From the sequence record MN850647.1: 64,000 bases of DNA; one strand, 5' to 3'. Positions 1-64,000 of this stretch are shown here, one piece after another. The notes below the pieces were generated by a model. The model did not search any database. It had not been told where the DNA came from and saw nothing but the letters and a program-made list of their open reading frames with translations. The translations under genes and the position numbers were made by a program. The stretch comes from Escherichia phage tootiki. Position 1 is the stretch's first letter, and each line of letters starts with the position of its first letter.

Positions 1-1393
1 AATAATCTTACAGTCTAAGCTATTAACAAGATAGTCAACAAACTCCAGCAAGTTATCTTGGTCAATTGCCCCTTGATGGTCTACGATGTGGATACGACGA
101 CCTTTAGACAGTTCTGCGTGTGCTTCCTTCAATTCATCCCAATCGCGTTCGTCATAAGGAATCTCAGAAATCTGCTTGCTAAGGTGGATTGCACAAAGCA
201 TCTCCATCAACTCTTCATAGGTATCTTCTACAGGAATTACACCAATATTGTAATCGGTTTCTTTCCAAGCTGTGTAAATCATTTCACGAGTGTATGCAGA
301 TTTACCCACTGAAGAGGGTGCTGCCAGAGTTGTAATCTCACCTAAACCATAACCGCCATAAGTCAGTCTGTTCAAATCTCCGAATGATTCTGGGAAAGGA
401 ATCAATGGAATCTGACCACGATTCTTCATTGCCTCAAAACCATCTGCGAAGTTCTTGATACCGGCAGGGCAGTAACGGGGTGCATTGTATATACGCTGCT
501 TAAACCCTTCAAGAACTGTATCTTTCTCTTTATAGAACTTTGTCCACCATTCGTTAAGGTCTTTTACACCCTCTGGATACTGGAATAAACGAACCTTCTC
601 GATAGGGAGAATGCCAGCAGCCTCTTTAGTGGCTTTAGCACCTGCTTCATCGTTATCAAAGCACAAGTAAATCTCATCAAATGATGTGATGTACTGATAG
701 TTGTCTTTGATAGACTTAATGTTTGCACCTGATGGTACAGATACGTGACAGTAATTCTTACGACGAGACTTATCTTTAATCGCAAGAGAAGTCATATAGA
801 TTGCTGTCGCACATTCCATCTCACCTTCCCAGATGAATAGACGGTTACCACCTTCTGGAGCAATCCATGAACCGAACATTGCCAGTTCACCTTTAATGTC
901 TCCAACACCACCAGAAAAGTCTTTTAGCTTACCACGTAGGTGCTCTTTTGGATGGTCTTCTGGGTAACGGTGACGAACACGGTAACCAACATGCTCTAGC
1001 TTACCATCTTCATTACGTTTGTAAGTTGGATAGAAATGCGCATCAATTTCACCGTCACTGTCAATGTCAACCTTGATACCTAAGCGTTCAAGGACTTTTG
1101 CAGGAATCTTCCTGTCTTTCAAGTCCATTGCTTCTAGGTTTTCTTTTACATCGTCTAAATCCATTCCACGGAAAGTACGGTTTTTGTTATCTGAACCAGT
1201 AGAATAAGTGCTCACGATTTGTCCTTTATCAAAATCCCACTCTGGGAAACCTTTGTTACAGCTAAAGCAAGTCATCGAATAAGAATCATCGTCATGATGA
1301 TAGATTGAACCAGCATCTGATGAACCACAACGTGGACATGCACAATGACCAATAAACTGACCAGCCTCTTTCAATTTACGACCTTTAGACATT
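1..1393 (-). CDS. DNA primase-helicase (T7 gp4-like), partial; start codon at 1393, continues beyond window start
   Basis: Minus-strand translation from ATG at 1393 gives a Cys4 zinc-binding region (CPRCGSSD...CFSC), a TOPRIM-like acidic motif (CFDNDEAG) and Walker A (APSSVGKS); no stop before coordinate 1. Confidence 0.8.
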
Positions 1394-1585
1394 AGCACCT
1401 CTTCGTTGTAGTTCTGCCTTCAATCCATTTTCAATCTTGTCCAGTTCATGAATTTCATCTGCAATCTCTTTCCTTCGTGATTCAACTCTCTTAAGACGTT
1501 CAATCATTACCTCATTGGAAAGAGATGAGAGTTCCACTAAACGGTGGTCAATAACTTTAAAATTGTCTTTTACTCTCATCTTCAT
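1385..1585 (-). CDS. hypothetical small protein
   Basis: 66-aa ORF, charged helical sequence, co-oriented with neighbours. Confidence 0.45.
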   Translation of the reverse strand: MKMRVKDNFKVIDHRLVELSSLSNEVMIERLKRVESRRKEIADEIHELDKIENGLKAELQRRGANV

Positions 1586-1593
1586 TCTCTCTT

Positions 1594-2337
1594 TTAAATC
1601 TTCAGGATAGCTCTTAGCTTACTTTCAAGGTCTGCAAGAGTACCATTATTATGGATAATGTCACGCGCATATTTGGTAGAAATTCCATTTTCTGAAACAT
1701 GTGATGAAACCTTGTCCACATTGTCTCTTTTTACTTCAATAGTCTGGTGTGCAAATCTACTCAGCCACTCAGCTTCAGAGTCAAACCTTAAGTCACTGAT
1801 TAAAACAACACCCTCTTGATTCATAAGTGAACAAGATTCAAAGAAGCGAGCCATTCGTTTTTCAAGGTCTTTAGCCCAGAATTTGTCACCCATAACTTTA
1901 CGGATGACTTCAGTACCCCAAATCTGTTGAATTTGTCTTGATGAGAATTTATACTTGTTGCTAAATCCTAGACGTGTTAATAGAGTCGGTTTAGCAATCT
2001 TCTTAAGCTCCATGATTAATCGTCCGGTTAGTTCTGACATAAGCTTAAAATCCATATGGTAACGTTCATCTTTGAAGGTAAACTCCATAGCTTCTGTAAC
2101 TTTGAACATCAATTCAGGATATGATAAATCAAAAACCTGTGGAGTCTCTTTAGTTTCACCATACAGGTCATTCCAAGTTAGGTCAAATATCTTTGATGCA
2201 GATAGTTTAAGGTTGTCTGCATAGGCCATTACTGCAACATTGTAGCCGTACTCATCCTCTAAGATGTTCTTCACAATAGAACACGAGGTGTCTTTTCCAG
2301 AACGTGCCTTTCCAGTAAATGCGATAATATTACTCAT
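1594..2337 (-). CDS. deoxynucleoside monophosphate kinase (T4 gp1-like)
   Basis: N-terminal P-loop FTGKARSGKDT and C-terminal NGTLADLESKLRAILKI closely resemble T4 gp1 (SGVKRSGKDT ... DGSLEELFSKIKNTLKVL). Confidence 0.75.
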   Translation of the reverse strand: MSNIIAFTGKARSGKDTSCSIVKNILEDEYGYNVAVMAYADNLKLSASKIFDLTWNDLYGETKETPQVFDLSYPELMFKVTEAMEFTFKDERYHMDFKLMSELTGRLIMELKKIAKPTLLTRLGFSNKYKFSSRQIQQIWGTEVIRKVMGDKFWAKDLEKRMARFFESCSLMNQEGVVLISDLRFDSEAEWLSRFAHQTIEVKRDNVDKVSSHVSENGISTKYARDIIHNNGTLADLESKLRAILKI

Positions 2338-2398
2338 TTTATCTCCCTTAATTACTAAAAAGCCCCCAACTAAGGAGGCTTGTAAGATTTATAAAGAC

Positions 2399-3199
2399 TT
2401 AGTGCAGTTGGTCAGCATACTCTTTTTCAGCCATAGCTGAGATTTGCTTCACAAAATCATCACCGAAGTTAATGCGTAGTTTTTCTTCAATGATTGAAGC
2501 ACCAATGTTCACCAAAACATCATTGATGGCTTGCATACTAACGCCACCAGTCATCTCCTCAATGAACTCAATACTTACACCCATCATCTGTGAAAGTTGG
2601 ATTAGTGCAACGATATTCATCATCGTAGAGATAGCTGGAATCATCAGTGCAACTTTCACCTGAAGTGGTTCTATATCAGCTACAGAGTCATTTTCAACAG
2701 CTTCTTCCAAAGAATCTTTGGTTTGCTGGATAATTTCTTGGATTCGTGGGTTTAGTTCTTCTACCCCCCAATCAAGTTTTTCATATCGTGACAGCTTCTC
2801 TCCCATTCGCTTCTCAAGAGCAGCCATAACAGCACTTGTTGATGAAATTATCATGGAAATTAACTCATTATTACCTAATGACAGTAATAAGTCCTTTTCT
2901 TCAGAGTTAAGGGAGATATAGTCATTTTTCTGCATCTCCTTAAAAATGAACTCTGCAAGAGCATCAACACCTACGACTATAGATGCTAAAGCAAGTGTAG
3001 TGTCTGTCAACATCATGTTAACCTGTTCTGCAAAAGCACCATTATCAGACTTGTCTTCAGGCAAGTTATAGCTTGAAGGCATAAACTGTTCTGTGTAGTT
3101 GTTCCCACGAAGAATCATAGCCATGCTTTCTACGGCATTGATTAAAAATGCTTCGTCAATACCTTTTTCTTCAAGCATCTTTTCTACATCGATATTCAT
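2399..3199 (-). CDS. hypothetical protein
   Basis: 266-aa ORF, tightly packed with neighbours. Confidence 0.6.
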   Translation of the reverse strand: MNIDVEKMLEEKGIDEAFLINAVESMAMILRGNNYTEQFMPSSYNLPEDKSDNGAFAEQVNMMLTDTTLALASIVVGVDALAEFIFKEMQKNDYISLNSEEKDLLLSLGNNELISMIISSTSAVMAALEKRMGEKLSRYEKLDWGVEELNPRIQEIIQQTKDSLEEAVENDSVADIEPLQVKVALMIPAISTMMNIVALIQLSQMMGVSIEFIEEMTGGVSMQAINDVLVNIGASIIEEKLRINFGDDFVKQISAMAEKEYADQLH

Positions 3200-3200
3200 A

Positions 3201-3623
3201 TTATTTCTCTCTCAGTTGGTTAAGTTTCTTTCTAGAACATTTTAAGTTTTCGGATGAAGAAAAGTCAAGTGTCTTTTCAGAACGTGGATAATAGTGCCTA
3301 TCCCAAGAAGTTTCAACATCGTTAATCAGTGACGCTAGATTACACAGGTCTGTACCACTTTGCAACCTCTTTTTAAGAGAGTCTAGTAAAGCAACTGTGT
3401 CTTTAGCTTTACGTCTCGCTGTAGCAACATCTTTCATATGCTCAAATACAGAGCATTTTAAGTCATCTTCATAGTTTTCAGACAACTCTATTTCATGTTG
3501 TATATCAACCATCCTCCTGTGATGGTGAGCATATTCCCGTTGAGCAGCAATGTCAAGTTCTTCCAACTTCTGCAAAGCTCTAACAAAGTCAGCTATGTCT
3601 GGGTGAACAAACATTTTCTGCAT
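3201..3623 (-). CDS. hypothetical protein
   Basis: 140-aa ORF. Confidence 0.6.
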   Translation of the reverse strand: MQKMFVHPDIADFVRALQKLEELDIAAQREYAHHHRRMVDIQHEIELSENYEDDLKCSVFEHMKDVATARRKAKDTVALLDSLKKRLQSGTDLCNLASLINDVETSWDRHYYPRSEKTLDFSSSENLKCSRKKLNQLREK

Positions 3624-3796
3624 GTAAGCCTCTTTTAAGTAACTATTAAGTTTTAATCTTTTATCTTAACGTATTCTATACGTTATACTTTAAAGCTTTT
3701 TAAAAGCTATTAAATAATCTTTTAAGAGTTTTAAAGTATCTGTATAGTTAAACTGTTAAGTAACCTTTTAAGTAAAAACCCACTTCGCAAAGATTA

Positions 3797-3821
3797 ACAC
3801 CTTGTCAAGTACATTGTCAAC
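3797..3821 (+). promoter_or_regulatory. conserved 25-bp element ACACCTTGTCAAGTACATTGTCAAC in a divergent intergenic region
   Basis: Near-identical copy at 46371-46395; both preceded by CCTTTTAAGT and located between divergent operons. Confidence 0.45.
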
Positions 3822-3880
3822 TTGCTTTTTATAATTTTTTGCAGTAATGTATGAGGTTAATGATTTTAGAGGGAGTAAAA

Positions 3881-6023
3881 ATGGAAAACGTAGATTTTAA
3901 AAACTTACATTTGGTTGGTGATACAGAAACTGATGGTTTACTCCTTGAGTTCACTAAAGTTCACGTAATGGCCTTTGCAGACTATAAATCTGACGATGAA
4001 GAGCCACCTGTATGGGTCTTTACAGATGAGCCTATCCTCGGTCACAAGTACACTAAGTACATTAAGGGTGGTTTACGTGAAGGTGTTGAGTTTGCGTTAA
4101 AGGCAAAACGACTTTGTATCCATAACGGCCTCGGTTATGACTGGTGGGTCTTCAATCACATTGCACCGGATTTATGGAACTTTGATAATCCAAAATGTAA
4201 GCCGTGGAGTAATTTCTTTCAGGATTCTCTTATTCAGTCTCGTGTTCAGTGGATGGATAGACCAACTCCAAAGGGTTATAAAGGTGCTCATGGTTTGGCT
4301 GCATGGGGTGCTCGTGTTGGTGTTCGTAAACCAGAGATTGAGCATTGGGGTGTATGGAATGCAGAAATCTTCACTCGTGTTGTAGAAGATATCCGTATTA
4401 ATGCCAAAACTAAACGGGCACTTGATAACGAGTATCTCAAGCTTAAGAAGTGTGGTATAGACACTTATGAGACTTACATGCGAGCTAAAGAGACATCTTT
4501 CTGGATGAGCCAGCAAGCTATCAATGGTTGGAAAGCTGATAAGGAGCTTATGGAGTTCCATGTAAAGGAACTTGACAAGTTGACTAATGAGCTTGCTTCA
4601 GAGGTTGAACCACATCTACCTCCAACTATTAAGACCAAAGGTAAAGTGACTGGAGAAGAGTTTGCAAAAGCTTGGAATGAGTATGTTGAAACATTTGGTC
4701 ATGCAGATGGACTGAAGAGAATTACCAAGTACCCTAAGACAAAGTACCGTCAGCAGGTACGTAACGGTGAGATGCAGACATACGAAATCAAACCATTTGG
4801 TAAGCCAACTACAAAGATTTTTAATATTGAAAAGAGAAATTGCTATACACCAACCAACTCTGTAACTGGTGAAGAGTACAAAGAGGGTTTTGTAGCGATG
4901 AAGGATGCTCGTGCAATCTGCAACGAGTTGAATGCAAAGATTGGCAAAAAATGCAAAGACTGGAAACCAGTAAAAACAGTCAAGACTGTGAAGTACTATA
5001 ACAGTCACGTTGTCAATCACTTTGAACTTGAGTCAAGTCGCTACACAGGTTTGATTGATGCACCATATACACCAATTGAGTTTGAAGTTTCTCGTATGAC
5101 TCAGGTAGCAGTTGTTAAAGACTACTTGAAATCAGTTGGTTGGATTCCAGATGACTGGAATTACAAGAAAGACTCAGATGGTCGCCCTATCAAAGTTTGT
5201 CGTTTCAAAGACAATAAAAAGATGATTACAAAGCATCCTAAGTGGCAGGAAATGGTTGAGCGGTGTGGTTTGAGTTATGTTGAACATGAAGGTGTACAGT
5301 ACATCGAGCATAACTGGTCTGTGAAGAAATACACAGATTTGCTTGAACCTTGCTTAATCCGTACTTCACCAAAACTTACTGAGTCATCTTATGATACGAT
5401 TGAAGGTGAACTTGGACAGAAGATTGCTAAGTACTACACTTTGATGCACCGACGCAGAACTATTGAGAACTCAAAGGATGATGAAAAAGGTTGGTTGAAC
5501 CAGATTCGTCCTGATGGTCGCCTTAGTGCTGGTGCAATGGTATTTGGTACTTCAACTGGACGTATGACACAATATGGTATTGTAAACGTACCGTCTGGTG
5601 CTGCTGTCTATGGAGCACCTATGAGGGAGGTGTGGACTTGTGAAGATGGTACAGATATCATCTCCGTAGACCAAAACTCAGCCCAGCTAGTTCTTCTTTG
5701 TAACTTTATGGGTGATGAAGACTTCACTAAAGCAGTAACCGAGGGTAAAGAGTCAGTAGAGTTCACTAAGCAAGATGATGGTAGGTACTACTGTAAGCAT
5801 CTTGACAAGTATCTTAACCCAGAAACTGACAAGTATCTGCGTTATGATGCTGAGAATGACCTCTATGAAGTCTACACAGGGACTGATGCGCATACACTGA
5901 ACAGTATTTACTTTGGTCTGAACAAGGAAGAAGATATTGTTCGTTGTAGGGAGACACAGGATGATGAGCTTCTTCACGAGATTACAAAAGGTCGTAAGAA
6001 GGCTAAGAATGGCATTTATGCGT
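3881..6023 (+). CDS. DNA polymerase, family A (T7 gp5-like), exon 1 (3'-5' exonuclease and N-terminal polymerase domain)
   Basis: ATG at 3881 after GGAGG; Exo I motif LVGDTETDGL; reading frame ends inside motif B (RKKAKNGIYA) and is followed by an in-frame stop at 6062. Confidence 0.85.
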
Positions 6024-6291
6024 CAGTGGCGCATGTAAAACGTTGTGAATTGCTGGAAGCCTAAGTCTGTAAAGATATGGTAATCAGCAGCGAAGCCTCT
6101 TAAGAGGAACGTTCAGAGACTATCGAAAAGCATACTTAACGTATGAACTGAGTAGAGTAGGGTGGTAAGCTAATGACCATCCCCAAGTGCAACGGTAGCA
6201 CCACTGCTACGTGATATAGTCCGACACTCCGTAGAAATGCGGAGAAGTTCATAAGAGAACTGGTACACCTTGCGAGTGTATTGACCAGATG
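6024..6291 (+). ncRNA. group I self-splicing intron (ORF-less) interrupting the DNA polymerase gene
   Basis: Q-like AATCAGCAGC (6082-6091), R element GTTCAGAGACTA (6111-6122), S element GATATAGTCC (6213-6222); 5' exon ATGCGU can pair with intron GCGCAU (6029-6034) as P1 with U.G at the splice site; intron ends in G at 6291. Confidence 0.65.
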
Positions 6292-6848
6292 TATTGTTCG
6301 GGGCTGGAGACGAGAAGTTTGCAAAAACTATCAAGGCATCATCTACGGAAGAAGGTGCATTGACTAAACAAACTTACTTTGTGCGTCTACCTAAGATTAA
6401 AAAACTGCTTGATAGACTAGAGGAAGACTTCAAAGCAACTAAGAAAGCACTTGAAGAGGTTTTCGGAAAAACTTCTGCAATTGCCAAAGGTGGTTATATC
6501 AAAGTTGCTGGAGCGTGGTTATGGTGTAAATCTCCACATAAGTTATTGAATTACACACTTATGGGCAGTGAGGCGCAGGTGCAGAATGAAGGTATTAACT
6601 TGGCTAACAGAGAGTTAACAGAGCGAAAACTCACAGTCCTAAATGGTAGGAAACCAGCTATTGGTGCTAGATGGGTCTGTAGTTACCACGATGAGGTATC
6701 TTTAGAGGTTCCAACCAAAGATGTACCTGATGTTAAGGAGATTATTGATAGAATGTATGGTCAAGCGTCAAAAAATCTTGGATTAAAGAGTAAGACGCTT
6801 GTTACAGGCACTGGTAAGGTAGGTAAGACATGGTACGCCGTACACTAA
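6292..6848 (+). CDS. DNA polymerase, family A, exon 2 (motif B second half and motif C)
   Basis: Spliced junction restores KNGIYA-LLFGAGDEK (T7 gp5: KTFIYGFLYGAGDEK); motif C SYHDEV; C-terminus KTWYAVH resembles T7 NWAICH. Confidence 0.8.
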
Positions 6849-7333
6849 CACTTCAAGATTACAAGGATAATTTTATTTACGACCCCGACAAAGGGGTCTT
6901 CTACAACAAGTATGACAGGAATAGACAAGCTAAAGCTGGGCAGATTGCCGGAGGTGCTGATGCTTACGGTTACAAAGTACTTAAATTCAAAGATGTCGTA
7001 ATAAAAATTCATCACCTCGTTTGGTGGTTTGAACATGGTTACAAACCCACTAAGATGATAGACCACATTGATGGTAACAGAAGTAATAATCACATTTCTA
7101 ATCTGAGGGAGACTGATAAATACGGAAATGCTCAAAATAGAGTAAAGCAGACGACTAACAAATCAGGTTACAAGGGTGTACATTACTTTAAAGACTGCAA
7201 TAAGTGGAGGGCAGCTATAACATGCAGAGGTAAAAGGACATCACTTGGTTTATTTGACACACCTGAAGAAGCCCATAAAGCTTACTGTGAAGCTGCTGTA
7301 AAACTCCACGGAGAGTTTGCAAAACTAAGTTGA
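6830..7333 (+). CDS. HNH homing endonuclease with AP2-like DNA-binding domain
   Basis: HHLVWWFEHGYKP...IDHIDGNRSNNHISNL HNH core plus C-terminal YKGVHYFK...WRAAI...LGLFDTPEEAHKAY AP2-like region. Confidence 0.7.
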   Translation: MVRRTLTLQDYKDNFIYDPDKGVFYNKYDRNRQAKAGQIAGGADAYGYKVLKFKDVVIKIHHLVWWFEHGYKPTKMIDHIDGNRSNNHISNLRETDKYGNAQNRVKQTTNKSGYKGVHYFKDCNKWRAAITCRGKRTSLGLFDTPEEAHKAYCEAAVKLHGEFAKLS

Positions 7334-7378
7334 CAAGGTGCTCATGGAAGAGTACCTTATACAATATCTTATATAGGA

Positions 7379-7594
7379 GTGATTATGAGCCACCGTGGAA
7401 GAACCCATGCAGCAATGATGAAAGGTGCTTCAAAGGAAACCATCAAGAATCGTAAGCAGAAGTTGTTTGAGAGAATGAACAGGCTAATTGATAATTCATC
7501 TCTTTCAGGTTCTGAGAAGGTTTTCTTGAAAGGTAATCTGAAAAGCATTGCACAAGAGCTTATTGACATTGAATATTGGAGACATCAAAAATGA
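7379..7594 (+). CDS. hypothetical protein
   Basis: 71-aa ORF preceded by GGAG. Confidence 0.5.
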   Translation: MIMSHRGRTHAAMMKGASKETIKNRKQKLFERMNRLIDNSSLSGSEKVFLKGNLKSIAQELIDIEYWRHQK

Positions 7595-7803
7595 CACTTG
7601 CAGACGTTATTCAGCAACTTCACGACAACTGCTACACCCCAGAGTTGATTCAAGAGATGCTTATTGTGGTGATGCCTAGTAAGTTCTTAAAAGGTTTTAA
7701 TAATGACTCTTTGAGGTCTGCGCATATCCTTATTGTTGATGGTAAGATTGCAAGGGACCGTACTGGAGTCCTTAAGGGCGAACGTATTAATATTAACCTC
7801 TAA
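7591..7803 (+). CDS. hypothetical protein
   Basis: ORF 7576..7803 trimmed to ATG 7591 preceded by GGAGA. Confidence 0.45.
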   Translation: MTLADVIQQLHDNCYTPELIQEMLIVVMPSKFLKGFNNDSLRSAHILIVDGKIARDRTGVLKGERININL

Positions 7804-7822
7804 ATATTGGAGATACCGAAAA

Positions 7823-7978
7823 TGAAACGCAAAGTTAAGTTTTTTAATTTATATGGAAGAGTTGGTAAAGGTTTTGACTGGCAACTGTTACGCTCAAATG
7901 TTAAAAGCAATGAATTAGCACCACTTATCATTCATTATCGACGTACATACAGAGAAGTAGAGCATCGTGAACAGTAAA
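7823..7978 (+). CDS. hypothetical small protein
   Basis: 51-codon ORF with GGAGA upstream; below the ORF track size cutoff. Confidence 0.3.
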
Positions 7979-7989
7979 CAGGGGTGTAT

Positions 7990-8227
7990 TATGTGGAAAT
8001 CAGTAATTGCGCTTGGTGTTATTTTTATATCTGGCTGCAACCCTTCTTATGAAGATAAAAATGCTTCTTACAGCCTCCCACCAGAGATGCAAGATTGCAG
8101 AGTATACAAGTTACATGGTGATGCTATAAGCAGAGATATTGTTGTTGTCAGATGTCCAAACTCCCAAACAACAACATCTTATAGCTATGGCAAAAATGGT
8201 CAATCACACACTACGGTTATTGAGTGA
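7990..8227 (+). CDS. putative lipoprotein
   Basis: Signal peptide with lipobox-like ISGC; start chosen at internal ATG 7990. Confidence 0.45.
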
Positions 8228-8238
8228 GGGTTTCACGA

Positions 8239-8444
8239 TGGAAGTCCTAGTAAACTATATCTATTGTTATGATGTTGTTCACTCTACTACAACGGTAGCT
8301 CAACGTAACCCAATCGTCCCACGAGAAGGTGAGTTGGTTCGCATTGATGGTTGGACTTACACTGTGGAAAGCATCATTCATAAGTTTGATGTTGCTGGTG
8401 ATGTTCAAGTTATTGACGTAGAAATTGGTGGCAAGAGGAAATGA
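8239..8444 (+). CDS. hypothetical protein
   Basis: ATG 8239 after GAGGG; 8139 start is less likely. Confidence 0.4.
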
Positions 8445-8632
8445 ACAAAGAAGATAAGCATAAAAATGCTGTACGGACTCCCGATGGAAAGATTCAGTCC
8501 TTCGTCCTGACAGTTGGTGGAAAGCCATTTCGTTGCCACTGCGGAACAAACTGTTTTCATAAACCAGATAAAAATGACTTAGAGCTTTACGCATGTAATG
8601 CTTGCAATACTTGGTATCACTCAGAGGAATAA
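8441..8632 (+). CDS. Cys-rich zinc-ribbon-like small protein
   Basis: CHCG...CNACN cysteine pairs. Confidence 0.5.
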   Translation: MNKEDKHKNAVRTPDGKIQSFVLTVGGKPFRCHCGTNCFHKPDKNDLELYACNACNTWYHSEE

Positions 8633-8634
8633 AA

Positions 8635-9738
8635 ATGACAATCCTATACAAACAAAATAAAGATGGCTCTTTCAACGTCTGGTCATGCGTTGCTGTAGGT
8701 GACAAAGTTATTACAACCTATGGTAAAGAAAATGGCAAGATGATGTTTGAAGAGTACACAGCAGAACCGAAAAACATCGGTAAAAAGAATGAGCGTAACG
8801 CTGAACAGCAAGCTCTCTTTGAAGTTGCTGCTAAGTATAAAAAGCAAGTTGACCGTAAAGGCTACGCTTACACAAAAGAGTCTGCAAAGAATACTGAGAA
8901 AGTAGGTGTACAACTTGCTCATGATGCTGCAAAGGTTAGTCATGCAAAGTATCTGAAGTTCCCTGCTGATGCTCAACCAAAACTTGATGGTGTACGTTGT
9001 AGAATTTCAAGACACTTAAGTATTGGCAGTGTATTTACAGCATATTCTCGTGAGAATACTGTTTACAAAATCCCTACTGAACTAATACCTGACATTATGG
9101 CAATGTTAAGGCTCCACAAAGATGTTGATGAATTTGATGGAGAGATTTATGCTCATGGGTGGGACTTAGAAGATATTGTCTCCATGATTAAAAATGAAGA
9201 CAATCCTGACAGACACTTACTTAAGTTCTACTGGTATGATATCTGTGACAGTACTAAAACGTGGCCTGAGCGTAGAGATATTATTGAGACTTCACCATTG
9301 AATGACTTTAGAGACGGCTGTAAAGTTGTCCCTGTTAAATCTCGTCGTGTAAATTCTTGGGAAGAGTTTGATGAAGCTCATGATAAGTGGGTTGAAGCTA
9401 AGTTTGAAGGTGCAATGTACCGTTCAATCTCTGAAGAATCTTTCTACGAGTGTGGTCACCGTTCATACTTCTTGATTAAACACAAGAAGATGCACACTGA
9501 AGAGTTTAAAGTGACTGGTGTAAAGACCGATAAGCGTGGTCATGGCAAGTTCGTTGTAGAGACTCTTCCTAATGTCTTTGTAGATGTTTCATGGAAAACT
9601 ACCCATGAGAAGAAGAAGTATCTTGCTGAACATCCTGAAGAGTTTATCGGGAAACCTTTAACGGTTCAGTTCCAGAAGATGACTCGTAAGGGGTCTTTAC
9701 AGTTCCCTGTAGGGCTAGTTATTAGGGATTATGAATAA
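8635..9738 (+). CDS. ATP-dependent DNA ligase
   Basis: Adenylation motif I KLDGVRC; start at ATG 8635 after AGGAA. Confidence 0.75.
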   Translation: MTILYKQNKDGSFNVWSCVAVGDKVITTYGKENGKMMFEEYTAEPKNIGKKNERNAEQQALFEVAAKYKKQVDRKGYAYTKESAKNTEKVGVQLAHDAAKVSHAKYLKFPADAQPKLDGVRCRISRHLSIGSVFTAYSRENTVYKIPTELIPDIMAMLRLHKDVDEFDGEIYAHGWDLEDIVSMIKNEDNPDRHLLKFYWYDICDSTKTWPERRDIIETSPLNDFRDGCKVVPVKSRRVNSWEEFDEAHDKWVEAKFEGAMYRSISEESFYECGHRSYFLIKHKKMHTEEFKVTGVKTDKRGHGKFVVETLPNVFVDVSWKTTHEKKKYLAEHPEEFIGKPLTVQFQKMTRKGSLQFPVGLVIRDYE

Positions 9739-9895
9739 ACTATGTTCAGTACAGTCATTCTGTTTATACTGGTTGTCTTTGTATTGTCATACGTTGCAAG
9801 TAAGCTTTTGGACACATCTTTTGCAATGGGTGTCTTGTTTACAATCTTTTGTTTCGTGACACATATAGCTATCAGAACTTTTTTATAAAAAGTTG

Positions 9896-9923
9896 TTGAC
9901 ATAGAAAATTTGGTGAGTATACT
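9896..9923 (+). promoter_or_regulatory. sigma70-type promoter candidate
   Basis: TTGACA (9896-9901), 16-nt spacer, TATACT (9918-9923), AT-rich upstream sequence. Confidence 0.5.
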
Positions 9924-9959
9924 GAGCAGCATAAACCAACGGGTACTCACCAACATCAC

Positions 9960-10230
9960 TTAAGAGTCTTTGAAAAGGGTTTTTTAAGTGATGTGGGGCG
10001 AGGCTCGGTGAGGTGGGGTAAGGCATAGTGCGGTGCTGTTTGGTATGGGTAGTTAGTCTCATCTACATTAAAATGAGACTTACCTTTTTAAAAGGTCTTT
10101 AAGAGGGTTTTTTAATGAGGTAGGGTAAAGTAATGCTTGGTCTGGTTTGGTAAGGTGCGGTCTGGTTTGGTAAGGTAAGGTTCGGTATGGTATGGGTGGA
10201 TGGTAGTATCCACGTTAAAAATCTACCAAG
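9960..10230. repeat. intergenic G/T-rich repeat region with GGTCTT-containing motif
   Basis: Tandem GGTCTGGTTTGGTAAGGT x2 (about 10138-10177), GGTAAGG/GGTATGG runs, AAAAGGTCTTTAAGAGGGTTTTTTAA box. Confidence 0.5.
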
Positions 10231-10285
10231 TTTCTAAAGAGTCTTCTGTTGAGGGTTCTTTACAAACAACTTAACAATCAACTAA

Positions 10286-10891
<606 letters not shown>

Positions 10892-10893
10892 TT

Positions 10894-11334
10894 ATGAATA
10901 CGAAAGCATTAGCAGCAAAGTTTAGTTACGGTGACACTGTATCACATTCTGAGATGGATATCTTCTTAGGTATTGTGAAGCCAACTTATCAAGGTGACAT
11001 TGTTAAGTACGAAGATGAAATGAAGGCTTATTCGCTTACACGTCTAAACCGACTTGAGAAGTTTATTGAGAAGCTTCTTAAAGAAGAGAAGATTTATCTG
11101 GTTGCTTCAATGGGTGTTGGTTATCGTGTGGTTGAACCTAAGCATCAAGCAACTATTGCAAAACGTAAAATGTCTGGTAAGATTGGTCGAGCTTTAAAGC
11201 AAGCCACTCAAGCAATTGAGAATGTGAACACTATGGCACTTAGCCATCAAGAACGTTCACGACTAATTGAACAGCAAAACCATTTAGCTGCTATGAAAGC
11301 TAACATTAACAAGCAACGTAGAAAACCTTTCTAA
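10894..11334 (+). CDS. hypothetical protein
   Basis: 146-aa ORF followed by a hairpin plus T-run terminator. Confidence 0.6.
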   Translation: MNTKALAAKFSYGDTVSHSEMDIFLGIVKPTYQGDIVKYEDEMKAYSLTRLNRLEKFIEKLLKEEKIYLVASMGVGYRVVEPKHQATIAKRKMSGKIGRALKQATQAIENVNTMALSHQERSRLIEQQNHLAAMKANINKQRRKPF

Positions 11335-11342
11335 GTTGACTA

Positions 11343-11369
11343 GGCAGCCTCTTCGGAGGCTCCTTTTTA
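11343..11369 (+). terminator. rho-independent terminator
   Basis: GCCTC-TTCG-GAGGC hairpin followed by TCCTTTTT. Confidence 0.6.
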
Positions 11370-11460
11370 AAAGGTCTTTAAGAGGGTCTTTTAACAAGGT
11401 ATTGTATGGTGTAGTTTGGTTAGGTATGGTTAGGTGTGGTAAGGTAAGGTATGGAAGGAT
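11366..11460. repeat. second copy of the GGTCTT box and G/T-rich repeats
   Basis: TTAAAAGGTCTTTAAGAGGGTCTTTTAA, then GGTTAGGTATGGTTAGGTGTGGTAAGGTAAGGTATGG. Confidence 0.5.
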
Positions 11461-11578
11461 AGCAGTAGCCTTATAAAAAATCTGCCAAATAAGCTATAAA
11501 ATCTGTTGACAGGTCAGGTGTTATAGCTTATTTTTATACTCAATGTAATACAAAATTTAATATAACTTTGAGGTCATT

Positions 11579-11962
11579 ATGAAAAAGGTTTTATTAGCTG
11601 CTGCAATGGTTATGGCAATGAATTTACCAGTTAATGCAACAGAACTTCCAAATGTGGACTTATCAGGTGTTCCAGAAGACACTTGCCAGATTGTTAAAGG
11701 TGTTGCTCTATCTAAAGGTGAGCTACTTAAACCAATCTCTGAAGAGTCTTTGACAGAGATGACTGATAAGGTAACTGACTACCAGTATCGCGTTCTTGCA
11801 GAGTATTTCCTGCAATCTGCAAATATTAAAGAGAAGCACCATGATGATATTGATGTACAGGCTATGCTCAACCATCGTATCCAGTTTAAAGAAGATTTGA
11901 TGCAAAAAGCTATGTACGGTGTTGAATATTTCTTAGAAAACAGAAGCTGCACAGGTATTTGA
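11579..11962 (+). CDS. putative secreted protein
   Basis: N-terminal signal peptide MKKVLLAAAMVMAMNLPVNA. Confidence 0.6.
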   Translation: MKKVLLAAAMVMAMNLPVNATELPNVDLSGVPEDTCQIVKGVALSKGELLKPISEESLTEMTDKVTDYQYRVLAEYFLQSANIKEKHHDDIDVQAMLNHRIQFKEDLMQKAMYGVEYFLENRSCTGI

Positions 11963-11963
11963 T

Positions 11964-12176
11964 ATGGCTCTTAAAAAGTTACATCCCAGAAGCGGTTATG
12001 GTAAGATAATTGACGATACAGACGGCTTTACAGTCTTTACAGTCATCTGTCAAGATGATTCACAGATTGAAAAGGCTCTTGACGATTATCTTAATGATGA
12101 ACGTGAAAAGGTTAGGGCTACAAACATAGATTCATTGATTGACACTTCACGCAAACGGAAGAAGAAAGATGAATGA
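11964..12176 (+). CDS. hypothetical protein
   Basis: 70-aa ORF. Confidence 0.5.
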   Translation: MALKKLHPRSGYGKIIDDTDGFTVFTVICQDDSQIEKALDDYLNDEREKVRATNIDSLIDTSRKRKKKDE

Positions 12177-12468
12177 GGTTTTTGACCCTTATGCCCCACA
12201 AGATGATTGGGAGGCTGATAGAGAGGCTGAAATGGAGAGTTATATTTGTCCAATGGATGTAGATGAAATGAGAGACTTCGTTGCACATCGTTTTAAGAGA
12301 GAGATTAAATCAAGAGGTCTTTCTCAAGAGCAAGTTGCTAAAATTTGTGGTATCTCTCAGGCTCGTGTATCCAACATAATCCACCTCACTGGTAATGTTT
12401 CCCTTGAGTATATGTTGGAAGTATGTGAAAAATTTGGTGTTAATTTCAATTTAAGGTTGGCAGACTAA
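12169..12468 (+). CDS. helix-turn-helix DNA-binding protein (XRE-like)
   Basis: LSQEQVAKICGISQARVSNI resembles an HTH_3 motif; start uncertain (12139 or 12169). Confidence 0.55.
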   Translation: MNEVFDPYAPQDDWEADREAEMESYICPMDVDEMRDFVAHRFKREIKSRGLSQEQVAKICGISQARVSNIIHLTGNVSLEYMLEVCEKFGVNFNLRLAD

Positions 12469-12469
12469 T

Positions 12470-12829
12470 ATGAAACGTGAAAACATTATCCACTCTGAAA
12501 ACTTCGCATTAGGCTTTTATGGTGTACCTACTCACCTTGAAAAGTATTATGGTGTAAAGATTCTTTCCAATCTCATTATGGCTTACAAAGATGGTAAGAT
12601 TAAGCATACTGAGAAGAAACGTGTCATGGGTTATATGGCTGTAGGTTCAGCAATCTCGAACATTAAGCTGGAAACAACTAGCAGCCAGATTGTGAAAGAC
12701 CACTTCATCAAAGAGCTTTACCAGAATCTTGAAGGTGTAGATGTTCAGGCTGTTTGGTTGGATGTTGATGGTCATAACTACACAAGTTTTGTTTTCAAAA
12801 ACGATGACATTAAGTGTCTGTTCCCATAA
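12470..12829 (+). CDS. hypothetical protein
   Basis: 119-aa ORF. Confidence 0.55.
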   Translation: MKRENIIHSENFALGFYGVPTHLEKYYGVKILSNLIMAYKDGKIKHTEKKRVMGYMAVGSAISNIKLETTSSQIVKDHFIKELYQNLEGVDVQAVWLDVDGHNYTSFVFKNDDIKCLFP

Positions 12830-12842
12830 TAGGTGATTAACT

Positions 12843-13358
12843 ATGATTGATAGCTTCTTACAAGATGCTCATGCAGACTTCCTTAAAGAGATGCTTAAAA
12901 AGTTTATGGCTTCACAGTATGAGAATGAAGCATCTTTTAAAATAGTTACATGTGGCGACGAAGCTGGTTTTGTTGAGATTGAGCATGAAGGTACTGGAAA
13001 GACTGTTTGTAAGTTACCTGATAGTATGTTCTCTAAAACGTTCTTAACAAAGACTAGTATAAATGTTAAGCTTGTACCACAGATTGAAACATACTCTGGT
13101 ACAGACTACCCTAAAGGTTTTAAGTCACTAATGAAGTACTTCTTGGATGACTTTGTGGGTAATCTTCTGAGGGAGGTAAAAGAAAGTCGTACAGTGTTGA
13201 CTGTAGAGAACATGGGAGGAACTATCAAGGTCACTTCTGACTGTTTTGTTATGAGCCTCTTCGACTTCGTTCCTAAGAACTTTGATGGTATTCTGGATGA
13301 AGAAGATGACTGTGTAGACTTTATATTGGTTCTTGAGCCAGTTTTTGAGGTTAAATAA
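12843..13358 (+). CDS. hypothetical protein
   Basis: 171-aa ORF. Confidence 0.6.
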   Translation: MIDSFLQDAHADFLKEMLKKFMASQYENEASFKIVTCGDEAGFVEIEHEGTGKTVCKLPDSMFSKTFLTKTSINVKLVPQIETYSGTDYPKGFKSLMKYFLDDFVGNLLREVKESRTVLTVENMGGTIKVTSDCFVMSLFDFVPKNFDGILDEEDDCVDFILVLEPVFEVK

Positions 13359-13619
13359 ATGAAAATTGAACACTGCTATGAGTCTGATGGAACACCTATC
13401 CGATGTCCACATTGTGGGTGTACAGACTTACAAGGTGAAGTAAGTGAAATAGTCAACGGTCATATTGCTGAAGAAAGTACCCGATGCACAGGGTGTAATG
13501 AAATTATCGCTTTCTGGGCTTATGGTTCATACCAACCCTCTCCACATTTTATCTACCATCGTAGTAAAGTTGTGAAGAGTGTCATCAACTGGTTCATTAA
13601 GAGAGGGTTTACAAAATGA
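13359..13619 (+). CDS. zinc-ribbon-like small protein
   Basis: CPHCGC...CTGC. Confidence 0.5.
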   Translation: MKIEHCYESDGTPIRCPHCGCTDLQGEVSEIVNGHIAEESTRCTGCNEIIAFWAYGSYQPSPHFIYHRSKVVKSVINWFIKRGFTK

Positions 13620-14161
13620 TTAAGCTAATATTTGCAAGTGGTGAAAACGGTGAATTTGGTACTCCAACTGGTATGCCGTGGCCTCGACATAAACAGGACA
13701 TGCAAGAGTTTAAGAGACTCACTAAAAATAACTTAGTAGTCATGGGTAATGAGACTTTTAAGACTCTGGGTAGTAAACCTTTACCAGAACGTGCAAACCT
13801 CATCTTAACAAATTCTGTACCATACTTAGGCATAGACTTTGGCAAAGATGATGTAATGTATGCTAAAGCCAGTAAAGAGTCATTTGGAGCATTTTTGAAG
13901 TATCTTGATAGCTCTATTGATGAAGATGTCTTTGTAATTGGTGGCGCAGGTGTCCTTGTCGATGCTTTGCCGTATGCTGGTGTAGTTTTCCATACAGTTT
14001 TCCATAAAGTTACTGAAGAGGCCACTGTGTATTTACCTTTTGAAAACTTCTTTGATAAACTGTATGATAGCCGTGTATTTGCAAAGGTGCAGTCAAGACC
14101 CTCAGATGATGGTAAAGCAACCTTTGAGATTTATGTTCCACAAGTAAAAGGACACTTTTGA
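13616..14161 (+). CDS. dihydrofolate reductase
   Basis: GMPWP, LVVMGNETFKTLGSKPLPERANLILT and VIGGAGV match the DHFR pattern (E. coli FolA: MPW, [24 protein letters not shown], VIGGG). Confidence 0.7.
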   Translation: MIKLIFASGENGEFGTPTGMPWPRHKQDMQEFKRLTKNNLVVMGNETFKTLGSKPLPERANLILTNSVPYLGIDFGKDDVMYAKASKESFGAFLKYLDSSIDEDVFVIGGAGVLVDALPYAGVVFHTVFHKVTEEATVYLPFENFFDKLYDSRVFAKVQSRPSDDGKATFEIYVPQVKGHF

Positions 14162-14162
14162 T

Positions 14163-15062
14163 ATGTCACAAGCTGATTTGAGTTACAAAAATATCCTGAA
14201 CCATGTTCTATCTGTTGGTGAACTGCGTACTACACGAACTGGGGATGTTATCTCTGCATTTGCTCCACCACAGTTTCGTTTTGATATGCGTACTGGTTTC
14301 CCACTCTTAACATCTAAACAGGTGTTTACACGGCAAGTTATTGGGGAAGCTTTATGGTTCCTGAATGGTGAGAATAAACTTGGCGAACTCCGTTACCGTA
14401 CTTGGGGTGAAAATGATGGGGAACGTTGGACTATCTGGTCAGATGATTTTAAACGCTGGTTAAGCTCTAACTATTCTTCTGAGCAAGACTGGTTAGAAGA
14501 TGCAGGTGGGAGAATCTACGGGGTTCAGTGGAGAAACTTTGAAGGTCATAACGGTTGTGTTGTAGACCAGTTAGAGACCTTAGTAACGAAGATGAAAGGT
14601 GATATCACAGACCGTTACATGCTTGTTAATGCTTGGAATGCAGCAGATATTGCAGCAAACTCAATGGCTTTAGCACCTTGTCATGTCCTGTTTCAGATTT
14701 ATATCACTAACGAAGGTGAAGTTGACTTACAATGGTATCAACGTTCTGTAGACACCTTTTTAGGACTTCCGTTTAATATTGCGTCTTATGGTTTTATTCT
14801 GGAAGTTCTTTGTAAGATGACTGGGTACACTCCACGATACTTGATAGGTGTCTTTGGGGATACTCAGATTTATCAGAATCATATGAAGCAGGTTTATGAA
14901 CTGATGAACAACGAAGAGTTCCATGCACCTACTTTTGAGATTGGTGTACCACTTAACACTTTAAGTGACTTAAAACATCTTACTGCAAGTGACTTTATTG
15001 GTGGCATCAACAACTACAAACATGCAGGAAAGATTGAAGCACCTTTGTCAGTAGGTAAGTAA
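14163..15062 (+). CDS. thyA: thymidylate synthase
   Basis: FPLLTSK, GVQWRNF, LAPCHVLFQIY and QWYQRSVDTFLGLPFNIASY active-site motifs. Confidence 0.85.
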   Translation: MSQADLSYKNILNHVLSVGELRTTRTGDVISAFAPPQFRFDMRTGFPLLTSKQVFTRQVIGEALWFLNGENKLGELRYRTWGENDGERWTIWSDDFKRWLSSNYSSEQDWLEDAGGRIYGVQWRNFEGHNGCVVDQLETLVTKMKGDITDRYMLVNAWNAADIAANSMALAPCHVLFQIYITNEGEVDLQWYQRSVDTFLGLPFNIASYGFILEVLCKMTGYTPRYLIGVFGDTQIYQNHMKQVYELMNNEEFHAPTFEIGVPLNTLSDLKHLTASDFIGGINNYKHAGKIEAPLSVGK

Positions 15063-15106
15063 AAACAAAAAAGGCTCCCGTCAAAAGGAGCCTTAAAATT
15101 TTATTT
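15061..15106. terminator. bidirectional rho-independent terminator between convergent genes
   Basis: Hairpin AGGCTCC/GGAGCCT flanked by an A-run (T-run on minus strand) and TTAAAATTTTATTTTT. Confidence 0.6.
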
Positions 15107-15472
15107 TTCAGTATTCTTTGTGTTCTTCTCAGTAATAGCTTGGAGGGCTGATACTGATTGAGCCAGATTATTCACACTGTCAGAGAATTTATCAAGAGTT
15201 TTGGTAAGTTTTGCGTTTTCACCCTTAACATTCTCTAACTGAACTTTCTGGTTCTCCATCCCTAGCTGAATCAGTCTCATGTCAGACTGTAAATCACGAA
15301 TAGCTGAATAGTTACTTTTGGAATAATTATCTAGCTGTTGTAACTTTGTTGTGACAGACACTTCTTGCTTACCACTTGAAACTTGCATAGTGGTATACAT
15401 CCCAATAACACTAAAAATACCAACTACAATTGCACCAATATTATTTTTAAAAGCTTCCTCTAGCCACTTCAT
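15101..15472 (-). CDS. membrane-anchored coiled-coil protein
   Basis: N-terminal hydrophobic segment then heptad-like sequence. Confidence 0.5.
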   Translation of the reverse strand: MKWLEEAFKNNIGAIVVGIFSVIGMYTTMQVSSGKQEVSVTTKLQQLDNYSKSNYSAIRDLQSDMRLIQLGMENQKVQLENVKGENAKLTKTLDKFSDSVNNLAQSVSALQAITEKNTKNTEK

Positions 15473-15667
15473 TTATTTCTCCCCCTTAAAAGCTTTTTCT
15501 AAGTTATCTACGAACTCATCATCAATAGGTGTGTCTGTTTTACTCGCAAGGTATCTTGCAAGCTTAAAGAACACTTTCTCAATCATGTATTCACTTAGAA
15601 GGGATAAAATGAGTTTCCAGAAGAAACTACCTAGATTTTTTAGAAGAATTGCTAGGATTGTAGGCAT
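15473..15667 (-). CDS. small membrane protein
   Basis: 64-aa ORF with hydrophobic N-terminus. Confidence 0.45.
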   Translation of the reverse strand: MPTILAILLKNLGSFFWKLILSLLSEYMIEKVFFKLARYLASKTDTPIDDEFVDNLEKAFKGEK

Positions 15668-15746
15668 TTAATCACCTCATCAGCCAAGATGGTGAGAATA
15701 CCCATAAAGAATATTAACACCATCTTAACAATCAGTCAACAAGGGA

Positions 15747-18098
15747 TTAAGCAGTTCTTACCCAAGCCATTAACTTGTAGAACTGGTTAGTAACACTAAA
15801 TGCTGAACCAGAACCTGTACCACCAGTGTTACCACTAACTGTATGAGTGTGAGCACCGATACCTACACTGTGAGCATGGTTACCAGCAGAAGCGGCAGTA
15901 CCACTTACAGAGTGGGTGTGAGCACCGTTAGCATCGGTGTAACCCGGTCCTACACCAATACTACCACCACCACCACCAGAGTAGTGTGTAGAGTTCTGAC
16001 CAATCCACGAAATGGAATGGTTGTGGTTACCAGCAGATGAAGTAGAGCCACTTACAGAGTGAGCGTGAGCACCAGTCGTGTTAGTGTTTTTAGTTCCGTA
16101 GTCAAAAGATGAAGTGGTAGCAGAAAAACTGTGAGTGTGTGAAGGTAAGTTCCCAACAGCTAACGTCACAGAGTCTGAACCACCAGTTGTAGCAACATCT
16201 GAACCGTTTGCTGCTGCAATTCTAATAGTTCTACCAACACCATTGTTGAGGTACGTCCAAGTTAGACCAGGCAGTGCTGTATTAGGGTTAACATTACTGT
16301 TAAACCATGTCACAATACCTACTGGATAGATTTTATTAAGGTCTGTAGAGTCACTTACTGCCTGTGCAATCTTCTGGTCAGTTTCAGCTTTAGTGTATGC
16401 ACCAAGCTCTGAAGGGGTTGGTTTCTGAGCCTCTGTGTAAACCTTAGACCACTTAGTCTCAAAACCTTTACTGTCTACAGATGTTCTGTACCACATCCCA
16501 CCATTTTTATACTGGAACTTTAGTTGCGCACAGGCAGTAGAAGAGGACACTCCCTGATACATTTGAAATACAAGTGATGTGTAATCACCATTTGGTGATG
16601 TTACATTATATAAGCCTGTTTTAGCGTTCCATGCCACACCATCTGCATTCTGCTCTGTAGCTTCTCCTGTAGAACCTGCAACCATGAATCTCTGATTAGC
16701 TGCTGACTGAGTGAAGTATCTAGCATCTAAGTTAGACCAATCAGAAGGTTTTACCTGTCCAGTAATCTGTAGAGATTTAGACAGAAGAATTTCGTCAGCT
16801 AAATCGAGTCTTGCACCAGTCAAGTAGTTATGGAAAGATGCAATACCAGAACCATTTGTCCCACAACCGATAAACCACTTATTTGTGTTATCAGTATTCT
16901 TACCAACAATGTAAGAAGAATTATTCTGAGCCTTGCTGTAGATTCTTAATGCTTCACCATCAGATTGAATATTCTGCTGTAAAGTGAATGTGTTAGCTTC
17001 ATTCTTCTTAGCAAGATTTGCGTATGAGCCGATAAGAACATAACGAGAGTCAATGTTAGTCCAATCTGAAGGTTGAACTTGACCAGTTACAGTTAGTGTT
17101 TTATTGATATTAACACTTGTCCCTACAGTAATCTTGCCACTAGTTTTGTAGTTTTCTAGAGCTACGTTATCACCTTCGTTACTATTACCAATGTACCATC
17201 TGTTGACACCTGTGCTATCAATCGCCTTAATGTACAATGGTTGTGCAGCATTGGCATTCTGTAGCCTAATTGCTTCACCATCTTTTTTGAAAACACTTAG
17301 TTGGTTGAATGTGTTTAAACCACTGAATGTGTTATTACCAACTAACTGTGCAAATCTCTGATTAGCTGCTGTCTGAGTAAAGTATCTAGCATCTAAGTTA
17401 GAGAAGTCAGAAGGTTGCACTTGACCATTGATTGATAAAGACCTATTAAAAGAAGCAGCCGTGCCTAGAGTGAGGATGGAACCTAGTTTACTCTCGATTT
17501 GAACATCAAGACTACCCCTAATCAGGTTCCCAATAGCCCAAGTTTTTTCATTACTTGCATCCCTACCTACAATAGCAGAGTATGCACTATCCCCACTCAC
17601 AGGAGACCTTAGTGTTAACTGTTCCCCATTTGCTACAATGGTCTGTTTAGAGTTAAATGTGTTTGTAACAGCCAACCTTGCATATCTTGCGTCATTCTCT
17701 TCATTAGTTCTCATCCCAAGTTCATTAGGACTTGGCTTATTAAGAGTATGATAAACAGTTGCAGACCTTGAAGCATCTGCAATAGTTAGTTTAAGACCAT
17801 TTGCGTTGATTTTAAAAGCCTTTAAAACATCCCCCATAGTAATCTCAGAAGAACCTGTAGGGTCAAATACTGCCTTACCACCATAAAGTAACTTGACAAT
17901 TCCTAAGTCACCCGTCATAGTGCTACCAGCAATCTGGACAAACCTTTCTAGTTTAAAAGATGCTAAGAAGTCTTGATAGGTCATTCGACGGTCTTCATCA
18001 CCCAACATTTCAGGTCTCTTTTTAACCCTGACATGAAGAAGGTCATCTGAACGAATTGTATCAATTGAGTTTAATTCACTCAACTTGTAATCTGCCAT
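15747..18098 (-). CDS. tail fibre protein with C-terminal HxH repeats
   Basis: Repeated GAHAHSVSG / AGNHNHS / GAHTHTVSG motifs near the C-terminus. Confidence 0.7.
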   Translation of the reverse strand: MADYKLSELNSIDTIRSDDLLHVRVKKRPEMLGDEDRRMTYQDFLASFKLERFVQIAGSTMTGDLGIVKLLYGGKAVFDPTGSSEITMGDVLKAFKINANGLKLTIADASRSATVYHTLNKPSPNELGMRTNEENDARYARLAVTNTFNSKQTIVANGEQLTLRSPVSGDSAYSAIVGRDASNEKTWAIGNLIRGSLDVQIESKLGSILTLGTAASFNRSLSINGQVQPSDFSNLDARYFTQTAANQRFAQLVGNNTFSGLNTFNQLSVFKKDGEAIRLQNANAAQPLYIKAIDSTGVNRWYIGNSNEGDNVALENYKTSGKITVGTSVNINKTLTVTGQVQPSDWTNIDSRYVLIGSYANLAKKNEANTFTLQQNIQSDGEALRIYSKAQNNSSYIVGKNTDNTNKWFIGCGTNGSGIASFHNYLTGARLDLADEILLSKSLQITGQVKPSDWSNLDARYFTQSAANQRFMVAGSTGEATEQNADGVAWNAKTGLYNVTSPNGDYTSLVFQMYQGVSSSTACAQLKFQYKNGGMWYRTSVDSKGFETKWSKVYTEAQKPTPSELGAYTKAETDQKIAQAVSDSTDLNKIYPVGIVTWFNSNVNPNTALPGLTWTYLNNGVGRTIRIAAANGSDVATTGGSDSVTLAVGNLPSHTHSFSATTSSFDYGTKNTNTTGAHAHSVSGSTSSAGNHNHSISWIGQNSTHYSGGGGGSIGVGPGYTDANGAHTHSVSGTAASAGNHAHSVGIGAHTHTVSGNTGGTGSGSAFSVTNQFYKLMAWVRTA

Positions 18099-18144
18099 TA
18101 TAAATTTTCCTCTTAAAAGGGGCTATAAAGCCCCTGTAAAGAAA

Positions 18145-19293
18145 CTAAGCTGTTCTCTGCCATACATACAATACGAAGGATGGCTGTTCAACACTAAATG
18201 CTTGACCAGAACCAGTTGGACCAGTTGTGCCAGAGTGTGAATGCTCACCTGCTCCGGTTACTGTTACTGTTGCTGAGTGGTTGTGGGAACCAATTGCAAC
18301 AGAATGGTTGTGAGCACCAATCCCAACTGTGTGATTATGCGCGCCAATTGCTACAGAGTGAGTGTGGTTGTTAGCTGTTGTCAACGTAGCTCTTGGGTCA
18401 TAGCTTGCCCCCTCAACCGATAAACCTCTCCAGCCACCATCAGCATAGCCACGGTTAATGAATGTTGTTTGTGTTAAGCCAGCGGCACTTGTTGTTCTGT
18501 TGCCATAGTCGTAAGTAGATACGGTCTTGGTTCCGTAGTCAAACGTTGTAGTCCCTTTAGTGCCATAATCAAAAGCACTGATAGAGGCCGTTGCACCATG
18601 AGTGTGACCACCACCAGTGACATACACTGAGTGGGTATGTGCAGGGATGTTATTAACCGTCAGTGCAGTAGTCTGTGAACCAAACGTTGAACCAACTGGC
18701 CTAGAATCACTATCATAACCTACAAGTGCTCTCCCTTTTGAGACTAACTCCCAAGTACCTCCACAAATTAAATATGTAGAGGGGTTTGCAGGATTCATAG
18801 AAAGATGGATAGTACCTACTGGATAAGAAGCCTGAACAGCCTTGTACAAGTTATTTACTGCTCTTGCTGTAGCATACTTATCTGCATCCTCATTATAAAG
18901 GTTAGATGTCACCCAGTTCTGAACATTACTTAACCCAACCTGTGCCTTAGTGGTGTTGTGTGGGTTGCTCTTATCATCAATATGTTGTTGAATAAGATTA
19001 TTAACCTCTTCTGAAGACATAATCTGTAGATTTGCTCTTGCCTCAGCTACATTAACAATATCTGATAAGTTATTTGCAGCAACTAACTGAAGAGCATTAA
19101 TAACATTGTCTAGACCAATTTGTGTCTTAGTAACACCATGAGGGTTGTTTCTTAGGCTTGAGTGTGGAGCAAGTAATTGCTCAAGAGTACATCTCTTATC
19201 CTCGATACCCTGTTTAAGATGGAAGATATCACTAAGGTCAATTGGTAAGGCTGCTTGAGGCAAGGCACTAATTTGAATTTCACCTACTGCCAT
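18145..19293 (-). CDS. tail fibre protein with HxH repeats
   Basis: AHTHSV, GGHTHG, NNHTHSVAIGAHNHTVGIGAHNHSVAIGSHNHS repeats. Confidence 0.7.
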   Translation of the reverse strand: MAVGEIQISALPQAALPIDLSDIFHLKQGIEDKRCTLEQLLAPHSSLRNNPHGVTKTQIGLDNVINALQLVAANNLSDIVNVAEARANLQIMSSEEVNNLIQQHIDDKSNPHNTTKAQVGLSNVQNWVTSNLYNEDADKYATARAVNNLYKAVQASYPVGTIHLSMNPANPSTYLICGGTWELVSKGRALVGYDSDSRPVGSTFGSQTTALTVNNIPAHTHSVYVTGGGHTHGATASISAFDYGTKGTTTFDYGTKTVSTYDYGNRTTSAAGLTQTTFINRGYADGGWRGLSVEGASYDPRATLTTANNHTHSVAIGAHNHTVGIGAHNHSVAIGSHNHSATVTVTGAGEHSHSGTTGPTGSGQAFSVEQPSFVLYVWQRTA

Positions 19294-19295
19294 TA

Positions 19296-27314
<8,019 letters not shown>

Positions 27315-27315
<1 letters not shown>

Positions 27316-27554
27316 TACATTTTTCCTGCTCTTCTAAGTTCGTTGTAAGCAATTTCCTCTTTATACGACCTCTGAATTTCAAGAAATTGTCTCAATGATA
27401 ATAAATCAGAGAATGTCATAGCAAAGAGTTGGTCAAGTGTTTCTTTACACCCTTCCATACCATAAATAGCAAGCACAAATTTCATCTCGTCTGCTTCTTC
27501 ATAGGTTGCCTCTACAGCAGCATCAGTTAGTGGTGTCTGTAGAGTGTTACCCAT
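27315..27554 (-). CDS. putative tail assembly chaperone
   Basis: Small ORF between tube and tape measure. Confidence 0.4.
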
Positions 27555-27556
27555 GT

Positions 27557-27955
27557 TTACTGAGAAGTTAGGCTTTTGAAAATGCTTGCTTCGAAAAAAC
27601 TTCCGAAGTTTGCCTCCAGCGCAAATGCTAAGTAATCAATGAACTCACCATAGTTTGCTTGGAAGTACGTATCAATATTAAGTGGGAAGTCATCAACAGT
27701 TGCCCCTTGAAATAACAGGGTTGCCATCTCTTCAAGGTTAATTTCTTCAATTCTGTCAAAACAAGCTTCAACAAGCTCTTTAAATGGAACCATTGGAGCT
27801 TCTTTCTTATCTTTATCCGTAAGACTTGACAGCATCTGTGCAAATGTTGGAACAACAATTTTACCCAACTTCATAGACATCTTAATACCATCTCTTGCCC
27901 CAAGCAGGATGATATTTACTTTCTTACCATTAATTACTCTAGATTCTGTTTTCAT
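27557..27955 (-). CDS. putative tail assembly chaperone
   Basis: Small ORF between tube and tape measure. Confidence 0.4.
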   Translation of the reverse strand: MKTESRVINGKKVNIILLGARDGIKMSMKLGKIVVPTFAQMLSSLTDKDKKEAPMVPFKELVEACFDRIEEINLEEMATLLFQGATVDDFPLNIDTYFQANYGEFIDYLAFALEANFGSFFEASIFKSLTSQ

Positions 27956-28028
27956 TGTGATTCCTTAATACTTTTAAAAGAAACAAAAAAGGGGAAGACC
28001 TTTTAAAGTCTCCCCCTTATAGGATTTA

Positions 28029-28475
28029 TTAAACACTTGACGCTGGAATTGTAGAAGTGTAGTCTAACTTCTCACAACCAAAAATCCAAGTTTTAGAGTT
28101 CTGGTCACGACCAAGTTCAATCTGTGGTAACTCCTGCAACCAAGCGTTAATACCAGTTGCCAGAACAGAGCCTGATGGGTCGTAGATTACGAAGTTAGAA
28201 GAGATATCTTCTTCAAGTTCCATATTGTCTTGTTTAGCTTGAATTGCAGAAAGCATCTGGTTAGAGAGAGAAGTCTGCATTAACTCAATCTCAATAGTAC
28301 CTGTCTTGTCTGCATTTCTTGTCAGAGCAACTTGACCACCTGCACCAACAACTGGTGTCACGAGTGGTGATGTTCTCTGTAGACGCAAGAATGAGTCTGG
28401 GGCAAAGCCTTCAATGGCAATACCATTCCAGCTACATACAACGTCTTTAGGGGAATATTGCTGATACATAGCCAT
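28029..28475 (-). CDS. putative tail tube protein
   Basis: 148-aa ORF immediately downstream of the putative sheath gene. Confidence 0.55.
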   Translation of the reverse strand: MAMYQQYSPKDVVCSWNGIAIEGFAPDSFLRLQRTSPLVTPVVGAGGQVALTRNADKTGTIEIELMQTSLSNQMLSAIQAKQDNMELEEDISSNFVIYDPSGSVLATGINAWLQELPQIELGRDQNSKTWIFGCEKLDYTSTIPASSV

Positions 28476-28490
28476 TCCAATTTACCTCTA

Positions 28491-29843
28491 TTATTCGTAA
28501 GCCACTGTACCTTTCAAGTCAACATCCAAGATAGCCCCTGCTAAGATACCTGCGAAGGTAACATCTTTCAGGATACGTGCTTTCTTGTCTGCTAAAGCAA
28601 CTTGAGAGGCTTTAGGAACATTAACTGTGTAAGATGACAGGAAGTTTCTGTTGACTGCTCTTTGCAGAGAGGTTTCAATGACTTGACGAATACGGGTAAT
28701 ACCAGTATCATCATAAGTAATCTTACCACCCTTCTGGTTAATTAGCAAGTCTCTCAGAGAAGTTTTCAGGTCTGATTCTAACCAGTCAACACCACGGACG
28801 ATATCAATCCATTCCCCACCAGAAGTAATCCCTCTACGAACCACTGGAACACCACCATCAAGGTCAATAAAGTTACAGTGACGTACATCTAAAGCAGACT
28901 TCTGAATACTTGTCAGAGGTCTCTGATTAGATGGTTGTAGAGAAGCTGCTACGCCAGTTAGCTGAGCATTACCCCAAGCAATTGAGCCTGCATCATATGG
29001 AGCACCATAAGCAATGTATGCCATCTCTGGATAATCTTCTGCTGCTGCGTGATGCCACAAGCAAACTGTACGAGTGTACATATTCTTAGCAAGCTGTGCT
29101 GGAACATCATTTGCACTGGCTAATTCTGTACCTTGTAGGGCTGTTACATCGGAGTTAGCCGTAAAGAAGATTTTCTTACGAGCCTGAATCTCAGAAGCCA
29201 TTGCTAAGACAAACTGTTGAGTTCTGTCTTCTGCTGCAATGAAATACCAGTCAGTAGAGTAAGCTTCGATAGCTGCCAGAGCAGTTGCTGCTGTATCAGC
29301 AGTTGTACTTGCAATATATACAGTCTGTGCTGTGGTTGTTACTTTCACAAAGTCATTATCACCAGCTTTGGTAATAATCATTGTGGCAGAGCCATTGCTA
29401 CCAGTTACATTCACAGAAACCTTATCTTTGATTGTTGGGTCAGCTTCAATCTGTGTTTTAAACTGTTGCAACACTACCTCAGCAGTGTCTGAATCTTGTG
29501 CTGTGTACTGGTATGGTTGAGAAATTCCACCGCCAACAGCTACAGTAATTGAGTAGTCTGTACTTTCGGTAACGGCATCAGGAATTGATACAGTGTACTG
29601 CATAGCGCGTCTACCGATATAAAGCTGAGTTACTTTAGGAGTCTGACTCCAAAGTTGTTTAGCAGCCTTATATGCAGCAGTATTCTCATCGAAATCTTCA
29701 GCAACTTCAGTTAAGGAAGTGTAACCACGCACTCTTTCTTCAAAGTTATCTGTTGAAGCTAAGAATAGTGGCAAACCAAAACCTTCTCTTGTAGTTCCTG
29801 CGGTGTTCAATGTAATATCTACATTAACAATTGGATTCCACAT
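28491..29843 (-). CDS. putative tail sheath protein
   Basis: 450-aa ORF in the sheath-tube-chaperone-tape measure order. Confidence 0.55.
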   Translation of the reverse strand: MWNPIVNVDITLNTAGTTREGFGLPLFLASTDNFEERVRGYTSLTEVAEDFDENTAAYKAAKQLWSQTPKVTQLYIGRRAMQYTVSIPDAVTESTDYSITVAVGGGISQPYQYTAQDSDTAEVVLQQFKTQIEADPTIKDKVSVNVTGSNGSATMIITKAGDNDFVKVTTTAQTVYIASTTADTAATALAAIEAYSTDWYFIAAEDRTQQFVLAMASEIQARKKIFFTANSDVTALQGTELASANDVPAQLAKNMYTRTVCLWHHAAAEDYPEMAYIAYGAPYDAGSIAWGNAQLTGVAASLQPSNQRPLTSIQKSALDVRHCNFIDLDGGVPVVRRGITSGGEWIDIVRGVDWLESDLKTSLRDLLINQKGGKITYDDTGITRIRQVIETSLQRAVNRNFLSSYTVNVPKASQVALADKKARILKDVTFAGILAGAILDVDLKGTVAYE

Positions 29844-30443
29844 TTATTTTACCCCTTTGGAGTCTACATCTAGATGGATAGTATATTCTGGTGGCTCTTG
29901 TCCTTCTTCATAAACCAACTCACCATCAACAATGACACGCTCAATAATACTTCCACGTTCATCCTTCAGGACTGAGTTTTTTACAAGAGTTACAACAAGA
30001 GGTGCAGAATTTTCGAAATCTGTATTGAGATAAGTATAGTCATTCGGGATAGCTCCAGTGTCTAGTACTGTAGCTCCTGTTTCTTCAAGGATTAAATCTC
30101 TGACTGAACTCATCTCTAATCGTTGTTTAAGCTCAAGCATAATACTGTGAGCACCTTTACCATTCACCGTAATTAATACTGGAATCTGAAAAGCAATTCT
30201 GTAGCAAACTACATCATCCTCAACAAACTTATCAAGAACCCAACCATAAGGTGTTGCAGCATCTTGACAATATACGGTAATAAATGGCTGGTCAGGTTTT
30301 AAACCTTTGTCATTTGAGTTATCAGAAGGGTAAGCTCTAATTACATTTGGTCTATTATTTTTATCACGAGCTAGTTTGTGACCAATAACACCCACTAAGG
30401 TTCTAACTAGACCTTTTTCAAGTTCTGCTGTTTCTAACTGCAT
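29844..30443 (-). CDS. putative head-tail joining/tail completion protein
   Basis: Synteny. Confidence 0.45.
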   Translation of the reverse strand: MQLETAELEKGLVRTLVGVIGHKLARDKNNRPNVIRAYPSDNSNDKGLKPDQPFITVYCQDAATPYGWVLDKFVEDDVVCYRIAFQIPVLITVNGKGAHSIMLELKQRLEMSSVRDLILEETGATVLDTGAIPNDYTYLNTDFENSAPLVVTLVKNSVLKDERGSIIERVIVDGELVYEEGQEPPEYTIHLDVDSKGVK

Positions 30444-30819
30444 TCATTTTATCCCTTCTAATAATGATATATTCATAATGGGATGTATGGGCTAATTGCT
30501 GTGACCAATCCATAGTCATAAATACTTCATACTCATGACCATCAATCATAACAATATCAGACTCATTCCACTCTACATCATCTGAAGTTCTAAGTCTATA
30601 TGTGGTATACAGGATTCTTGTATCGGTAAGCCTGATACCTTCCGGTAAAGCAATCTGTGTACCATTCTTTACAGAACCTTTGATATATGGCTGGATATTA
30701 CCTTTACAGTTAACCTCTACAATATCTTGTGAAGCTACCCAATCACCATCATCATTATAATAACCGTCTTCAGAGACTTTACGCTTTACTACAAAGCTGT
30801 GTCTGTTTAAGAGTCTCAT
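30418..30819 (-). CDS. putative head-tail joining protein
   Basis: Synteny. Confidence 0.45.
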   Translation of the reverse strand: MRLLNRHSFVVKRKVSEDGYYNDDGDWVASQDIVEVNCKGNIQPYIKGSVKNGTQIALPEGIRLTDTRILYTTYRLRTSDDVEWNESDIVMIDGHEYEVFMTMDWSQQLAHTSHYEYIIIRRDKMNAVRNSRT

Positions 30820-31298
30820 TTCTTAATACCCTTCTTAGTAGAAATTTTATAAGCAAGGTTATCTCTTAAGTCACCTGTCTCAACAAGAGGTGCGTTAAAG
30901 CCTTTTTTCTTGACTGTGGAAGGTGCGTTAGGAGGGAGGATAGCAGAATTACCAAAACCCCTTTTAATTGCCTTTTGAGCATTCTTTGCAAATGCTTCTA
31001 AGGTATTTGAAGGGTCTGTGTTGAGACTGCTAAGTTGCTTATATAGATTCTTCTTAGTCTGCTCTAACAAGGTCTGTTTGTTTAGCATCATAGTGATTTC
31101 AAACAACCTACGATATACTTTACCAGAAGCTGAAGGAACCCCAATAACTTCTTGTAAATACATTAAAGCAGGATAAGAAAAACCAGAGCTATGTTGACCT
31201 TGTTCTTGAAAATACCCAACTTGAGCATTAGCCGTTTGCAAGTTCTTCATAGCCCCGACTAATTTTGCTCTAGCGGGGTGAATAACCCTTTTAACCAT
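30816..31298 (-). CDS. putative head completion protein
   Basis: Synteny. Confidence 0.45.
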   Translation of the reverse strand: MVKRVIHPARAKLVGAMKNLQTANAQVGYFQEQGQHSSGFSYPALMYLQEVIGVPSASGKVYRRLFEITMMLNKQTLLEQTKKNLYKQLSSLNTDPSNTLEAFAKNAQKAIKRGFGNSAILPPNAPSTVKKKGFNAPLVETGDLRDNLAYKISTKKGIKK

Positions 31299-31747
31299 TA
31301 TTCATCTCGCTCGATAATAAATACGCCATTAACACGGTTGCAGTAATCTCTGCCTTCGTATCTGGCAGCATCACCATATTCTGTGTATTTCTTGACAGAG
31401 CAAGGATTCTGACGACGCATGTCAATATCACACTGATTAATACCACCTGCATAGGGTAGTCCTGAAACAGAGCTTTTAACAAGGTCGTCATAAACAGCTT
31501 TCAGAGACTTGAATCTGGAAGAGTTACGTAAATAAACACCACCAACCTTCTCATCTCCCATCTTGGCTACTTGAAAGAGTAAATATTTAAGAGCTTTGAT
31601 GGCTGCTTTCTTTTCATCCTTTCCAGATTCTAGATAGAACCACTCTAGCACAGACTGTTCAATAAGAATTTCATCATTATTGGTGTCTGTGCAGAGGATT
31701 CTTACTCTATCAAGAGGGTTATTGGCTGGGTCGCCTGTATAACACAT
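31298..31747 (-). CDS. putative head-tail connector protein
   Basis: Synteny. Confidence 0.45.
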   Translation of the reverse strand: MCYTGDPANNPLDRVRILCTDTNNDEILIEQSVLEWFYLESGKDEKKAAIKALKYLLFQVAKMGDEKVGGVYLRNSSRFKSLKAVYDDLVKSSVSGLPYAGGINQCDIDMRRQNPCSVKKYTEYGDAARYEGRDYCNRVNGVFIIERDE

Positions 31748-31768
31748 TCATAACCCTCCTTAAGAATA

Positions 31769-32875
31769 TTATTCGCCTTCAGCATCAGCGCGAACATCTA
31801 CCAGCAACTGAGGACGAGTACAGTATGGCAGCATGTAAGAGTGAGCTTCGAAGTCAATACCTTCGTCACGGTCTTTTTCGTATTCGAATACATACAGTTC
31901 CTGACCAAGTGTATTTGCGTAACCCATCTTAGGACATGGACCGTATGCAACTTCGAAGATGTTGTTAGCTTCACCAAGCATAGATACGTTAGGGAAAGCA
32001 TGACCAACACCAACAGTGTCTGCTACACTATCAATGCTCACCAGAGTGTGAACCTTACCACGCTTGTCTTTGAACTTACCGTTGTACTGGACAAACTTAA
32101 CACCACCGTAGTAGAAGGTGTTCATATGAGCCTGAACGCCGTCAGTACCACCAGTTCTCAGAGAACCAGTAATCTGTTGCCAAGCCAGTGGAGTCTGCTG
32201 TGCAAGATAGGCGTCACGAATCTTAGGGTGCTTAGTCAGTTTGCTGAAGAATACACGGTCAACAACTACGTGAATTTCTTCACCGTTGATTACAGTGCCA
32301 GTCTTAGCTTCGTCTTCCATGTGCATACGCAGTTCTTCAATAGAAGCGTCGATGTCAGCATTAGGGTTGTCAAGGTCGAAGTAAATAGTCTTCTTCTCAA
32401 CGTCGAACTGTTTGTACAGGTCAGCGTACAGAGTACCACGAGCATCAACAACTTTACCCTTCAGAGCTTGCATAAACAGGAACTCACGAGTAATATCAAA
32501 CTTGGTACGAATCTTCATCAGCTTCTTGGCACGTACTACAGCTTCAGTAGTCAGTTCGTTTGCAGTGCCTGGCTGACGTACACCCTGAATCTCATCAGGA
32601 GTAATGCTTTCAACTTCTTTGAAGTACATCATTGGGAAGCTGATTTGACGAACACGCTCAGGTGCGCTAGTCTCTGCTTTACGGCTATCACGGTCTACCG
32701 CATCAAGCAAGCTAACATCCCAATCAGTCAAGTCCATAAGGAAAGTAGTTTGGGTGATTGGTGCTGAACGGAACAGACCTAAGTTGGAAATATACCCATA
32801 AGTATTTGGGATAGACTGGACTTCACCAGTCAGGTCAGCAAGGAAAAATCTGCTTTTTTCAGAATTAGTCAACAT
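31769..32875 (-). CDS. major capsid protein
   Basis: 368-aa ORF directly downstream of the protease/scaffold and decoration genes. Confidence 0.65.
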   Translation of the reverse strand: MLTNSEKSRFFLADLTGEVQSIPNTYGYISNLGLFRSAPITQTTFLMDLTDWDVSLLDAVDRDSRKAETSAPERVRQISFPMMYFKEVESITPDEIQGVRQPGTANELTTEAVVRAKKLMKIRTKFDITREFLFMQALKGKVVDARGTLYADLYKQFDVEKKTIYFDLDNPNADIDASIEELRMHMEDEAKTGTVINGEEIHVVVDRVFFSKLTKHPKIRDAYLAQQTPLAWQQITGSLRTGGTDGVQAHMNTFYYGGVKFVQYNGKFKDKRGKVHTLVSIDSVADTVGVGHAFPNVSMLGEANNIFEVAYGPCPKMGYANTLGQELYVFEYEKDRDEGIDFEAHSYMLPYCTRPQLLVDVRADAEGE

Positions 32876-32908
32876 TGTAAAATTCTCCAGAATGTCTTAT
32901 TATTGTTA

Positions 32909-33286
32909 TTACAGGCCAGTTGGTACGAAATCAATACCTTTAGCAGCCAGAGCTGTCTTGACTGCATCAGCATCAACACCTGATTCAAGAGTAAGCAGGT
33001 CTTTTAGTTCTGCGTCACGGTAAATACCAACGACTTTCAACTGACCATGATAAGATAGTTGTAGGTCTGCGTAGAAGTTAACGATACATACAGAGTCTGC
33101 TTGGGCTTCTTCTCCAGCTTGTACCTTAGTACCATCTGCTTTCAGAACTTCACCTACACGGTATTCTGTTGAAGCAACTGGAGTGTACTCTTTACGAGAG
33201 TGGCCTGTTGGGGTAATCTGTTCCCAAAGAATGATATCATTCAGAGGTTCTCTGTTACCTAACTTAGTAAAACCTTGATATGCCAT
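32909..33286 (-). CDS. putative head decoration protein
   Basis: 125-aa ORF between protease and capsid genes. Confidence 0.4.
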   Translation of the reverse strand: MAYQGFTKLGNREPLNDIILWEQITPTGHSRKEYTPVASTEYRVGEVLKADGTKVQAGEEAQADSVCIVNFYADLQLSYHGQLKVVGIYRDAELKDLLTLESGVDADAVKTALAAKGIDFVPTGL

Positions 33287-33297
33287 TATTGTGTTCC

Positions 33298-34644
33298 TTA
33301 TTTGATAAGAGATTTTAGAGCATTCTGGAGAGCCAGTTTGCGTTGTTCAGCGGTGTCTTCGGAAGCATTTTTAGCTGGTTCTTTTTCTTCTTCAACCAAA
33401 TCAGCTTCGCCGTCATTACCCACTTCTTCCATAGCGTTGGAATGTTCAAGAACAGCACCAGCAGTTTCTTTCAGCTTGGTAATTTCTGATTCTTTTTCTT
33501 CCATTGCAGAAGCATGGGACGCGATAGTTTCATTAAGTTTCTGGTTAGCACCTTCCATAGCATTCATAAACAGAACACTCAGAGGGTTATCAAGACCAGC
33601 ACCTAAAATAGTCGTTGCAGCTTCTTTTGCATCAAACCCAAAAGCTTCAGCAGAAGCAGAAATCTTATTAGTCAAATCTGACAAAGCAGCTTCCTGTTCT
33701 TTAGCTTTCATTTGAGCAACCTGAAGACGCAAAGCTTCTAGTTCTTGCTTTTCTTGTTCAGTCATTTCTTCACCTGAATTGTTAACGTTTAAACTTACAG
33801 GAGCCTCTTCAGAACCTTGTAAGTAATTTAAGAAATCATCTTGAGACATGATTGAGTTAATTAAACCAAGTTCAAGAGCTTCCTGAGCAGAATAAACATT
33901 CGCCTCAGTATTCTTTACAGCTTCTTCAGAGAGATTACGAGATTCGGCTACAAAACCTGTAAAGGTTGCGTAGGTATCATTAATTCTCTTTTGAAGTCTT
34001 TCTTTGCTTTCTTCTGAAAGTGCTTGGAATGGTGAACCCATACCTTTAAACTCACCAGCTTTGATGACGTTAATTGTTACGCCATTCTTTTCAAATGCTT
34101 TAGTTAATTCCTGATGAACCATAATTACACCAATAGAACCAACATCTGCATCTGGTGATGCAATAATTTCTTCAGCAGAAGATGCAAGAGCGTATGCAGC
34201 GGAACAAGCGAACTCATCTACATAAGCAATAATTTTCTTTTGGCCTCTTGAAGCCATGATGTGACGTGCTAATTCAAAGCAACCTGAAGCTTCACCGCCA
34301 CCAGAATCAATGTGCAGAACAATAGTCTTGATTGACTCATCTGCTAAAGCTTCGTCAAAGCCTCTACGCAAACCTTCATAAGAGCTTAATCCACCTGTAC
34401 ACATTGCATCAATGAATGTCATACGATGGGTTAAACCACCCATAATAGGGATAATAGCAATGTCATCTTTTACTTTTAAAAGACTTCTTGCGTCACCTTT
34501 GGGTTTATCAAAGTTTACTGCTGCTTGGACATCACCCAGCAATCTGTTATTCACATAAGTTGCTGCTGAGTGAGCTAATGATTCAGTGGCTAGTAAAGGT
34601 TGGTTGAATAATCTATCAGCAAGTCTGAAGATATTCGAACTCAT
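33298..34644 (-). CDS. prohead protease (S49/ClpP-like) fused to scaffold-like coiled-coil domain
   Basis: S49/ClpP-like core IVLHIDSGGGEASG...YVDEFACSAAYALASSAEEII; C-terminal half is charged and helical. Confidence 0.7.
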   Translation of the reverse strand: MSSNIFRLADRLFNQPLLATESLAHSAATYVNNRLLGDVQAAVNFDKPKGDARSLLKVKDDIAIIPIMGGLTHRMTFIDAMCTGGLSSYEGLRRGFDEALADESIKTIVLHIDSGGGEASGCFELARHIMASRGQKKIIAYVDEFACSAAYALASSAEEIIASPDADVGSIGVIMVHQELTKAFEKNGVTINVIKAGEFKGMGSPFQALSEESKERLQKRINDTYATFTGFVAESRNLSEEAVKNTEANVYSAQEALELGLINSIMSQDDFLNYLQGSEEAPVSLNVNNSGEEMTEQEKQELEALRLQVAQMKAKEQEAALSDLTNKISASAEAFGFDAKEAATTILGAGLDNPLSVLFMNAMEGANQKLNETIASHASAMEEKESEITKLKETAGAVLEHSNAMEEVGNDGEADLVEEEKEPAKNASEDTAEQRKLALQNALKSLIK

Positions 34645-34655
34645 TTTTACTCACC

Positions 34656-34988
34656 CTATTTGTTTAAATCTACAGAGACTGAAGAGATAACATAAATACC
34701 TTCTTCAGCAAAGAATTGAGGTTTGCTAAGAGCACCAGTTGCCACGCATTTATCGTTAGCATCCCACAAGCTATAGTGTGAGACCGTTGCAGAAGCTGGG
34801 ACAGTAATGTTAACTGTGTCTTCTGAGGCAATTAAGCCATTATCCGGTTCAGAAAAATAAATAGCCACTGGCTGAGTAACCTTATTTGCTGTAGGGTCTG
34901 CCGTTGGGTCTACATTGTGTAAAATAATAGTCGTTGGGGTTAGCGTGGCGAGGATTTTATTCTTACCATCAATAGTTAATGTTCCCAT
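34656..34988 (-). CDS. hypothetical structural protein
   Basis: Synteny. Confidence 0.45.
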   Translation of the reverse strand: MGTLTIDGKNKILATLTPTTIILHNVDPTADPTANKVTQPVAIYFSEPDNGLIASEDTVNITVPASATVSHYSLWDANDKCVATGALSKPQFFAEEGIYVISSVSVDLNK

Positions 34989-35488
34989 TAATTAAACCTT
35001 ACTTTTTGTTTAAGGACTGTTGAATGGTTACCAGATTCATCTACCACATTTACAATCATATCATAAACTTTACCTTTGACAAGTACTTTGTAATCATTTT
35101 GTGAAAAAATGTACTCAAGTCTGTTTGTTTCTTTATTAACTGTCATTGGAGATTGAAATGCAGTGTCGAGGGTAATGAAAGCGGCTTCAATGCTATTAAC
35201 ATTGATACGTTTATTCTCGCAGTTATATAACTTTACACCCAAAAGGCATGAACTGTCAAATGGAATTTTAACAATTTCACTACAATTTCCTGAAATAAAC
35301 GGTTTTCCACTCATTGGTGCATCAAGTAACCTGCAAATAGTGAAAACGTCAGAGGCTCCACCATCACTTACATAACCTGAAAGGCTGACCCTTGAGCCAG
35401 CCTCTACAGATAATTTGTCAGTGATAATAAGAACACCTCTATACGAATGCACTCGTGTAGCATTTGAAATAGAGATAACTTCAGCCAT
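34988..35488 (-). CDS. hypothetical structural protein
   Basis: Synteny. Confidence 0.45.
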   Translation of the reverse strand: MAEVISISNATRVHSYRGVLIITDKLSVEAGSRVSLSGYVSDGGASDVFTICRLLDAPMSGKPFISGNCSEIVKIPFDSSCLLGVKLYNCENKRINVNSIEAAFITLDTAFQSPMTVNKETNRLEYIFSQNDYKVLVKGKVYDMIVNVVDESGNHSTVLKQKVRFN

Positions 35489-36963
35489 TATTTATTTGCC
35501 TTATTTGCTGTGCTTGGGTCTTTTGCTGAAGGTGTCTTTGCAGTACCTTCTCCAGCGGTCTTATAACCATCTCCTGAACGGCTTTGGCTATTTGGAGAAA
35601 GCTTTTCAGATACTGGCTGAGACTCATCAGCAGGAGGAAGACCAATATGCTCTCTAAGCTTGTTAGATAGCTCTTTGTCAACTTCCAAAGCACCTACTGC
35701 AACAGTCTTCTGAATATAAGAACCAATTGCTTCAAGGTCTGGAGTTTCGATATCATCATATGTGATTTGCACATGTTCTTCATCATCCCACATATTAAGA
35801 GCATAAGTCTGTGCAACTAAATCACGGTTAATTACATTCTTAATTTGCTTCAGCAGGATATCTACTGACATCGCTAATAAGCTTGTCTTAGAATCTGCAA
35901 GAGAGAATGAACCATATTTTGACTGACCCATAGCAAGAACATCTGACATAAATGCCATCATAATCTGCTTGGAATATCTGTCAATAATAGAACCTGTGTC
36001 GTATGCTTTAGCACCCTGTCTAGAGACTAATGAGAACTCAAAAATATCCTCTTTAGTATCTGGGTCGATATATCTAGGCCAGATTAAACCTGCTCTGTCA
36101 TTTGCAATCATATCATTAACAACAGTTTTGCAGTATTGTACGAAAGCTTTCTTTTCAGGTTCTGCATTCTCATCCAGATAGTCCGGTGGTAAACCAATCT
36201 TTGGCATACCAACCAAGTCTCTTGAAACACCAACAGCTTCGTACTCTTCAATCTGTACTTTATATTTCCACGGTACATAAGCATTAAGTAATGGTGAACG
36301 ACCTTCTGGGTTTCCATATTCATCGTCATACTTGAACAGCATGAATTTAGCTCGTGGAAGTTTTCTTGTTAGTGGTCTTTCTCCAAGATTAATTGCTCCA
36401 GCAATATGTGAAACATTTCTCAGATTCTGTCTAACACCAGTAACTTTTCTAAAGTCTTCGTCAAAATACCACTTATCAAGTGTTGATTGGTTTCTGATTG
36501 GTAATTTAGCCCATCCAATTAGACCATCATCAAATTTTGACTGGTACTTTCCTTTTTTACCCTGACGCTTCTTATAAACTTTCTCGTTAACACAGAACCC
36601 ATAAGTGCAGAATGACATTACAGAGTTAATAAAATCTGCCCAATCATGCTCCATGTCATCCATTAAAGAATTAAAGAAGTCTGCTCTTTCAAGCATTTTA
36701 GGGTCTTGCTCTTTTCCCTTTGGAGGTACGAATCTCCAGTTGACTTTTCTGACAAACATCTTAATAATATTTACAGATGCTGCTACAGCAGGGTCACGCA
36801 TCATTAATTGGAAAGTTTTAATACTTTCAGGGAACCTTAGTGCCTGACGAGGTTCTTCATAGATTCTTCCATTCTTAACCTTCAGACCCAAAGAACCTAC
36901 TTCACCCATTCTAAATGGTGGTAAGCTTTCTTGTGTTTCTGTAATTTCTGCCATTCTTCTCAC
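35488..36963 (-). CDS. portal protein
   Basis: 491-aa ORF immediately downstream of the large terminase. Confidence 0.7.
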   Translation of the reverse strand: MRRMAEITETQESLPPFRMGEVGSLGLKVKNGRIYEEPRQALRFPESIKTFQLMMRDPAVAASVNIIKMFVRKVNWRFVPPKGKEQDPKMLERADFFNSLMDDMEHDWADFINSVMSFCTYGFCVNEKVYKKRQGKKGKYQSKFDDGLIGWAKLPIRNQSTLDKWYFDEDFRKVTGVRQNLRNVSHIAGAINLGERPLTRKLPRAKFMLFKYDDEYGNPEGRSPLLNAYVPWKYKVQIEEYEAVGVSRDLVGMPKIGLPPDYLDENAEPEKKAFVQYCKTVVNDMIANDRAGLIWPRYIDPDTKEDIFEFSLVSRQGAKAYDTGSIIDRYSKQIMMAFMSDVLAMGQSKYGSFSLADSKTSLLAMSVDILLKQIKNVINRDLVAQTYALNMWDDEEHVQITYDDIETPDLEAIGSYIQKTVAVGALEVDKELSNKLREHIGLPPADESQPVSEKLSPNSQSRSGDGYKTAGEGTAKTPSAKDPSTANKANK

Positions 36964-36970
36964 CTAGCTA

Positions 36971-38587
36971 TCAACGTCTAAGCCCCTCATATGGGTTTCC
37001 TCTCACTAAGTCTGTGTGAGCACCCATTGATGGTGGCTTGAATAATTTAACTTCGTTAAGACTGTTGAAAGCATCACTGGTAGCATCCACTTGGTCATCT
37101 TTAGTTTTACCATCACCACAAAAACCTTCAAGTTCTTGAAAGTAAGCTTCGTTCCAACTGCCTCTCAAGACTTTTACAAGTCCAGCTTCAGAAGCAGCAG
37201 AAAATCCCGCAAAGCGGGTAACTTTATCTTTATTTGTTGGTTTAGCTCTTGCGCGATAACCTTTCTCGGCAAGTTTCCTGATGAGGGATGTTGCATAGGA
37301 TTTACCAGCAGCGCCTGGGTCTTGAGGGATAAAAATACCAGTTCGCTTACCGTCACTTTCAGCAGTCAAATTAATTTGTGTTTCGACTCCAGAGGGTCTA
37401 TCTCTAAATCTTACTACATCAATGATATAATAGCAACCGTCTTTTTTAGATTTACCCATCTTAACACCCGCTGTCCAGTCTGGGTTAGGGTTAATTTCAG
37501 ATGGTAAAGTCGCTGCTAAGTCCCATGCTCTGACATCAAACACATCTTCTGGGAGTGAATCAACAATCTCACACCATTGTCTTTGCCAATAGTTTGAACC
37601 TTCTGCACGAGCCTTCCAGTTACCGAAACGAAGTCTTGCAACGTTTACAGGTGTGTTGTTTTCCAACTTACCACGATATTTAGGCTCTAAGAAGTCAAGA
37701 ATTGGGTTATCATCAATCGTACCAGAGATGAAGGTGTATGTCTGAGGAATCTCAAGAGGGAACATTTCAAGAATCTTGTCTCTCTCCCAATCAGAAACCA
37801 TCACACCATCATTCATAACATACCAACGAATACGACCACACTTCTCAGGGTCTGGGTAACCTTCTTCATCTAAGAATGGCTCTACCCAATCATAAATGAA
37901 GTGGTCTCTGTCTGGGTTCATAGAAATCTTCATGTATGAATCGCCTTCAGCACCAGAACGTAGACGGGTCTGTAGGTATGAAATCTGTGAAGCAGAGAAG
38001 TGTGTACCTTCGTCAAAGTAGATAGCTGAGTATTCAATACCCTGATGACCTTCAGCGTGCTTTTCAAGTTCTAAGTAGGTGAACTTAATAGTTGCCCCAG
38101 AAGGGAACGTGATAGTCATCTTCTGCTCGTGAGGAACCCCACCAAACTTACCAAATAGTTTCTTTGCAGCAGGCCATAAACCACCTTGTAACTGTGTTGT
38201 ATTTCGACGGAAATATACAGCATTATAGTTAGGGTCTTCAATAAACCTTAAAGAGTCCATTAACAATGCAGCAGTTTTACCAGCACCAGCAGCACCACCA
38301 TAGAGTACCAAGTCAGCATTAGTGTTTAAAAAGACCTCTTGAGAACCCGGCTGAGGGGCTACATAGTTCTTATCAGTCATCAACTTAAAGATAAGGCGAA
38401 CTTGGTCTGGTGTGTATCTTAATAAAGTCAGAATTTGAGTTGGAAGGAATTTAGAGGGGTCTTTACCGAATGATTTGATAATTTCTTTTACTTCATCAGA
38501 AAGCCCCAACTCTCCAGCTAGGACTTTCCTAACATCTTCCACTCGCTTCTGCTTAACAGCATTTAAATCCATTAAGCGCCTCCGCAA
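36971..38587 (-). CDS. terminase large subunit
   Basis: Walker A YGGAAGAGKTAAL, Walker B-like IYFDEGTHF, C-terminal nuclease-like acidic motifs. Confidence 0.85.
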   Translation of the reverse strand: MRRRLMDLNAVKQKRVEDVRKVLAGELGLSDEVKEIIKSFGKDPSKFLPTQILTLLRYTPDQVRLIFKLMTDKNYVAPQPGSQEVFLNTNADLVLYGGAAGAGKTAALLMDSLRFIEDPNYNAVYFRRNTTQLQGGLWPAAKKLFGKFGGVPHEQKMTITFPSGATIKFTYLELEKHAEGHQGIEYSAIYFDEGTHFSASQISYLQTRLRSGAEGDSYMKISMNPDRDHFIYDWVEPFLDEEGYPDPEKCGRIRWYVMNDGVMVSDWERDKILEMFPLEIPQTYTFISGTIDDNPILDFLEPKYRGKLENNTPVNVARLRFGNWKARAEGSNYWQRQWCEIVDSLPEDVFDVRAWDLAATLPSEINPNPDWTAGVKMGKSKKDGCYYIIDVVRFRDRPSGVETQINLTAESDGKRTGIFIPQDPGAAGKSYATSLIRKLAEKGYRARAKPTNKDKVTRFAGFSAASEAGLVKVLRGSWNEAYFQELEGFCGDGKTKDDQVDATSDAFNSLNEVKLFKPPSMGAHTDLVRGNPYEGLRR

Positions 38588-38593
38588 ATAGAA

Positions 38594-38794
38594 TTATTCA
38601 GAGTCTGTAGCAGTCTCTTCTTTCTTAACTTCGAACTTTGCATCAACAGCATCAAGAAGTGCATCCATAGATGCCTCTTTAATATCAATACCTGTTGCTA
38701 CAGACAATCTGTCTGCAATTGCCATGATAGTATTCTGCATAAATTCTAGCTTCTTATTAGCTTCATAAAGTTCTTTATAAACGGTCTCGCTCAT
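38594..38794 (-). CDS. hypothetical small protein
   Basis: 66-aa ORF immediately upstream of the terminase. Confidence 0.45.
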   Translation of the reverse strand: MSETVYKELYEANKKLEFMQNTIMAIADRLSVATGIDIKEASMDALLDAVDAKFEVKKEETATDSE

Positions 38795-38915
38795 TATGTT
38801 TTCTCCAAATAGTTAACCATGTTTCCCCTTAAAAAAGACGGCACAGAGACCGTCAAGGAGAAACCACAATGTACGTCAGAGACATACTGTATAAGTCTTC
38901 TTATAAAGTATAACT

Positions 38916-38980
38916 CTGTAAAAAAGCCCTGTCTAAAAATACTCTTCGGTAGCGAAAGGAAGAATACTTATAGCAGGGCA
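38916..38980 (-). terminator. putative rho-independent terminator downstream of the tRNA array
   Basis: Long imperfect hairpin closed by GCCCTG/CAGGGC, followed on the minus strand by a T-run. Confidence 0.45.
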
Positions 38981-39016
38981 TTATTATTATTTTAATTGAG
39001 AGAGAGTAAAATAAAT

Positions 39017-39092
39017 TGGAGAATCCGAAGGGACTCGAACCCTTATAAACCTGTTCTGCAGACAGGTACATATCCATTTCTGTCACGGATTC
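39017..39092 (-). tRNA. tRNA-Cys (anticodon GCA)
   Basis: Cloverleaf by eye: acceptor GAATCCG/CGGATTC, anticodon stem CCTGT/ACAGG, loop CTGCAGA, T-loop TTCGAGT, CCA encoded. Confidence 0.7.
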
Positions 39093-39096
39093 AAAT

Positions 39097-39189
39097 TGGA
39101 GGAAGATACCAGACTTGAACTGGTACACCGATTTCTCAGCTACTGGCAGTTTAGCAAACTGCTCCCTTACCTTTTAGGGTTAATCTTCC
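39097..39189 (-). tRNA. tRNA-Ser (anticodon GCT), long variable arm
   Basis: Acceptor GGAAGAT/ATCTTCC, anticodon loop TTGCTAA, 21-nt variable arm, T-arm ACCAG-TTCAAGT-CTGGT. Confidence 0.7.
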
Positions 39190-39190
39190 A

Positions 39191-45872: not shown

Positions 45873-46244
45873 TTATTTTTTGAGAGTCGCTACAGCAGAG
45901 AACGTTGGTTTGTTATCTGTCTGTTGTTGACCACCATTATCAGGAGTCTTCTTAGTGTCTGCTGCAAGTGCTTTCATCTCACCTGCTGAGTGAGTAAAGA
46001 TAGTTTTACCGACCTCAATCATACTCTTGATGGTTACATCATCTGTGTTTAACCCGAACTCTGCAAGCTTAGCAGCGTCCCTTGTAACAATCGCCTCAAA
46101 CAACTTTGCAGCAAACTCAGCAGAATTATCAATGGTCAGTTGAGCTTTTACGAGTGAGCTTTTGTTACGAGAGCCTTTTGGTCTTCCAGATGGGTTTCCA
46201 GACTGGCCTTTTTTAAACTGGCCTTTGTTTGTTCTGTTTTTCAT
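45873..46244 (-). CDS. hypothetical protein with basic Gly-rich N-terminus
   Basis: N-terminal KGQFKKGQSGNPSGRPKGSRNK motif. Confidence 0.55.
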   Translation of the reverse strand: MKNRTNKGQFKKGQSGNPSGRPKGSRNKSSLVKAQLTIDNSAEFAAKLFEAIVTRDAAKLAEFGLNTDDVTIKSMIEVGKTIFTHSAGEMKALAADTKKTPDNGGQQQTDNKPTFSAVATLKK

Positions 46245-46370
46245 TGGTATGCCTCTTATAAGACCTCTTAAAAGGCTTTTAAGATAAAAGATAGATATCC
46301 AGAAAGATATCTGTTTAAATAGCCTTTTTAGAGGAACCTTTTAAGTTATCTTCTAAGTATTTATAAGCCT

Positions 46371-46395
46371 ACACCTTGTCAAGTACTTTGTCAAC
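46371..46395 (+). promoter_or_regulatory. second copy of the conserved TTGTCAA-containing element
   Basis: ACACCTTGTCAAGTACTTTGTCAAC; followed by TTGACT-N17-TACCAT. Confidence 0.45.
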
Positions 46396-46493
46396 AACTT
46401 TTTTAACTTGCAATAGTTCTTGACTTGTTGTATGGATTACTGTACCATCTTACTTAAAGCTGTAGGTCTGCCTTGTTCTACAAAGGAGACTTA

Positions 46494-46655
46494 ATGAGAA
46501 AATCAAACAACCCGAAGAAAGGTAAAAATACCAATCACTGTAAGGAATCAAAAAGGGTAGAGTTACTCTACTATTCATCCTCTGAAATTGGTCTGTACCT
46601 GTTCTTTCAAAATTACAGAAGACAAGAGGATTATCTATGTGTAGTTCCCAATTAG
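46494..46655 (+). CDS. hypothetical small protein
   Basis: ATG 46494 after AAGGAG; 46473 start is less likely. Confidence 0.4.
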   Translation: MRKSNNPKKGKNTNHCKESKRVELLYYSSSEIGLYLFFQNYRRQEDYLCVVPN

Positions 46656-46870
46656 AAATCGCAGATATTATAGATTTATATCAAACTGCAAAGAGTCATG
46701 GCTATATAACCTCAATTGGAAAGAATAGTCACTATGATGCTTTGACTGGAATGTATTTCAGGGCAATGGCTCAATCTAGTGAACAACACTTAGTAGTTTC
46801 TTCCAGTGAGTTTACTTCGTTTCTCTATTGCAGCAAAATTATAAATCGCAGGAGAACTGAAAAATGTTAA
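46637..46870 (+). CDS. hypothetical small protein
   Basis: 77-aa ORF. Confidence 0.4.
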   Translation: MCSSQLEIADIIDLYQTAKSHGYITSIGKNSHYDALTGMYFRAMAQSSEQHLVVSSSEFTSFLYCSKIINRRRTEKC

Positions 46871-47454
46871 CAGTAAGTTTTAATTACAATAGTGATGGCT
46901 CTGTATCAATTAATTCACCATATGCAAATGACCTGCTTAAAGAGCTAGTCAATCAGTGTGATAGAGGTCTTCACTATGTTCAAAATTCTTTTAAACAGAA
47001 GACTATTGCTAATAACTTGATGCGTGTAACAGTGACGGCATCGAATCTAAATTATGACTTTGATAGTGAAAGTCCGTACTCATTAGTTGCGCTTGGAGAG
47101 AGCAGCCAATTCAAACTTGTTTGCCACGACTCAGAAACATTCCTTAAGGTATTTTCCAACCTTATCCATAATAATAAGTACAGCTACGTTGATGGTAGTG
47201 TAAACTTCTATCCAGCAAACTATACATGTTTGTTGGTTGATAATATGAGAAAAAGTAAGCAAGAGCCTACAGAAATTTCATTTGATGTGAACTCTAGTCC
47301 AGACGCAGAAACAAGTAAGAACTTTGATATGAGTTACGCATTGTCACTTAGTAAGAAATCCGAGTTCATTGATTATGTCAATGGATTTGGTTTTAAGTTT
47401 GATGAGAGTATGAATCTTAAAAAACTTAAGAACCTACTTAAGACCAAAGCTTAA
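46864..47454 (+). CDS. hypothetical protein
   Basis: 196-aa ORF. Confidence 0.55.
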   Translation: MLTVSFNYNSDGSVSINSPYANDLLKELVNQCDRGLHYVQNSFKQKTIANNLMRVTVTASNLNYDFDSESPYSLVALGESSQFKLVCHDSETFLKVFSNLIHNNKYSYVDGSVNFYPANYTCLLVDNMRKSKQEPTEISFDVNSSPDAETSKNFDMSYALSLSKKSEFIDYVNGFGFKFDESMNLKKLKNLLKTKA

Positions 47455-47501
47455 GTGTGAATAGGGGCTGATGCCCCTTTAACTATTTATAAGGATATTT
47501 A

Positions 47502-47873
47502 ATGAAAGCTAAGAGTGCAAAAGACTTTTATTGCTTCCTACAATCCTATATCAATTCCGTGCAAAATGGTGAAAGGTACAACCTTAATGATGTTATCCCA
47601 ACACCTTTGACATGGAGACTCAGCAAATGGCCTGAAGAAGATATTACACCAACAATCGAACAGCGTACCTACAAACCTGAAATCAATATTCCAGATTCTG
47701 AGAACCTATTATATCCAATGTTCCATATTGTTGGACTTGGAAGATTCCTTATGGATATCCAGTATGTAATTGGTAAAGGCTATAAGGTTAAAGGTATTGT
47801 TGTTGGTGATGTATCTCCGCATCACAAAGGTTATTTTAGACTAAACGCACATTTAGAGGCTAAAAAGAAATGA
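47502..47873 (+). CDS. hypothetical protein (paralog of the N-terminal domain of the next gene)
   Basis: Similarity to 47870..48754 N-terminus: KxKxxxDFxxFxxxxIxxVxxGxRY, W/YxPEADI, YKPExxxPxSxxLLY, FxMDxQYxI. Confidence 0.55.
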   Translation: MKAKSAKDFYCFLQSYINSVQNGERYNLNDVIPTPLTWRLSKWPEEDITPTIEQRTYKPEINIPDSENLLYPMFHIVGLGRFLMDIQYVIGKGYKVKGIVVGDVSPHHKGYFRLNAHLEAKKK

Positions 47874-48754
47874 TTAAAGCAAAGACTTACCCAGACTTCA
47901 AAGAGTTTGTGAAGGGTTTCATTGCAAATGTAAAGGCTGGTAAGAGGTATGATTTTAGAACATATCAAGAGGCTATTTTACCACTTACCTATAGTTCATA
48001 TTGGCCTGAAGCTGATATTGCAGAAGTTGAGAAGTTTGACTACAAACCAGACTACAAAGTTCCATTTAGTGATGAATTGCTTTACAGTGTTGGTGCACAG
48101 ATGAGAACTGCTGATTTCTTCATGGATTTGCAGTATGCAATCATCAATGGTAAAGATGTTGACACAATTTACTGTGAATGGTTGGCAAGAGTTAAGCCGT
48201 TCTCAATGTTGAATGCTAAGTTGAAGGATGCTATTAAGCCACCAGCAATTACTCAGCAACCGACAGGTCAAACAGTCAATGAGGGTGGCACACTTACTCT
48301 AAGCATTCTAGCAACTAACGCCACTGGATATCAGTGGAAGAAGGATGGTGAGGACATCCCTAGTGCCAATTCTGCAACTTACACAAAACAGTCAGTAGCA
48401 CCTTCTGATGCTGGTTCATACACTTGTGTTGTATCTGGAGAGGGTGGAACAAGTGTTACCTCAGATGCAGCAACAGTGACTGTGAATGCACTTCCTGTCA
48501 TCACTCAACAGCCAACCAATCAAGAAATCAATGAAGGTGAGACCTTAACGTTGAATGTTGTGGCAACAGGTGCAACAGGTTATCAGTGGAAGAAAGATGA
48601 GGAAGACATCCTCGATGCAACTACTGCAACCTACACCAAAGAAGGAGCAACCGCTGCTGATTCAGGAAGCTACACCTGTGTAGTTACTGGTGCAGGTGGC
48701 TCTGTAACATCTAATGCGGCAACAGTTACAGTTAACCCAGCAGGGGAGGCATAA
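47870..48754 (+). CDS. protein with two C-terminal Ig-like domains
   Basis: Tandem repeats ITQQPTxQxxNEGxTLTLxxxATxATGYQWKKDxEDIxxAxxATYTKxxxxxxDxGSYTCVVxGxGGxSVTSxAATVTVN. Confidence 0.6.
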   Translation: MIKAKTYPDFKEFVKGFIANVKAGKRYDFRTYQEAILPLTYSSYWPEADIAEVEKFDYKPDYKVPFSDELLYSVGAQMRTADFFMDLQYAIINGKDVDTIYCEWLARVKPFSMLNAKLKDAIKPPAITQQPTGQTVNEGGTLTLSILATNATGYQWKKDGEDIPSANSATYTKQSVAPSDAGSYTCVVSGEGGTSVTSDAATVTVNALPVITQQPTNQEINEGETLTLNVVATGATGYQWKKDEEDILDATTATYTKEGATAADSGSYTCVVTGAGGSVTSNAATVTVNPAGEA

Positions 48755-49218
48755 TGCAACTCTCAAGAAAAGGTTTAGAAGCTATTAAGTTCTTTGAAGG
48801 TCTGAAGTTAGAGGCTTACAAAGACTCCGCCGGAATCCCAACAATTGGGTATGGTACAATCCGTATTGACGGAAAACCTGTTAAGATGGGTATGAAAATT
48901 ACTGCTGAACAAGCTGAACAGTATCTTCTCGCAGATGTTGAAAAGTTTGTTGCAGCAGTGAACAAAGCTATCAAGGTTCCAACCTCTCAGAATGAGTTCG
49001 ATGCACTTGTAAGTGAAACATACAACATTGGTATCACAGCTATGCAGGATTCTACATTTATTAAGCGCCACAATGCTGGTAATAAGGTAGGTTGTGCAGA
49101 AGCTATGCAGTGGTGGAACAAGATTACAGTCAAAGGTGAGAAGGTCACTTCAAACGGTCTGAAAAACAGACGTAGAATGGAAGCTGACATTTATCTTGAC
49201 AGTGTATATCCAAAGTAA
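48754..49218 (+). CDS. endolysin (T4 lysozyme-like)
   Basis: FEGLKLEAYKDSAGIPTIGYG catalytic-region pattern (Glu ... Asp ... Thr). Confidence 0.8.
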   Translation: MQLSRKGLEAIKFFEGLKLEAYKDSAGIPTIGYGTIRIDGKPVKMGMKITAEQAEQYLLADVEKFVAAVNKAIKVPTSQNEFDALVSETYNIGITAMQDSTFIKRHNAGNKVGCAEAMQWWNKITVKGEKVTSNGLKNRRRMEADIYLDSVYPK

Positions 49219-49227
49219 TATCTTCAT

Positions 49228-49256
49228 AGGCTCCTTCGGGAGCCTTTTTTATTTTC
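49228..49256 (+). terminator. rho-independent terminator
   Basis: AGGCTCC-TTCG-GGAGCCT hairpin followed by TTTTTTATTTT. Confidence 0.65.
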
Positions 49257-49269
49257 TAAGGAGAAAACT

Positions 49270-49668
49270 ATGAAGCTTTGGGCTAGTGACTTTGGGACTT
49301 TTAAGTACACTCGTAATGGTTCGCTTGTACGCATTGTCGGAAACAATGTGGTTTCAAGAGGCGACAAGGTGTATACACGGTTTACTGTAGAGCTTGTTGA
49401 ACTGTCACCTATTGAGTCTGTGAACAATGGCCTGTTCAAGTTTGAGACTTACAATGTCAATGAGCATGGACAATTCAATCCTCTTGGCGAAAGTGGACTT
49501 GATATTATTTCAGAACACCCGTTGACAAAAGAGCAACTTGCAGGTTATTATAAAACTGTTCTTGAAAGGCAGTTAGCAACACATGAACAAGAAGCTAACT
49601 ACCATTTACAACATTGCGAAATTTTAAGAGCAAAAATCGAACAAGCAGAGAGAGGTTTTTATGAATAA
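49270..49668 (+). CDS. hypothetical protein
   Basis: 132-aa ORF with AAGGAGAA upstream. Confidence 0.55.
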   Translation: MKLWASDFGTFKYTRNGSLVRIVGNNVVSRGDKVYTRFTVELVELSPIESVNNGLFKFETYNVNEHGQFNPLGESGLDIISEHPLTKEQLAGYYKTVLERQLATHEQEANYHLQHCEILRAKIEQAERGFYE

Positions 49669-50056
49669 TAACAGTCATATCCATGTTAAGGTTGATGTCA
49701 GCCGTTACAGCGAAAATGAGGAACTAGGCCTGCAAGATGCTCTTCTATTTGAGAAGAATGGTAATCTCCATTTGCATTTTGAAGGTACAAACACATATCT
49801 CCACAGATGTCGAGATGATGCAGATGGTTGCCCTGTTTTTGCTTGGTATAATTTAGAGTTTCCACTTTACGCAATCCACTACCCAGATGGTGGAGAAGAC
49901 TGGACAACTCAATCAATCTTTGATGAGCTTAACGGTATTCCGGTTGAGCAGGAAGAACAAGAGCCTGTTGAACTTACCTTCACCTTCGTCAAAGAAGAAA
50001 CGGTTGGTGATTTGTCAGTAACTGAAGCTATTCAGGTAACACAGGTCATTCGCTAA
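49661..50056 (+). CDS. hypothetical protein
   Basis: 131-aa ORF. Confidence 0.55.
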   Translation: MNNNSHIHVKVDVSRYSENEELGLQDALLFEKNGNLHLHFEGTNTYLHRCRDDADGCPVFAWYNLEFPLYAIHYPDGGEDWTTQSIFDELNGIPVEQEEQEPVELTFTFVKEETVGDLSVTEAIQVTQVIR

Positions 50057-50349
50057 TGAGTAAAGTACAGGTTATTTTCCCTATTTGTGACTTCTCACTA
50101 GAGCGTGAACTTGACCTGTACGAAGAAATTACTGACGAAATCATCTGGTCTGTTGTAGAAGAGGCTATCAAGAAACTGTATGGTGGCCTCTTAAACCCAT
50201 CAAGTAAAAAGCTCAATACCAAACAAGTAGCTGATACGTACACGTCATATGATGCCTACAACAAACCTTTTGAGAACACCTGCTTTGACCTTATGGTAGG
50301 TAATAATAAAGTCAACTACTTCTTCGTCAGAGAGTTTAACGATGAGTAA
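50056..50349 (+). CDS. hypothetical protein
   Basis: 97-aa ORF. Confidence 0.5.
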   Translation: MSKVQVIFPICDFSLERELDLYEEITDEIIWSVVEEAIKKLYGGLLNPSSKKLNTKQVADTYTSYDAYNKPFENTCFDLMVGNNKVNYFFVREFNDE

Positions 50350-50686
50350 GCTCCATGTCACAGTATACAAAAACTTCTCAGATATCAAAGAGTCTTTAAC
50401 AAATAAGCTTGACTTACAACGTAAAAGACTCTTTTTAATGTACGACATAGACAACTACAACCATCCTAAAGAGTTTAACTACAAAGATGGTACAAAGGTT
50501 GTCGAATTTGAAGATTCTGTGACGGTGTATGTCAAATATGACTTACCAGCAAAGTACATAGGAATGTTAGAGTATTACATATTCAAACATACAGGTATGC
50601 GTGGTGAAGCTGTCAAGATATCTTCTATAGAAGTTTTTGAGAAACCTAACACACAACTTAAAAAGTATTTAATGAGGAAACTGTAA
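50342..50686 (+). CDS. hypothetical protein
   Basis: 114-aa ORF. Confidence 0.5.
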   Translation: MSKLHVTVYKNFSDIKESLTNKLDLQRKRLFLMYDIDNYNHPKEFNYKDGTKVVEFEDSVTVYVKYDLPAKYIGMLEYYIFKHTGMRGEAVKISSIEVFEKPNTQLKKYLMRKL

Positions 50687-51267
50687 TGTCCGAAGAGCAA
50701 CAGGATATCATTCCACAAGTAACACTTGTACAACACTTTGGAAATATTGAAGGGTGTGTAGCACTTTTTCAACCAAGCATCAACTCTCCTGCAAAAGTTT
50801 GCAAGCTGACTATGAATGTTAACAACATCAGTGTTTGCCTTGTTGATGAAGTTCAGTACTTCAAGTTTAATGACAGAGAGGTTGATGCTGCACTATTGAA
50901 GTACCGAGCAAGCCTCGAAAAAGACATCGACCACAAAGAACTTGTAACACTGTTTGGTGACCTTCACAAGCTTCTTGAAAAGGTTATGAAGCGTACATAT
51001 TACATGAACAATGGCTCAATCATCACCACTTTGATTTCACCATGTATTTCAGAGCCGATTTTAACTGATGACGGTGGGTACTACGTGGTAGCATCAGCAG
51101 ACCCTGATTGGTGGATGAAGAACACAGCACTTAAGACGGTTATCGAGGCTATCCGTGAACATATCCCTTCATTCAGCCCGTGGAAAGGTAAAAGTGATGA
51201 TTTTATCGCACTATTGAGTGAAGAGAGTAACAAGCGCAGTGCATTACTGCCTAAAAAATACTCTTGA
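50686..51267 (+). CDS. hypothetical protein
   Basis: 193-aa ORF. Confidence 0.55.
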   Translation: MSEEQQDIIPQVTLVQHFGNIEGCVALFQPSINSPAKVCKLTMNVNNISVCLVDEVQYFKFNDREVDAALLKYRASLEKDIDHKELVTLFGDLHKLLEKVMKRTYYMNNGSIITTLISPCISEPILTDDGGYYVVASADPDWWMKNTALKTVIEAIREHIPSFSPWKGKSDDFIALLSEESNKRSALLPKKYS

Positions 51268-51350
51268 CCGAGTATACAAAACTGATTATGATGGGAGCTA
51301 TCGAGAGGTAGTTCCCTTTTTAGTTTCTAGATAAGAGACATGGTAAAAGA

Positions 51351-51569
51351 ATGAAAAAACTAACTACAGTTGAAGATTACTACAAACTTTCCCTGTTAGA
51401 ACAGTATCGCAGGAGACAGAATAGCAGAAAATGTTACGGTAAGCACGCTGAAGGTGATTTTTACCATTGCTATGATGCAGATTTAAAAGGCGTAACACCT
51501 AGAGGGAAAGTCCTGCAAAGACTTGTTGACCTTGAGTGGAACAAACGATTGAGAGGGGTTGGAAAATGA
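51351..51569 (+). CDS. hypothetical small protein
   Basis: 72-aa ORF. Confidence 0.45.
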   Translation: MKKLTTVEDYYKLSLLEQYRRRQNSRKCYGKHAEGDFYHCYDADLKGVTPRGKVLQRLVDLEWNKRLRGVGK

Positions 51570-52069
51570 TTTACGAAGAAAGATACAAGATAGATTTTCA
51601 GGATACTTGCCATCATACTTCTTTAAGAGTGACGAAACCAAATGGAGAGGTTGGTATCATAGCACATTTTGGTGGTGATTATTGGTATGGTACAGGTTGC
51701 TTTGAAGGCTACACTCAAGAATACCTGAAAGCTTTCTACAGAGACTTTGCAAATGACTACAACAGAGTTGTTGACGAAAAGAATAAGTGTATTAAGCATG
51801 AACACCATGCCAGAGGTTGCCTAAGTATTGTTATGGTACTGGCGTTCTTCTTAGCAATGCTACTGGCAGTATCAGCAATTAGCTGCATAGCTCAAGATTT
51901 GACCATTACACAGATTACTACAAAGATACATGATATCTGGTACTTGTATGCTGTTCCTTTAGCTGGTATTATCATCTCACTAATAAGGTTCAGAGTTCAT
52001 AAGAAACGACTTAAGGATTCTGAGGTTAAACTTGAAGAGGTAAGTAAAGAATGCAACCTACAATTATAG
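51536..52069 (+). CDS. membrane protein (start uncertain)
   Basis: Two hydrophobic segments in the C-terminal half. Confidence 0.5.
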   Translation: MEQTIERGWKMIYEERYKIDFQDTCHHTSLRVTKPNGEVGIIAHFGGDYWYGTGCFEGYTQEYLKAFYRDFANDYNRVVDEKNKCIKHEHHARGCLSIVMVLAFFLAMLLAVSAISCIAQDLTITQITTKIHDIWYLYAVPLAGIIISLIRFRVHKKRLKDSEVKLEEVSKECNLQL

Positions 52070-52145
52070 CTGTATGTGTTCGTTTTGCAATCGCTGAAAT
52101 GATTAACAAGGCAATCTTAAAAGATGCCTATGGAGAGACTAAGTA

Positions 52146-52370
52146 ATGATTAAGACACCTGTACCAATTTTTGGATTTCCTTCTATAGAAGAGTTTAAAG
52201 TTTATCTTGACAAAAACTTCTACAACGAGCAGCCTGTTACTTTGCTGAAGAGTGACTTATCAGAGCTTCTTGATATGGTTATTAAGGCAACTTCTGAGAA
52301 GGAACCTGAGCAGAAAGCTGAGAAGAAGACTAGTAAGAAATCCGATAAGAAGACTGAAAAGTCTGAGTAA
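52146..52370 (+). CDS. hypothetical small protein with Lys/Glu-rich tail
   Basis: 74-aa ORF. Confidence 0.5.
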   Translation: MIKTPVPIFGFPSIEEFKVYLDKNFYNEQPVTLLKSDLSELLDMVIKATSEKEPEQKAEKKTSKKSDKKTEKSE

Positions 52371-52422
52371 TAGCTTAGGGGTTACTTGATAGCCCCTTTG
52401 TAGAAACTTAGAAGGTAGCGAA

Positions 52423-52887
52423 ATGAAAATTAAAGAAGTCGTTCAAAAAGCAATGCTTGACAACTCAACTAAAGATGAAATGTACAAAGAGATTTGTGAT
52501 AAGTTGAATTGTTCAAGACATGCTGCTAAGGCTCTTGTACATTGTTTTATCTGGGAATGCTCAGAGGCTTATATGCAATATGTAGCTTTTGAAAGTTCTC
52601 ACTTGCTAGGTGATGTAGAAGTTGGTGAGAAGCTAAAAGAACCTGAGATGAAAACAGTTCCTAAAGTTGGTAATACATACCCTCTTAAAGATTTCAAGAC
52701 TGGAAAGATTGTTGCAAAAGGTGTAGTAGAATCTGTCTATCATGATGGTAAATACTTACTTAAAATATTTGAGTATGACAGCCACTATACGCACTTATGT
52801 GGGATTACATTCTTAGTAACAGAAGAAGACCTTATTAAGAACAACAGCAACAAGTTTGCAGTACCAGCCTACCAAGTTTTACGATAA
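52423..52887 (+). CDS. hypothetical protein
   Basis: 154-aa ORF. Confidence 0.55.
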   Translation: MKIKEVVQKAMLDNSTKDEMYKEICDKLNCSRHAAKALVHCFIWECSEAYMQYVAFESSHLLGDVEVGEKLKEPEMKTVPKVGNTYPLKDFKTGKIVAKGVVESVYHDGKYLLKIFEYDSHYTHLCGITFLVTEEDLIKNNSNKFAVPAYQVLR

Positions 52888-53449
52888 TGGTGTGATAGCT
52901 ATGGAAAAAGATAACTTAAAAGAAGTTGAAGGTAACTACCTAGTACTTGACTGGAACGATGTTCGAGAAGCACTCTCCGAAGAAAATCTTGACTGGTTCG
53001 AACAAATTATCTTTGCAGTACGGCATAACAGAGAAGTTGAAAATGGTAAAGAGCCACTTGAAGGAATCTTTGTAGAGAAGTCTTATCCGTTCTATGAAGA
53101 TACTTTGCAGAAAGTTAAAATGTACTTTAAACAGAAGAACCGTAAAGTGGTCACTATGGTATCTTTTGGTGGACAGAGTATGTCTGTGATGGAAGATATC
53201 AACCCTAAGAGACCGAGCAAAGGTGTCTGTATAAAAATCACAGGGCATGAAGAGTATATCTCAGTGGACGATTTTAGTGTGTTCTGTAATGGTTCTGCTG
53301 TCTTTAATGGGTTTCACTATGATATCCGAGTGTACCCAATCAAGGGAGATGATATCATGATGCAGATATTCGATAACAACAATGGATTTACTCATTTTTA
53401 TCAGACAACCAAGTCATCATTAAAAACAGTTCTGGAAACACTGATTTAA
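52856..53449 (+). CDS. hypothetical protein (start uncertain)
   Basis: 197-aa ORF; last gene before the ORF-free region. Confidence 0.5.
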   Translation: MQYQPTKFYDNGVIAMEKDNLKEVEGNYLVLDWNDVREALSEENLDWFEQIIFAVRHNREVENGKEPLEGIFVEKSYPFYEDTLQKVKMYFKQKNRKVVTMVSFGGQSMSVMEDINPKRPSKGVCIKITGHEEYISVDDFSVFCNGSAVFNGFHYDIRVYPIKGDDIMMQIFDNNNGFTHFYQTTKSSLKTVLETLI

Positions 53450-55086
53450 AATATCTTAAGAGCCTCCTTAATTGGGGGCTTTTTAATTTTTATAAAATTT
53501 TATCGGTTGTCCCAACCTCTGGGTCACCATCATATGTGAATAAAATATCTACCCTTCTTAACAACCTTCTTAATCTTACTCTCTATATAGTTATATAGTA
53601 CTATATAGTATCTTAGTAACTATCTAGTGGTCTTAATAGCCCTCTGTATAGCCCTTCTAAATAGCCTTCTAAACACTCTTCTAACAAGCCCTCTTAACCA
53701 CCTATACAATCACCTTAACCATCCCTCTACACCCTCTTAGAAGCTCCTATACACCTCTTAATCTCTAGGTTAGCTATGGCACTCTCTATAGGTGTTCACT
53801 AGGTAATACTAAGCCTCTATATAGACTGTTTTAACAAACTTAACAGGAATATCTTTACAGACCTTACCTCACAAGGTCTAACACGGTACTAACAAGGTAT
53901 CTTGTAAGCCTGTTTCTACCTGTATTTTTAAAAGACTGTATAGGTAATTATTCAGAATTTTAAAATTTTTATAAAATAGGACTATCAAGTCATTTTTTAG
54001 GGTCTTTGAAGGAACTGAAAAATATCTGTCTAGGATGTATATCTGCTTGGTAGCCCTTAACAGCTCCCTTACAAGTACTTTGCAAAATTTTAAAATATCC
54101 TTAACAATCTCTTAACAGTTCTCACATCTTCTTAACAACTCTTCAAAGGTCTTAACAGATTCTTAACAGAACTAACAAGGCTGTAACAGTTTCTTAACAG
54201 TTGATACATAATCTTTACAGAGGCTTAACAGATGACTAACAAGAGCTAACAAGTTAATTTTAAAGAGTTATTTTGTTAAGATTATTAACAAGTTTCTAAC
54301 AAGTCTTTAATCTTTTTAACAAGCTATTAACATGGTCACTATCTCTTTCTTATCGTTCCCTTTCCTTTCTTAGTGATTCTTTAAACATACCTCTTAAAAG
54401 CTCTCTATAGCTCTTTATAAGCTCTTTTAAGTCTCTTCCTAGTAGTTACACCCCAACTGTACAGATAGCTCTCTATAGGGCTTTACAGGAGCTTTTAAGG
54501 CTATGTCAAAGACTCTTACAAGGCTTTTACGTGGTCTTAACAGAGATTTAACAAGGGGCTAACAAGTTGCTAACAAGTGTCTTAAAAGCATAACTATGTA
54601 GGGATTGTTAAGAAATTGTTAAGAAAATGTTAAGGGGGCTAGTATTTACGTAACTTTTAAGCTACTTCAAAATAACTTTTAAGCTACTTCAAAATAACTT
54701 TATAGCCCCCTTCTTAGATATTCACAAGATAACTAATGAGATGATAAAGCTTACACCCTTATAAGATTCTTTTAAGGCTCTGGGAAGCTTTATAAAGGGC
54801 TTTTAATGGTGAGGTAATGCAATCCCTTAAGTTAGGTTAATAAGGTCGTTATAGGGCTTTATAGAGCGTTTAAATGGTTGCCCTTCCCTTTCGGGTTATG
54901 GGCTTATATTTAAGTTGATTTGATAAGGGGCTATAGAGTAAGCTATAGAGTTATTGTTTTTTAAGGTCTGATAAGATTCTGGAAAGGAAAGGGAAAGGGT
55001 TGTATAAGGGATTTGATAAGACGTAAAAAAGCCCCATATAAAGGGGCTGTAAAGGTATCTGGGGCTATTTAGCCCCGTTGCGGCGT
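53450..55086. repeat. 1.6-kb ORF-free region dense in short direct repeats (iteron-like)
   Basis: No ORF of 60 aa or more in any frame; many copies of CTTAACAG / CTAACAAG / TTAACAAG, CTATATAG and CTCTATAG motifs; tandem 22-bp repeat at about 54655-54700. Confidence 0.6.
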
Positions 55087-55335
55087 TTAGTTAGTGCCTT
55101 CTTTGTCGTAGTACAAGGAGACAATTTTTTCACCCCAGTAGTGGTATGTATAACCCTCTTTGAGAACTTCCTCTTTTGTTTCTTTCCAGAATTCATCAGA
55201 GGGGTTGTAGTCACTGATGGTCTGGCTGATAAGGCCTTTCACCATTTCAAAGGCGTTATCAGTACCTACAAGGTCAAATTTAACGTCCAGAGAGTAGAAG
55301 CCAAATTCGTTAACAGTTGCGCGGATAGTAGCCAT
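55087..55335 (-). CDS. hypothetical small protein
   Basis: ATG immediately follows the conserved leader module. Confidence 0.55.
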   Translation of the reverse strand: MATIRATVNEFGFYSLDVKFDLVGTDNAFEMVKGLISQTISDYNPSDEFWKETKEEVLKEGYTYHYWGEKIVSLYYDKEGTN

Positions 55336-55441
55336 TTTAGAATCTCCAGTTTAGGAAGTTGATTAAGGGTTTTGTTTAGCGGGGAAGGTCATTCCCTCCC
55401 CGTTGATTGACAATTTACAGACTTTTGATTGTTTCGTCAAT
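55336..55441 (-). promoter_or_regulatory. conserved promoter-leader module, class B
   Basis: Minus-sense TTGACG-N17-TAAATT, leader hairpin CGGGGAGGGAATGACCTTCCCC, then CTAAACTGGAGAttctaaaATG. Confidence 0.5.
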
Positions 55442-55944
55442 ATCTTTTTCAATATCTTTTAAAGTTTTTTCTAAGTTCTTGATATTGAAAGATAAACCTT
55501 CTCCCAGTGTCTTAGAGTAACCGCTAGGACGTGAGTCATATAGTTCAATTTCTTCTACTTCGAAGAGGCTAACCAACTCACCGCTTACACTGTAAGCCAT
55601 TGAAACAGTATTTACAGGGGCTTTATAAAACTTGTTTAAGGACTTGATAGAACGTTCATAAGCCATTTTATAGCTATTTAAAAGGTTTTTAACGTGGCTG
55701 TGAACGTTTTTACACTCATCTAAATAAAGACCTAAAAACATCGGGAGAAGTTCCGCGACAGCTTGCATAAAGTGAGAGACTACAACGGTTGCAACATTAC
55801 GACGATGAACGTAATAAGCCCCGTTTTCTGATTTGGTAATGGTTGCAAAGTGTACCCCATTACAACGAAATTCATAGGTATCTTTAACAGGCTTAGACAT
55901 TACATTATTTGAACGAATATAGTTGATAGCTTTGAACTTGTTCA
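55415..55944 (-). CDS. hypothetical protein
   Basis: Start set at ATG 55944 directly after the conserved leader (ORF track start 56038 lies inside the module). Confidence 0.5.
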
Positions 55945-56037
55945 TTTTAGAATCTCCTAGTTTAAGGACTTTACTTAGTAGGGAGGTTATTGCCTCCCCG
56001 TTGATGAGTAATTTACTTGTTTTGATATCTGATTGCA
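55945..56037 (-). promoter_or_regulatory. conserved promoter-leader module, class B
   Basis: TTGCAA-N17-TAAATT, GGGGAGGCAATAACCTCCC hairpin, AGGAGA RBS. Confidence 0.5.
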
Positions 56038-56167
56038 AGCAATTTTTTAAGTTTATCTATAAAGAATCTTTTAAGTTAATCCCTTTTAGATAAACCCCCT
56101 CGAACAAATCTACCAATGTCAAGGGGCGTTGTCAATACTTTTTTGAAAGTTTTTTGTAAGTTATTGA

Positions 56168-56509
56168 TTAACTGATGAATATTTTTTCAGGTTTTACATA
56201 GCTGATACGCTGACTTTTTAGCAGGTCATCCCAGATTAACGCGGCGATATGGGCATAACCGGATTCACGTAAAAGCTTCATTGTTTTACTTCTCGTTTCA
56301 AAACGGCTTGCGTAGTACTCACTATTTAAAACCGTTTTATTCCCTTCGTTATCTACATGGATAATCTGCATCACTTGAAAGGGGCTTGTGTCCTCGCCTT
56401 TGTTCCACTGTTCAAAGTATTTTAGGCACTGCATAGGTGACATCTTATCACTTACTTGAGTTGACCAAGATGAATTTTCTTTATCGGTAATTACGGTTAC
56501 ATAAGCCAT
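56168..56509 (-). CDS. hypothetical protein
   Basis: 113-aa ORF following the leader module. Confidence 0.55.
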   Translation of the reverse strand: MAYVTVITDKENSSWSTQVSDKMSPMQCLKYFEQWNKGEDTSPFQVMQIIHVDNEGNKTVLNSEYYASRFETRSKTMKLLRESGYAHIAALIWDDLLKSQRISYVKPEKIFIS

Positions 56510-56600
56510 TTTTGAATCTCCTAGTTTAAGGATTGTACTTAGTGGGGAAGGTCATTCCCTCCCCGTTGATTGACAATTTACAGATTTTTATCAGGCTTGT
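56510..56600 (-). promoter_or_regulatory. conserved promoter-leader module, class B
   Basis: TAGACA-N17-TAAATT, GGGGAGGGAATGACCTTCCCC hairpin, AGGAGA RBS. Confidence 0.5.
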
Positions 56601-56834
56601 CTAGTCTTTTTCAATGATAATTTCATACTGACCATCTACGCTGTCAAAATAGATACCGTCTTCATCTTCTGTCTTAAAGTAACATTGTATATCATCACTA
56701 GCGGGATAGTCTTGTCTTGCTATCTGACAGACCTGAACAGCATTTTCTTTACTTCCTGTAAACTCCTCAAGCCCTTTAAAATCACATGAATGACCATTAC
56801 AAATAGAAAGGATAAGATAAACGGTTGTAAGCAT
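56601..56834 (-). CDS. putative lipoprotein/secreted small protein
   Basis: N-terminal hydrophobic segment ending in Cys; preceded by hairpin AGCCCC/GGGGCT instead of the conserved module. Confidence 0.45.
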   Translation of the reverse strand: MLTTVYLILSICNGHSCDFKGLEEFTGSKENAVQVCQIARQDYPASDDIQCYFKTEDEDGIYFDSVDGQYEIIIEKD

Positions 56835-56900
56835 GATTTAAGCCTCTTAAAAGCCCCTGTGAGGGGCTAATCAGTGTTTATAAGGTGATTGCATAGGTTT

Positions 56901-57443
56901 TTAGAAAAAGCTCTTTAAATCTCTCTCTGTGATGTTTCCCGCTAGTGTATCCATGATGTCACAAAAAACCTGAATACTATCCGACTGTTGAATACTTTTA
57001 GCAAGAAGCTCCAGAGACTCATCAAGATAATTTAAATTTGGGTTATCCAATGAAGGAAGACAAAAAGGCGAAAACATCGCATTAAACTCGGTTACGTAAA
57101 CCTTTTTAATCCAATTTAAATCGAAGTATTCTGTAAAACTTGCTACGCCAGACATATTATCACAAGAATAATCATCATTCAGGTCATCCTCTGGGATATC
57201 AAGTTCTAAGATAACAATATTTTGGGTTTTCATCTGGAAAGCGGCCGTAATAGTGGCATTACCTAACGCTTGCTGGATGCCTTCGGCTGTTATCTCTTCC
57301 TCATCGTCGCCATAGATTTTATTTTCTGGATACACGTAAAAATTGCCGTCCATGTCCGAACAATTCCATGCACCTGATGGCTTGTCACCGTTATTAATCA
57401 GGTTGAGGAAATTTTCTTGAGTAGTACCGTGAAAGCATTTCAT
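56901..57443 (-). CDS. hypothetical acidic protein
   Basis: 180-aa ORF following a class A module. Confidence 0.55.
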   Translation of the reverse strand: MKCFHGTTQENFLNLINNGDKPSGAWNCSDMDGNFYVYPENKIYGDDEEEITAEGIQQALGNATITAAFQMKTQNIVILELDIPEDDLNDDYSCDNMSGVASFTEYFDLNWIKKVYVTEFNAMFSPFCLPSLDNPNLNYLDESLELLAKSIQQSDSIQVFCDIMDTLAGNITERDLKSFF

Positions 57444-57535
57444 TTTTGAATCTCCAGTTTAGGATTTAGTGGTAAAGCTCTTTATCTGGGGCTTACTTTA
57501 TCGAACTATAAGCCCCTTGTAAAGTACTTTATTTG
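57444..57535 (-). promoter_or_regulatory. conserved promoter-leader module, class A
   Basis: Minus-sense TTTACA-N17-TAAAGT overlapping hairpin GGGGCTTA...TAAGCCCC, then CCACTAAATCCTAAACTGGAGATTCAAAAATG. Confidence 0.5.
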
Positions 57536-57732
57536 TTATTTTTTACTACTTTTAAAACCGCACGATAGCCTAAGCAATAGGAATCACCGAAGAGCGACCG
57601 ACCCATGAAGGAGTCCTCTGTAATATCTTTCGCCGTGACGGTTTTTTCTACGCCGTGAAAGAGAACTACATCACCGACTTTAATATCTTTGATGTGTGTA
57701 GTTTCAATGGTTAAACCGTTAATAATAGCCAT
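57529..57732 (-). CDS. hypothetical small protein
   Basis: 67-aa ORF following a class B module. Confidence 0.5.
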   Translation of the reverse strand: MAIINGLTIETTHIKDIKVGDVVLFHGVEKTVTAKDITEDSFMGRSLFGDSYCLGYRAVLKVVKNNK

Positions 57733-57842
57733 TTTTGAATCTCCAGTTTAGGACTTTATTTAGTGGGGAAGGTCATTCCCGCCCCGTTGATGTGTAATTT
57801 AATCTATCTGAAAACCAATGTCAACAATTTTTTTTTTTTTTT
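57733..57842 (-). promoter_or_regulatory. conserved promoter-leader module, class B, preceded by A15 tract
   Basis: Minus-sense A15 tract (57828-57842), TTGACA-N17-TAAATT, GGGGCGGGAATGACCTTCCCC hairpin. Confidence 0.5.
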
Positions 57843-58245
57843 AGAGTTCTGCATAAATTGCATCACAGATACCACGAAAATCATGATTTGTCAAATTACG
57901 TTGTAACCAAGTGGCGAAAAAGTCAGCGATTGCAAAGTTAGCGTCATACTCGACAGATAGCCACACTTTAACAGCAAACCGAAACATTTTCAAATCAAGC
58001 TCTTTATTCATTACCTTAGATTTGCCTAACATGTCGGACATTTCATATTGTGCACCGTCTAGCGTGATACCTGCTGCAACGTCAGCCAATGAGTTTTTTA
58101 CGTTTTCAACGTCTAAGATAACGCTTTGAATCTTCCCAATAATGTTGTGCAATGTTTCGTCCGGTGCTGATGACGTAATAACATTAATCCGGTTAACGGT
58201 CAAACGTGCTTTTAAGATTGATAACTCGCGATTATTAATAGCCAT
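57841..58245 (-). CDS. hypothetical protein
   Basis: Start set at ATG 58245 (MAINN...) by leader alignment; ORF track start 58260 lies inside the module. Confidence 0.5.
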   Translation of the reverse strand: MAINNRELSILKARLTVNRINVITSSAPDETLHNIIGKIQSVILDVENVKNSLADVAAGITLDGAQYEMSDMLGKSKVMNKELDLKMFRFAVKVWLSVEYDANFAIADFFATWLQRNLTNHDFRGICDAIYAEL

Positions 58246-58331
58246 TTTTAAGTTCTCCAATTTAGGATTTAGTGGTAAAGCTCTTTATCTGGGGCTTACT
58301 TTATCGAACTATAAGCCCCTTGTAAAGTACT
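58246..58331 (-). promoter_or_regulatory. conserved promoter-leader module, class A
   Basis: Near-identical to the 57444, 59920 and 60299 modules. Confidence 0.5.
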
Positions 58332-58604
58332 TTATACTAAATGCAGCTTTTTACCTTTTACTATGATGTAACTCGATGCGCTATTGCTTTGCACATCCTG
58401 ATAAATTCTGCGCAAACGGCCTTCGTAGTATACTTTCCAACTGGTTGGAATCTTTTTCCCGTATCCTGTAGCAGTTTTTTGTAGTCCTGCAAGTTGCCAA
58501 TCTAAGATATGTTGTTCGGCTTGTAAATCCTCGAAGTGCATTACACCGTTCACATAGTGACGAAGGGTTATGTTTAAGGTGCGACCGTTGTTAGTAGTAT
58601 ACAT
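58332..58604 (-). CDS. hypothetical small protein
   Basis: 90-aa ORF. Confidence 0.5.
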   Translation of the reverse strand: MYTTNNGRTLNITLRHYVNGVMHFEDLQAEQHILDWQLAGLQKTATGYGKKIPTSWKVYYEGRLRRIYQDVQSNSASSYIIVKGKKLHLV

Positions 58605-58690
58605 TTTGAATCTCCTAGTTTAAGGACTTTGTTTAGTGGGGAGGTCATTACCTCCCGTTGATTAGTAATTTACTTGTTTTAAAAACCAAA
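58605..58690 (-). promoter_or_regulatory. conserved promoter-leader module, class B
   Basis: TTGATT-N17-TAAATT, GGGAGGTAATGACCTCCCC hairpin. Confidence 0.5.
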
Positions 58691-58691
58691 A

Positions 58692-59024
58692 TCAAGAGAA
58701 ATTTTTTCGTTTGCTCAATTCTTGAACAATTACAGCGTAGTAGTCTTTTAAGTCACTGACATTTAAAGCATTTATCAGAGAATTATAATCATCGACTAAC
58801 TGAAAATCATCTTTGAAAATGTCGCTGATTTGATAAGTTTTTGATTGAAATCTGAAGCTCATTTCTAGCCGCTTTATTTGCTCATCACTGAGGCGCCCTA
58901 GAAAGCTTTCTACAAGGTTATTGCTAACCTGCTGTGTGATTGCCTTATTTGCTAGATTATAGGCTTTATATGCCTTATATAGCGCGAAAATGGCAATGAT
59001 TGCAGTGATACCAGTCATTAACAT
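58692..59024 (-). CDS. small membrane protein
   Basis: N-terminal transmembrane segment ITAIIAIFALY; not preceded by the conserved module. Confidence 0.5.
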   Translation of the reverse strand: MLMTGITAIIAIFALYKAYKAYNLANKAITQQVSNNLVESFLGRLSDEQIKRLEMSFRFQSKTYQISDIFKDDFQLVDDYNSLINALNVSDLKDYYAVIVQELSKRKNFS

Positions 59025-59314
59025 GGTGTTTCCTCTTTACGTGATACTTTGCCATTTACAGTTATCTCATAAGAATCTAGTAAGTCACTTTTAGACTTTA
59101 CTGGACTTTTAAAAGTATCATCATAAATATTTACTTGCAATACAGGTTTTTTATACTCCCTGCAACTATTCCATAAGCAAATCACTACGCGACGGCCTTT
59201 TATTTTGCCGTGCAACCATTCCATAACATCATGATTATTTCTTGATGTCTCGATAAAATCAATTTTGTTGAGTAATTTGCTCAGATTTTCACGCACTTGA
59301 TTTGATAATTTCAT
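59018..59314 (-). CDS. hypothetical small protein
   Basis: 98-aa ORF following a class A variant module. Confidence 0.5.
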   Translation of the reverse strand: MKLSNQVRENLSKLLNKIDFIETSRNNHDVMEWLHGKIKGRRVVICLWNSCREYKKPVLQVNIYDDTFKSPVKSKSDLLDSYEITVNGKVSRKEETPC

Positions 59315-59400
59315 TTTAGAATCTCCTAGTTTAAGGGCTTTATTTGATAAATCTCTTTATCTGGGGCTATCTTACCAGCTTGATAACCCCGTGTAAAGAA
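59315..59400 (-). promoter_or_regulatory. conserved promoter-leader module, class A variant
   Basis: Same leader 3' end; divergent hairpin GGGGCTAT... Confidence 0.45.
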
Positions 59401-59406
59401 ATCTAT

Positions 59407-59919
59407 TTAGTTCTTAAAGATATTCATCACTGAGTCTTTCAACGATTCCAAACGTTCTAATACTTCAGTTTCTGCGTCTGAATTGTTCACCTCTTCTTTT
59501 AGTCTATCTTCTAAATCCTCACCGTCACTATAGCACCAATCGAAAGCGTAACCAATATAAAAGCTGTCTAAAACCGTTTTACCGTTTGCATCTACAACTT
59601 TCGCGGCAATGTTATACTCTGAAGCTTCTAAATCTCTTTCTAGTTCTTCCTGTAAGCTTGCGTAAGCCTCTTTTGATGGATTTTCCCGGCCTTGTTTTGC
59701 ATAGTCACTAGAAAGCTGCTTAAGGCTGTAATGTAAAGGGATTGCATATTTAAAATCATTACGCTGACAGTTAGGATTTTTAATCGTCACACCACCTTGA
59801 TGGTCATCTGTAAACTTCCAATTATCAAGATTATGGCTTGCTTCAAAGCAATTTACCGCTTCATAGATAATGGTGAATTTTTCTTTTACAACTTCAAAAG
59901 TAGCGTCTACAGTTTTCAT
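59407..59919 (-). CDS. hypothetical protein
   Basis: 170-aa ORF. Confidence 0.55.
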   Translation of the reverse strand: MKTVDATFEVVKEKFTIIYEAVNCFEASHNLDNWKFTDDHQGGVTIKNPNCQRNDFKYAIPLHYSLKQLSSDYAKQGRENPSKEAYASLQEELERDLEASEYNIAAKVVDANGKTVLDSFYIGYAFDWCYSDGEDLEDRLKEEVNNSDAETEVLERLESLKDSVMNIFKN

Positions 59920-60000
59920 TTTTGAATCTCCAATTTAGGATTTAGTGGTAAAGCTCTTTATCTGGGGCTTAAGATATCAACTTTTAAACCCCATGTAAAG
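59920..60000 (-). promoter_or_regulatory. conserved promoter-leader module, class A
   Basis: Shares the leader and first hairpin arm (GGGGCTTA) with the other class A copies; second arm and -35 region divergent. Confidence 0.5.
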
Positions 60001-60004
60001 TACT

Positions 60005-60298
60005 TTATTTGTTAATTTTCAGCTTTGCATAACTTCTCATTGTACGAATGGTGGATGTTAATGCTACGCGTCTAATGTATGCCTTTTTCGTGTATACATT
60101 TGTCTTCCCGATAGTGTTTACACATGTAAAAAGGTTTATCGGTGAATTTTTTAACTTCAACTGTTTATCAGCCTTCACGCCCCACCTTACAGCAGATTGT
60201 TTTCCGTTGTCAACCACTTTCCCGCATAACTTTTTAGCCATAACGCGAGCGTCATCACGAGTTTTTGCAGCAATTACAACGTTTTTGATAATAGCCAT
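60005..60298 (-). CDS. hypothetical protein
   Basis: Start set at ATG 60298 (MAIIKN...) by leader alignment. Confidence 0.5.
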   Translation of the reverse strand: MAIIKNVVIAAKTRDDARVMAKKLCGKVVDNGKQSAVRWGVKADKQLKLKNSPINLFTCVNTIGKTNVYTKKAYIRRVALTSTIRTMRSYAKLKINK

Positions 60299-60384
60299 TT
60301 TTAAGTTCTCCAATTTAGGATTTAGTGGTAAAGCTCTTTATCTGGGGCTTACTTTATCGAACTATAAGCCCCTTGTAAAGTACT
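60299..60384 (-). promoter_or_regulatory. conserved promoter-leader module, class A
   Basis: Near-identical to the 58246 module. Confidence 0.5.
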
Positions 60385-60591
60385 TTATTTATCGTAGTAG
60401 TAAATTGCTGTCTGTCTTGTAAACTTCTTAGTATTTCTTGTCAGATAGCAATTAGAATTAATAGCCGTTTCTACATAGTTGCAATAGTCAGCTTCTGATA
60501 TTCTAGACCATACGCCACAGATTTGCATGTAAAAACGTTTTACCTTTGTGTGAATGTTAGTTGTAACCATCAATTCGCGACTGTACAGCAT
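60385..60591 (-). CDS. hypothetical small protein
   Basis: 68-aa ORF following a leader variant. Confidence 0.45.
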   Translation of the reverse strand: MLYSRELMVTTNIHTKVKRFYMQICGVWSRISEADYCNYVETAINSNCYLTRNTKKFTRQTAIYYYDK

Positions 60592-60839
60592 TTTTAGATT
60601 CTCCAGTTTAGGAAGTGGGCTTGATTGCCCGTCTGATGCAGATATTAGATAACTATACTCAAAGAGTCAATAGGAATTTTAAAAATATTTTTTGCAAAAA
60701 TTGTAATGAAACGGGTGCGCGCGACTACCACAAAACAGAACTACAATCAAGAATTATTTTTCAATCCGCTACAAATTTTTCTGTTGACTTTTATTTCCAG
60801 ATGTGGTAGCCTTGTGAGAAATGGCGACATCCCCACCTG

Positions 60840-61040
60840 TACCCACCTACCTGCACAATTCTAAAATGATTTTTCTTGCCCGACCTGAGCGGGGTCTGCA
60901 CGTTTTGAAAATGAAAAAGCTCTTTGGAGATTACCTGCACAGTTTAAAAATGAATTTTCTCTTTGGAGTTCAAAATTCTCTCTACAGATTTCTCTACAGA
61001 ACTCTACCTGCACAAATCTGAAATGAAAAAGCCCTCCTTA
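60840..61040. promoter_or_regulatory. cluster of direct repeats upstream of the leftward small-gene array (candidate operator/promoter region)
   Basis: Three copies of TACCTGCACAnnTnTnAAATGA at 60848-60869, 60932-60953 and 61005-61026; repeated CTCTTTGGAG and AAATGAAAAAG. Confidence 0.5.
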
Positions 61041-61099
61041 CCTGAAAAATTTACCAGATAAGAAAGGCTTAGGCTATTGTGAATATCCTACAGAGTTTC

Positions 61100-61885
61100 T
61101 TAGTTCTTTGCGTCTAAGAAGGTAACTTCTGGTGAAGAGAAAACTGTCTCGATATCCTCATCAGTTCTTGCATAGATATAAGTATCTGCATCACTGCCAA
61201 ATGTTACTGCAATCCTGTGATTGCTCTTCGACAGGTGGGTAACTAGAGCGTTACTCAGAGACATCTTTTCAACCGGAGGGTTACTTTGATGTATCTTACC
61301 TTTTCTTCGTCTGAAGAGGGTAACTGCGTTATCTGTGAACACTGCTACACCTGCAAAGTATTCTGGTTCACAGTAGTTCTTCCAACCTGAGCGTAACTTG
61401 TGGTACATCTCTCCTTCGTAGACATAAAGATACACATCTACACTCTTCATCACCTGATTAATGATAACTGTGACGGCTTGAGGGTCTAGCCCACCGATAC
61501 CTGCACCAATCATAGGTAAACCAACCTTCTTCAACTGGTTGACTTCACAGTATCTGTTAAGCTGCTTCAAAGATGACTCTAAAGCACTGTATCGGGCATC
61601 TTTACCAGTCTTAAGCTGAGTGTAAAGGTTAGCTATACGGCCTTGTTCTAAACGTGCTACAGAGAAATTACCCAGTAAATTTTCACAGGGTTTGTGACCT
61701 ATACCACCTGCATAGAGGTAAACTTCTGTATCGGTCTCATATGCTTTTGGGTAAAGTTTAGAAATCTTGTCAGCGATACCTACACCCATTAAATTCATAC
61801 AGTTGCAACCGTGACCAATAATATCAAACTTACCTTTATCAAATGCTGAGAAGATATCCCCATTGATGATTTTTACAATACCCAT
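61100..61885 (-). CDS. macro-domain (ADP-ribose binding/processing) protein with C-terminal extension
   Basis: N-terminal IINGDIFSAFDKGKFDIIGHGCNCMNLMGVGIADKI matches the macro-domain pattern (GDIT ... DAIVNAAN ... GGGVAGAI) by eye. Confidence 0.55.
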   Translation of the reverse strand: MGIVKIINGDIFSAFDKGKFDIIGHGCNCMNLMGVGIADKISKLYPKAYETDTEVYLYAGGIGHKPCENLLGNFSVARLEQGRIANLYTQLKTGKDARYSALESSLKQLNRYCEVNQLKKVGLPMIGAGIGGLDPQAVTVIINQVMKSVDVYLYVYEGEMYHKLRSGWKNYCEPEYFAGVAVFTDNAVTLFRRRKGKIHQSNPPVEKMSLSNALVTHLSKSNHRIAVTFGSDADTYIYARTDEDIETVFSSPEVTFLDAKN

Positions 61886-62086
61886 TTAGCATCTCTCCCA
61901 AGATTCTTTATCTTCTGAAGGTTTTACACGTTGTCCTTCGTGGTCTACCCAGATACATCCACAACCTTCACAGATTACTGGCATTGCATAGCCAGCTTTA
62001 AAGTCATCTTCAGTGATAAGACCTTTTAAGTCACCTGTATCACGTCCGAACATTTCGATAGAACAGTCTTTGCAGAAGTCAGCCAT
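61886..62086 (-). CDS. Cys-rich small protein
   Basis: CKDC ... CEGCGC pairs; start at ATG 62086 after AGAGG. Confidence 0.45.
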   Translation of the reverse strand: MADFCKDCSIEMFGRDTGDLKGLITEDDFKAGYAMPVICEGCGCIWVDHEGQRVKPSEDKESWERC

Positions 62087-62306
62087 GAATAATTGCCTCT
62101 TGAATGATGATACCTTTACCACAACGACTTTTAAAGTTTTCCAATGGTTCAGAGATGAAGCCACGTAAGCAGTCAGTGAATACTAAGTTCTTCCTGTAAG
62201 CTATCACATCATTTGCTGTAAATGGGATGACCTCATTTCGTCCAATGAACACTGCTGACCTGATAAGTTTTCGTGCCTTTTTATCTCTGGCTAGTATTAC
62301 TTTCAT
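62079..62306 (-). CDS. hypothetical small protein
   Basis: 75-aa ORF with GAAGG upstream. Confidence 0.45.
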   Translation of the reverse strand: MKVILARDKKARKLIRSAVFIGRNEVIPFTANDVIAYRKNLVFTDCLRGFISEPLENFKSRCGKGIIIQEAIIHG

Positions 62307-62607
62307 AGTTTACCTTCTCGGTTAGCTCATATAAATCAACATGCTCAATACTATCAATGTTGATATCAATCTTTTTGAAACGCTCCTTCACTTCGTTGTC
62401 AGTCATCCATATCAGACACCAATGATTATGGATGGATTCTTCAAGAAGTTCAACACAATCTTTGAAAGTTTTTGTATCACTTCTCGTTCCAACTACTGCG
62501 ATTGTTCCATATAGCCACTTACCATTGCCATAAGACACTTGTGCTACGCCAACTTCTTTACCTTTCTCGTAGTAAACGGCTACAAAGTCTCTTCCATTAA
62601 TCTGCAT
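62281..62607 (-). CDS. hypothetical protein
   Basis: 108-aa ORF. Confidence 0.5.
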   Translation of the reverse strand: MQINGRDFVAVYYEKGKEVGVAQVSYGNGKWLYGTIAVVGTRSDTKTFKDCVELLEESIHNHWCLIWMTDNEVKERFKKIDINIDSIEHVDLYELTEKVNYESNTSQR

Positions 62608-62609
62608 AG

Positions 62610-62879
62610 TTACTTCCTCGTTTTAAGAACTGCTAAGATTTCTTTAGAGTCTGGTAAGAACCACGTGTAGTGATTCTCTTTGATTTCTGGATGAGTGTCA
62701 ACCTTTATTTTGCAGTCTTTACCGACATGCTTAAGCTGTGCTGTGACACCTTGCATAAAGATATGACACATCACATTATCCATAATGGTTGGTATGAAGT
62801 CAATTCGCATATAAGTTTCTTTTGGTCGCGGTAACAGTAAGTACCCTTCTACGTAAAAAGTATCTTCATGCTCTGTCAT
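62610..62879 (-). CDS. hypothetical small protein
   Basis: 89-aa ORF. Confidence 0.5.
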   Translation of the reverse strand: MTEHEDTFYVEGYLLLPRPKETYMRIDFIPTIMDNVMCHIFMQGVTAQLKHVGKDCKIKVDTHPEIKENHYTWFLPDSKEILAVLKTRK

Positions 62880-62881
62880 TG

Positions 62882-63145
62882 CTATTTATTTCCTAATAAA
62901 ATCATATCAATAAGGTTATTAGCTTTGATTGTGCACTGGTAAAATCCATCACGATAGAACTCAAGGGCTGCTGCTACATCACTGCCTGTGTTGCCTTTGA
63001 TGGTATACCGTGATTCTTCTTGAGTGTACTTGTCACTCTCACTTACTTGGGAGTTTTTGAATGTACTGTTCACTTTGTTCGTTGAACACCCTGACATAAT
63101 TATCAGTAACACAAACATTATAAAACTCTGGCTTAGTTTTTTCAT
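62882..63145 (-). CDS. lipoprotein (candidate o-spanin)
   Basis: Signal peptide with lipobox LIIMSGCS; AAGAGG upstream; overlaps the 3' end of the upstream membrane-protein gene in another frame. Confidence 0.45.
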   Translation of the reverse strand: MKKLSQSFIMFVLLIIMSGCSTNKVNSTFKNSQVSESDKYTQEESRYTIKGNTGSDVAAALEFYRDGFYQCTIKANNLIDMILLGNK

Positions 63146-63386
63146 ATGTTAGTACCTCTTTTGTATGCTTATTCTTAGCAAGCACATCTTTCAAATCATT
63201 TTTGTAATTGGTGCTCAGTGTGACTAAACCTTCCTGATAAGCATCTTTAGCAACACTGATTAGTTTCTCATTGTTTAGCTCAGCTTCAGCAACTTGATAG
63301 TCTCTGTAAGAGTATCCTCCCCAGACACCTGCTCCAACTAAGAAAACAATTATGAAAGTAGCTTGACAGAACTCTTTAAATGTCAT
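63039..63386 (-). CDS. membrane-anchored protein (candidate i-spanin)
   Basis: N-terminal transmembrane segment FIIVFLVGAGVWGGY followed by helical charged region. Confidence 0.4.
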   Translation of the reverse strand: MTFKEFCQATFIIVFLVGAGVWGGYSYRDYQVAEAELNNEKLISVAKDAYQEGLVTLSTNYKNDLKDVLAKNKHTKEVLTYEKTKPEFYNVCVTDNYVRVFNEQSEQYIQKLPSK

Positions 63387-63432
63387 TTAACAATCTCCTG
63401 AAATGAAAAAGGCTCCCGAAGGAGCCTGTGTA

Positions 63433-63969
63433 TTATTCTTGACTGTAATAGTTGACAAGTGAAATCGCTTGATTCATCAACAACTTATCAGCCTGTGCTC
63501 CGCGACCAGCTTGTAATGCCAGTTGGTATACCTCTGTAACATATTTGTTAGACATACCTTCACAGTAGTCATTATAGTCTTCCCAAAAGGAAAATGCAGC
63601 ATCACCATATAGGCGTAGTGTAATTAACATTGCTGCACGAATCCCAGAAGAATATTTCCGTTTTGCGTTTACTACACCTTTAAGCTGTACTTCAAGAGAA
63701 TCAATTTGTTCCAGCTCATTTTTAAAGTCATTAAGATATTTAACTGTTTCAGTGTTAGAGACCTGTTGTACACCGTAGTATGCAGCAACATATTTAATAG
63801 CAGTTGCCCAAGATGCTTTCATCAGTTCTGACTCTGGGTTGAAAGAAATCATCTTCATATTTCCGTAATAAACTTCTGAAGGTTTTTCTCTTGCTAACTC
63901 AGAGTCAAAATGAGTGTACAAATCTGTGACATCCAATATGGAGTTCACATGGTATATAACTGCAATCAA
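63433..63969 (-). CDS. hypothetical protein
   Basis: 178-aa ORF. Confidence 0.5.
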   Translation of the reverse strand: MIAVIYHVNSILDVTDLYTHFDSELAREKPSEVYYGNMKMISFNPESELMKASWATAIKYVAAYYGVQQVSNTETVKYLNDFKNELEQIDSLEVQLKGVVNAKRKYSSGIRAAMLITLRLYGDAAFSFWEDYNDYCEGMSNKYVTEVYQLALQAGRGAQADKLLMNQAISLVNYYSQE

Positions 63970-64000
63970 GTTTTCTGGTCGTGTCAGGTTACCAACTTTC

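Follow-up and report, generated by a model that had tools for sequence, protein, structure and literature searches.

Direct terminal repeats (DTRs) have been described in Felix O1-like myoviruses. In phage UAB_Phi87, Bal31 digestion demonstrated non-permuted ends and run-off sequencing defined a DTR of 608 bp (Bardina et al. 2016, PMC4837284), while the termini of phage H12 were assigned with PhageTerm (PMC11737134). The Felix O1 genome paper refers only to “short terminal repeats” (from PFGE) and does not describe the gap between the genes. The region is unmentioned in the comparative Felixounavirus paper, and no mention of it was found in the available part of the PhageMaP Bas63 preprint. 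Since the DTR is already published for the genus, the region analyzed here is mostly ordinary. A description of its internal TTAACA array and flank arrays was not found in the searchable papers on the Felix O1-like DTR.

Arrays of short motifs are also present at the ends of other phage genomes. In the sequence of phage T7, 13 copies of CCTAAAG with 13-bp spacing form direct arrays around the 160-bp terminal repeat. This repeat, with its short-repeat arrays SRL and SRR, was reportedly described by Dunn and Studier in 1983. Short repeated sites are likewise located by the cleavage sites of other phages, i.e. the R sites of λ cosB, pacL/pacR of SPP1 and the pac hexamers of P1; such multi-site regions are thought to load an oligomer of the small terminase on bent DNA. 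Iteron origins (R6K, P1, F and λ ori) are composed of 17-22-bp units to which a Rep protein, the product of a nearby gene, binds. In type II/III plasmid centromeres, short repeats (11 bp in R1 parC, 12 bp in tubC) are coated cooperatively by a small adaptor protein.

The locus described below was analyzed within a 64-kb window, i.e. the whole stretch of 64,000 nucleotides of Escherichia phage tootiki (MN850647.1). Judging from sequence similarity, the source phage is a Felixounavirus, a Felix O1-like myovirus, and the region matches 256 records of Felix O1-like phages, the top match being 96%. We interpret the region 53450-55086 as the concatemer junction of this phage, in which positions 54049-54639 constitute the DTR and the flanks are subterminal sequences, and assign this reading a probability of about 0.9. 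By homology, the DTR is the same element, with the same boundary sequences, as in UAB_Phi87 (Bardina et al. 2016, PMC4837284), HP1 and CRP22. Its length is 591 bp in tootiki versus 569-614 bp in the relatives, which differ by indels of 11/22-bp units.

Like T7, tootiki combines a short exact DTR with a junction that lacks genes and is full of 7-8-bp motifs in irregular arrays, set roughly one helical turn apart, and in both cases short-motif arrays flank the terminal repeat. However, the T7 arrays lie mostly outside the 160-bp repeat and have the same orientation on both sides, whereas in tootiki the main array is situated inside the 591-bp repeat, the flanks are mirror-oriented (GC skew -0.26 vs +0.23), and the motifs (TTAACA, CTNTATAG and CTTTTAAG) show 11-bp spacing. 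No sequence or terminase-family relationship supports membership in the T7 type. The presence of several short repeated sites adjoining a cleavage site is shared with λ, SPP1 and P1, but these have an identified small terminase and cohesive or headful ends, in contrast to the exact direct repeats at Felix O1-like ends. The likeness to parC and tubC is one of form only (short-repeat arrays phased at about 11 bp), as no partition NTPase or adaptor families were found among the tootiki neighbours in PHROG and Pfam. We know of no need for partition in a virulent phage.

The gene-free region and its neighbours

The noncoding region 53450-55086, which has a homologous counterpart in related phages, separates two convergent gene blocks: the + strand (lysin/tail-side) block stops at 53449 and the - strand block at 55087. 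The initial annotation had placed it between convergent blocks and reported no ORF of at least 60 aa over 1.6 kb, and both statements hold. ORFs located wholly within the region encode only 31-37 aa [53627-53740 (+), 53878-53988 (-) and 53990-54085 (-)]. A terminator scan predicted an intrinsic terminator at the end of each block, at 53458-53483 (+ strand) and at 55030-55048 (- strand, read from 55048 to 55030), with both hairpins pointing inward, into the noncoding region. The first of them is also annotated as a terminator in phages KhF1 and Michonne.

Nine flanking ORFs were compared with protein families. Their PHROG matches were exclusively to families of unknown function, and seven of the nine had no significant match in Pfam. 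The gene adjoining the region (55087-55335, 82 aa) is a homolog of Felix O1 ORF23, which is listed as a virion protein on the basis of whole-phage shotgun mass spectrometry (Felix O1 genome paper). This homolog was considered as a reader of the arrays and dropped: it matches no known family and a sequence search of PDB gave no meaningful match. Across the 64-kb window, GC skew tracks gene orientation.

Boundaries of the direct terminal repeat as placed by homology

The DTR was delimited by homology to related phages, and both this homology and the boundaries in the relatives are observed directly. The record of Citrobacter phage vB_CbrM_HP1 (OK539913) has an annotated identical repeat of 570 bp at both ends, and that of CRP22 has an exact repeat of 579 bp at both ends. 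The boundary sequences GGTAGCCCTTAAC...GTTAAGGGGGC delimit 570 bp in HP1 and 579 bp in CRP22, i.e. exactly these end repeats. Conversely, the HP1 and CRP22 boundaries CTT/GGTAGCCC and GGGGGC/TAG (the slash marks the cut) delimit 591 bp in the window, at 54049-54639. The window carries a single copy of the DTR, as expected for a circular assembly.

Fixed ends are evident in the relatives. At least five independent records (H12, ECP2307, NBEco005, CRP22 and HP1) begin or end at the base corresponding to window position 54639/54640, and one contig end, that of SPT-1, shares it. This is the right DTR boundary, GTTAAGGGGGC/TAG. The left boundary, between 54048 and 54049, is straddled by the 27-nt invariant block TGTATATCTGCTT/GGTAGCCCTTAACA (54036-54062), the longest such block in an alignment of nine genomes. 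It is the strongest candidate for a terminase recognition/cleavage site. Across the nine genomes, the boundary sequences show little or no variation. The record of MET-P1-301 was not used as boundary evidence, since it opens some 14 bp within the repeat and lacks an exact repeat at its ends.

The published 608-bp DTR of UAB_Phi87 maps to positions 54047-54631 of the window. In the UAB_Phi87 record the motif-to-motif distance is 614 bp, and the experimental boundaries are off by -8 and +2 nt. Given these 8- and 2-nt offsets from the record-derived boundaries, the exact cut positions given here, or the end structure that they imply, are provisional. We infer that tootiki cuts at the same bases as its relatives and that its virion DNA carries the DTR at both ends. 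A packaging or terminal-repeat region was among the functions initially suggested for this DNA, and this suggestion is correct, as the central 591 bp match base for base the DTR of the relatives, known from their records and from the UAB_Phi87 experiment.

Phased short-repeat arrays and their conservation

The motifs CTTAACAG and CTAACAAG each occur eight times in the region, where the remainder of the window predicts about 0.1 and 0.04 copies, and both are strongly strand-asymmetric, their reverse complements being absent. CTCTATAG and CTATATAG are present in three copies each (about 0 expected), and the density of the generic frame CTNNNNAG is 38.5 per kb in the region versus 9.4 per kb elsewhere. 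The saturation with short motifs noted in the initial annotation is confirmed by these counts. The perfect 22-bp tandem repeat that it mentioned was located at 54651-54701 (+ strand, 2.3 copies, 100% match), 12 bp outside the DTR; among the relatives it differs in copy number and sequence.

The motifs are phased, which is an addition to the earlier description of the region. Directly counted, 39 of 62 neighbour spacings lie no more than 1 bp from a multiple of 11 (binomial p = 5e-9 versus 3/11), with 41% of spacings within this distance in the control, i.e. the rest of the window. AA dinucleotides recur with a period of 11.1 bp, a signal stronger than in any of 1000 random placements.

The left subterminal arrays (53550-53910, + strand) are pyrimidine-rich (GC skew -0.26), composed of CCTTCTTAAC, CTATATAG, CCTTCTAA and TAACA, and contain two blocks invariant in the nine-genome alignment (53814-53830 and 53871-53887). 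Between them and the DTR lies the AT-rich block TAAAATTTTTATAAAATAG (53961-53979), invariant in nine genomes of three genera, which forms an inverted-repeat pair with its twin at 53486-53502. The main array, (C/T)TAACA(A/G)G, was distinguished inside the DTR (54099-54335, + strand) by repeat searches and core conservation. It comprises 15 + strand TAACA cores (16 with the one at 54058) and a single copy on the - strand, most spacings being 9-11 or 20 bp. It is followed by an array of CTCTATAG, CTTTATAA, CTTTTAAG and CTTTACAG units with 10-11-bp spacing (54385-54500, + strand), and by four TAACA sites spaced by exactly 11 bp (54538, 54549, 54560 and 54571, within 54536-54579, + strand), where the aligned relatives vary by 11- or 22-bp indels. 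Three inverted TGTTAAG units (54604-54639, - strand, 11-bp tandem, 95% match) finish at the right DTR boundary and are the mirror image of TAGCCCTTAACA at the left end. The right subterminal arrays (54700-55010, + strand) are purine-rich (GC skew +0.23), consist of CTTTATAG, CTATAGAG and GGAAAG, and contain the invariant blocks 54757-54776, 54859-54871 and 54943-54955. The flank arrays are mirror-oriented around the DTR, so that the two genome ends resemble each other if each is read inward.

Conservation of the region was read directly from the alignments. Over three genera, the noncoding region shows 77-82% nucleotide identity in the nine-genome alignment, and in pairwise comparisons between genera it is 82-84% identical versus 61-75% for the flanking genes. 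The TAACA/TTAACA cores in and beside the DTR are 84-89% invariant in the three genera, against a background of 55% for the remaining positions of the region. Indel lengths among the relatives cluster at 11-12 and 22-25 bp, and many 1-2-nt indels are present as well.

Related organization was also found in more distant phages. The syntenic gap of Erwinia phage phiEa21-4 contains the densest TTAACA cluster of the first 45 kb of its genome, and the sites are spaced in a similar way. Kolesnikvirus vEam_PM_21 possesses an exact DTR of 438 bp, the ends of which align with the Felix-type ends (GCCACTTTTACATTTCGTTAACA vs GCCCCCTTAACATTTCTTTAACA), and TGTATATCTGCTT is conserved beside the Kolesnikvirus DTR boundary too. 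Of the 14 blocks that do not vary among the other three genera, the Kolesnikvirus region matches only 3, with the architecture retained. The older circular record of Erwinia phage Fifi106 is not opened at the terminus, its first 900 bp being coding.

Terminase and the role of the arrays

A gene for the terminase large subunit, TerL, was identified at 36971-38587 (- strand; phrog_979, E = 8e-234). Felix O1-type TerL forms a separate DTR cluster (PMC4837284), and TerL is the sole terminase subunit identifiable in Felix O1 and UAB_Phi87 (PMC4837284; Felix O1 genome paper). It is presumably the enzyme that cuts at the DTR boundaries. A search for a small terminase, which covered a 66-aa ORF upstream of TerL (38594-38794) and the ORFs of the tRNA cluster, yielded DUF families only.

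We propose that replicated head-to-tail DNA is cut at this region into virion chromosomes, so that positions 53450-54048 would end up beside the right genome end and 54640-55086 beside the left one, both as unique subterminal sequences. By analogy with short-DTR phages such as T7, the terminase would recognize the conserved boundary sequences, i.e. TGTATATCTGCTT/GGTAGCCCTTAACA and its mirror copy TGTTAAGGGGGC/TA, and might nick opposite strands about 591 bp apart. Fill-in or strand-displacement synthesis could then duplicate the interval, giving a repeat at each end of the packaged genome. After infection, concatemers would form as genomes recombine or anneal through these repeats.

The TTAACA array, with its phase of about 11 bp, and the mirror flank arrays most likely serve as a platform on which a phage protein, e.g. 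a recognition subunit of the packaging machine, binds cooperatively or bends the DNA. A binding array for a DNA-binding protein had been suggested initially, and this remains plausible given the conserved and helically phased cores. The arrays could serve another end-related role (replication, ejection or end protection), besides or instead of packaging. We tentatively suggest, as a possibility that falls well short of even odds, that they load an unrecognized packaging-initiation protein, possibly of the DUF5681 family, and that the inverted TTAACA/TGTTAA ends give rise to an intermediate priming the duplication of the DTR. The DUF5681 protein encoded at 45873-46244 is conserved across Ounavirinae and has an invariant basic N-terminal motif, K-G-x3-N-x2-G-R-P. 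Its low-confidence AlphaFold model (pLDDT 69, pTM 0.37) has a basic arm and a helical hairpin, and Foldseek returned no PDB match for it at E < 1. The phased TTAACA array offers a concrete handle for the missing DNA-recognition component of the terminase system.

Among the alternatives, a protein-binding array with a purpose apart from terminase recognition appears rather unlikely, though it is the most credible of those weighed here. Such an array could protect or tether the ends, pause ejection (as proposed for the first-step-transfer-end repeats of T5) or condense the DNA packaged first or last. Conserved cores separated by variable spacers, the 11-bp phasing, flanks that make both ends alike and the adjoining ORF23 homolog would all fit this role. 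However, no binding protein was found, the 82-aa neighbour matches no known family, and the position of the longest invariant block exactly on the cleavage site points to the cutting machinery. It is distinctly improbable that the region is a replication origin, instead of or besides a terminal repeat, in which phased 11/22-bp repeats bind an initiator and AT-rich blocks unwind. This had been proposed in the form of an origin with iterons, and the direct repeats phased by multiples of 11 bp beside AT-rich DNA, the 22-bp tandem repeat, the invariant block at 53961-53979, the single DnaA-box-like match at 53543 (0.13 expected) and the better conservation than in neighbouring genes do recall such origins. 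Specific support is nevertheless lacking: no initiator, helicase-loader or Rep family was found among the flanking ORFs (PHROG, Pfam), and scans for DnaA, IHF and Chi sites gave nothing notable, with no IHF consensus in the region. Apart from the single 22-bp unit in 2.3 copies, the repeats are cores of 5-8 bp on an 11-bp phase, not 17-22-bp iterons. Moreover, the interval coincides exactly with the mapped genome ends, and the GC skew, which follows gene orientation, provides no independent origin signal.

Two further explanations can be largely set aside. Indels by whole units (11-12 and 22-25 bp) and the variable 22-bp tandem repeat might suggest functionless debris left by replication slippage or recombination at genome ends, but we regard this as very improbable, as the region is better preserved between genera than the protein genes beside it, conservation is selective for the motif cores, and the architecture persists in Kolesnikvirus despite the small number of matching invariant blocks. 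Least credible of all is transcription of a long noncoding RNA or small-RNA cluster, the former of which had also been listed as a candidate. A conserved gene-free stretch of 1.6 kb would suit it, and the DTR folds somewhat more stably than shuffled sequences (z = -2.65 and -2.21 for the two strands). This signal is similar on both strands and is attributed to the TTAACA/TGTTAA inverted repeats at the DNA level, not to RNA. In addition, when 53300-55300 was searched against Rfam (E up to 1), no family fell below 0.1 except a chance terminator-like match (Phe_leader at the terminator, 53428-53488; 26 bits, the gathering score being 55), promoter-like sites are not in excess (8 versus 5.6 ± 2.6 in shuffles), the terminators on either side face inward, conservation resides in short cores rather than paired helices, and the relatives differ by many 1-2-nt and 11/22-nt indels.

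The reading of the region as a concatemer junction has practical consequences. Felix O1-like phages serve in Salmonella and E. coli diagnostics and in biocontrol, and in genome rebooting or editing the “empty” 1.6 kb should be regarded as a cis-acting packaging region, constrained more strongly than the neighbouring genes. The start points of about 250 public Felix O1-like genomes are arbitrary, and the sequences CTT/GGTAGCCCTTAAC and GTTAAGGGGGC/TA allow the true ends to be placed from sequence alone. In some of these records, the region carries spurious small-ORF annotations or “repeat_region” features without an explanation.

Genome ends within the gene-free region

The gap at 53450-55086 belongs to a Felix O1-like phage and is its terminal-repeat and packaging region. 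Of the four candidates raised in the initial annotation (replication origin, packaging or terminal-repeat region, protein-binding array and long noncoding RNA), the second is the right one, as indicated by end repeats in related phages and by the mapped termini of UAB_Phi87. The absence of ORFs was borne out (the longest, over all frames, is 37 aa), as was the convergence of the flanking gene blocks, which end at 53449 (+ strand) and 55087 (− strand). Terminator-like hairpins pointing into the gap are located at 53458-53483 (+) and 55048-55030 (−). The gap matches 256 phage records, all of Felix O1-like myoviruses of the genera Felixounavirus, Mooglevirus and Suspvirus (best match, 96% identity); its counterpart in Felix O1 is the 1622 bp between ORF23 and ORF24.

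Record ends were surveyed in a spread sample of these matches. The records of vB_EcoM_H12, ECP2307, NBEco005, CRP22 and Citrobacter phage HP1, and a contig end of SPT-1, start or terminate at the position equivalent to 54639|54640 of the window (query position 1190). The termini of vB_EcoM_H12 were placed by PhageTerm, and direct terminal repeats were reported (PMC11737134). The HP1 record carries an annotated 570-bp repeat_region at each end, the two copies being identical, and an exact 579-bp repeat is present at both ends of CRP22. In HP1 and CRP22 the repeat extends from CTT|GGTAGCCCTTAAC to GTTAAGGGGGC|TAG. In the window the same strings enclose 54049-54639 (591 bp); across ten relatives that were inspected, the enclosed length is 569-614 bp.

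For the Felix O1-like phage UAB_Phi87, fixed ends were demonstrated by time-limited Bal31 digestion combined with SpeI, and a 608-bp direct terminal repeat (sequence in Figure S1) was determined by primer run-off sequencing (Bardina et al. 2016, PMC4837284). The reverse complement of this published repeat corresponds to the window segment from TTGGTAGCCC to AAAATGTT (54047-54631). In the UAB_Phi87 record the interval from GGTAGCCC to GGGGGC is 614 bp; compared with the 608-bp experimental repeat, the boundaries are therefore offset by +2 and −8 nt. The two sites concerned, where the run-off ends of UAB_Phi87 are set against the exact end repeats of HP1 and CRP22, lie at 54047-54049 and 54631-54639 of the window, and the offset could reflect either run-off imprecision (a method artefact) or a real short single-stranded end.

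These data show that the chromosomes of the relatives end here, with conserved boundaries and an exact repeat; the central third of the gene-free region is thus the known direct terminal repeat (DTR) of the genus. No second copy of any DTR 25-mer was found within the 64-kb window, in keeping with a circular-style assembly containing the DTR once. The element is of low novelty: earlier experimental work has mapped it in the genus, and some records annotate it.

Phased motif arrays

The short motifs first noticed in the gap are genuine and far exceed background, and the overall observation was confirmed as a real, non-random feature. CTTAACAG and CTAACAAG occur in 8 copies each, where the rest of the window would predict about 0.1 and 0.04, and neither has a reverse-complement copy, while CTCTATAG and CTATATAG occur in 3 copies each (about 0 expected). 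All four fit the frame CT-N4-AG, whose density is 38.5 per kb in the gap versus 9.4 per kb elsewhere in the window. The motif units follow the helical phase: of 62 spacings between neighbours, 39 deviate by at most 1 bp from a multiple of 11 (p = 5e-9 against 3/11; 41% in the rest of the window), and the AA dinucleotide periodicity of 11.1 bp exceeds that of 1000/1000 random placements.

In the left unique part (53450-54048), pyrimidine-rich arrays (CCTTCTTAAC, CTATATAG, CCTTCTAA) come after the terminator, with a few TAACA sites and, before the boundary, an AT-rich block that is invariant (53961-53979). The DTR begins with TAGCCCTTAACA. Next comes the main (C/T)TAACA(A/G)G array (54058-54332, +), whose 15-16 sites are mostly 9-11 or 20 bp apart. 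Beyond it, CTCTATAG, CTTTTAAG and CTTTACAG units form a block, which is succeeded by four TAACA sites spaced exactly 11 bp apart (54538-54571) and by three inverted TGTTAAG units, also spaced by 11 bp, which reach the right boundary, TGTTAAGGGGGC|TA. By this layout, the limits of the repeat are formed by an imperfect inverted copy of (TA)GCCC(CC)TTAACA. The right unique part (54640-55086) comprises the 22-bp tandem repeat, which is indeed perfect (54651-54701, 2.3 copies), then purine-rich arrays (CTTTATAG, CTATAGAG, GGAAAG) and the terminator. GC skew moves from −0.26 in the left part through −0.13 in the DTR to +0.23 in the right part; this flip makes the flanks mirror images, so that the genome ends are similar when read inward.

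The AT-rich word TTTTTATAAAAT(TTT) is present in two inverted copies (53486-53502 and 53961-53979), the latter inside a 19-nt block invariant in 9 genomes and situated about 70 bp beyond the left boundary of the repeat.

Conservation of the gap and of its arrays

Nine junctions from three genera were aligned. Between genera the gap shows 77-82% identity in this alignment (82-84% pairwise), the flanking genes 61-75% nucleotide identity (pairwise) and a 197-aa neighbour protein approximately 50% identity; judged by these values, the gap DNA is more constrained than the neighbouring genes. The TAACA/TTAACA cores are 84-89% invariant, compared with 55% at other positions, while the intervening spacers of 3-5 nt are free to vary. 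The larger indels have lengths grouped at 11-12 and 22-25 bp, corresponding to whole units, which preserves the phase. The longest invariant block (27 nt, 54036-54062) spans the left cut site. Indels of 1 and 2 nt are numerous and rule out a coding function. The homologous gap of some relatives (e.g. UAB_Phi87 and the GenBank records L005 and H64) carries annotations of small "hypothetical protein" CDSs, examples being Phi87_32-34 of UAB_Phi87 and CDS0001-2 of H12; because of the frequent 1-2-nt indels between relatives, these are unlikely to be genes.

Erwinia phage phiEa21-4 (Kolesnikvirus) was absent from the blastn hits to the DTR junction; of the 14 blocks with an invariant sequence in the other three genera, only 3 had a match in its syntenic region. 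Its syntenic gene-free gap (L022:16472-17912, in the phiEa21-4 record) nevertheless holds the densest TTAACA cluster in the first 45 kb, with 25 sites (17.3 per kb versus 0.94 per kb elsewhere). As in the window, + oriented TTAACA sites precede inverted TGTTAA sites, and the spacings are similar (22, 11, 20, 20, 20, 9, 11, 11 in phiEa21-4; 11, 20, 20, 11, 9, 11, 11 in the window). TGTATATCTGCTT lies directly outside the left boundary in phiEa21-4 too. The flank array is different from the window flanks and lineage-specific: (C/T)TTAGAAG, 12 copies in a single orientation. The related phage vEam_PM_21 has an exact 438-bp end repeat, whose start, GCCACTTTTACATTTCGTTAACA, aligns with the Felix-type GCCCCCTTAACATTTCTTTAACA. 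Given the likeness of these two phages to the window, the end architecture is ancestral to the subfamily, with TTAACA as its most conserved word. A small ORF, gp32, is annotated inside the phiEa21-4 gap.

Packaging model, candidate proteins and alternatives

Based on established knowledge of phages with short DTRs, such as T7, the terminase would recognise the junction in concatemers and make a nick at each boundary, on opposite strands; fill-in or strand-displacement synthesis would then duplicate the intervening 591 nt, and the repeats would later mediate concatemer formation. Nicks in the top strand at 54048|54049 and in the bottom strand at 54639|54640 (a presumed strand assignment) would leave both products with polymerase-fillable 5′ overhangs. 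The phased arrays look like a putative platform for cooperative binding or bending. The inverted TTAACA/TGTTAA segments (pair I1 of the repeat scan; 38 nt, 79% complementary) are predicted to be able to pair if the repeat becomes single-stranded. In T7, a 160-bp repeat lies among CCTAAAG arrays of 13-bp spacing, which are comparable to those of the window, although they are direct in T7 and mirror-oriented here.

No small terminase is recognisable in Felix O1-type phages according to the literature (PMC4837284 for UAB_Phi87), and none was found here; a 66-aa ORF upstream of the large terminase gene terL (36971-38587) and the ORFs of the tRNA cluster matched only DUF families. A speculative candidate is the 123-aa DUF5681 protein (45873-46244, −), conserved throughout the Ounavirinae, including Erwinia, Hafnia and Pectobacterium phages, with an invariant basic N-terminal motif (K12-G13...N17..G20-R21-P22...N27). 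In phiEa21-4 its gene is found upstream of both the tRNA cluster and terL; the Felix O1 homolog, ORF41, leads the + strand genes past the divergent ORF40/41 gap and lies upstream of the Ro-like protein. The AlphaFold model (a basic arm and a helical hairpin) reaches a modest pLDDT of 69 and matches no fold in the PDB, so a role of this protein as array reader is speculation. The 82-aa ORF adjoining the right edge of the gap (55087-55335, −; phrog_4559) belongs to no known family and has no Pfam or PDB match; its Felix O1 homolog, ORF23, was listed as a virion protein by whole-phage shotgun mass spectrometry.

An iteron-type replication origin may be a second function of the gap, but neither an initiator gene nor classical iterons accompany it. 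Transcription of a long noncoding RNA from the gap is unlikely, and the conservation of the gap contradicts a reading of the arrays as repeat debris. For the arrays, as distinct from the repeat itself, a fair alternative is an end-related binding function outside packaging, such as an ejection pause or end protection. In the literature that we could search, we found no description of the conserved TTAACA array with its 11-bp phase, of the subterminal arrays in mirror orientation or of how these persist in Kolesnikvirus; the TTAACA and subterminal arrays offer a modest, testable lead to the missing recognition component of the terminase system.

The window also has the tRNA cluster typical of the group, with 24 tRNA genes (39017-44210, −), broken up by several ORFs, among them one for an HNH endonuclease (phrog_2255; 42190-42588, −). 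GATC is absent from window positions 1-64000 (about 217-226 copies expected), whereas all other 4-bp palindromes are present in 21-596 copies; the lack of MboI/GATC sites has already been reported for Alf5, VpaE1 and further phages of the genus. The terminator hairpins of both flanks have a short-loop form in the window and, in some relatives, a long form with an inserted palindrome, ATGGATTCGATAGAATCTATCTCAT (in the junction alignment, on the left in HP1 and Michonne and on the right in CRP22 and SUSP2). A palindromic mini-insertion of about 22 bp, (GGG)ATTGGTAACAATACCAAT(T), absent from the window, occupies differing junction positions in PC79-13 (L004:131-148), CRP22 (L011:740-757), SUSP2 (L016:1309-1326) and UAB_Phi87 (L019:1104-1121), and resembles a tiny insert of mobile or recombinational origin.

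Follow-up and report, generated by a model that had tools for sequence, protein, structure and literature searches.

Among known systems, the PeSL (promoter-early stem-loop) cassettes of T4-like phages come closest to the locus described here. [quoted passage not shown] In hyperplastic regions, PeSL cassettes precede orphan ORFs, with indels occurring at the modules, and the T4/PST promoter consensus reads TTTACW-N17-TAYWAT (PMC2839356, PMC4122927). The repeated modules of Felix O1-like phages match PeSL in promoter, stem-loop, ribosome site, placement and the occurrence of indels at the modules, and a second phage group appears to repeat a design whose descriptions have so far been limited to T4-like phages. 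The literature search yielded no paper linking PeSL to Felix O1-like phages, where the repeats are listed just as direct repeats. We consider it likely that the locus is a hyperplastic early-gene array of self-contained expression cassettes, representing the Felix O1-group counterpart of the PeSL cassettes.

The window, i.e. the whole analyzed stretch of 64,000 nucleotides from Escherichia phage tootiki (MN850647.1), belongs to a Felixounavirus (Ounavirinae, Felix O1 group), and the region in question corresponds to ORF14-23 of Felix O1. It is a 5.6-kb array of 13 small ORFs (g1 to g13), all on the minus strand, as are the features given below, and is bracketed by two intrinsic terminators. 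The upstream one (61029..61070), located 3' of a Macro-domain ("phosphatase") gene, consists of a 17-bp stem followed by a T-run and is given as t13 of Felix O1, while the downstream one (55030..55048) is given as t23 (PMC3185647); the terminator scan found true terminators at these two ends of the array only. Modules of 85-110 nt precede 10 of the 13 ORFs and fall into class A (five copies) and class B (five copies), to which a class-B-like variant at g1 is added. HMM profiles built from the five plus five copies recovered exactly these ten in the 64-kb window (E = 7e-20 to 5e-28), at the minus-strand positions and in the two classes proposed by a previous sequence-only reading, and gave at most a partial match to the common ribosome-site tail in the rest of the window. 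The remaining 58 kb of the window contained no module copy, and none was present in the upstream flanks of 27 related loci (268 kb in total) or in the DNA that follows the last array gene. Similarly, the leader core CCTAAAYTGGAGA occurs seven times exactly, always on the minus strand between 55343 and 60612, and is matched elsewhere in the window only three times, with two mismatches each. The repeats are real and restricted to the array. Their conservation far exceeds that of the coding regions, as had been claimed before, since the 13 ORFs belong to 13 different BLASTP families, none of which is related to another. The previous count of about ten genes was too low, and the assignment of a module to each gene holds for ten of them, while g5 has none, g10 is preceded by a terminator-like hairpin and a ribosome site of its own, and g1 carries the variant, whose -35 hexamer (60670) falls just beyond the array end of 60640 assumed at that time.

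The anatomy of the modules is directly apparent: each contains the stop codon of the ORF before it, a predicted sigma-70 promoter, a G-run/C-run RNA stem-loop and a strong ribosome site with GGAG at a distance of 8-9 nt from the ATG; the ORF after it opens with ATG-GCT or ATG-AAA/AAC. Class A is represented by the modules of g2 (60299..60387; -35 TTTACA 60379-60374, -10 TAAAGT 60356-60351, inner hairpin 60372-60344, extended hairpin of ~20 bp 60387-60329, ribosome site 60312-60308), g7 (58246..58334, with a 100-nt exact tract in common with the g2 module) and g9 (57444..57531, from the HMM profile and promoter scan), together with those of g3 (59920..60007; TTTACA 59999-59994, -10 TATCTT 59976-59971, hairpin GGGGTTTAA/TTAAGCCCC 59992-59964) and g4 (59315..59405; TTTACA 59397-59392, -10 TAAGAT 59374-59369, hairpin GGGGTTATC/GATAGCCCC 59390-59363), the latter showing compensatory changes in the outer stem. 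The combination of TAAAGT with a GGGGCTTA/TAAGCCCC hairpin, which had been ascribed to the whole class, is therefore found in three of the five copies, but not in those of g3 and g4. Class B comprises the modules of g6 (58605..58698; -35 TTGATT 58695-58690, -10 TAAATT 58672-58667, hairpin GGGAGGTaatgACCTCCC 58656-58638), g8 (57733..57840; A15 tract, -35 TTGACA 57824-57819, -10 TAAATT 57801-57796, hairpin 57785-57765), g11 (56510..56608; -35 TAGACA 56603-56598 overlapping the g10 stop codon, -10 TAAATT 56580-56575, hairpin 56564-56544), g12 (55946..56044; -35 TTGCAA 56038-56033, -10 TAAATT 56015-56010, hairpin 55999-55980) and g13 (55336..55442; -35 TTGACG 55440-55435 within the 3' end of g12, -10 TAAATT 55417-55412 including the g12 stop codon, hairpin 55401-55381). 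Besides the TTGACA and TTGACG covered by the previously proposed TTGAC(A/G)-like -35 element, class B thus also includes TAGACA, TTGCAA and TTGATT. The equivalent of the g8 module in phage AYO145A is annotated as a promoter. The variant module of g1 (60592..60680) consists of an AT-rich upstream stretch, a -35 element TTGACT (60670-60665), a -10 element TAATAT (60647-60642) at N17 spacing, a hairpin GGGCaatcaaGCCC (60630-60617; GGGC-aatcaa-GCCC) and a ribosome site GGAG (60604-60601) within the same leader as in the other modules; hairpins of this type also occur in distant relatives, e.g. between F1 and F2 of array L020.

A comparison of 233 module copies, drawn from 29 arrays, directly showed the conservation pattern: the bases contacted by sigma-70 are fixed and the neighboring bases drift. 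The consensus is TTTACA-N17-TAnnnT for class A and TTGnnn/TAGACA-N17-TAAATT for class B. All 117 distinct class A copies contain TTTACA, and 109 of them show TAnnnT exactly 17 nt further on, the middle triplet being free to vary (TAAAGT, TATCTT, TAAGAT, TAGTAT, TATGAT and others). In an alignment of 64 class A sequences from four genera, the 11-nt loop has no invariant bases other than T and A of the -10 element, and the -35 element keeps its C and A in all sequences although both are unpaired. The class B hexamers are likewise conserved at 17-nt spacing, with a spacer conservation of only 30-60%. Promoter scanning at a cut-off of 9 of 12 consensus positions, below which two class B promoters score, yielded 28 sites compared to 18 ± 4 in shuffled sequence, representing a modest overall enrichment, and the -10 hexamers of the modules match just 3-4 of the 6 positions of TATAAT. 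Previous RT-PCR data on Felix O1 show maximal expression of ORF16, 20, 21 and 22 at 5 min after infection, whereas ORF14, 17, 19 and 23 peak at 25 min (PMC3185647). Since ORF17, 19 and 23 are located behind modules, the term "early" does not apply uniformly. Among the publications searched, none maps transcription starts or RNA ends of a Felix O1-like phage or describes reporter assays on one. The earlier interpretation of the modules as promoter-plus-leader units is supported by the invariant sigma-70 contacts, the fixed 17-nt spacing between variable neighbors and the Felix O1 expression data.

The class A hairpin is far larger than previously noted, forming a three-segment interrupted helix of ~20 bp (-24 to -28 kcal/mol; folding z of -4.2 to -4.6) which encloses the whole promoter, with the -35 element in the 5' arm and the -10 element in the loop. 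Neither this enclosure nor the published PeSL design had been recognized in the sequence-only reading. Pairing is retained in 95.7% of the alignment cells compared to 91.9% after shuffling (none of 500 shuffles reached the observed value), although several stem pairs are invariant and hence uninformative on structure, and related sequences may exceed shuffle controls without any structural constraint; sliding of the partner strand reduces pairing to 32-56%. Covariation is directly visible as changes on both sides of five pairs, with stem variants such as CTTA/TAAG, TTATC/GATAG and TTTATA/TATAAG, or GGTG.../...CACC in Erwinia phage Panisse. G·U pairs are frequent (43, 111 and 11 cells at three positions) and A·C is nearly absent, which identifies the sense strand as the folding strand. 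Through compensatory exchanges and G·U pairs the hairpins retain their pairing, which points to sense-strand RNA. The class B hairpin region shows a mean folding z of -4.4 (105 copies), and the hairpin starts 10 nt past the -10 hexamer in 100 of the 105 copies, which makes it a 5'-terminal stem-loop of the predicted transcript. A U-tract was not found after the hairpin of any module, so classical intrinsic termination is not expected, and a terminator role of these hairpins would be borrowed by analogy from the reporter assays on PeSL.

The footprints of recombination are directly observed in the comparison of related phages. Among the 19 complete arrays, 18 different gene orders occur; each array contains 9-19 genes and 7-15 modules, and only 6 of 26 ORF families are common to all of them. 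One ORF plus one module forms the unit that is present or absent among relatives; the positions of F17 and F20 vary from phage to phage, L024 carries F9 in duplicate, and F6, F4, F13, F17 and F25 each follow a class A module in some phages and a class B module in others. Modules at the junctions are chimeric, with the 5' end matching the upstream and the 3' end the downstream module, and the crossover points vary between the vicinity of the -35 element, the hairpin, the leader and, between classes, the ribosome site. Alignment breakpoints are located inside modules in 109 of 123 cases, and 29 of 36 breakpoint clusters lie in modules, which cover 21% of the array (p = 6e-14), although intergenic breakpoints are partly expected from selection alone because the modules make up nearly all intergenic DNA. 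Exact tracts shared between modules extend over 100 nt (g2/g7), 75-77 nt (g9) and 41-45 nt, and those across classes A and B over 24-27 nt within the ribosome-site leader. A case of transfer between genera is given by the F23 cassette, which is 97-100% identical between L028 and L020/L022 with flanks of 30-80% identity, the identical block ending at two CCTAAACTGGAG leaders. Taken together, the recombinational shuffling suggested before is borne out by the gene orders, the chimeric junctions, the breakpoints and this intergenus cassette bounded in leaders, which strongly support that related phages gained, lost and swapped genes via recombination at the modules.

In the proposed mechanism, host sigma-70 RNA polymerase would start transcription at the predicted promoter of each module. 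The predicted start of class A is the A of AGATAAAG, and transcripts initiated there would lack the 5' arm, so the hairpin should form only in RNA reading through from upstream. It may attenuate or terminate this read-through RNA or mark it for RNase III-type cleavage, and may also cap the preceding message at its 3' end, with the embedded promoter restarting transcription. The class B hairpin, at ~2-4 nt from the predicted 5' end, may guard the mRNA from 5'-end-dependent decay. Homologous recombination between the exact tracts of 24-100 nt would delete, insert, duplicate, move and horizontally exchange units of ORF plus module, and shuffling by such units would leave the expression signals intact.

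The modules might also not be promoters at all, if a single polycistronic early transcript started from the promoter upstream of g1 (60670-60642) and the repeats acted as intercistronic RNase III or RNase E processing sites, like the hairpins between the T7 early genes, and additionally as stabilizers of 3' and 5' ends and translation-initiation regions, the -35/-10 matches being incidental. RNase III acts on helices of ~20 bp, and the interrupted class A helix is of this size; the RNA-level selection on the hairpins by G·U pairs and compensatory changes, the confinement of real terminators to the array ends, the lack of U-tracts after the module hairpins and the weak consensus match of the -10 hexamers would also fit. 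However, this model predicts neither an invariant T-A in a free loop exactly 17 nt from an invariant TTTACA, nor the invariant unpaired C-A of the -35 element, nor conserved class B hexamers around an unconserved 17-nt spacer with a fixed distance of 10 nt from -10 element to hairpin, and it would require read-through past up to 12 stable hairpins for the expression of inserted cassettes. We regard it as unlikely. The two models are compatible with each other, as the cassette model itself already includes a processing of read-through RNA.

The inverted repeats may alternatively be conserved as DNA, either as operators bound by a dimeric regulator of phage or host origin that silences early promoters or as cruciforms that tune promoter activity with supercoiling, a view consistent with the class A palindrome, which spans -35 to +15 relative to the predicted promoter, where operators are typically located, and with the near invariance of AGATAAAGAG and CTTTACA. 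It is rendered very improbable by the stems changing while pairing is kept (CTTA/TAAG, TTATC/GATAG, GGTG/CACC), which is a signature of structure rather than of a protein site, and by the location of the class B hairpin downstream of the predicted start. Moreover, the frequent G·T pairs of the sense strand correspond to A·C mismatches on the other strand, an asymmetry indicating that a symmetrical duplex site or cruciform is not what is conserved. Strand-asymmetric pairing would be expected from sites of a dedicated mobility system acting site-specifically on folded single strands, such as integron attC-like hairpins or miniature mobile elements, and the single-ORF cassettes with one imperfect hairpin with internal loops each, their duplication and their appearance at new positions are also reminiscent of such systems. 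We give this possibility hardly any weight, since crossover points differ among events, the exact homologies of 24-100 nt suffice for general recombination, no recombinase is tied to the array (its ORFs lack Pfam matches), and neither target-site duplications nor terminal inverted repeats other than the hairpin itself are present.

Among the genes of the array, the core consists of g4 (98 aa, F5) and g5 (110 aa, F1; 59024-58692), which together span 58692..59314, overlap by 7 nt without a separating module and are found in all 19 complete arrays, and further includes g6 (58332..58604; 90 aa, F2, ORF19 of Felix O1), g7 (57841..58245; 134 aa, F3, ORF20), g11 (56168..56509; 113 aa, F4, ORF21) and the last gene of the array, g13 (55087..55335; 82 aa, F11, ORF23). 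Felix O1 counterparts also exist for g1 (60385..60591; 68 aa, F14, ORF15; PHROG 5293, unknown function), g12 (55415..55945; 176 aa, F10, ORF22) and g3 (59407..59919; 170 aa, F12, ORF16), the cassette of the latter being missing from L002, L009, L017, L018, L021 and L028. The g2 cassette (60005..60298; 97 aa, F9) is missing from Felix O1, L005 and L006, and the variable g8 cassette (57529..57732; 67 aa, F13) from Felix O1, L014 and L015. The pair of g9 (180 aa, F6) and g10 (77 aa, F7; 56834-56601), spanning 56601..57443, acts as a single cassette and is missing from Felix O1; the terminator-like hairpin between them (AGCCCCTcacAGGGGCT plus TTTT, 56868-56852) carries a terminator annotation in the wV8 and Barry records. 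A Pfam search of the array ORFs gave no matches, and all their PHROG matches are to families of unknown function. An ADP-ribosyltransferase fold is predicted for g9, which is the sole hint toward the host-takeover or anti-defence role previously suggested as a possibility for these ORFs.

An additional orphan promoter (56096..56135, minus strand) with the sequence TTGACA-N17-TAGATT and a TG extension is located inside a CCCCT...AGGGG hairpin and matches 10 of 12 consensus positions. It is not followed by a ribosome site or ORF in the window and carries a promoter annotation in AYO145A; in L022, L024 and L026, the stretch from F4 to the following module contains a 46-aa ORF (F24). The orphan promoter probably remains from a cassette that has been lost.

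The repeats noticed in the sequence-only reading are real. HMMs made from the five class A and five class B copies, the two types of module of ~85-110 nt in which a predicted promoter, a hairpin, and a ribosome site are combined, recovered exactly ten modules with E values of 7e-20 to 5e-28, and their matches elsewhere in the 64-kb window were only partial and corresponded to the common ribosome-site tail. The leader core CCTAAAYTGGAGA occurs seven times in exact form, always within the array region and on the same strand, and exact tracts between modules extend up to 100 nt (g2/g7) or 75-77 nt (with g9), while those between class A and class B modules extend up to 24-27 nt and are located in the leader. 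About ten small genes with such modules had been proposed, of which the ten modules stand, but the genes of the array number 13 (g1-g13), with g5 and g10 lacking a module; the module of g1 is a class-B-like variant, and each of the 13 proteins belongs to a BLASTP family of its own. The hexamers proposed for the two classes apply to some of the copies only: TAAAGT is the -10 element of three class A copies, but the others carry TATCTT or TAAGAT, each with a matching different stem, and a TTGAC(A/G)-like -35 element describes the class B variants TTGACA and TTGACG, but not TAGACA, TTGCAA, and TTGATT. A twelfth promoter-like element on the minus strand (56135-56096), consisting of TTGACA-N17-TAGATT inside a CCCCT...AGGGG hairpin, lies in the long spacer between g11 and g12 with no ORF behind it and is probably the scar of a lost cassette; three of the related loci compared (L022, L024, and L026) contain a 46-aa ORF between the g11 homologue and the next module. 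The sole internal terminator-like signal of the array is a hairpin between g9 and g10 (56852-56868; AGCCCCTcacAGGGGCT followed by TTTT), behind which g10 follows without a promoter of its own.

The region is equivalent to ORF14-23 of Felix O1, bounded by the terminators t13 and t23 listed in the Felix O1 genome paper (PMC3185647), with every gene on the minus strand; the gene directly upstream of the array (61100-61885), annotated as 'phosphatase', encodes a Macro-domain protein. A megablast search with positions 55000-61100 of the window retrieved 257 phage records, essentially all from Felix O1-like myoviruses and with identities of 90-93% for the best matches, while the coverage of the region varied from 100% to <10% even inside the genus and amounted to only 52% for Felix O1 itself. 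For a wider comparison, 29 IMG/VR loci were fetched with the flanking Macro-domain protein as anchor, in addition to Felix O1 and Erwinia phage Panisse (genus Kolesnikvirus), and the ORFs of the compared arrays were clustered into families F1 to F34. The 29 arrays consisting of those from the window, Felix O1, and 27 loci contain 233 full modules, of which 127 belong to class A and 106 to class B. BLAST searches with a single module found 288 phage records with 1,442 places for class A and 243 records for class B, and all module-bearing records belong to Felixounavirus, Mooglevirus, Suspvirus, or Kolesnikvirus-type phages with 1-9 copies per genome, except for one 'Staphylococcus' and one 'Campylobacter' record. 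Because of this distribution, and because no module was found in 268 kb of upstream flank of the 27 loci or downstream of the last array gene, the modules should be regarded as a subfamily-wide feature of one array. Note that GU169904 ('Staphylococcus phage SA1', 147 kb) is the only record covering 100% of the region; the presence of Felix O1-like sequence inside this record is probably due to contamination or a chimeric assembly.

The proposed recombinational shuffling of promoter-leader cassettes is well borne out by gene orders, chimeric junctions, and breakpoints within the modules. The 19 complete arrays, each made up of 9-19 genes and 7-15 modules, show 18 different gene orders and share only the families F1, F2, F3, F4, F5, and F11. 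The unit of presence or absence is either one ORF with one module or the pair g9-g10 with one module, and cassettes also change places: F17 precedes F13 in L003 but follows it in L008, F20 heads the array in L007, L013, and L028 and is found mid-array in L024, and F9 is duplicated in L024. In six comparisons of arrays with and without a given cassette, the single remaining module has an upstream-like 5' end and a downstream-like 3' end, with the crossover placed differently from case to case, either near the -35 element or within the hairpin, the leader, or the ribosome-site leader common to classes B and A. Ends of BLAST alignments fall inside modules in 109 of 123 internal cases, or 29 of 36 clusters, although modules make up 21% of the array (p = 6e-14), an excess which is partly expected because viable breakpoints must be intergenic. 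Either module class may be found ahead of F6, F4, F13, F17, and F25, depending on the phage, and the sub-variants of class A show a mosaic distribution over the positions. A further case is F23, a cassette coding for 48 aa, which is 97-100% identical at the nucleotide level between L028 (4740-4945) and L020 (5210-5410) or L022 amid flanking genes of 30-80% identity; the Macro-domain proteins of L020 and L022 are 65-69% identical to that of the window, compared to 91% for that of the Felixounavirus-like L028. The block of identity starts at the upstream CCTAAACTGGAG leader and fades just past the next CCTAAACTGGAG leader, and the module upstream of F23 is of class B in one phage and of class A in the other. 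The high identity of F23 amid divergent flanks indicates that this single cassette was recently transferred between genera. As read from the sequences, the patterns of the array are footprints of homologous exchange via the repeated modules.

As judged from their pattern of conservation, the modules should indeed be promoters. All 117 distinct class A copies contain TTTACA, which is followed by TAnnnT with a free middle triplet at a distance of exactly 17 nt in 109 copies and of 18 nt in most others. In an alignment of 64 sequences from four genera, the T and A of the -10 element are the sole invariant bases of the variable 11-nt loop, and the C and A of the -35 element are invariant despite being unpaired; these are the bases required by sigma-70, and a model based purely on RNA structure does not predict their invariance. 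Class B modules retain their -35 (TTGnnn or TAGACA) and -10 (TAAATT) elements at a spacing of 17 nt around a poorly conserved spacer, with TAAAGT as the -10 element in distant genera. A possible pairing between the -10 and -35 elements of class A, as suggested by TAAAGT being the reverse complement of ACTTTA, was rejected because the other variants (TATCTT, TAAGAT, and TAGTAT) lack such complementarity. Early expression of the array is supported only in part by the RT-PCR time course of Felix O1, in which ORF16, 20, 21, and 22 peak at 5 min and ORF14, 17, 19, and 23 at 25 min (PMC3185647). Two of the sites are annotated as promoters in the AYO145A record, by consensus, and a literature search for transcriptome, start-site, or RNA-seq data on Felix O1-like phages found none.

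The class A modules fold into a three-segment hairpin of ~20 bp (-24 to -28 kcal/mol, z-scores of -4.2 to -4.6), made up of stems of 6, 5, and 9 bp with conserved pairing and, between them, internal loops of 3x3 and 1x1. The outer stem consists of UAAAGU/GCUUUA, the middle stem of CUUUA/UAAAG, and the inner stem of GGGGCUUAU/AUAAGCCCC; the TAA stop codon of the upstream ORF is part of AAATAAAGTA, which forms the outer 5' arm, the 5' arm also holds the -35 hexamer, and the loop holds the -10 hexamer. Since transcripts of the module itself are predicted to start at the A of AGATAAAG, immediately 3' of the inner stem, they cannot form this hairpin, which would be possible only in read-through RNA coming from upstream. 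Pairs are found in 95.7% of the cells, compared to 91.9% after shuffling (a figure as high as the observed one is reached in 0 of 500 shuffles) and 32-56% when the partner is slid. These counts understate the pairing at columns 23-25, because the alignment used (A1) places the inner stem of 15 TTATC/GATAG-type sequences off register by one column. Five pairs are changed on both sides, among them an outer G-C pair turned into U-A in 11 sequences and an inner G-C pair turned into U-A in the Erwinia phage, and the 55 distinct inner segments, when folded copy by copy, form stems such as CTTA/TAAG, TTATC/GATAG, or TTTATA/TATAAG. The same symmetry might in principle serve as a duplex operator or a cruciform in DNA, but G·U pairs are frequent and A·C pairs nearly absent, and the sense strand is therefore under selection, which argues for a structure in RNA instead.

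The hairpin of class B is shorter (6-8 bp) and occurs in at least 31 sequence variants, with quite different stems in distant genera (e.g., GGGGCaagcaaGCCCC). RNAalifold on a plain MAFFT alignment suffered from indels in this hairpin, which shift its arms out of register, and folds of the individual copies were used instead. The hairpin starts exactly 10 nt past the -10 hexamer in 100 of 105 copies and should therefore lie ~2-4 nt from the predicted 5' end of the transcript. No U-tract follows any of the module hairpins on the 3' side, where AGAUAAAG is found in class A and ACUAAAU in class B, and among the minus-strand signals between 54800 and 61200 only t13 and t23 qualify as intrinsic terminators. 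A search of both strands of the same interval against Rfam gave no match at E <= 1.

Every module ends with GGAG, followed after 8-9 nt by ATG. Within the last 20 nt of every module, a CCU(U) 'anti-ribosome-site' is located 4-6 nt upstream of the ribosome site (e.g., 57448-57463), with which it can pair in a mini-hairpin of 3-4 bp; the combinations CCT...TGGAG and CCTT...TAGGAG occur 138 and 89 times, respectively, one copy is discordant, and the counterparts in the Erwinia phage are CCTT-ata-AAGG, CCTC-aaa-GAGG, and CCT-taaac-AGG. This mini-hairpin could tune translation or be a target of nucleases. As a further observation, 11 of the 13 ORFs begin with ATG-GCT, ATG-AAA, or ATG-AAC, with g5, g6, and g1 (second codon CTG) listed as exceptions, and the identity between the g2 and g7 modules extends 10 nt into the ORF (ATGGCTATTA). 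Either selection for efficient initiation or crossovers reaching into the coding start would be compatible with this pattern.

A composite model of PeSL-type cassettes, in which promoter, hairpin, and recombination are combined, appears quite probable, with the highest confidence placed on recombination, an intermediate one on the promoter, and the lowest on the role of the hairpin. Promoter-early stem-loop cassettes (PeSLs) were described in the T4-like phages phi1/RB49, T4/PST, and KVP40/nt-1 (Arbiol et al., 2010, PMC2839356; Comeau et al., 2014, PMC4122927). Both PeSLs and array modules are intergenic composite repeats of ~100 bp which open at the upstream stop codon with an AT-rich stretch, contain an early promoter of the sigma-70 type with a 17-nt spacer (a predicted one in the array), carry a polyG/polyC stem-loop either between or over the -35 and -10 elements or just past the latter, and end with a ribosome site and ATG at the 3' side. 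The stems in the array are of the GGGG...CCCC form, that of class A covering the spacer, the -10 element, and the predicted start, and the -35 element TTTACW of the T4/PST PeSLs is the same as that of class A. Both kinds of repeats precede orphan ORFs in a hyperplastic region and bound the indels or replacements seen between close relatives, which leave one chimeric repeat in the case of the array. However, the lineages differ, the array phages being Ounavirinae with genomes of ~87 kb and the PeSL carriers T4-like phages, and the array modules have no sequence homology to the published PeSLs. Moreover, all array copies are concentrated in one array of 5-7 kb, compared to ~50 PeSL copies over several hyperplastic regions, they form only two sharply defined classes conserved across four genera, and the outer arms of the ~20-bp, three-segment class A helix take in the -35 element and the first transcribed bases, unlike in PeSLs. 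Experiments have demonstrated promoter strength, terminator activity, and mini-circles for PeSLs (PMC2839356; PMC4122927), and we infer them for the array modules. The latter are thus regarded as the same kind of element in another lineage rather than as members by descent, because the window belongs to a Felixounavirus of the Ounavirinae and PeSLs are defined only in T4-like phages. The combination of promoter, stem-loop, and ribosome site would then not be peculiar to T4-like phages, and the fact that a second myovirus lineage, unrelated to the first, also uses it suggests convergence on a general way to hold and exchange accessory early genes. A link of PeSLs to Felix O1-like phages was looked for in the literature, and none was found. 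The Felix O1 paper lists repeats of 57 bp and 39 bp as uninterpreted direct repeats (PMC3185647), and in the RefSeq record of wV8 the repeats appear as DR_1 to DR_9, with some of the hairpins given as terminators but placed on the wrong strand. Neither promoters nor repeats are mentioned in the wV8 genome paper, and the rV5 paper contains nothing relevant.

Parts of the design are also known from other systems. In T7, stable, interrupted RNase III processing hairpins of ~20 bp separate the small early genes transcribed by host polymerase, and an RNase III site generally requires about two turns (~20 bp) of mostly continuous dsRNA, often with internal loops. The class A hairpins are likewise interrupted, ~20 bp long, located between small early genes, and devoid of a U-tract, and both could form protective 3' hairpins on the upstream messages. 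They differ in that the T7 early genes depend on three common promoters at the left genome end, with no promoter inside the hairpins, whereas the predicted class A promoter lies inside the hairpin. At 7-8 bp, class B hairpins fall short of the size of an RNase III substrate, but a hairpin within a few nt of the 5' end has the geometry for blocking 5'-end-dependent attack by RNase E. Emory, Bouvet, and Belasco reportedly found in 1992 that a 5'-terminal stem-loop in the ompA 5' UTR stabilises the mRNA, and class B would share this 5'-terminal geometry, as judged from the predicted start, without any sequence relation. Integron attC arrays resemble the array in consisting of tandem single-ORF cassettes with one imperfect hairpin-forming repeat each and in differing in cassette content between close relatives. 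However, attC sites are served by a dedicated tyrosine recombinase with a fixed crossover point in the folded site, whereas the array cassettes carry their own predicted promoters and their crossovers vary inside tracts of homology. An attC-type site was rejected on account of these varying crossovers and of a Pfam scan of the array ORFs without a match, and the resemblance should be taken as an analogy only. Two classes of short intergenic repeats (29 and 58 bp) are promoters in halovirus HF2 as well; these are archaeal promoters, and the abstract refers neither to a stem-loop nor to cassette shuffling (PMC8707807).

The ORFs of the array gave no Pfam match, PHROG matches only to families of unknown function, and no hit in PDB sequence searches. 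For the g9 product (180 aa; family F6), whose homologues all come from Ounavirinae, an alignment of 21 sequences was built; Y36, Y38, and E80 are the same throughout, and H5 is nearly so. In an AlphaFold model of moderate quality (pLDDT 69, pTM 0.70), which is predicted to adopt an ADP-ribosyltransferase fold, these residues are found on successive strands and could represent an H-Y-E motif (H5, Y36/Y38, E80). Such a protein would fit a role in host takeover, which should be taken as a lead rather than a finding.

It is conceivable, if rather doubtful, that the array is an integrase-free cassette exchange platform of all Ounavirinae, built on a 60-nt sequence with three roles, and a store of host-takeover and counter-defence genes. 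The sequence would act as a host-polymerase promoter in DNA, as a stop or processing hairpin of ~20 bp in read-through RNA, and by its homology as a landing pad for single-gene cassettes moving, possibly as mini-circles, between phage genera that infect Escherichia, Salmonella, Shigella, Citrobacter, and Erwinia. In that case, these phages would use the array to store and trade their genes for host takeover and counter-defence. Typing, biocontrol, and therapy make wide use of Felix O1-like phages, and the array, as the site of accessory-gene variation between isolates (9-19 genes per array), is an obvious place to search for host-range, takeover, and anti-defence functions. The modules may also be employed as natural landing pads in phage engineering, and they would supply two compact expression units with natural insulation for use in E. 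coli and Salmonella, the start sites and RNA ends of which are precisely predicted.

Between t13 and the first promoter, a repeat of ~35-39 nt with the form (CTCCAAAGAG)nnTTTCATTTTnAAAnnGTGCAGGTA occurs four times on the minus strand of the window (60850-61045); it belongs to a family which is also present in distant relatives (e.g., L023) and could represent a regulator-binding, packaging, or replication site. There are hints that the array may adjoin the physical genome end and thus be the first DNA injected, as in the early regions of T7 and T5: the metagenome contigs L010 and L011 end ~45 nt after the fourth and last GTGCAGGTA repeat, at a point equivalent to ~60800-60845 of the window, where L011 runs directly into a Nextera adapter, and direct terminal repeats were reported for Felixounaviruses (581 bp in Pr103Blw; PMC8303462). 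However, most GenBank records are continuous across this point, and the only record ending there, Andreotti (MN850610), contains a fold-back assembly artefact at a module; for the same reason, its interpretation as a natural mini-array was rejected as unreliable. Several contigs (L003, L006, L007, L013, and L016) and records (D1-2, Tribble, phiWec172, and KEP3) start or end inside modules. With a length of ~90 nt, the repeats evidently disrupt assembly from short reads and lead to arbitrary 'genome starts', which explains the frequency of such breaks and starts in this region.

Follow-up and report, generated by a model that had tools for sequence, protein, structure and literature searches.

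A Felixounavirus macrodomain protein with a family-restricted C-terminal domain: a candidate counter-defence ADP-ribosylhydrolase of the Tk.4/AdfM type

Introduction

The closest experimentally studied homologue of the gene described here is tk.4 of phage T4. Transposon sequencing showed that T4 requires just one of its genes, tk.4, on a DarTG2 host, and a clean knockout rendered T4 specifically sensitive to DarTG2; on the basis of this genetic evidence, reported in a preprint, the gene was named adfM, for anti-DarT factor Macrodomain (bioRxiv 10.1101/2025.11.20.689424). T4 without AdfA and AdfN stays resistant to DarTG2 (PMC11825919). In phage PhiKZ, the DarG-like macrodomain protein gp104 (also AdfM) strips DarT2-made ADP-ribose off DNA in vitro and neutralises DarT2 toxicity, and its N23A substitution reduces activity (PMC13309987). 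Among bacterial proteins, SCO6735 of S. coelicolor, which carries Gln85, removes ADP-ribose linked to thymidine in DNA and gives protection against DarT. Its Q85A/E variants are inactive and N27S is nearly inactive, Asn27 locking Gln85 in place, and a water-mediated mechanism has been proposed (PMC9967889, PMC9411070).

Here we describe a macrodomain gene of Escherichia phage tootiki (MN850647.1), analysed within a stretch of 64,000 nucleotides (hereafter, the window). The gene belongs to an already catalogued family of known kind; it extends the recently described AdfM class and overturns no current view. What is new is a fused orphan domain limited to the Ounavirinae, an explicit link to Tk.4/AdfM, and a predicted Gln-type mechanism.

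Results

The gene, its expression signals and its source

The macro gene is a complete open reading frame of 261 codons with an ATG start and a TAA stop, located at 61100..61885 on the minus strand, and is the orthologue of bas63_0095 in phage Bas63. These coordinates match exactly the stretch flagged in a preliminary description of this DNA, which had given no strand, and both peptides quoted there (IINGDIFSAF and DIIGHGCNCMNLMGVGIADKI) are present in the translated frame. Reading of the sequence places a Shine-Dalgarno-like GGGAGAG at 61892..61899 (minus), about 7 nt upstream of the ATG and within the final codons of the preceding gene, which encodes a 66-aa CxxC...CxxC protein (phrog_2210; 61886-62086, minus) and whose TAA stop directly adjoins the macro ATG. 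A hairpin of 17 pairs followed by a T-run (61029..61070, minus) begins 30 nt past the macro stop and would, as an intrinsic-terminator-like structure, end the macro transcription unit. Another terminator-like hairpin, which scores as a terminator on both strands, lies at 63410-63427, just before the overlapping genes for i-spanin (63039-63386) and o-spanin (62882-63145). Because these two hairpins (61070-61029 and 63427-63410) bound it, the macro gene is the last in a minus-strand unit that runs from i-spanin and o-spanin through four small ORFs with no annotated function to the macro gene. It thus appears to share the transcription unit of the lysis genes, unless internal promoter-like sites near 62800 and 62700 act.

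The source phage is a Felixounavirus, one of the Felix O1-like myoviruses in the Ounavirinae. Over the 3 kb surrounding the macro gene, it shares 92-95% identity with more than 180 genomes of E. coli and Salmonella phages, whose versions of the protein are 97-99% identical to that of tootiki; for the Felix O1 record, the comparison was made with the C-terminal domain alone (97% identity). Orthologues with 91-99% amino-acid identity are present in more than 190 Felixounavirus records. A literature search found no paper on Felixounavirus or Bas63 in connection with DarTG or a macrodomain.

An N-terminal macro domain with glutamine in the catalytic lysine column

The preliminary description had placed a macro domain at the N-terminus and had named profile search and structure prediction as the check, and both bear it out, as does motif alignment. 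The domain spans residues 1-157 (61415..61885, minus). Residues 25-141 match the Pfam Macro profile (PF01661) from position 2 to position 117 of 118 with 30.9 bits against a cut-off of 22 (E=3e-7), and PHROG 335 is matched end to end (E=1.3e-111). An AlphaFold model of the protein, built on 10 homologues and with a mean pLDDT of 79, has the three-layer alpha/beta/alpha macro fold. Profile, fold and motifs all identify the N-terminal half as a macro domain. In PADLOC the best match is DarG (E=5e-13), and in NCBIfam it is antitoxin_DarG (NF048014, E=3e-12), although the latter reaches 46 bits against an equivalog cut-off of 250 and is restricted to the macro part (positions 4-154 of 338). [quoted passage not shown] Nor is a darT toxin gene found beside the macro gene, whose neighbours are PHROGs of unknown function or spanins.

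We compared the protein with TARG1, T. aquaticus DarG, M. tuberculosis DarG and PhiKZ gp104 in a structure-anchored alignment, in which all hallmark positions are kept bar one. Asn28 (codon AAC, 61802..61804, minus), the conserved macro active-site asparagine, is invariant in the phage clade described below and is equivalent to N23 of PhiKZ AdfM and N27 of SCO6735. Together with G34/G36 and G127/G129/G131 it aligns with the loops of TARG1, DarG and PhiKZ AdfM, and these positions are invariant or nearly so in the clade. The exception is the column of the catalytic lysine (K84 in TARG1, K80 in both DarG proteins), which in the tootiki protein holds Gln90 of the NLYTQ motif (codon CAG, 61616..61618, minus). 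All 15 diverse clade members compared, Tk.4 among them, keep this glutamine. The column of TARG1 Asp125 holds glycine, as in DarG, so that the Lys84/Asp125 pair of TARG1/OARD1 is represented by Gln90 and Gly131. Since glutamine occupies the position of the TARG1/DarG catalytic lysine, neither the tootiki protein nor its clade is of the Lys type.

An exact precedent for this glutamine is found in SCO6735 (PDB 5E3B), whose H24, N27 and Q85 are predicted equivalents of H25, N28 and Q90, with the histidine three residues ahead of the asparagine in both proteins. This equivalence was drawn through the K80/K84 column and the equivalence stated in the SCO6735 paper, beside a clade-profile match at E=3.4e-17; SCO6735 was found by the clade profile only, a single-sequence search giving no match. 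Unlike the tootiki gene, SCO6735 is bacterial and chromosomal, is driven by a RecA-NDp (DNA-damage) promoter and encodes a single domain. With SCO6735 as precedent, glutamine at the lysine position is compatible with hydrolysis of ADP-ribose linked to thymidine.

The absence of the TARG1/DarG lysine also bears on another explanation, in which the protein is a non-catalytic ADP-ribose reader or sponge, or else an eraser that regulates the phage's own ADP-ribosylation. Certain macro domains are pure binders, and SCO6735, DarG and TARG1 can still inhibit DarT through interaction when their catalysis is abolished. However, the Gln-type residues H25, N28 and Q90 and the glycine loops are all invariant over a very wide clade, and no ADP-ribosyltransferase is annotated in 67 kb of the Bas63 genome (1-50000 and 55163-72486), which leaves this explanation very improbable in our judgement.

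A widespread phage macro clade that includes T4 Tk.4

In a tblastn search, 2,782 phage records contained relatives of the macro half. When 15 diverse members were aligned, 16 positions proved invariant, namely H25, G26, N28, C29, M33, G36, A38, P46, N86, L87, T89, Q90, P124, G127, A128 and G129, and the clade signature can be written as HGCNC / NLYTQ / P-x-IGAGIG. T4 Tk.4 belongs to this clade: its residues 2-152 align with residues 3-157 of the tootiki protein at 35% identity (E=2e-23), and the two share HGCNC, MGxG(I/V)A, NLYTQ and P-x-IGAGIG, including the glutamine in the lysine column. The positions in common include H25, N28, G34/G36, T89-Q90 and P124-x-x-G-A-G. Both are accessory genes of lytic coliphages. 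They differ in that Tk.4 is a stand-alone macro domain of 155 aa, whereas the tootiki protein has 261 aa with an extra domain of about 104 aa, and in that anti-DarTG2 activity has been shown genetically for Tk.4 and is predicted by homology for the tootiki protein. The 51 macro-only relatives examined are mostly 135-186 aa long.

A profile of the clade matches BT1257, Poa1p, M. tuberculosis DarG, TARG1, SCO6735 and T. aquaticus DarG with E-values from 4e-18 to 5e-16 (Poa1p, E=9e-18), and the tootiki protein resembles Poa1p in both sequence and fold. The clade thus falls within the ALC1/TARG1/Poa1p-like class; the profile E-values being comparable across BT1257, Poa1p, DarG, TARG1 and SCO6735, its sequence picks out no single branch. 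The substrates known for TARG1 and Poa1p (Glu/Asp-ADPr, OAADPr and Appr1p) have not been established for the phage clade. A small-molecule hydrolase, either a Poa1p-like ADP-ribose-1''-phosphate phosphatase, an O-acetyl-ADP-ribose deacetylase or a degrader of signals such as His-ADPR and gcADPR, has to be weighed here, and we regard it as unlikely. Such an enzyme would act on soluble molecules and not on DNA; degradation of ADP-ribose-derived signals had also been put forward in the preliminary description. Consistent with it, GenBank labels for the orthologues include 'phosphatase', 'putative phosphatase' (the annotation of bas63_0095), 'O-acetyl-ADP-ribose deacetylase' and 'Poa1p_like', besides 'hypothetical protein', and a nicotinamide phosphoribosyltransferase gene lies about 8 kb upstream of the macro gene in Felixounavirus genomes. 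Moreover, Iyer et al. see low-molecular-weight ADPr derivatives as the main targets of phage macro domains (PMC9503650). These database annotations are transferred names rather than tests, however, and the sole known phenotype in the clade, that of T4 Tk.4, is specific to DarTG2.

With respect to genomic context, the clade is modular and its contexts are varied. No gene family is common to more than 4 of 33 macro lineages, by which a conserved neighbourhood was ruled out, a pattern that fits an accessory or anti-defence gene standing alone. One HG(C/A)NC/NLYTQ member (P0016, L007:1250-2269) is fused at its C-terminus to a cREC_REC (cyclic-phosphate processing receiver) domain. This domain is predicted to open ADPr 1''-2'' cyclic phosphate, and the fusion, a further point for the small-molecule hydrolase, suggests that some clade members process cyclic-phosphate derivatives of ADP-ribose.

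In three of the 33 lineages (L042:765-3486, L045 and L055), all from large phages, the macro gene is the final gene of an overlapping operon, preceded by a P-loop kinase (AAA_33, polynucleotide-kinase-like), an Rnl1-like RNA ligase (phrog_562) and a phosphoesterase (phrog_547). This operon is an RNA-repair cassette with a macro domain. It raises the alternative of an RNA-directed de-ADP-ribosylase tied to RNA repair, acting on 5'/3'-phosphate ends or on uracil or adenine bases, which would keep tRNA and mRNA usable or ligatable during infection, while the beta-rich C-terminal domain would bind RNA. Several further observations agree with such a role. In Felixounavirus genomes, the strand of the macro gene also carries, some 2 kb upstream of it, a polynucleotide kinase/phosphatase-like gene (phrog_3970); the C-terminal domain gives a weak profile match to ribosomal protein L25 (E=0.054); and TARG1-like macro domains efficiently reverse uracil ADP-ribosylation of RNA (PMC13036486). 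Taken as the role of the tootiki protein, we find it rather improbable.

A predicted counter to DarT2-type DNA ADP-ribosylation

We infer that the tootiki protein is a counter-defence ADP-ribosylhydrolase of the Tk.4/AdfM type, which would remove DarT2-type ADP-ribose from phage DNA by a Gln-type mechanism; we give this reading about an even chance. The preliminary description had proposed reversal of DarT-type DNA ADP-ribosylation as one possible function, and through homology to Tk.4/AdfM this is now the best-supported role, T4 Tk.4 being the closest homologue studied by experiment over residues 3-157. In the proposed mechanism, the macro domain would bind the ADP-ribose that a host DarT2-type toxin puts on thymidine in single-stranded phage DNA and would hydrolyse the bond between ribose and base, restoring a replicable template. 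Catalysis would follow the SCO6735-like Gln-type route rather than the Lys-type route of TARG1 and DarG. Asn28 would lock Gln90, Gln90 would position the distal ribose, and the glycine-rich loops G34/G36 and G127/G129/G131 would hold the diphosphate, with water doing the chemistry. The C-terminal domain might be an accessory module that targets or binds nucleic acid, the toxin or a phage partner.

Several points weigh against the DarT2 reading. An identity of 35% amid thousands of phage macro domains of the clade is no proof of a shared substrate, and macro domains are notoriously promiscuous (PMC9503650). The clade profile is equally close to Poa1p, BT1257, TARG1, DarG and SCO6735, and the C-terminal domain does not resemble the part of DarG that binds DarT. 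In addition, the cREC fusion and the RNA-repair neighbours of some clade members point to other substrates.

If the DarT2 reading is correct, Felix O1-type phages have a built-in counter to DarTG2-type DNA ADP-ribosylation, which would help to explain and predict their host range on strains with such systems. Felix O1-type phages are widely used in typing, biocontrol and therapy directed at Salmonella and E. coli. The protein would also provide a second, tractable example of a Gln-type macro domain, a mechanism known so far mainly from SCO6735.

An orphan C-terminal domain restricted to Ounavirinae

Besides the macro domain, the preliminary description had proposed a C-terminal domain of about 110 aa. 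Its existence was confirmed, and its length was found to be about 104 aa (residues 158-261; 61103..61414, minus). Structure models predict that a linker helix leads into six strands with short helices (pLDDT 70-79), and the domain carries a conserved basic motif, K/RRKGK(V/I)HxSNPPVEK. It was found in 246 phage records, always within the macro gene, in Felixounavirus-, Mooglevirus- and Suspvirus-type phages; Erwinia phage phiEa104 (Ounavirinae) and all remaining members of the macro clade are without it. Diverged versions with 22-23% identity keep the same gene order over the stretch between rIIA/rIIB and the macro gene.

Searches for relatives gave the following results. Pfam returned no significant family for the C-terminal domain in any of nine members, and a BFVD fold search returned the SUSP2 orthologue alone. 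A profile search of 1.84 billion representative proteins produced five matches, none of them a true relative outside the family: three belong to the same family, whole or as fragments, and the other two are eukaryotic artefacts caused by repeats. A PH identity gained no support, as the matches were sub-threshold (E=0.037-0.15, in 2 of 9 members) and the fold did not agree, and an NAC or L25-like identity gained none on the same grounds (the L25 match came from a PDB-sequence profile search).

In a codon analysis of 28 distinct orthologues, dN/dS was 0.08-0.11 in the macro half as against 0.20-0.33 in the C-terminal half, and in more distant orthologues the two halves are 75-80% and 47-53% identical, respectively. 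Given its conservation in 246 records and its dN/dS, the C-terminal domain is genuine and under purifying selection, with a rate of evolution about threefold that of the macro half. Faster evolution of this kind would suit a specificity or partner-binding module. The domain may be a new fold that either makes the protein a two-pronged orphan antitoxin or retargets it to another ADP-ribosylated substrate such as RNA, although we consider this quite unlikely. In the two-pronged version, the protein would both erase the mark enzymatically and bind the toxin or modified nucleic acid directly, a function analogous to that of the DarG C-terminal domain but of unrelated evolutionary origin. Whether the partner of the domain is the toxin, a nucleic acid or a phage protein could shed light on the targeting of phage erasers.

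We also considered an internal start at the invariant Met160, which would yield a free C-terminal protein. This gained no support, because the GGAG found upstream of it in the window is not kept in diverged orthologues. The two halves of the gene show different identities in certain relatives. In L026 and L027 (3001-3786), the macro half is 91-92% and the C-terminal half 98-99% identical to the tootiki protein, and L021 shows the opposite pattern. Such mosaic identities point to recombination between the two halves among Felixounaviruses.

Other features of the window

The 66-aa CxxC...CxxC protein encoded immediately upstream of the macro gene is unusually conserved among unrelated phage groups, with 72-77% identity in rV5-like phages and 64-71% in T5-like phages, and it is present in 835 phage records. 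A conserved pair of macro gene and CxxC gene gained no support, as the one rV5-like locus inspected has the CxxC gene without an adjoining macro gene.

On the other side of the macro gene, two small ORFs on the plus strand (60706-61021) converge on the macro terminator; their counterparts in Bas63, bas63_0096 and bas63_0097, are annotated as hypothetical proteins. Short direct repeats of the type aaaatgaaaaag / ctctttggag abound in this segment. Further downstream of the macro unit, between 55325 and 60622, intergenic cassettes occur in four to five copies before small minus-strand genes. Each cassette comprises a GGGGAAGGTCATTCCCTCCCC hairpin, a TTGACA-like box, and a conserved ribosome-binding site with the first codons of the gene (e.g. 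MENLKMAI), and they look like a reiterated terminator-promoter module of an early region. The window also contains a cluster of 24 tRNA genes (39017-44210, minus), which is typical of Felix O1-like phages.

Follow-up and report, generated by a model that had tools for sequence, protein, structure and literature searches.

Two overlapping genes on the minus strand, close to the end of the window (the whole stretch of 64,000 nucleotides from Escherichia phage tootiki, MN850647.1, analysed here), very probably encode the two-component spanin of a Felix O1-like myophage, which would complete lysis by disrupting the outer membrane. Five independent lines of evidence agree on this reading and support it: the PHROG match, the prior annotation of relatives, the selection acting on the overlap, the pairing of homologues and their place in lysis cassettes, and the invariant features of the two proteins, which are such as spanins should have (the Cys to be lipid-modified, Ser/Thr at +2, and a periplasmic Cys close to each C-terminus). 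It is from architecture, homology to annotated proteins and gene context that we infer the function. The first-pass annotation of this DNA had already seen in the two genes a likeness to an i-spanin/o-spanin pair, with two reservations, namely the distance from the endolysin and a lipoprotein that is not proline-rich; the reading is upheld by the five lines above, and both reservations are factually right, yet neither counts against it, as argued below. The overlapping pair is already known and annotated, and the finding is correct but ordinary: a rediscovery, because the pair has been catalogued for Felix O1 and annotated in its relatives.

Prior Annotation of the Pair

The same pair carries the names i-spanin and o-spanin in many GenBank records, such as those of JLBYU28, Andreotti and the curated Mushroom (PMC4392139), and Felix01, FO1a and UAB_phi87 were listed under the "Overlapped" two-component spanins by Kongari et al. 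2018 (PMC6139136). In the supplement of the latter study (PMC6139136) the Felix O1 spanin genes are placed at 5330-5678 and 5571-5841, with an overlap of 107 nt. This overlap and the ribosome-binding-site string of the i-spanin are the same as in the window, the i-spanin given there differs from the window's at 2 of 115 residues, and the Felix O1 pair (NC_005282 p014 plus the overlapped ORF) is essentially the same two genes. In Mushroom the counterparts are CPT_Mushroom124 and CPT_Mushroom123, with an o-spanin 97.7% identical to that of the window. Literature searches brought up no lysis experiment for any Felix O1-type spanin of this sequence family. Annotation of the lipoprotein is uneven: several GenBank records carry only one gene of the pair, database clusters of o-spanins of 73 and 68 aa are devoid of the signal peptide, and the biggest o-spanin cluster among the matches (303 members) is a truncated form. 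These cases illustrate a known problem, in that annotation often overlooks overlapped o-spanin genes or starts them at an internal Met, with loss of the signal peptide.

Genomic Setting and Gene Architecture

The last 3 kb of the window show 94-97% nucleotide identity to many Felix O1-like myophages (Felixounavirus), and synteny with Salmonella phage Mushroom extends over most of the window. Holin, endolysin and spanins are dispersed over 23 kb and both strands, and this genome has no compact lysis cassette (table 1). The endolysin that the first-pass annotation had placed at 48754, far from the pair, is indeed there, and is of the soluble lysozyme type. The holin is a putative one that takes its name from the curators' annotation only, because its PHROG (2143) bears no function label; a class-III holin has been described for Mushroom (PMC4392139). 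In Felix O1-type phages the gene order is rIIB, a RegB-like nuclease, pnk, a hypothetical gene and then the spanins, and the pair sits on the minus strand in a block of small genes of early-looking type, immediately after a terminator-like hairpin that ends 23 nt upstream of the i-spanin start. The hairpin is kept in Mushroom and in 28/29 relatives, and just upstream of it lies a variable insert, found in the window and in JLBYU28. A gene labelled "putative lysin" 3 kb upstream in JLBYU28 was considered as a nearby lysin and dropped, its curated equivalent in Mushroom being a RegB-like endoribonuclease. The "TTTTCATTTCAGGAG" terminator/RBS module, taken as a possible repeat, occurs once in the window, and no second copy was found there. 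A DNA search with the i-spanin gene against 5,426 complete E. coli genomes gave no match, so this particular allele is not common among E. coli prophages.

Table 1. Positions of the spanin pair, its associated signals and the other features discussed, numbered along the window.
Feature	Positions	Strand	Remarks
Putative holin (185 aa)	40380-40934	minus	inside tRNA cluster; 96.8% identical to Mushroom protein annotated holin
Endolysin, soluble lysozyme-type	48754-49218	plus	PHROG 7 endolysin, 1e-58; Mushroom "endolysin, lysozyme"; 13.7 kb from spanins
i-spanin gene (115 aa)	63039-63386	minus	ATG start; ORF list
o-spanin gene (87-aa precursor)	62882-63145	minus	ATG start; ORF list
107-nt dual-coding segment	63039-63145	minus	i codons 81-115 plus stop; o codons 1-35 plus two bases of codon 36
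DNA-conserved stretch	63079-63146		query positions 241-308; matches Kuravirus/Yersinia phages, ~80% identity
Shine-Dalgarno-like AAGAGG	63155-63160	minus	9 nt before o-spanin ATG, within i-spanin coding sequence
Shine-Dalgarno-like AGGAG	63395-63399	minus	8 nt before i-spanin ATG
Hairpin AGGCTCC-TTCG-GGAGCCT followed by TTTTT, GC-rich	63410-63427	minus	terminator scan
Other ORF with lipoprotein signal	7991-8227		no upstream membrane partner

The coordinates proposed earlier for both genes match the ORF list exactly, on the minus strand, and the ORF positions bear out the proposed overlap in different frames, with 107 nt shared. The o gene starts 241 nt (80 codons plus 1 nt) into the i gene, and the two frames therefore differ. 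The Shine-Dalgarno-like AAGAGG ahead of the o-spanin ATG is kept in all 29 of the 29 Felixounavirus relatives examined.

The Two Proteins

The i-spanin has one strongly hydrophobic stretch followed by a polar remainder, a layout shared by all its homologues. Its top 19-aa hydrophobic window comprises residues 6-24 (FCQATFIIVFLVGAGVWGG), with a Kyte-Doolittle mean of 1.75, in line with the N-terminal transmembrane segment that the first-pass annotation had assigned to this gene, and the protein would be oriented N-in/C-out. Over its full length (residues 1-115) it matches PHROG 1152, "Rz-like spanin" (1e-41). Its two cysteines are Cys7, at the start of the hydrophobic segment, and Cys92, located 24 residues from the C-terminus; the latter is invariant in the family alignments, where an alignment of 70 sequences shows G24, F88, N90, C92 and N102 to be invariant. 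After a variable helical region comes a conserved C-terminal block, E-K-T-K-P-x-F-x-N-V-C92-x-T-D-x-Y-V-R-x-F-N-E for the window's i-spanin and E-K-T-K-P-V-F-x-N-V-C-x-[ST]-D-x-Y-V-R-L-F-N-E for the family. The AF2 models of the two proteins are of low confidence (mean pLDDT 58 for the i-spanin and 66 for the o-spanin, the latter with a best block of 89), owing to which their secondary structure alone was used. In the i-spanin model a helix at residues 3-79, continuous with the transmembrane segment, is followed by a loop at 80-94, which carries the conserved C-terminal block, and by a helix at 95-111. For the Felix O1 i-spanin the predictors in the supplement of PMC6139136 gave 65.9% helix and 0 coiled-coil segments. 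A crude heptad count in the window's i-spanin found 6/8 a/d positions hydrophobic in the best-scoring windows, and its profile matches FtsB, a protein with a transmembrane domain and a coiled coil, weakly (E = 0.08).

The o-spanin begins with a lipoprotein signal (MKKLSQSFIMFVLLIIMSG/CST) made of a basic start, a hydrophobic core and the lipobox MSG/C20, with Ser21 at position +2. The description of this motif as a "classic lipobox" in the first-pass annotation holds in so far as a PROSITE-PS51257-like pattern is matched; the strictest form, [LVI][ASTVI][GAS]C, is not, and the term is slightly generous because position -3 is Met. Throughout the family the lipobox is conserved as MSGC, ISGC or MSAC, its Cys is invariant, and every homologue seen has Ser or Thr at +2. 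The mature protein has 0 Pro, as had been noted from the outset, and one further cysteine, C71, which lies 17 residues from the C-terminus and is invariant in the family alignments; C20, G54, C71 and N76 are the invariant residues of the family. Matches were obtained to PHROG 4180 (2e-50) and PHROG 2425 (1e-9), neither of which carries a function label, and more weakly to PHROG 456, the P2 LysC family (8.5e-5). In the low-confidence AF2 model the signal-peptide helix is followed by a linker (residues 18-53, ~33 aa) without regular secondary structure and by helices at 54-75 and 78-85. The window's o-spanin is 2 residues shorter than in all 29 relatives, by a CAG to TAG change (87 vs 89 aa), and the two missing residues fall past the last conserved column of the family alignment. 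Over its six frames the 64-kb window contains only 2 ORFs of at least 40 aa that start with ATG and carry a lipoprotein signal, while 20 shuffled versions gave 0.25 on average; the other one (table 1) has no membrane partner upstream, and no second spanin candidate was found in the window.

Homologues and Lysis Cassettes

Homologues of both proteins occur in Erwinia phages phiEa104 and phiEa21-4, a Hafnia phage, phiEco32-like podophages, 60-kb Klebsiella phages and enterobacterial P2-like prophages, with o-spanin homologues reaching down to ~25% identity. The pairs of Kuravirus (phiEco32-like), Erwinia and P2-like phages are homologous to the window proteins at 25-45% identity and are overlapped too. 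They share the C-terminal motif of the i-spanin with its invariant Cys, while their o-spanins share with that of the window the segments G-x-T-G-x-D and C-A-x-x-x-N-x-L. A scan of IMG/VR with the i-spanin alignment retrieved 80 loci, of which 79 hold a lipobox ORF ([ST][GAS]C, then Ser/Thr) that starts within the i-spanin gene in another frame. The o-spanins outside Ounavirinae have 3-7 Pro and two periplasmic Cys, whereas in Felixounavirus there are 0 Pro and one such Cys; the loss of proline and of the first Cys in Felixounavirus is thus a lineage-specific trait and does not disqualify the protein as an o-spanin.

The neighbours of the homologues were counted over non-redundant loci outside Felixounavirus. 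An endolysin PHROG lies directly upstream of the i-spanin in 21/27 non-redundant loci (P2-like prophages), and a holin PHROG stands one gene further upstream in 18/20 loci, 17 being phrog_175. For instance, Yersinia phage YenM324 has a holin, an endolysin, the i-spanin and then an annotated overlapped o-spanin, and Salmonella phage SI7 has the order holin, endolysin, i-spanin. In Klebsiella phage phi_KPN_H2 a small membrane protein is encoded between endolysin and i-spanin, and an o-spanin homologue overlaps the end of the latter; the partners in YenM324 and in the Klebsiella phage belong to the same PHROGs as the window pair. In P2-like phages and phi_KPN_H2, then, the pair ends a compact holin-endolysin-spanin cassette, in contrast to the dispersed lysis genes of the window; in Kuravirus IMEP8 and phiEa104 the genes next to the pair bear no lysis annotation. 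Judging from gene order, wherever there are canonical lysis cassettes the family comes last in them, and this position of the homologues provides the strongest non-experimental argument for a spanin function.

Comparison with Tested Spanins

In T4 the spanins lie far from the holin gene t and the endolysin gene e, and have been validated (PMC6139136). The distance of the window pair from its endolysin is no counter-argument, because T4 also scatters its lysis genes; nor is the absent proline-rich region, because the T4 o-spanin family is likewise without one and has a predicted C-terminal helix (PMC6139136). The same survey reports as a rule that a two-component spanin requires a homotypic disulfide near the interface of the i- and o-components (PMC6139136), and the one invariant periplasmic Cys near each C-terminus of the window proteins (C92 in the i-spanin, C71 in the o-spanin) fits this rule. 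The likeness extends to location: PseT.3/PseT.2 of T4 belong to an early region and stand two genes away from pseT, which encodes polynucleotide kinase, and the window pair is also near pnk, although the spanins lie upstream of pnk in T4 and downstream of it in Felix O1-type phages. Other features differ. The T4 genes are "separated" and those of the window overlapped, with proteins of similar size; the T4 o-spanin has two Cys and the i-spanin none, whereas the window proteins have one each. BLASTP against T4 yielded E = 27 for the i-spanins and E = 0.039 for the o-spanins, the latter through the signal peptide only, and PseT.3/PseT.2 fall in PHROG 739/812, unlike the window proteins.

With P2 LysB/LysC the window pair shares the overlapped architecture, yet BLASTP of the window proteins against LysB/LysC returned nothing, and neither Pfam LysC (PF23793/NF038368) nor TIGR03495 LysB was matched above cut-offs. 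In hhalign comparisons of the family profiles with P2 the probability was 16% for LysC and 8% for LysB; the LysC alignment, at that 16%, brings together the lipobox, a C-P...P segment, a T-N-G-D segment and the C-A motif. Some distant relatives of the o-spanin just reach the gathering score of Pfam LysC (PF23793), such as P0158 with 28.1 bits against a cut-off of 27. On these alignments a remote common ancestry of the window's o-spanin and P2 LysC appears plausible. The Pfam scan gave no match for either window protein, and hence no sequence similarity to lambda Rz/Rz1; the Pfam, NCBIfam and PADLOC scans together yielded nothing meaningful, only weak matches of the lipoprotein-signal type and one spurious NCBIfam match far below cut-off, and neither family profile retrieved a solved relative from the PDB sequences. 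Rz/Rz1 of lambda is the prototype of such pairs, with an Rz1 that is fully embedded, proline-rich and unstructured. The functional design is the same in the window: a protein of the inner membrane whose periplasmic domain is helical, a lipoprotein of the outer membrane encoded out of frame inside that gene or overlapping it, and periplasmic cysteines. Overall, the sequence comparisons do not support placing the pair in the sequence families of lambda, P2 or T4, and support its membership in the two-component spanin class and in a Felix O1/phiEco32-type family (PHROG 1152 with 4180/2425).

Dual Coding and Alternative Readings

The dual-coding test was run on 28 unique same-genus sequences in a gap-free alignment. 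In the part of the locus that is read in the i frame only, third-position diversity is 0.229 and 59/79 third positions are variable, and in the part read in the o frame only the corresponding values are 0.34 and 46/52. Inside the 107-nt overlap they fall to 0.062 and 10/35 in the i frame and to 0.059 and 9/35 in the o frame, a drop in variable third positions with Fisher p = 7e-6 (i frame) and p = 3e-9 (o frame). Because a substitution that is silent in one frame alters the amino acid in the other, both frames are under purifying selection and both genes are real. Congruently, DNA-level matches to Kuravirus and Yersinia phages persist at this locus in one stretch only, the upstream end of the overlap plus its upstream edge (table 1). 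It is close to inconceivable, then, that the lipoprotein frame is spurious and the membrane protein the sole real gene. Such a reading could appeal to the many gene callers that skip or truncate the lipoprotein ORF, leaving the 73- and 68-aa clusters, and to the GenBank records with a single annotated gene, but conservation among the relatives refutes a chance open frame: third positions vary far less inside the overlap in both frames, downstream of it the o frame has a normal coding pattern (diversity 0.34 at position 3 vs 0.055-0.086 at positions 1 and 2), homologues down to ~25% identity keep the four invariant residues, and the Shine-Dalgarno-like sequence is conserved.

With both genes real, their products could still serve something other than lysis. 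One may think of a superinfection-exclusion or receptor-blocking lipoprotein, like Llp of T5 or Cor of lambdoid phages, expressed early along with a small membrane protein; the early-looking block by rIIB, the RegB-like nuclease and polynucleotide kinase, the distance from endolysin and holin, and an o-spanin without the proline-rich region of Rz1 would suit it. We regard it as very unlikely, since homologues in other lineages close canonical holin-endolysin cassettes, the lipoprotein is always accompanied by its overlapped membrane partner in the loci examined, the proven T4 spanins likewise reside in the early region by polynucleotide kinase, and PADLOC gave no match. It is just as improbable that the pair is a relic, derived from spanins and now dispensable or decaying here, with something else disrupting the outer membrane. 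Spanin mutants of other phages, such as those of lambda Rz/Rz1, still lyse under shaking laboratory conditions, which lends this idea some appeal, as do the dispersed lysis genes and the premature TAG that removes the last two residues of the window's o-spanin. Against it stand the strong purifying selection in both frames across the genus, the conservation of lipobox, RBS and Cys residues in 29/29 relatives, the position of the two missing residues past the last conserved alignment column, and the failure to find any other spanin-like pair in the window. The proline-free, helical o-spanin with a single Cys, the lack of a predicted coiled coil and the early-type block behind the hairpin leave some room for a further thought, in our estimate an unlikely one, that Felixounavirus spanins are an unusual variant, breaching the outer membrane by another mechanism or acting early in addition, for example in envelope remodelling or exclusion. 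If true, the Felixounavirus breach mechanism would differ from the fusion model of coiled-coil and proline-rich partners built on lambda.

Proposed Mechanism and Significance

As a two-component spanin, the pair would act at the last stage of lysis. The i-spanin is predicted to be anchored in the inner membrane, with its mostly helical C-terminal domain in the periplasm, whereas Cys20 of the o-spanin would be lipid-modified and the lipoprotein placed in the inner leaflet of the outer membrane; sorting to the outer membrane is expected because Ser, not Asp, follows Cys20. On the model of lambda Rz/Rz1 and T4 PseT.3/PseT.2, the two proteins may bind each other through their C-terminal parts, spanning the periplasm through the peptidoglycan mesh, and homotypic intermolecular disulfides, C92-C92 between i-spanins and C71-C71 between o-spanins, could stabilise the junction. 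The complexes would be inert, held in the peptidoglycan mesh as long as the wall is intact. Once the inner membrane is made permeable by the putative holin and the wall broken down by the lysozyme, the freed complexes could move, cluster and collapse, with the outer membrane fused or ruptured and lysis complete. The overlap, for its part, would save coding space and keep both genes co-inherited and co-transcribed.

Beyond correct annotation the finding is of little importance. Within that scope, the dual-coding test is a cheap means of validating calls of overlapped o-spanin genes. Felix O1-like phages are widely used for the biocontrol and typing of Salmonella and E. coli, and the pair would complete the holin, endolysin and spanin set of one such phage. 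The Felix O1-type family may also be a reasonable candidate for the first functional test of a proline-free o-spanin.

Results and Discussion

At the C-terminal end of its outer-membrane spanin (o-spanin), the window carries an allele distinct from that of the 29 Felixounavirus relatives compared at this locus. Within 62882-62887 (minus strand) a TAG replaces the CAG present in 29/29 relatives, and the protein therefore ends at 87 aa (...GNK), as opposed to 89 aa (...GNKQQ) in the relatives. The window allele also lacks the ATGA in which the o-spanin stop codon overlaps the start codon of the following gene, and the difference falls past the alignment columns that are conserved in the family. 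At the other end of the protein, most database copies have been called too short, at 73 or 68 aa, the 73-aa protein cluster alone holding 303 members. Judged by length, the 73-aa calls would use the internal Met17 (MSGC...) as their start, and neither class would include the signal peptide. Other annotation problems were noted around the locus. Neighbouring genes are implausibly annotated in several GenBank records, for example as "tail assembly protein" (a homologue of 62281-62607) or "putative lysin" (a RegB-like endoribonuclease). Furthermore, Felix O1-like sequence with 95-100% identity to the spanin locus of this enterobacterial phage is present in MG065664.1, MG065668.1, and GU169904.1, whose record names are Campylobacter phage A132/A126 and Staphylococcus phage SA1; the presence of such sequence under these host names suggests that the records are mislabelled or mixed.

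The spanin genes lie between two terminator-like hairpins (table). The upstream hairpin is kept in 28 of the 29 relatives, and the similarity of the window to Mushroom, a curated Salmonella phage genome, ends directly at it (63429). Beyond it lies a variable insert, shared with the Felix O1-like phage JLBYU28, where it also includes a Dam-type methyltransferase, and absent from Mushroom and from Andreotti, another Felix O1-like phage. Downstream, the run of small genes closes with a macro-domain gene, whose product is labelled O-acetyl-ADP-ribose deacetylase in one relative.

Features of the window outside the spanin genes
Feature	Position	Strand	Remarks
Small lipoprotein-signal ORF, 78 aa	7991-8227	+	MWKSVIALGVIFISG|CNP; PHROG (phage protein family) 902, no assigned function
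Putative holin, 185 aa	40380-40934	-	96.8% identical to protein named holin by Mushroom's curators
Second terminator-like hairpin	61029-61070	-	After macro-domain gene
Macro-domain protein gene	61100-61885	-	Pfam Macro 3e-7; PHROG 335 "phosphatase"
Terminator-like GC-rich hairpin + T-run	63410-63427	-	23 nt upstream of inner-membrane spanin ATG
PHROG 2615 ORF	63433-63969		Part of variable insert upstream of hairpin

The putative holin gene is located within the tRNA gene cluster, on the strand opposite to the tRNAs. Its family, PHROG 2143, has no function label, and the holin assignment in Felix O1-like phages is thus based on curation only. A second lipoprotein-signal ORF, immediately upstream of the DNA ligase gene, was rejected as a spanin candidate because no membrane-protein partner overlaps it; the ORF could encode an envelope lipoprotein of the exclusion type or of some other kind.

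Comparing T4 (NC_000866, 134002-135781) with the window (about 62882-63386) and the region past its end, we found no sequence similarity between the T4 and Felix O1-like spanins. In both, the spanin pair sits one or two genes from the polynucleotide kinase gene; the relative order in T4 is opposite to that in Felix O1-like phages. This proximity may be a coincidence or the remnant of a shared early-region module.
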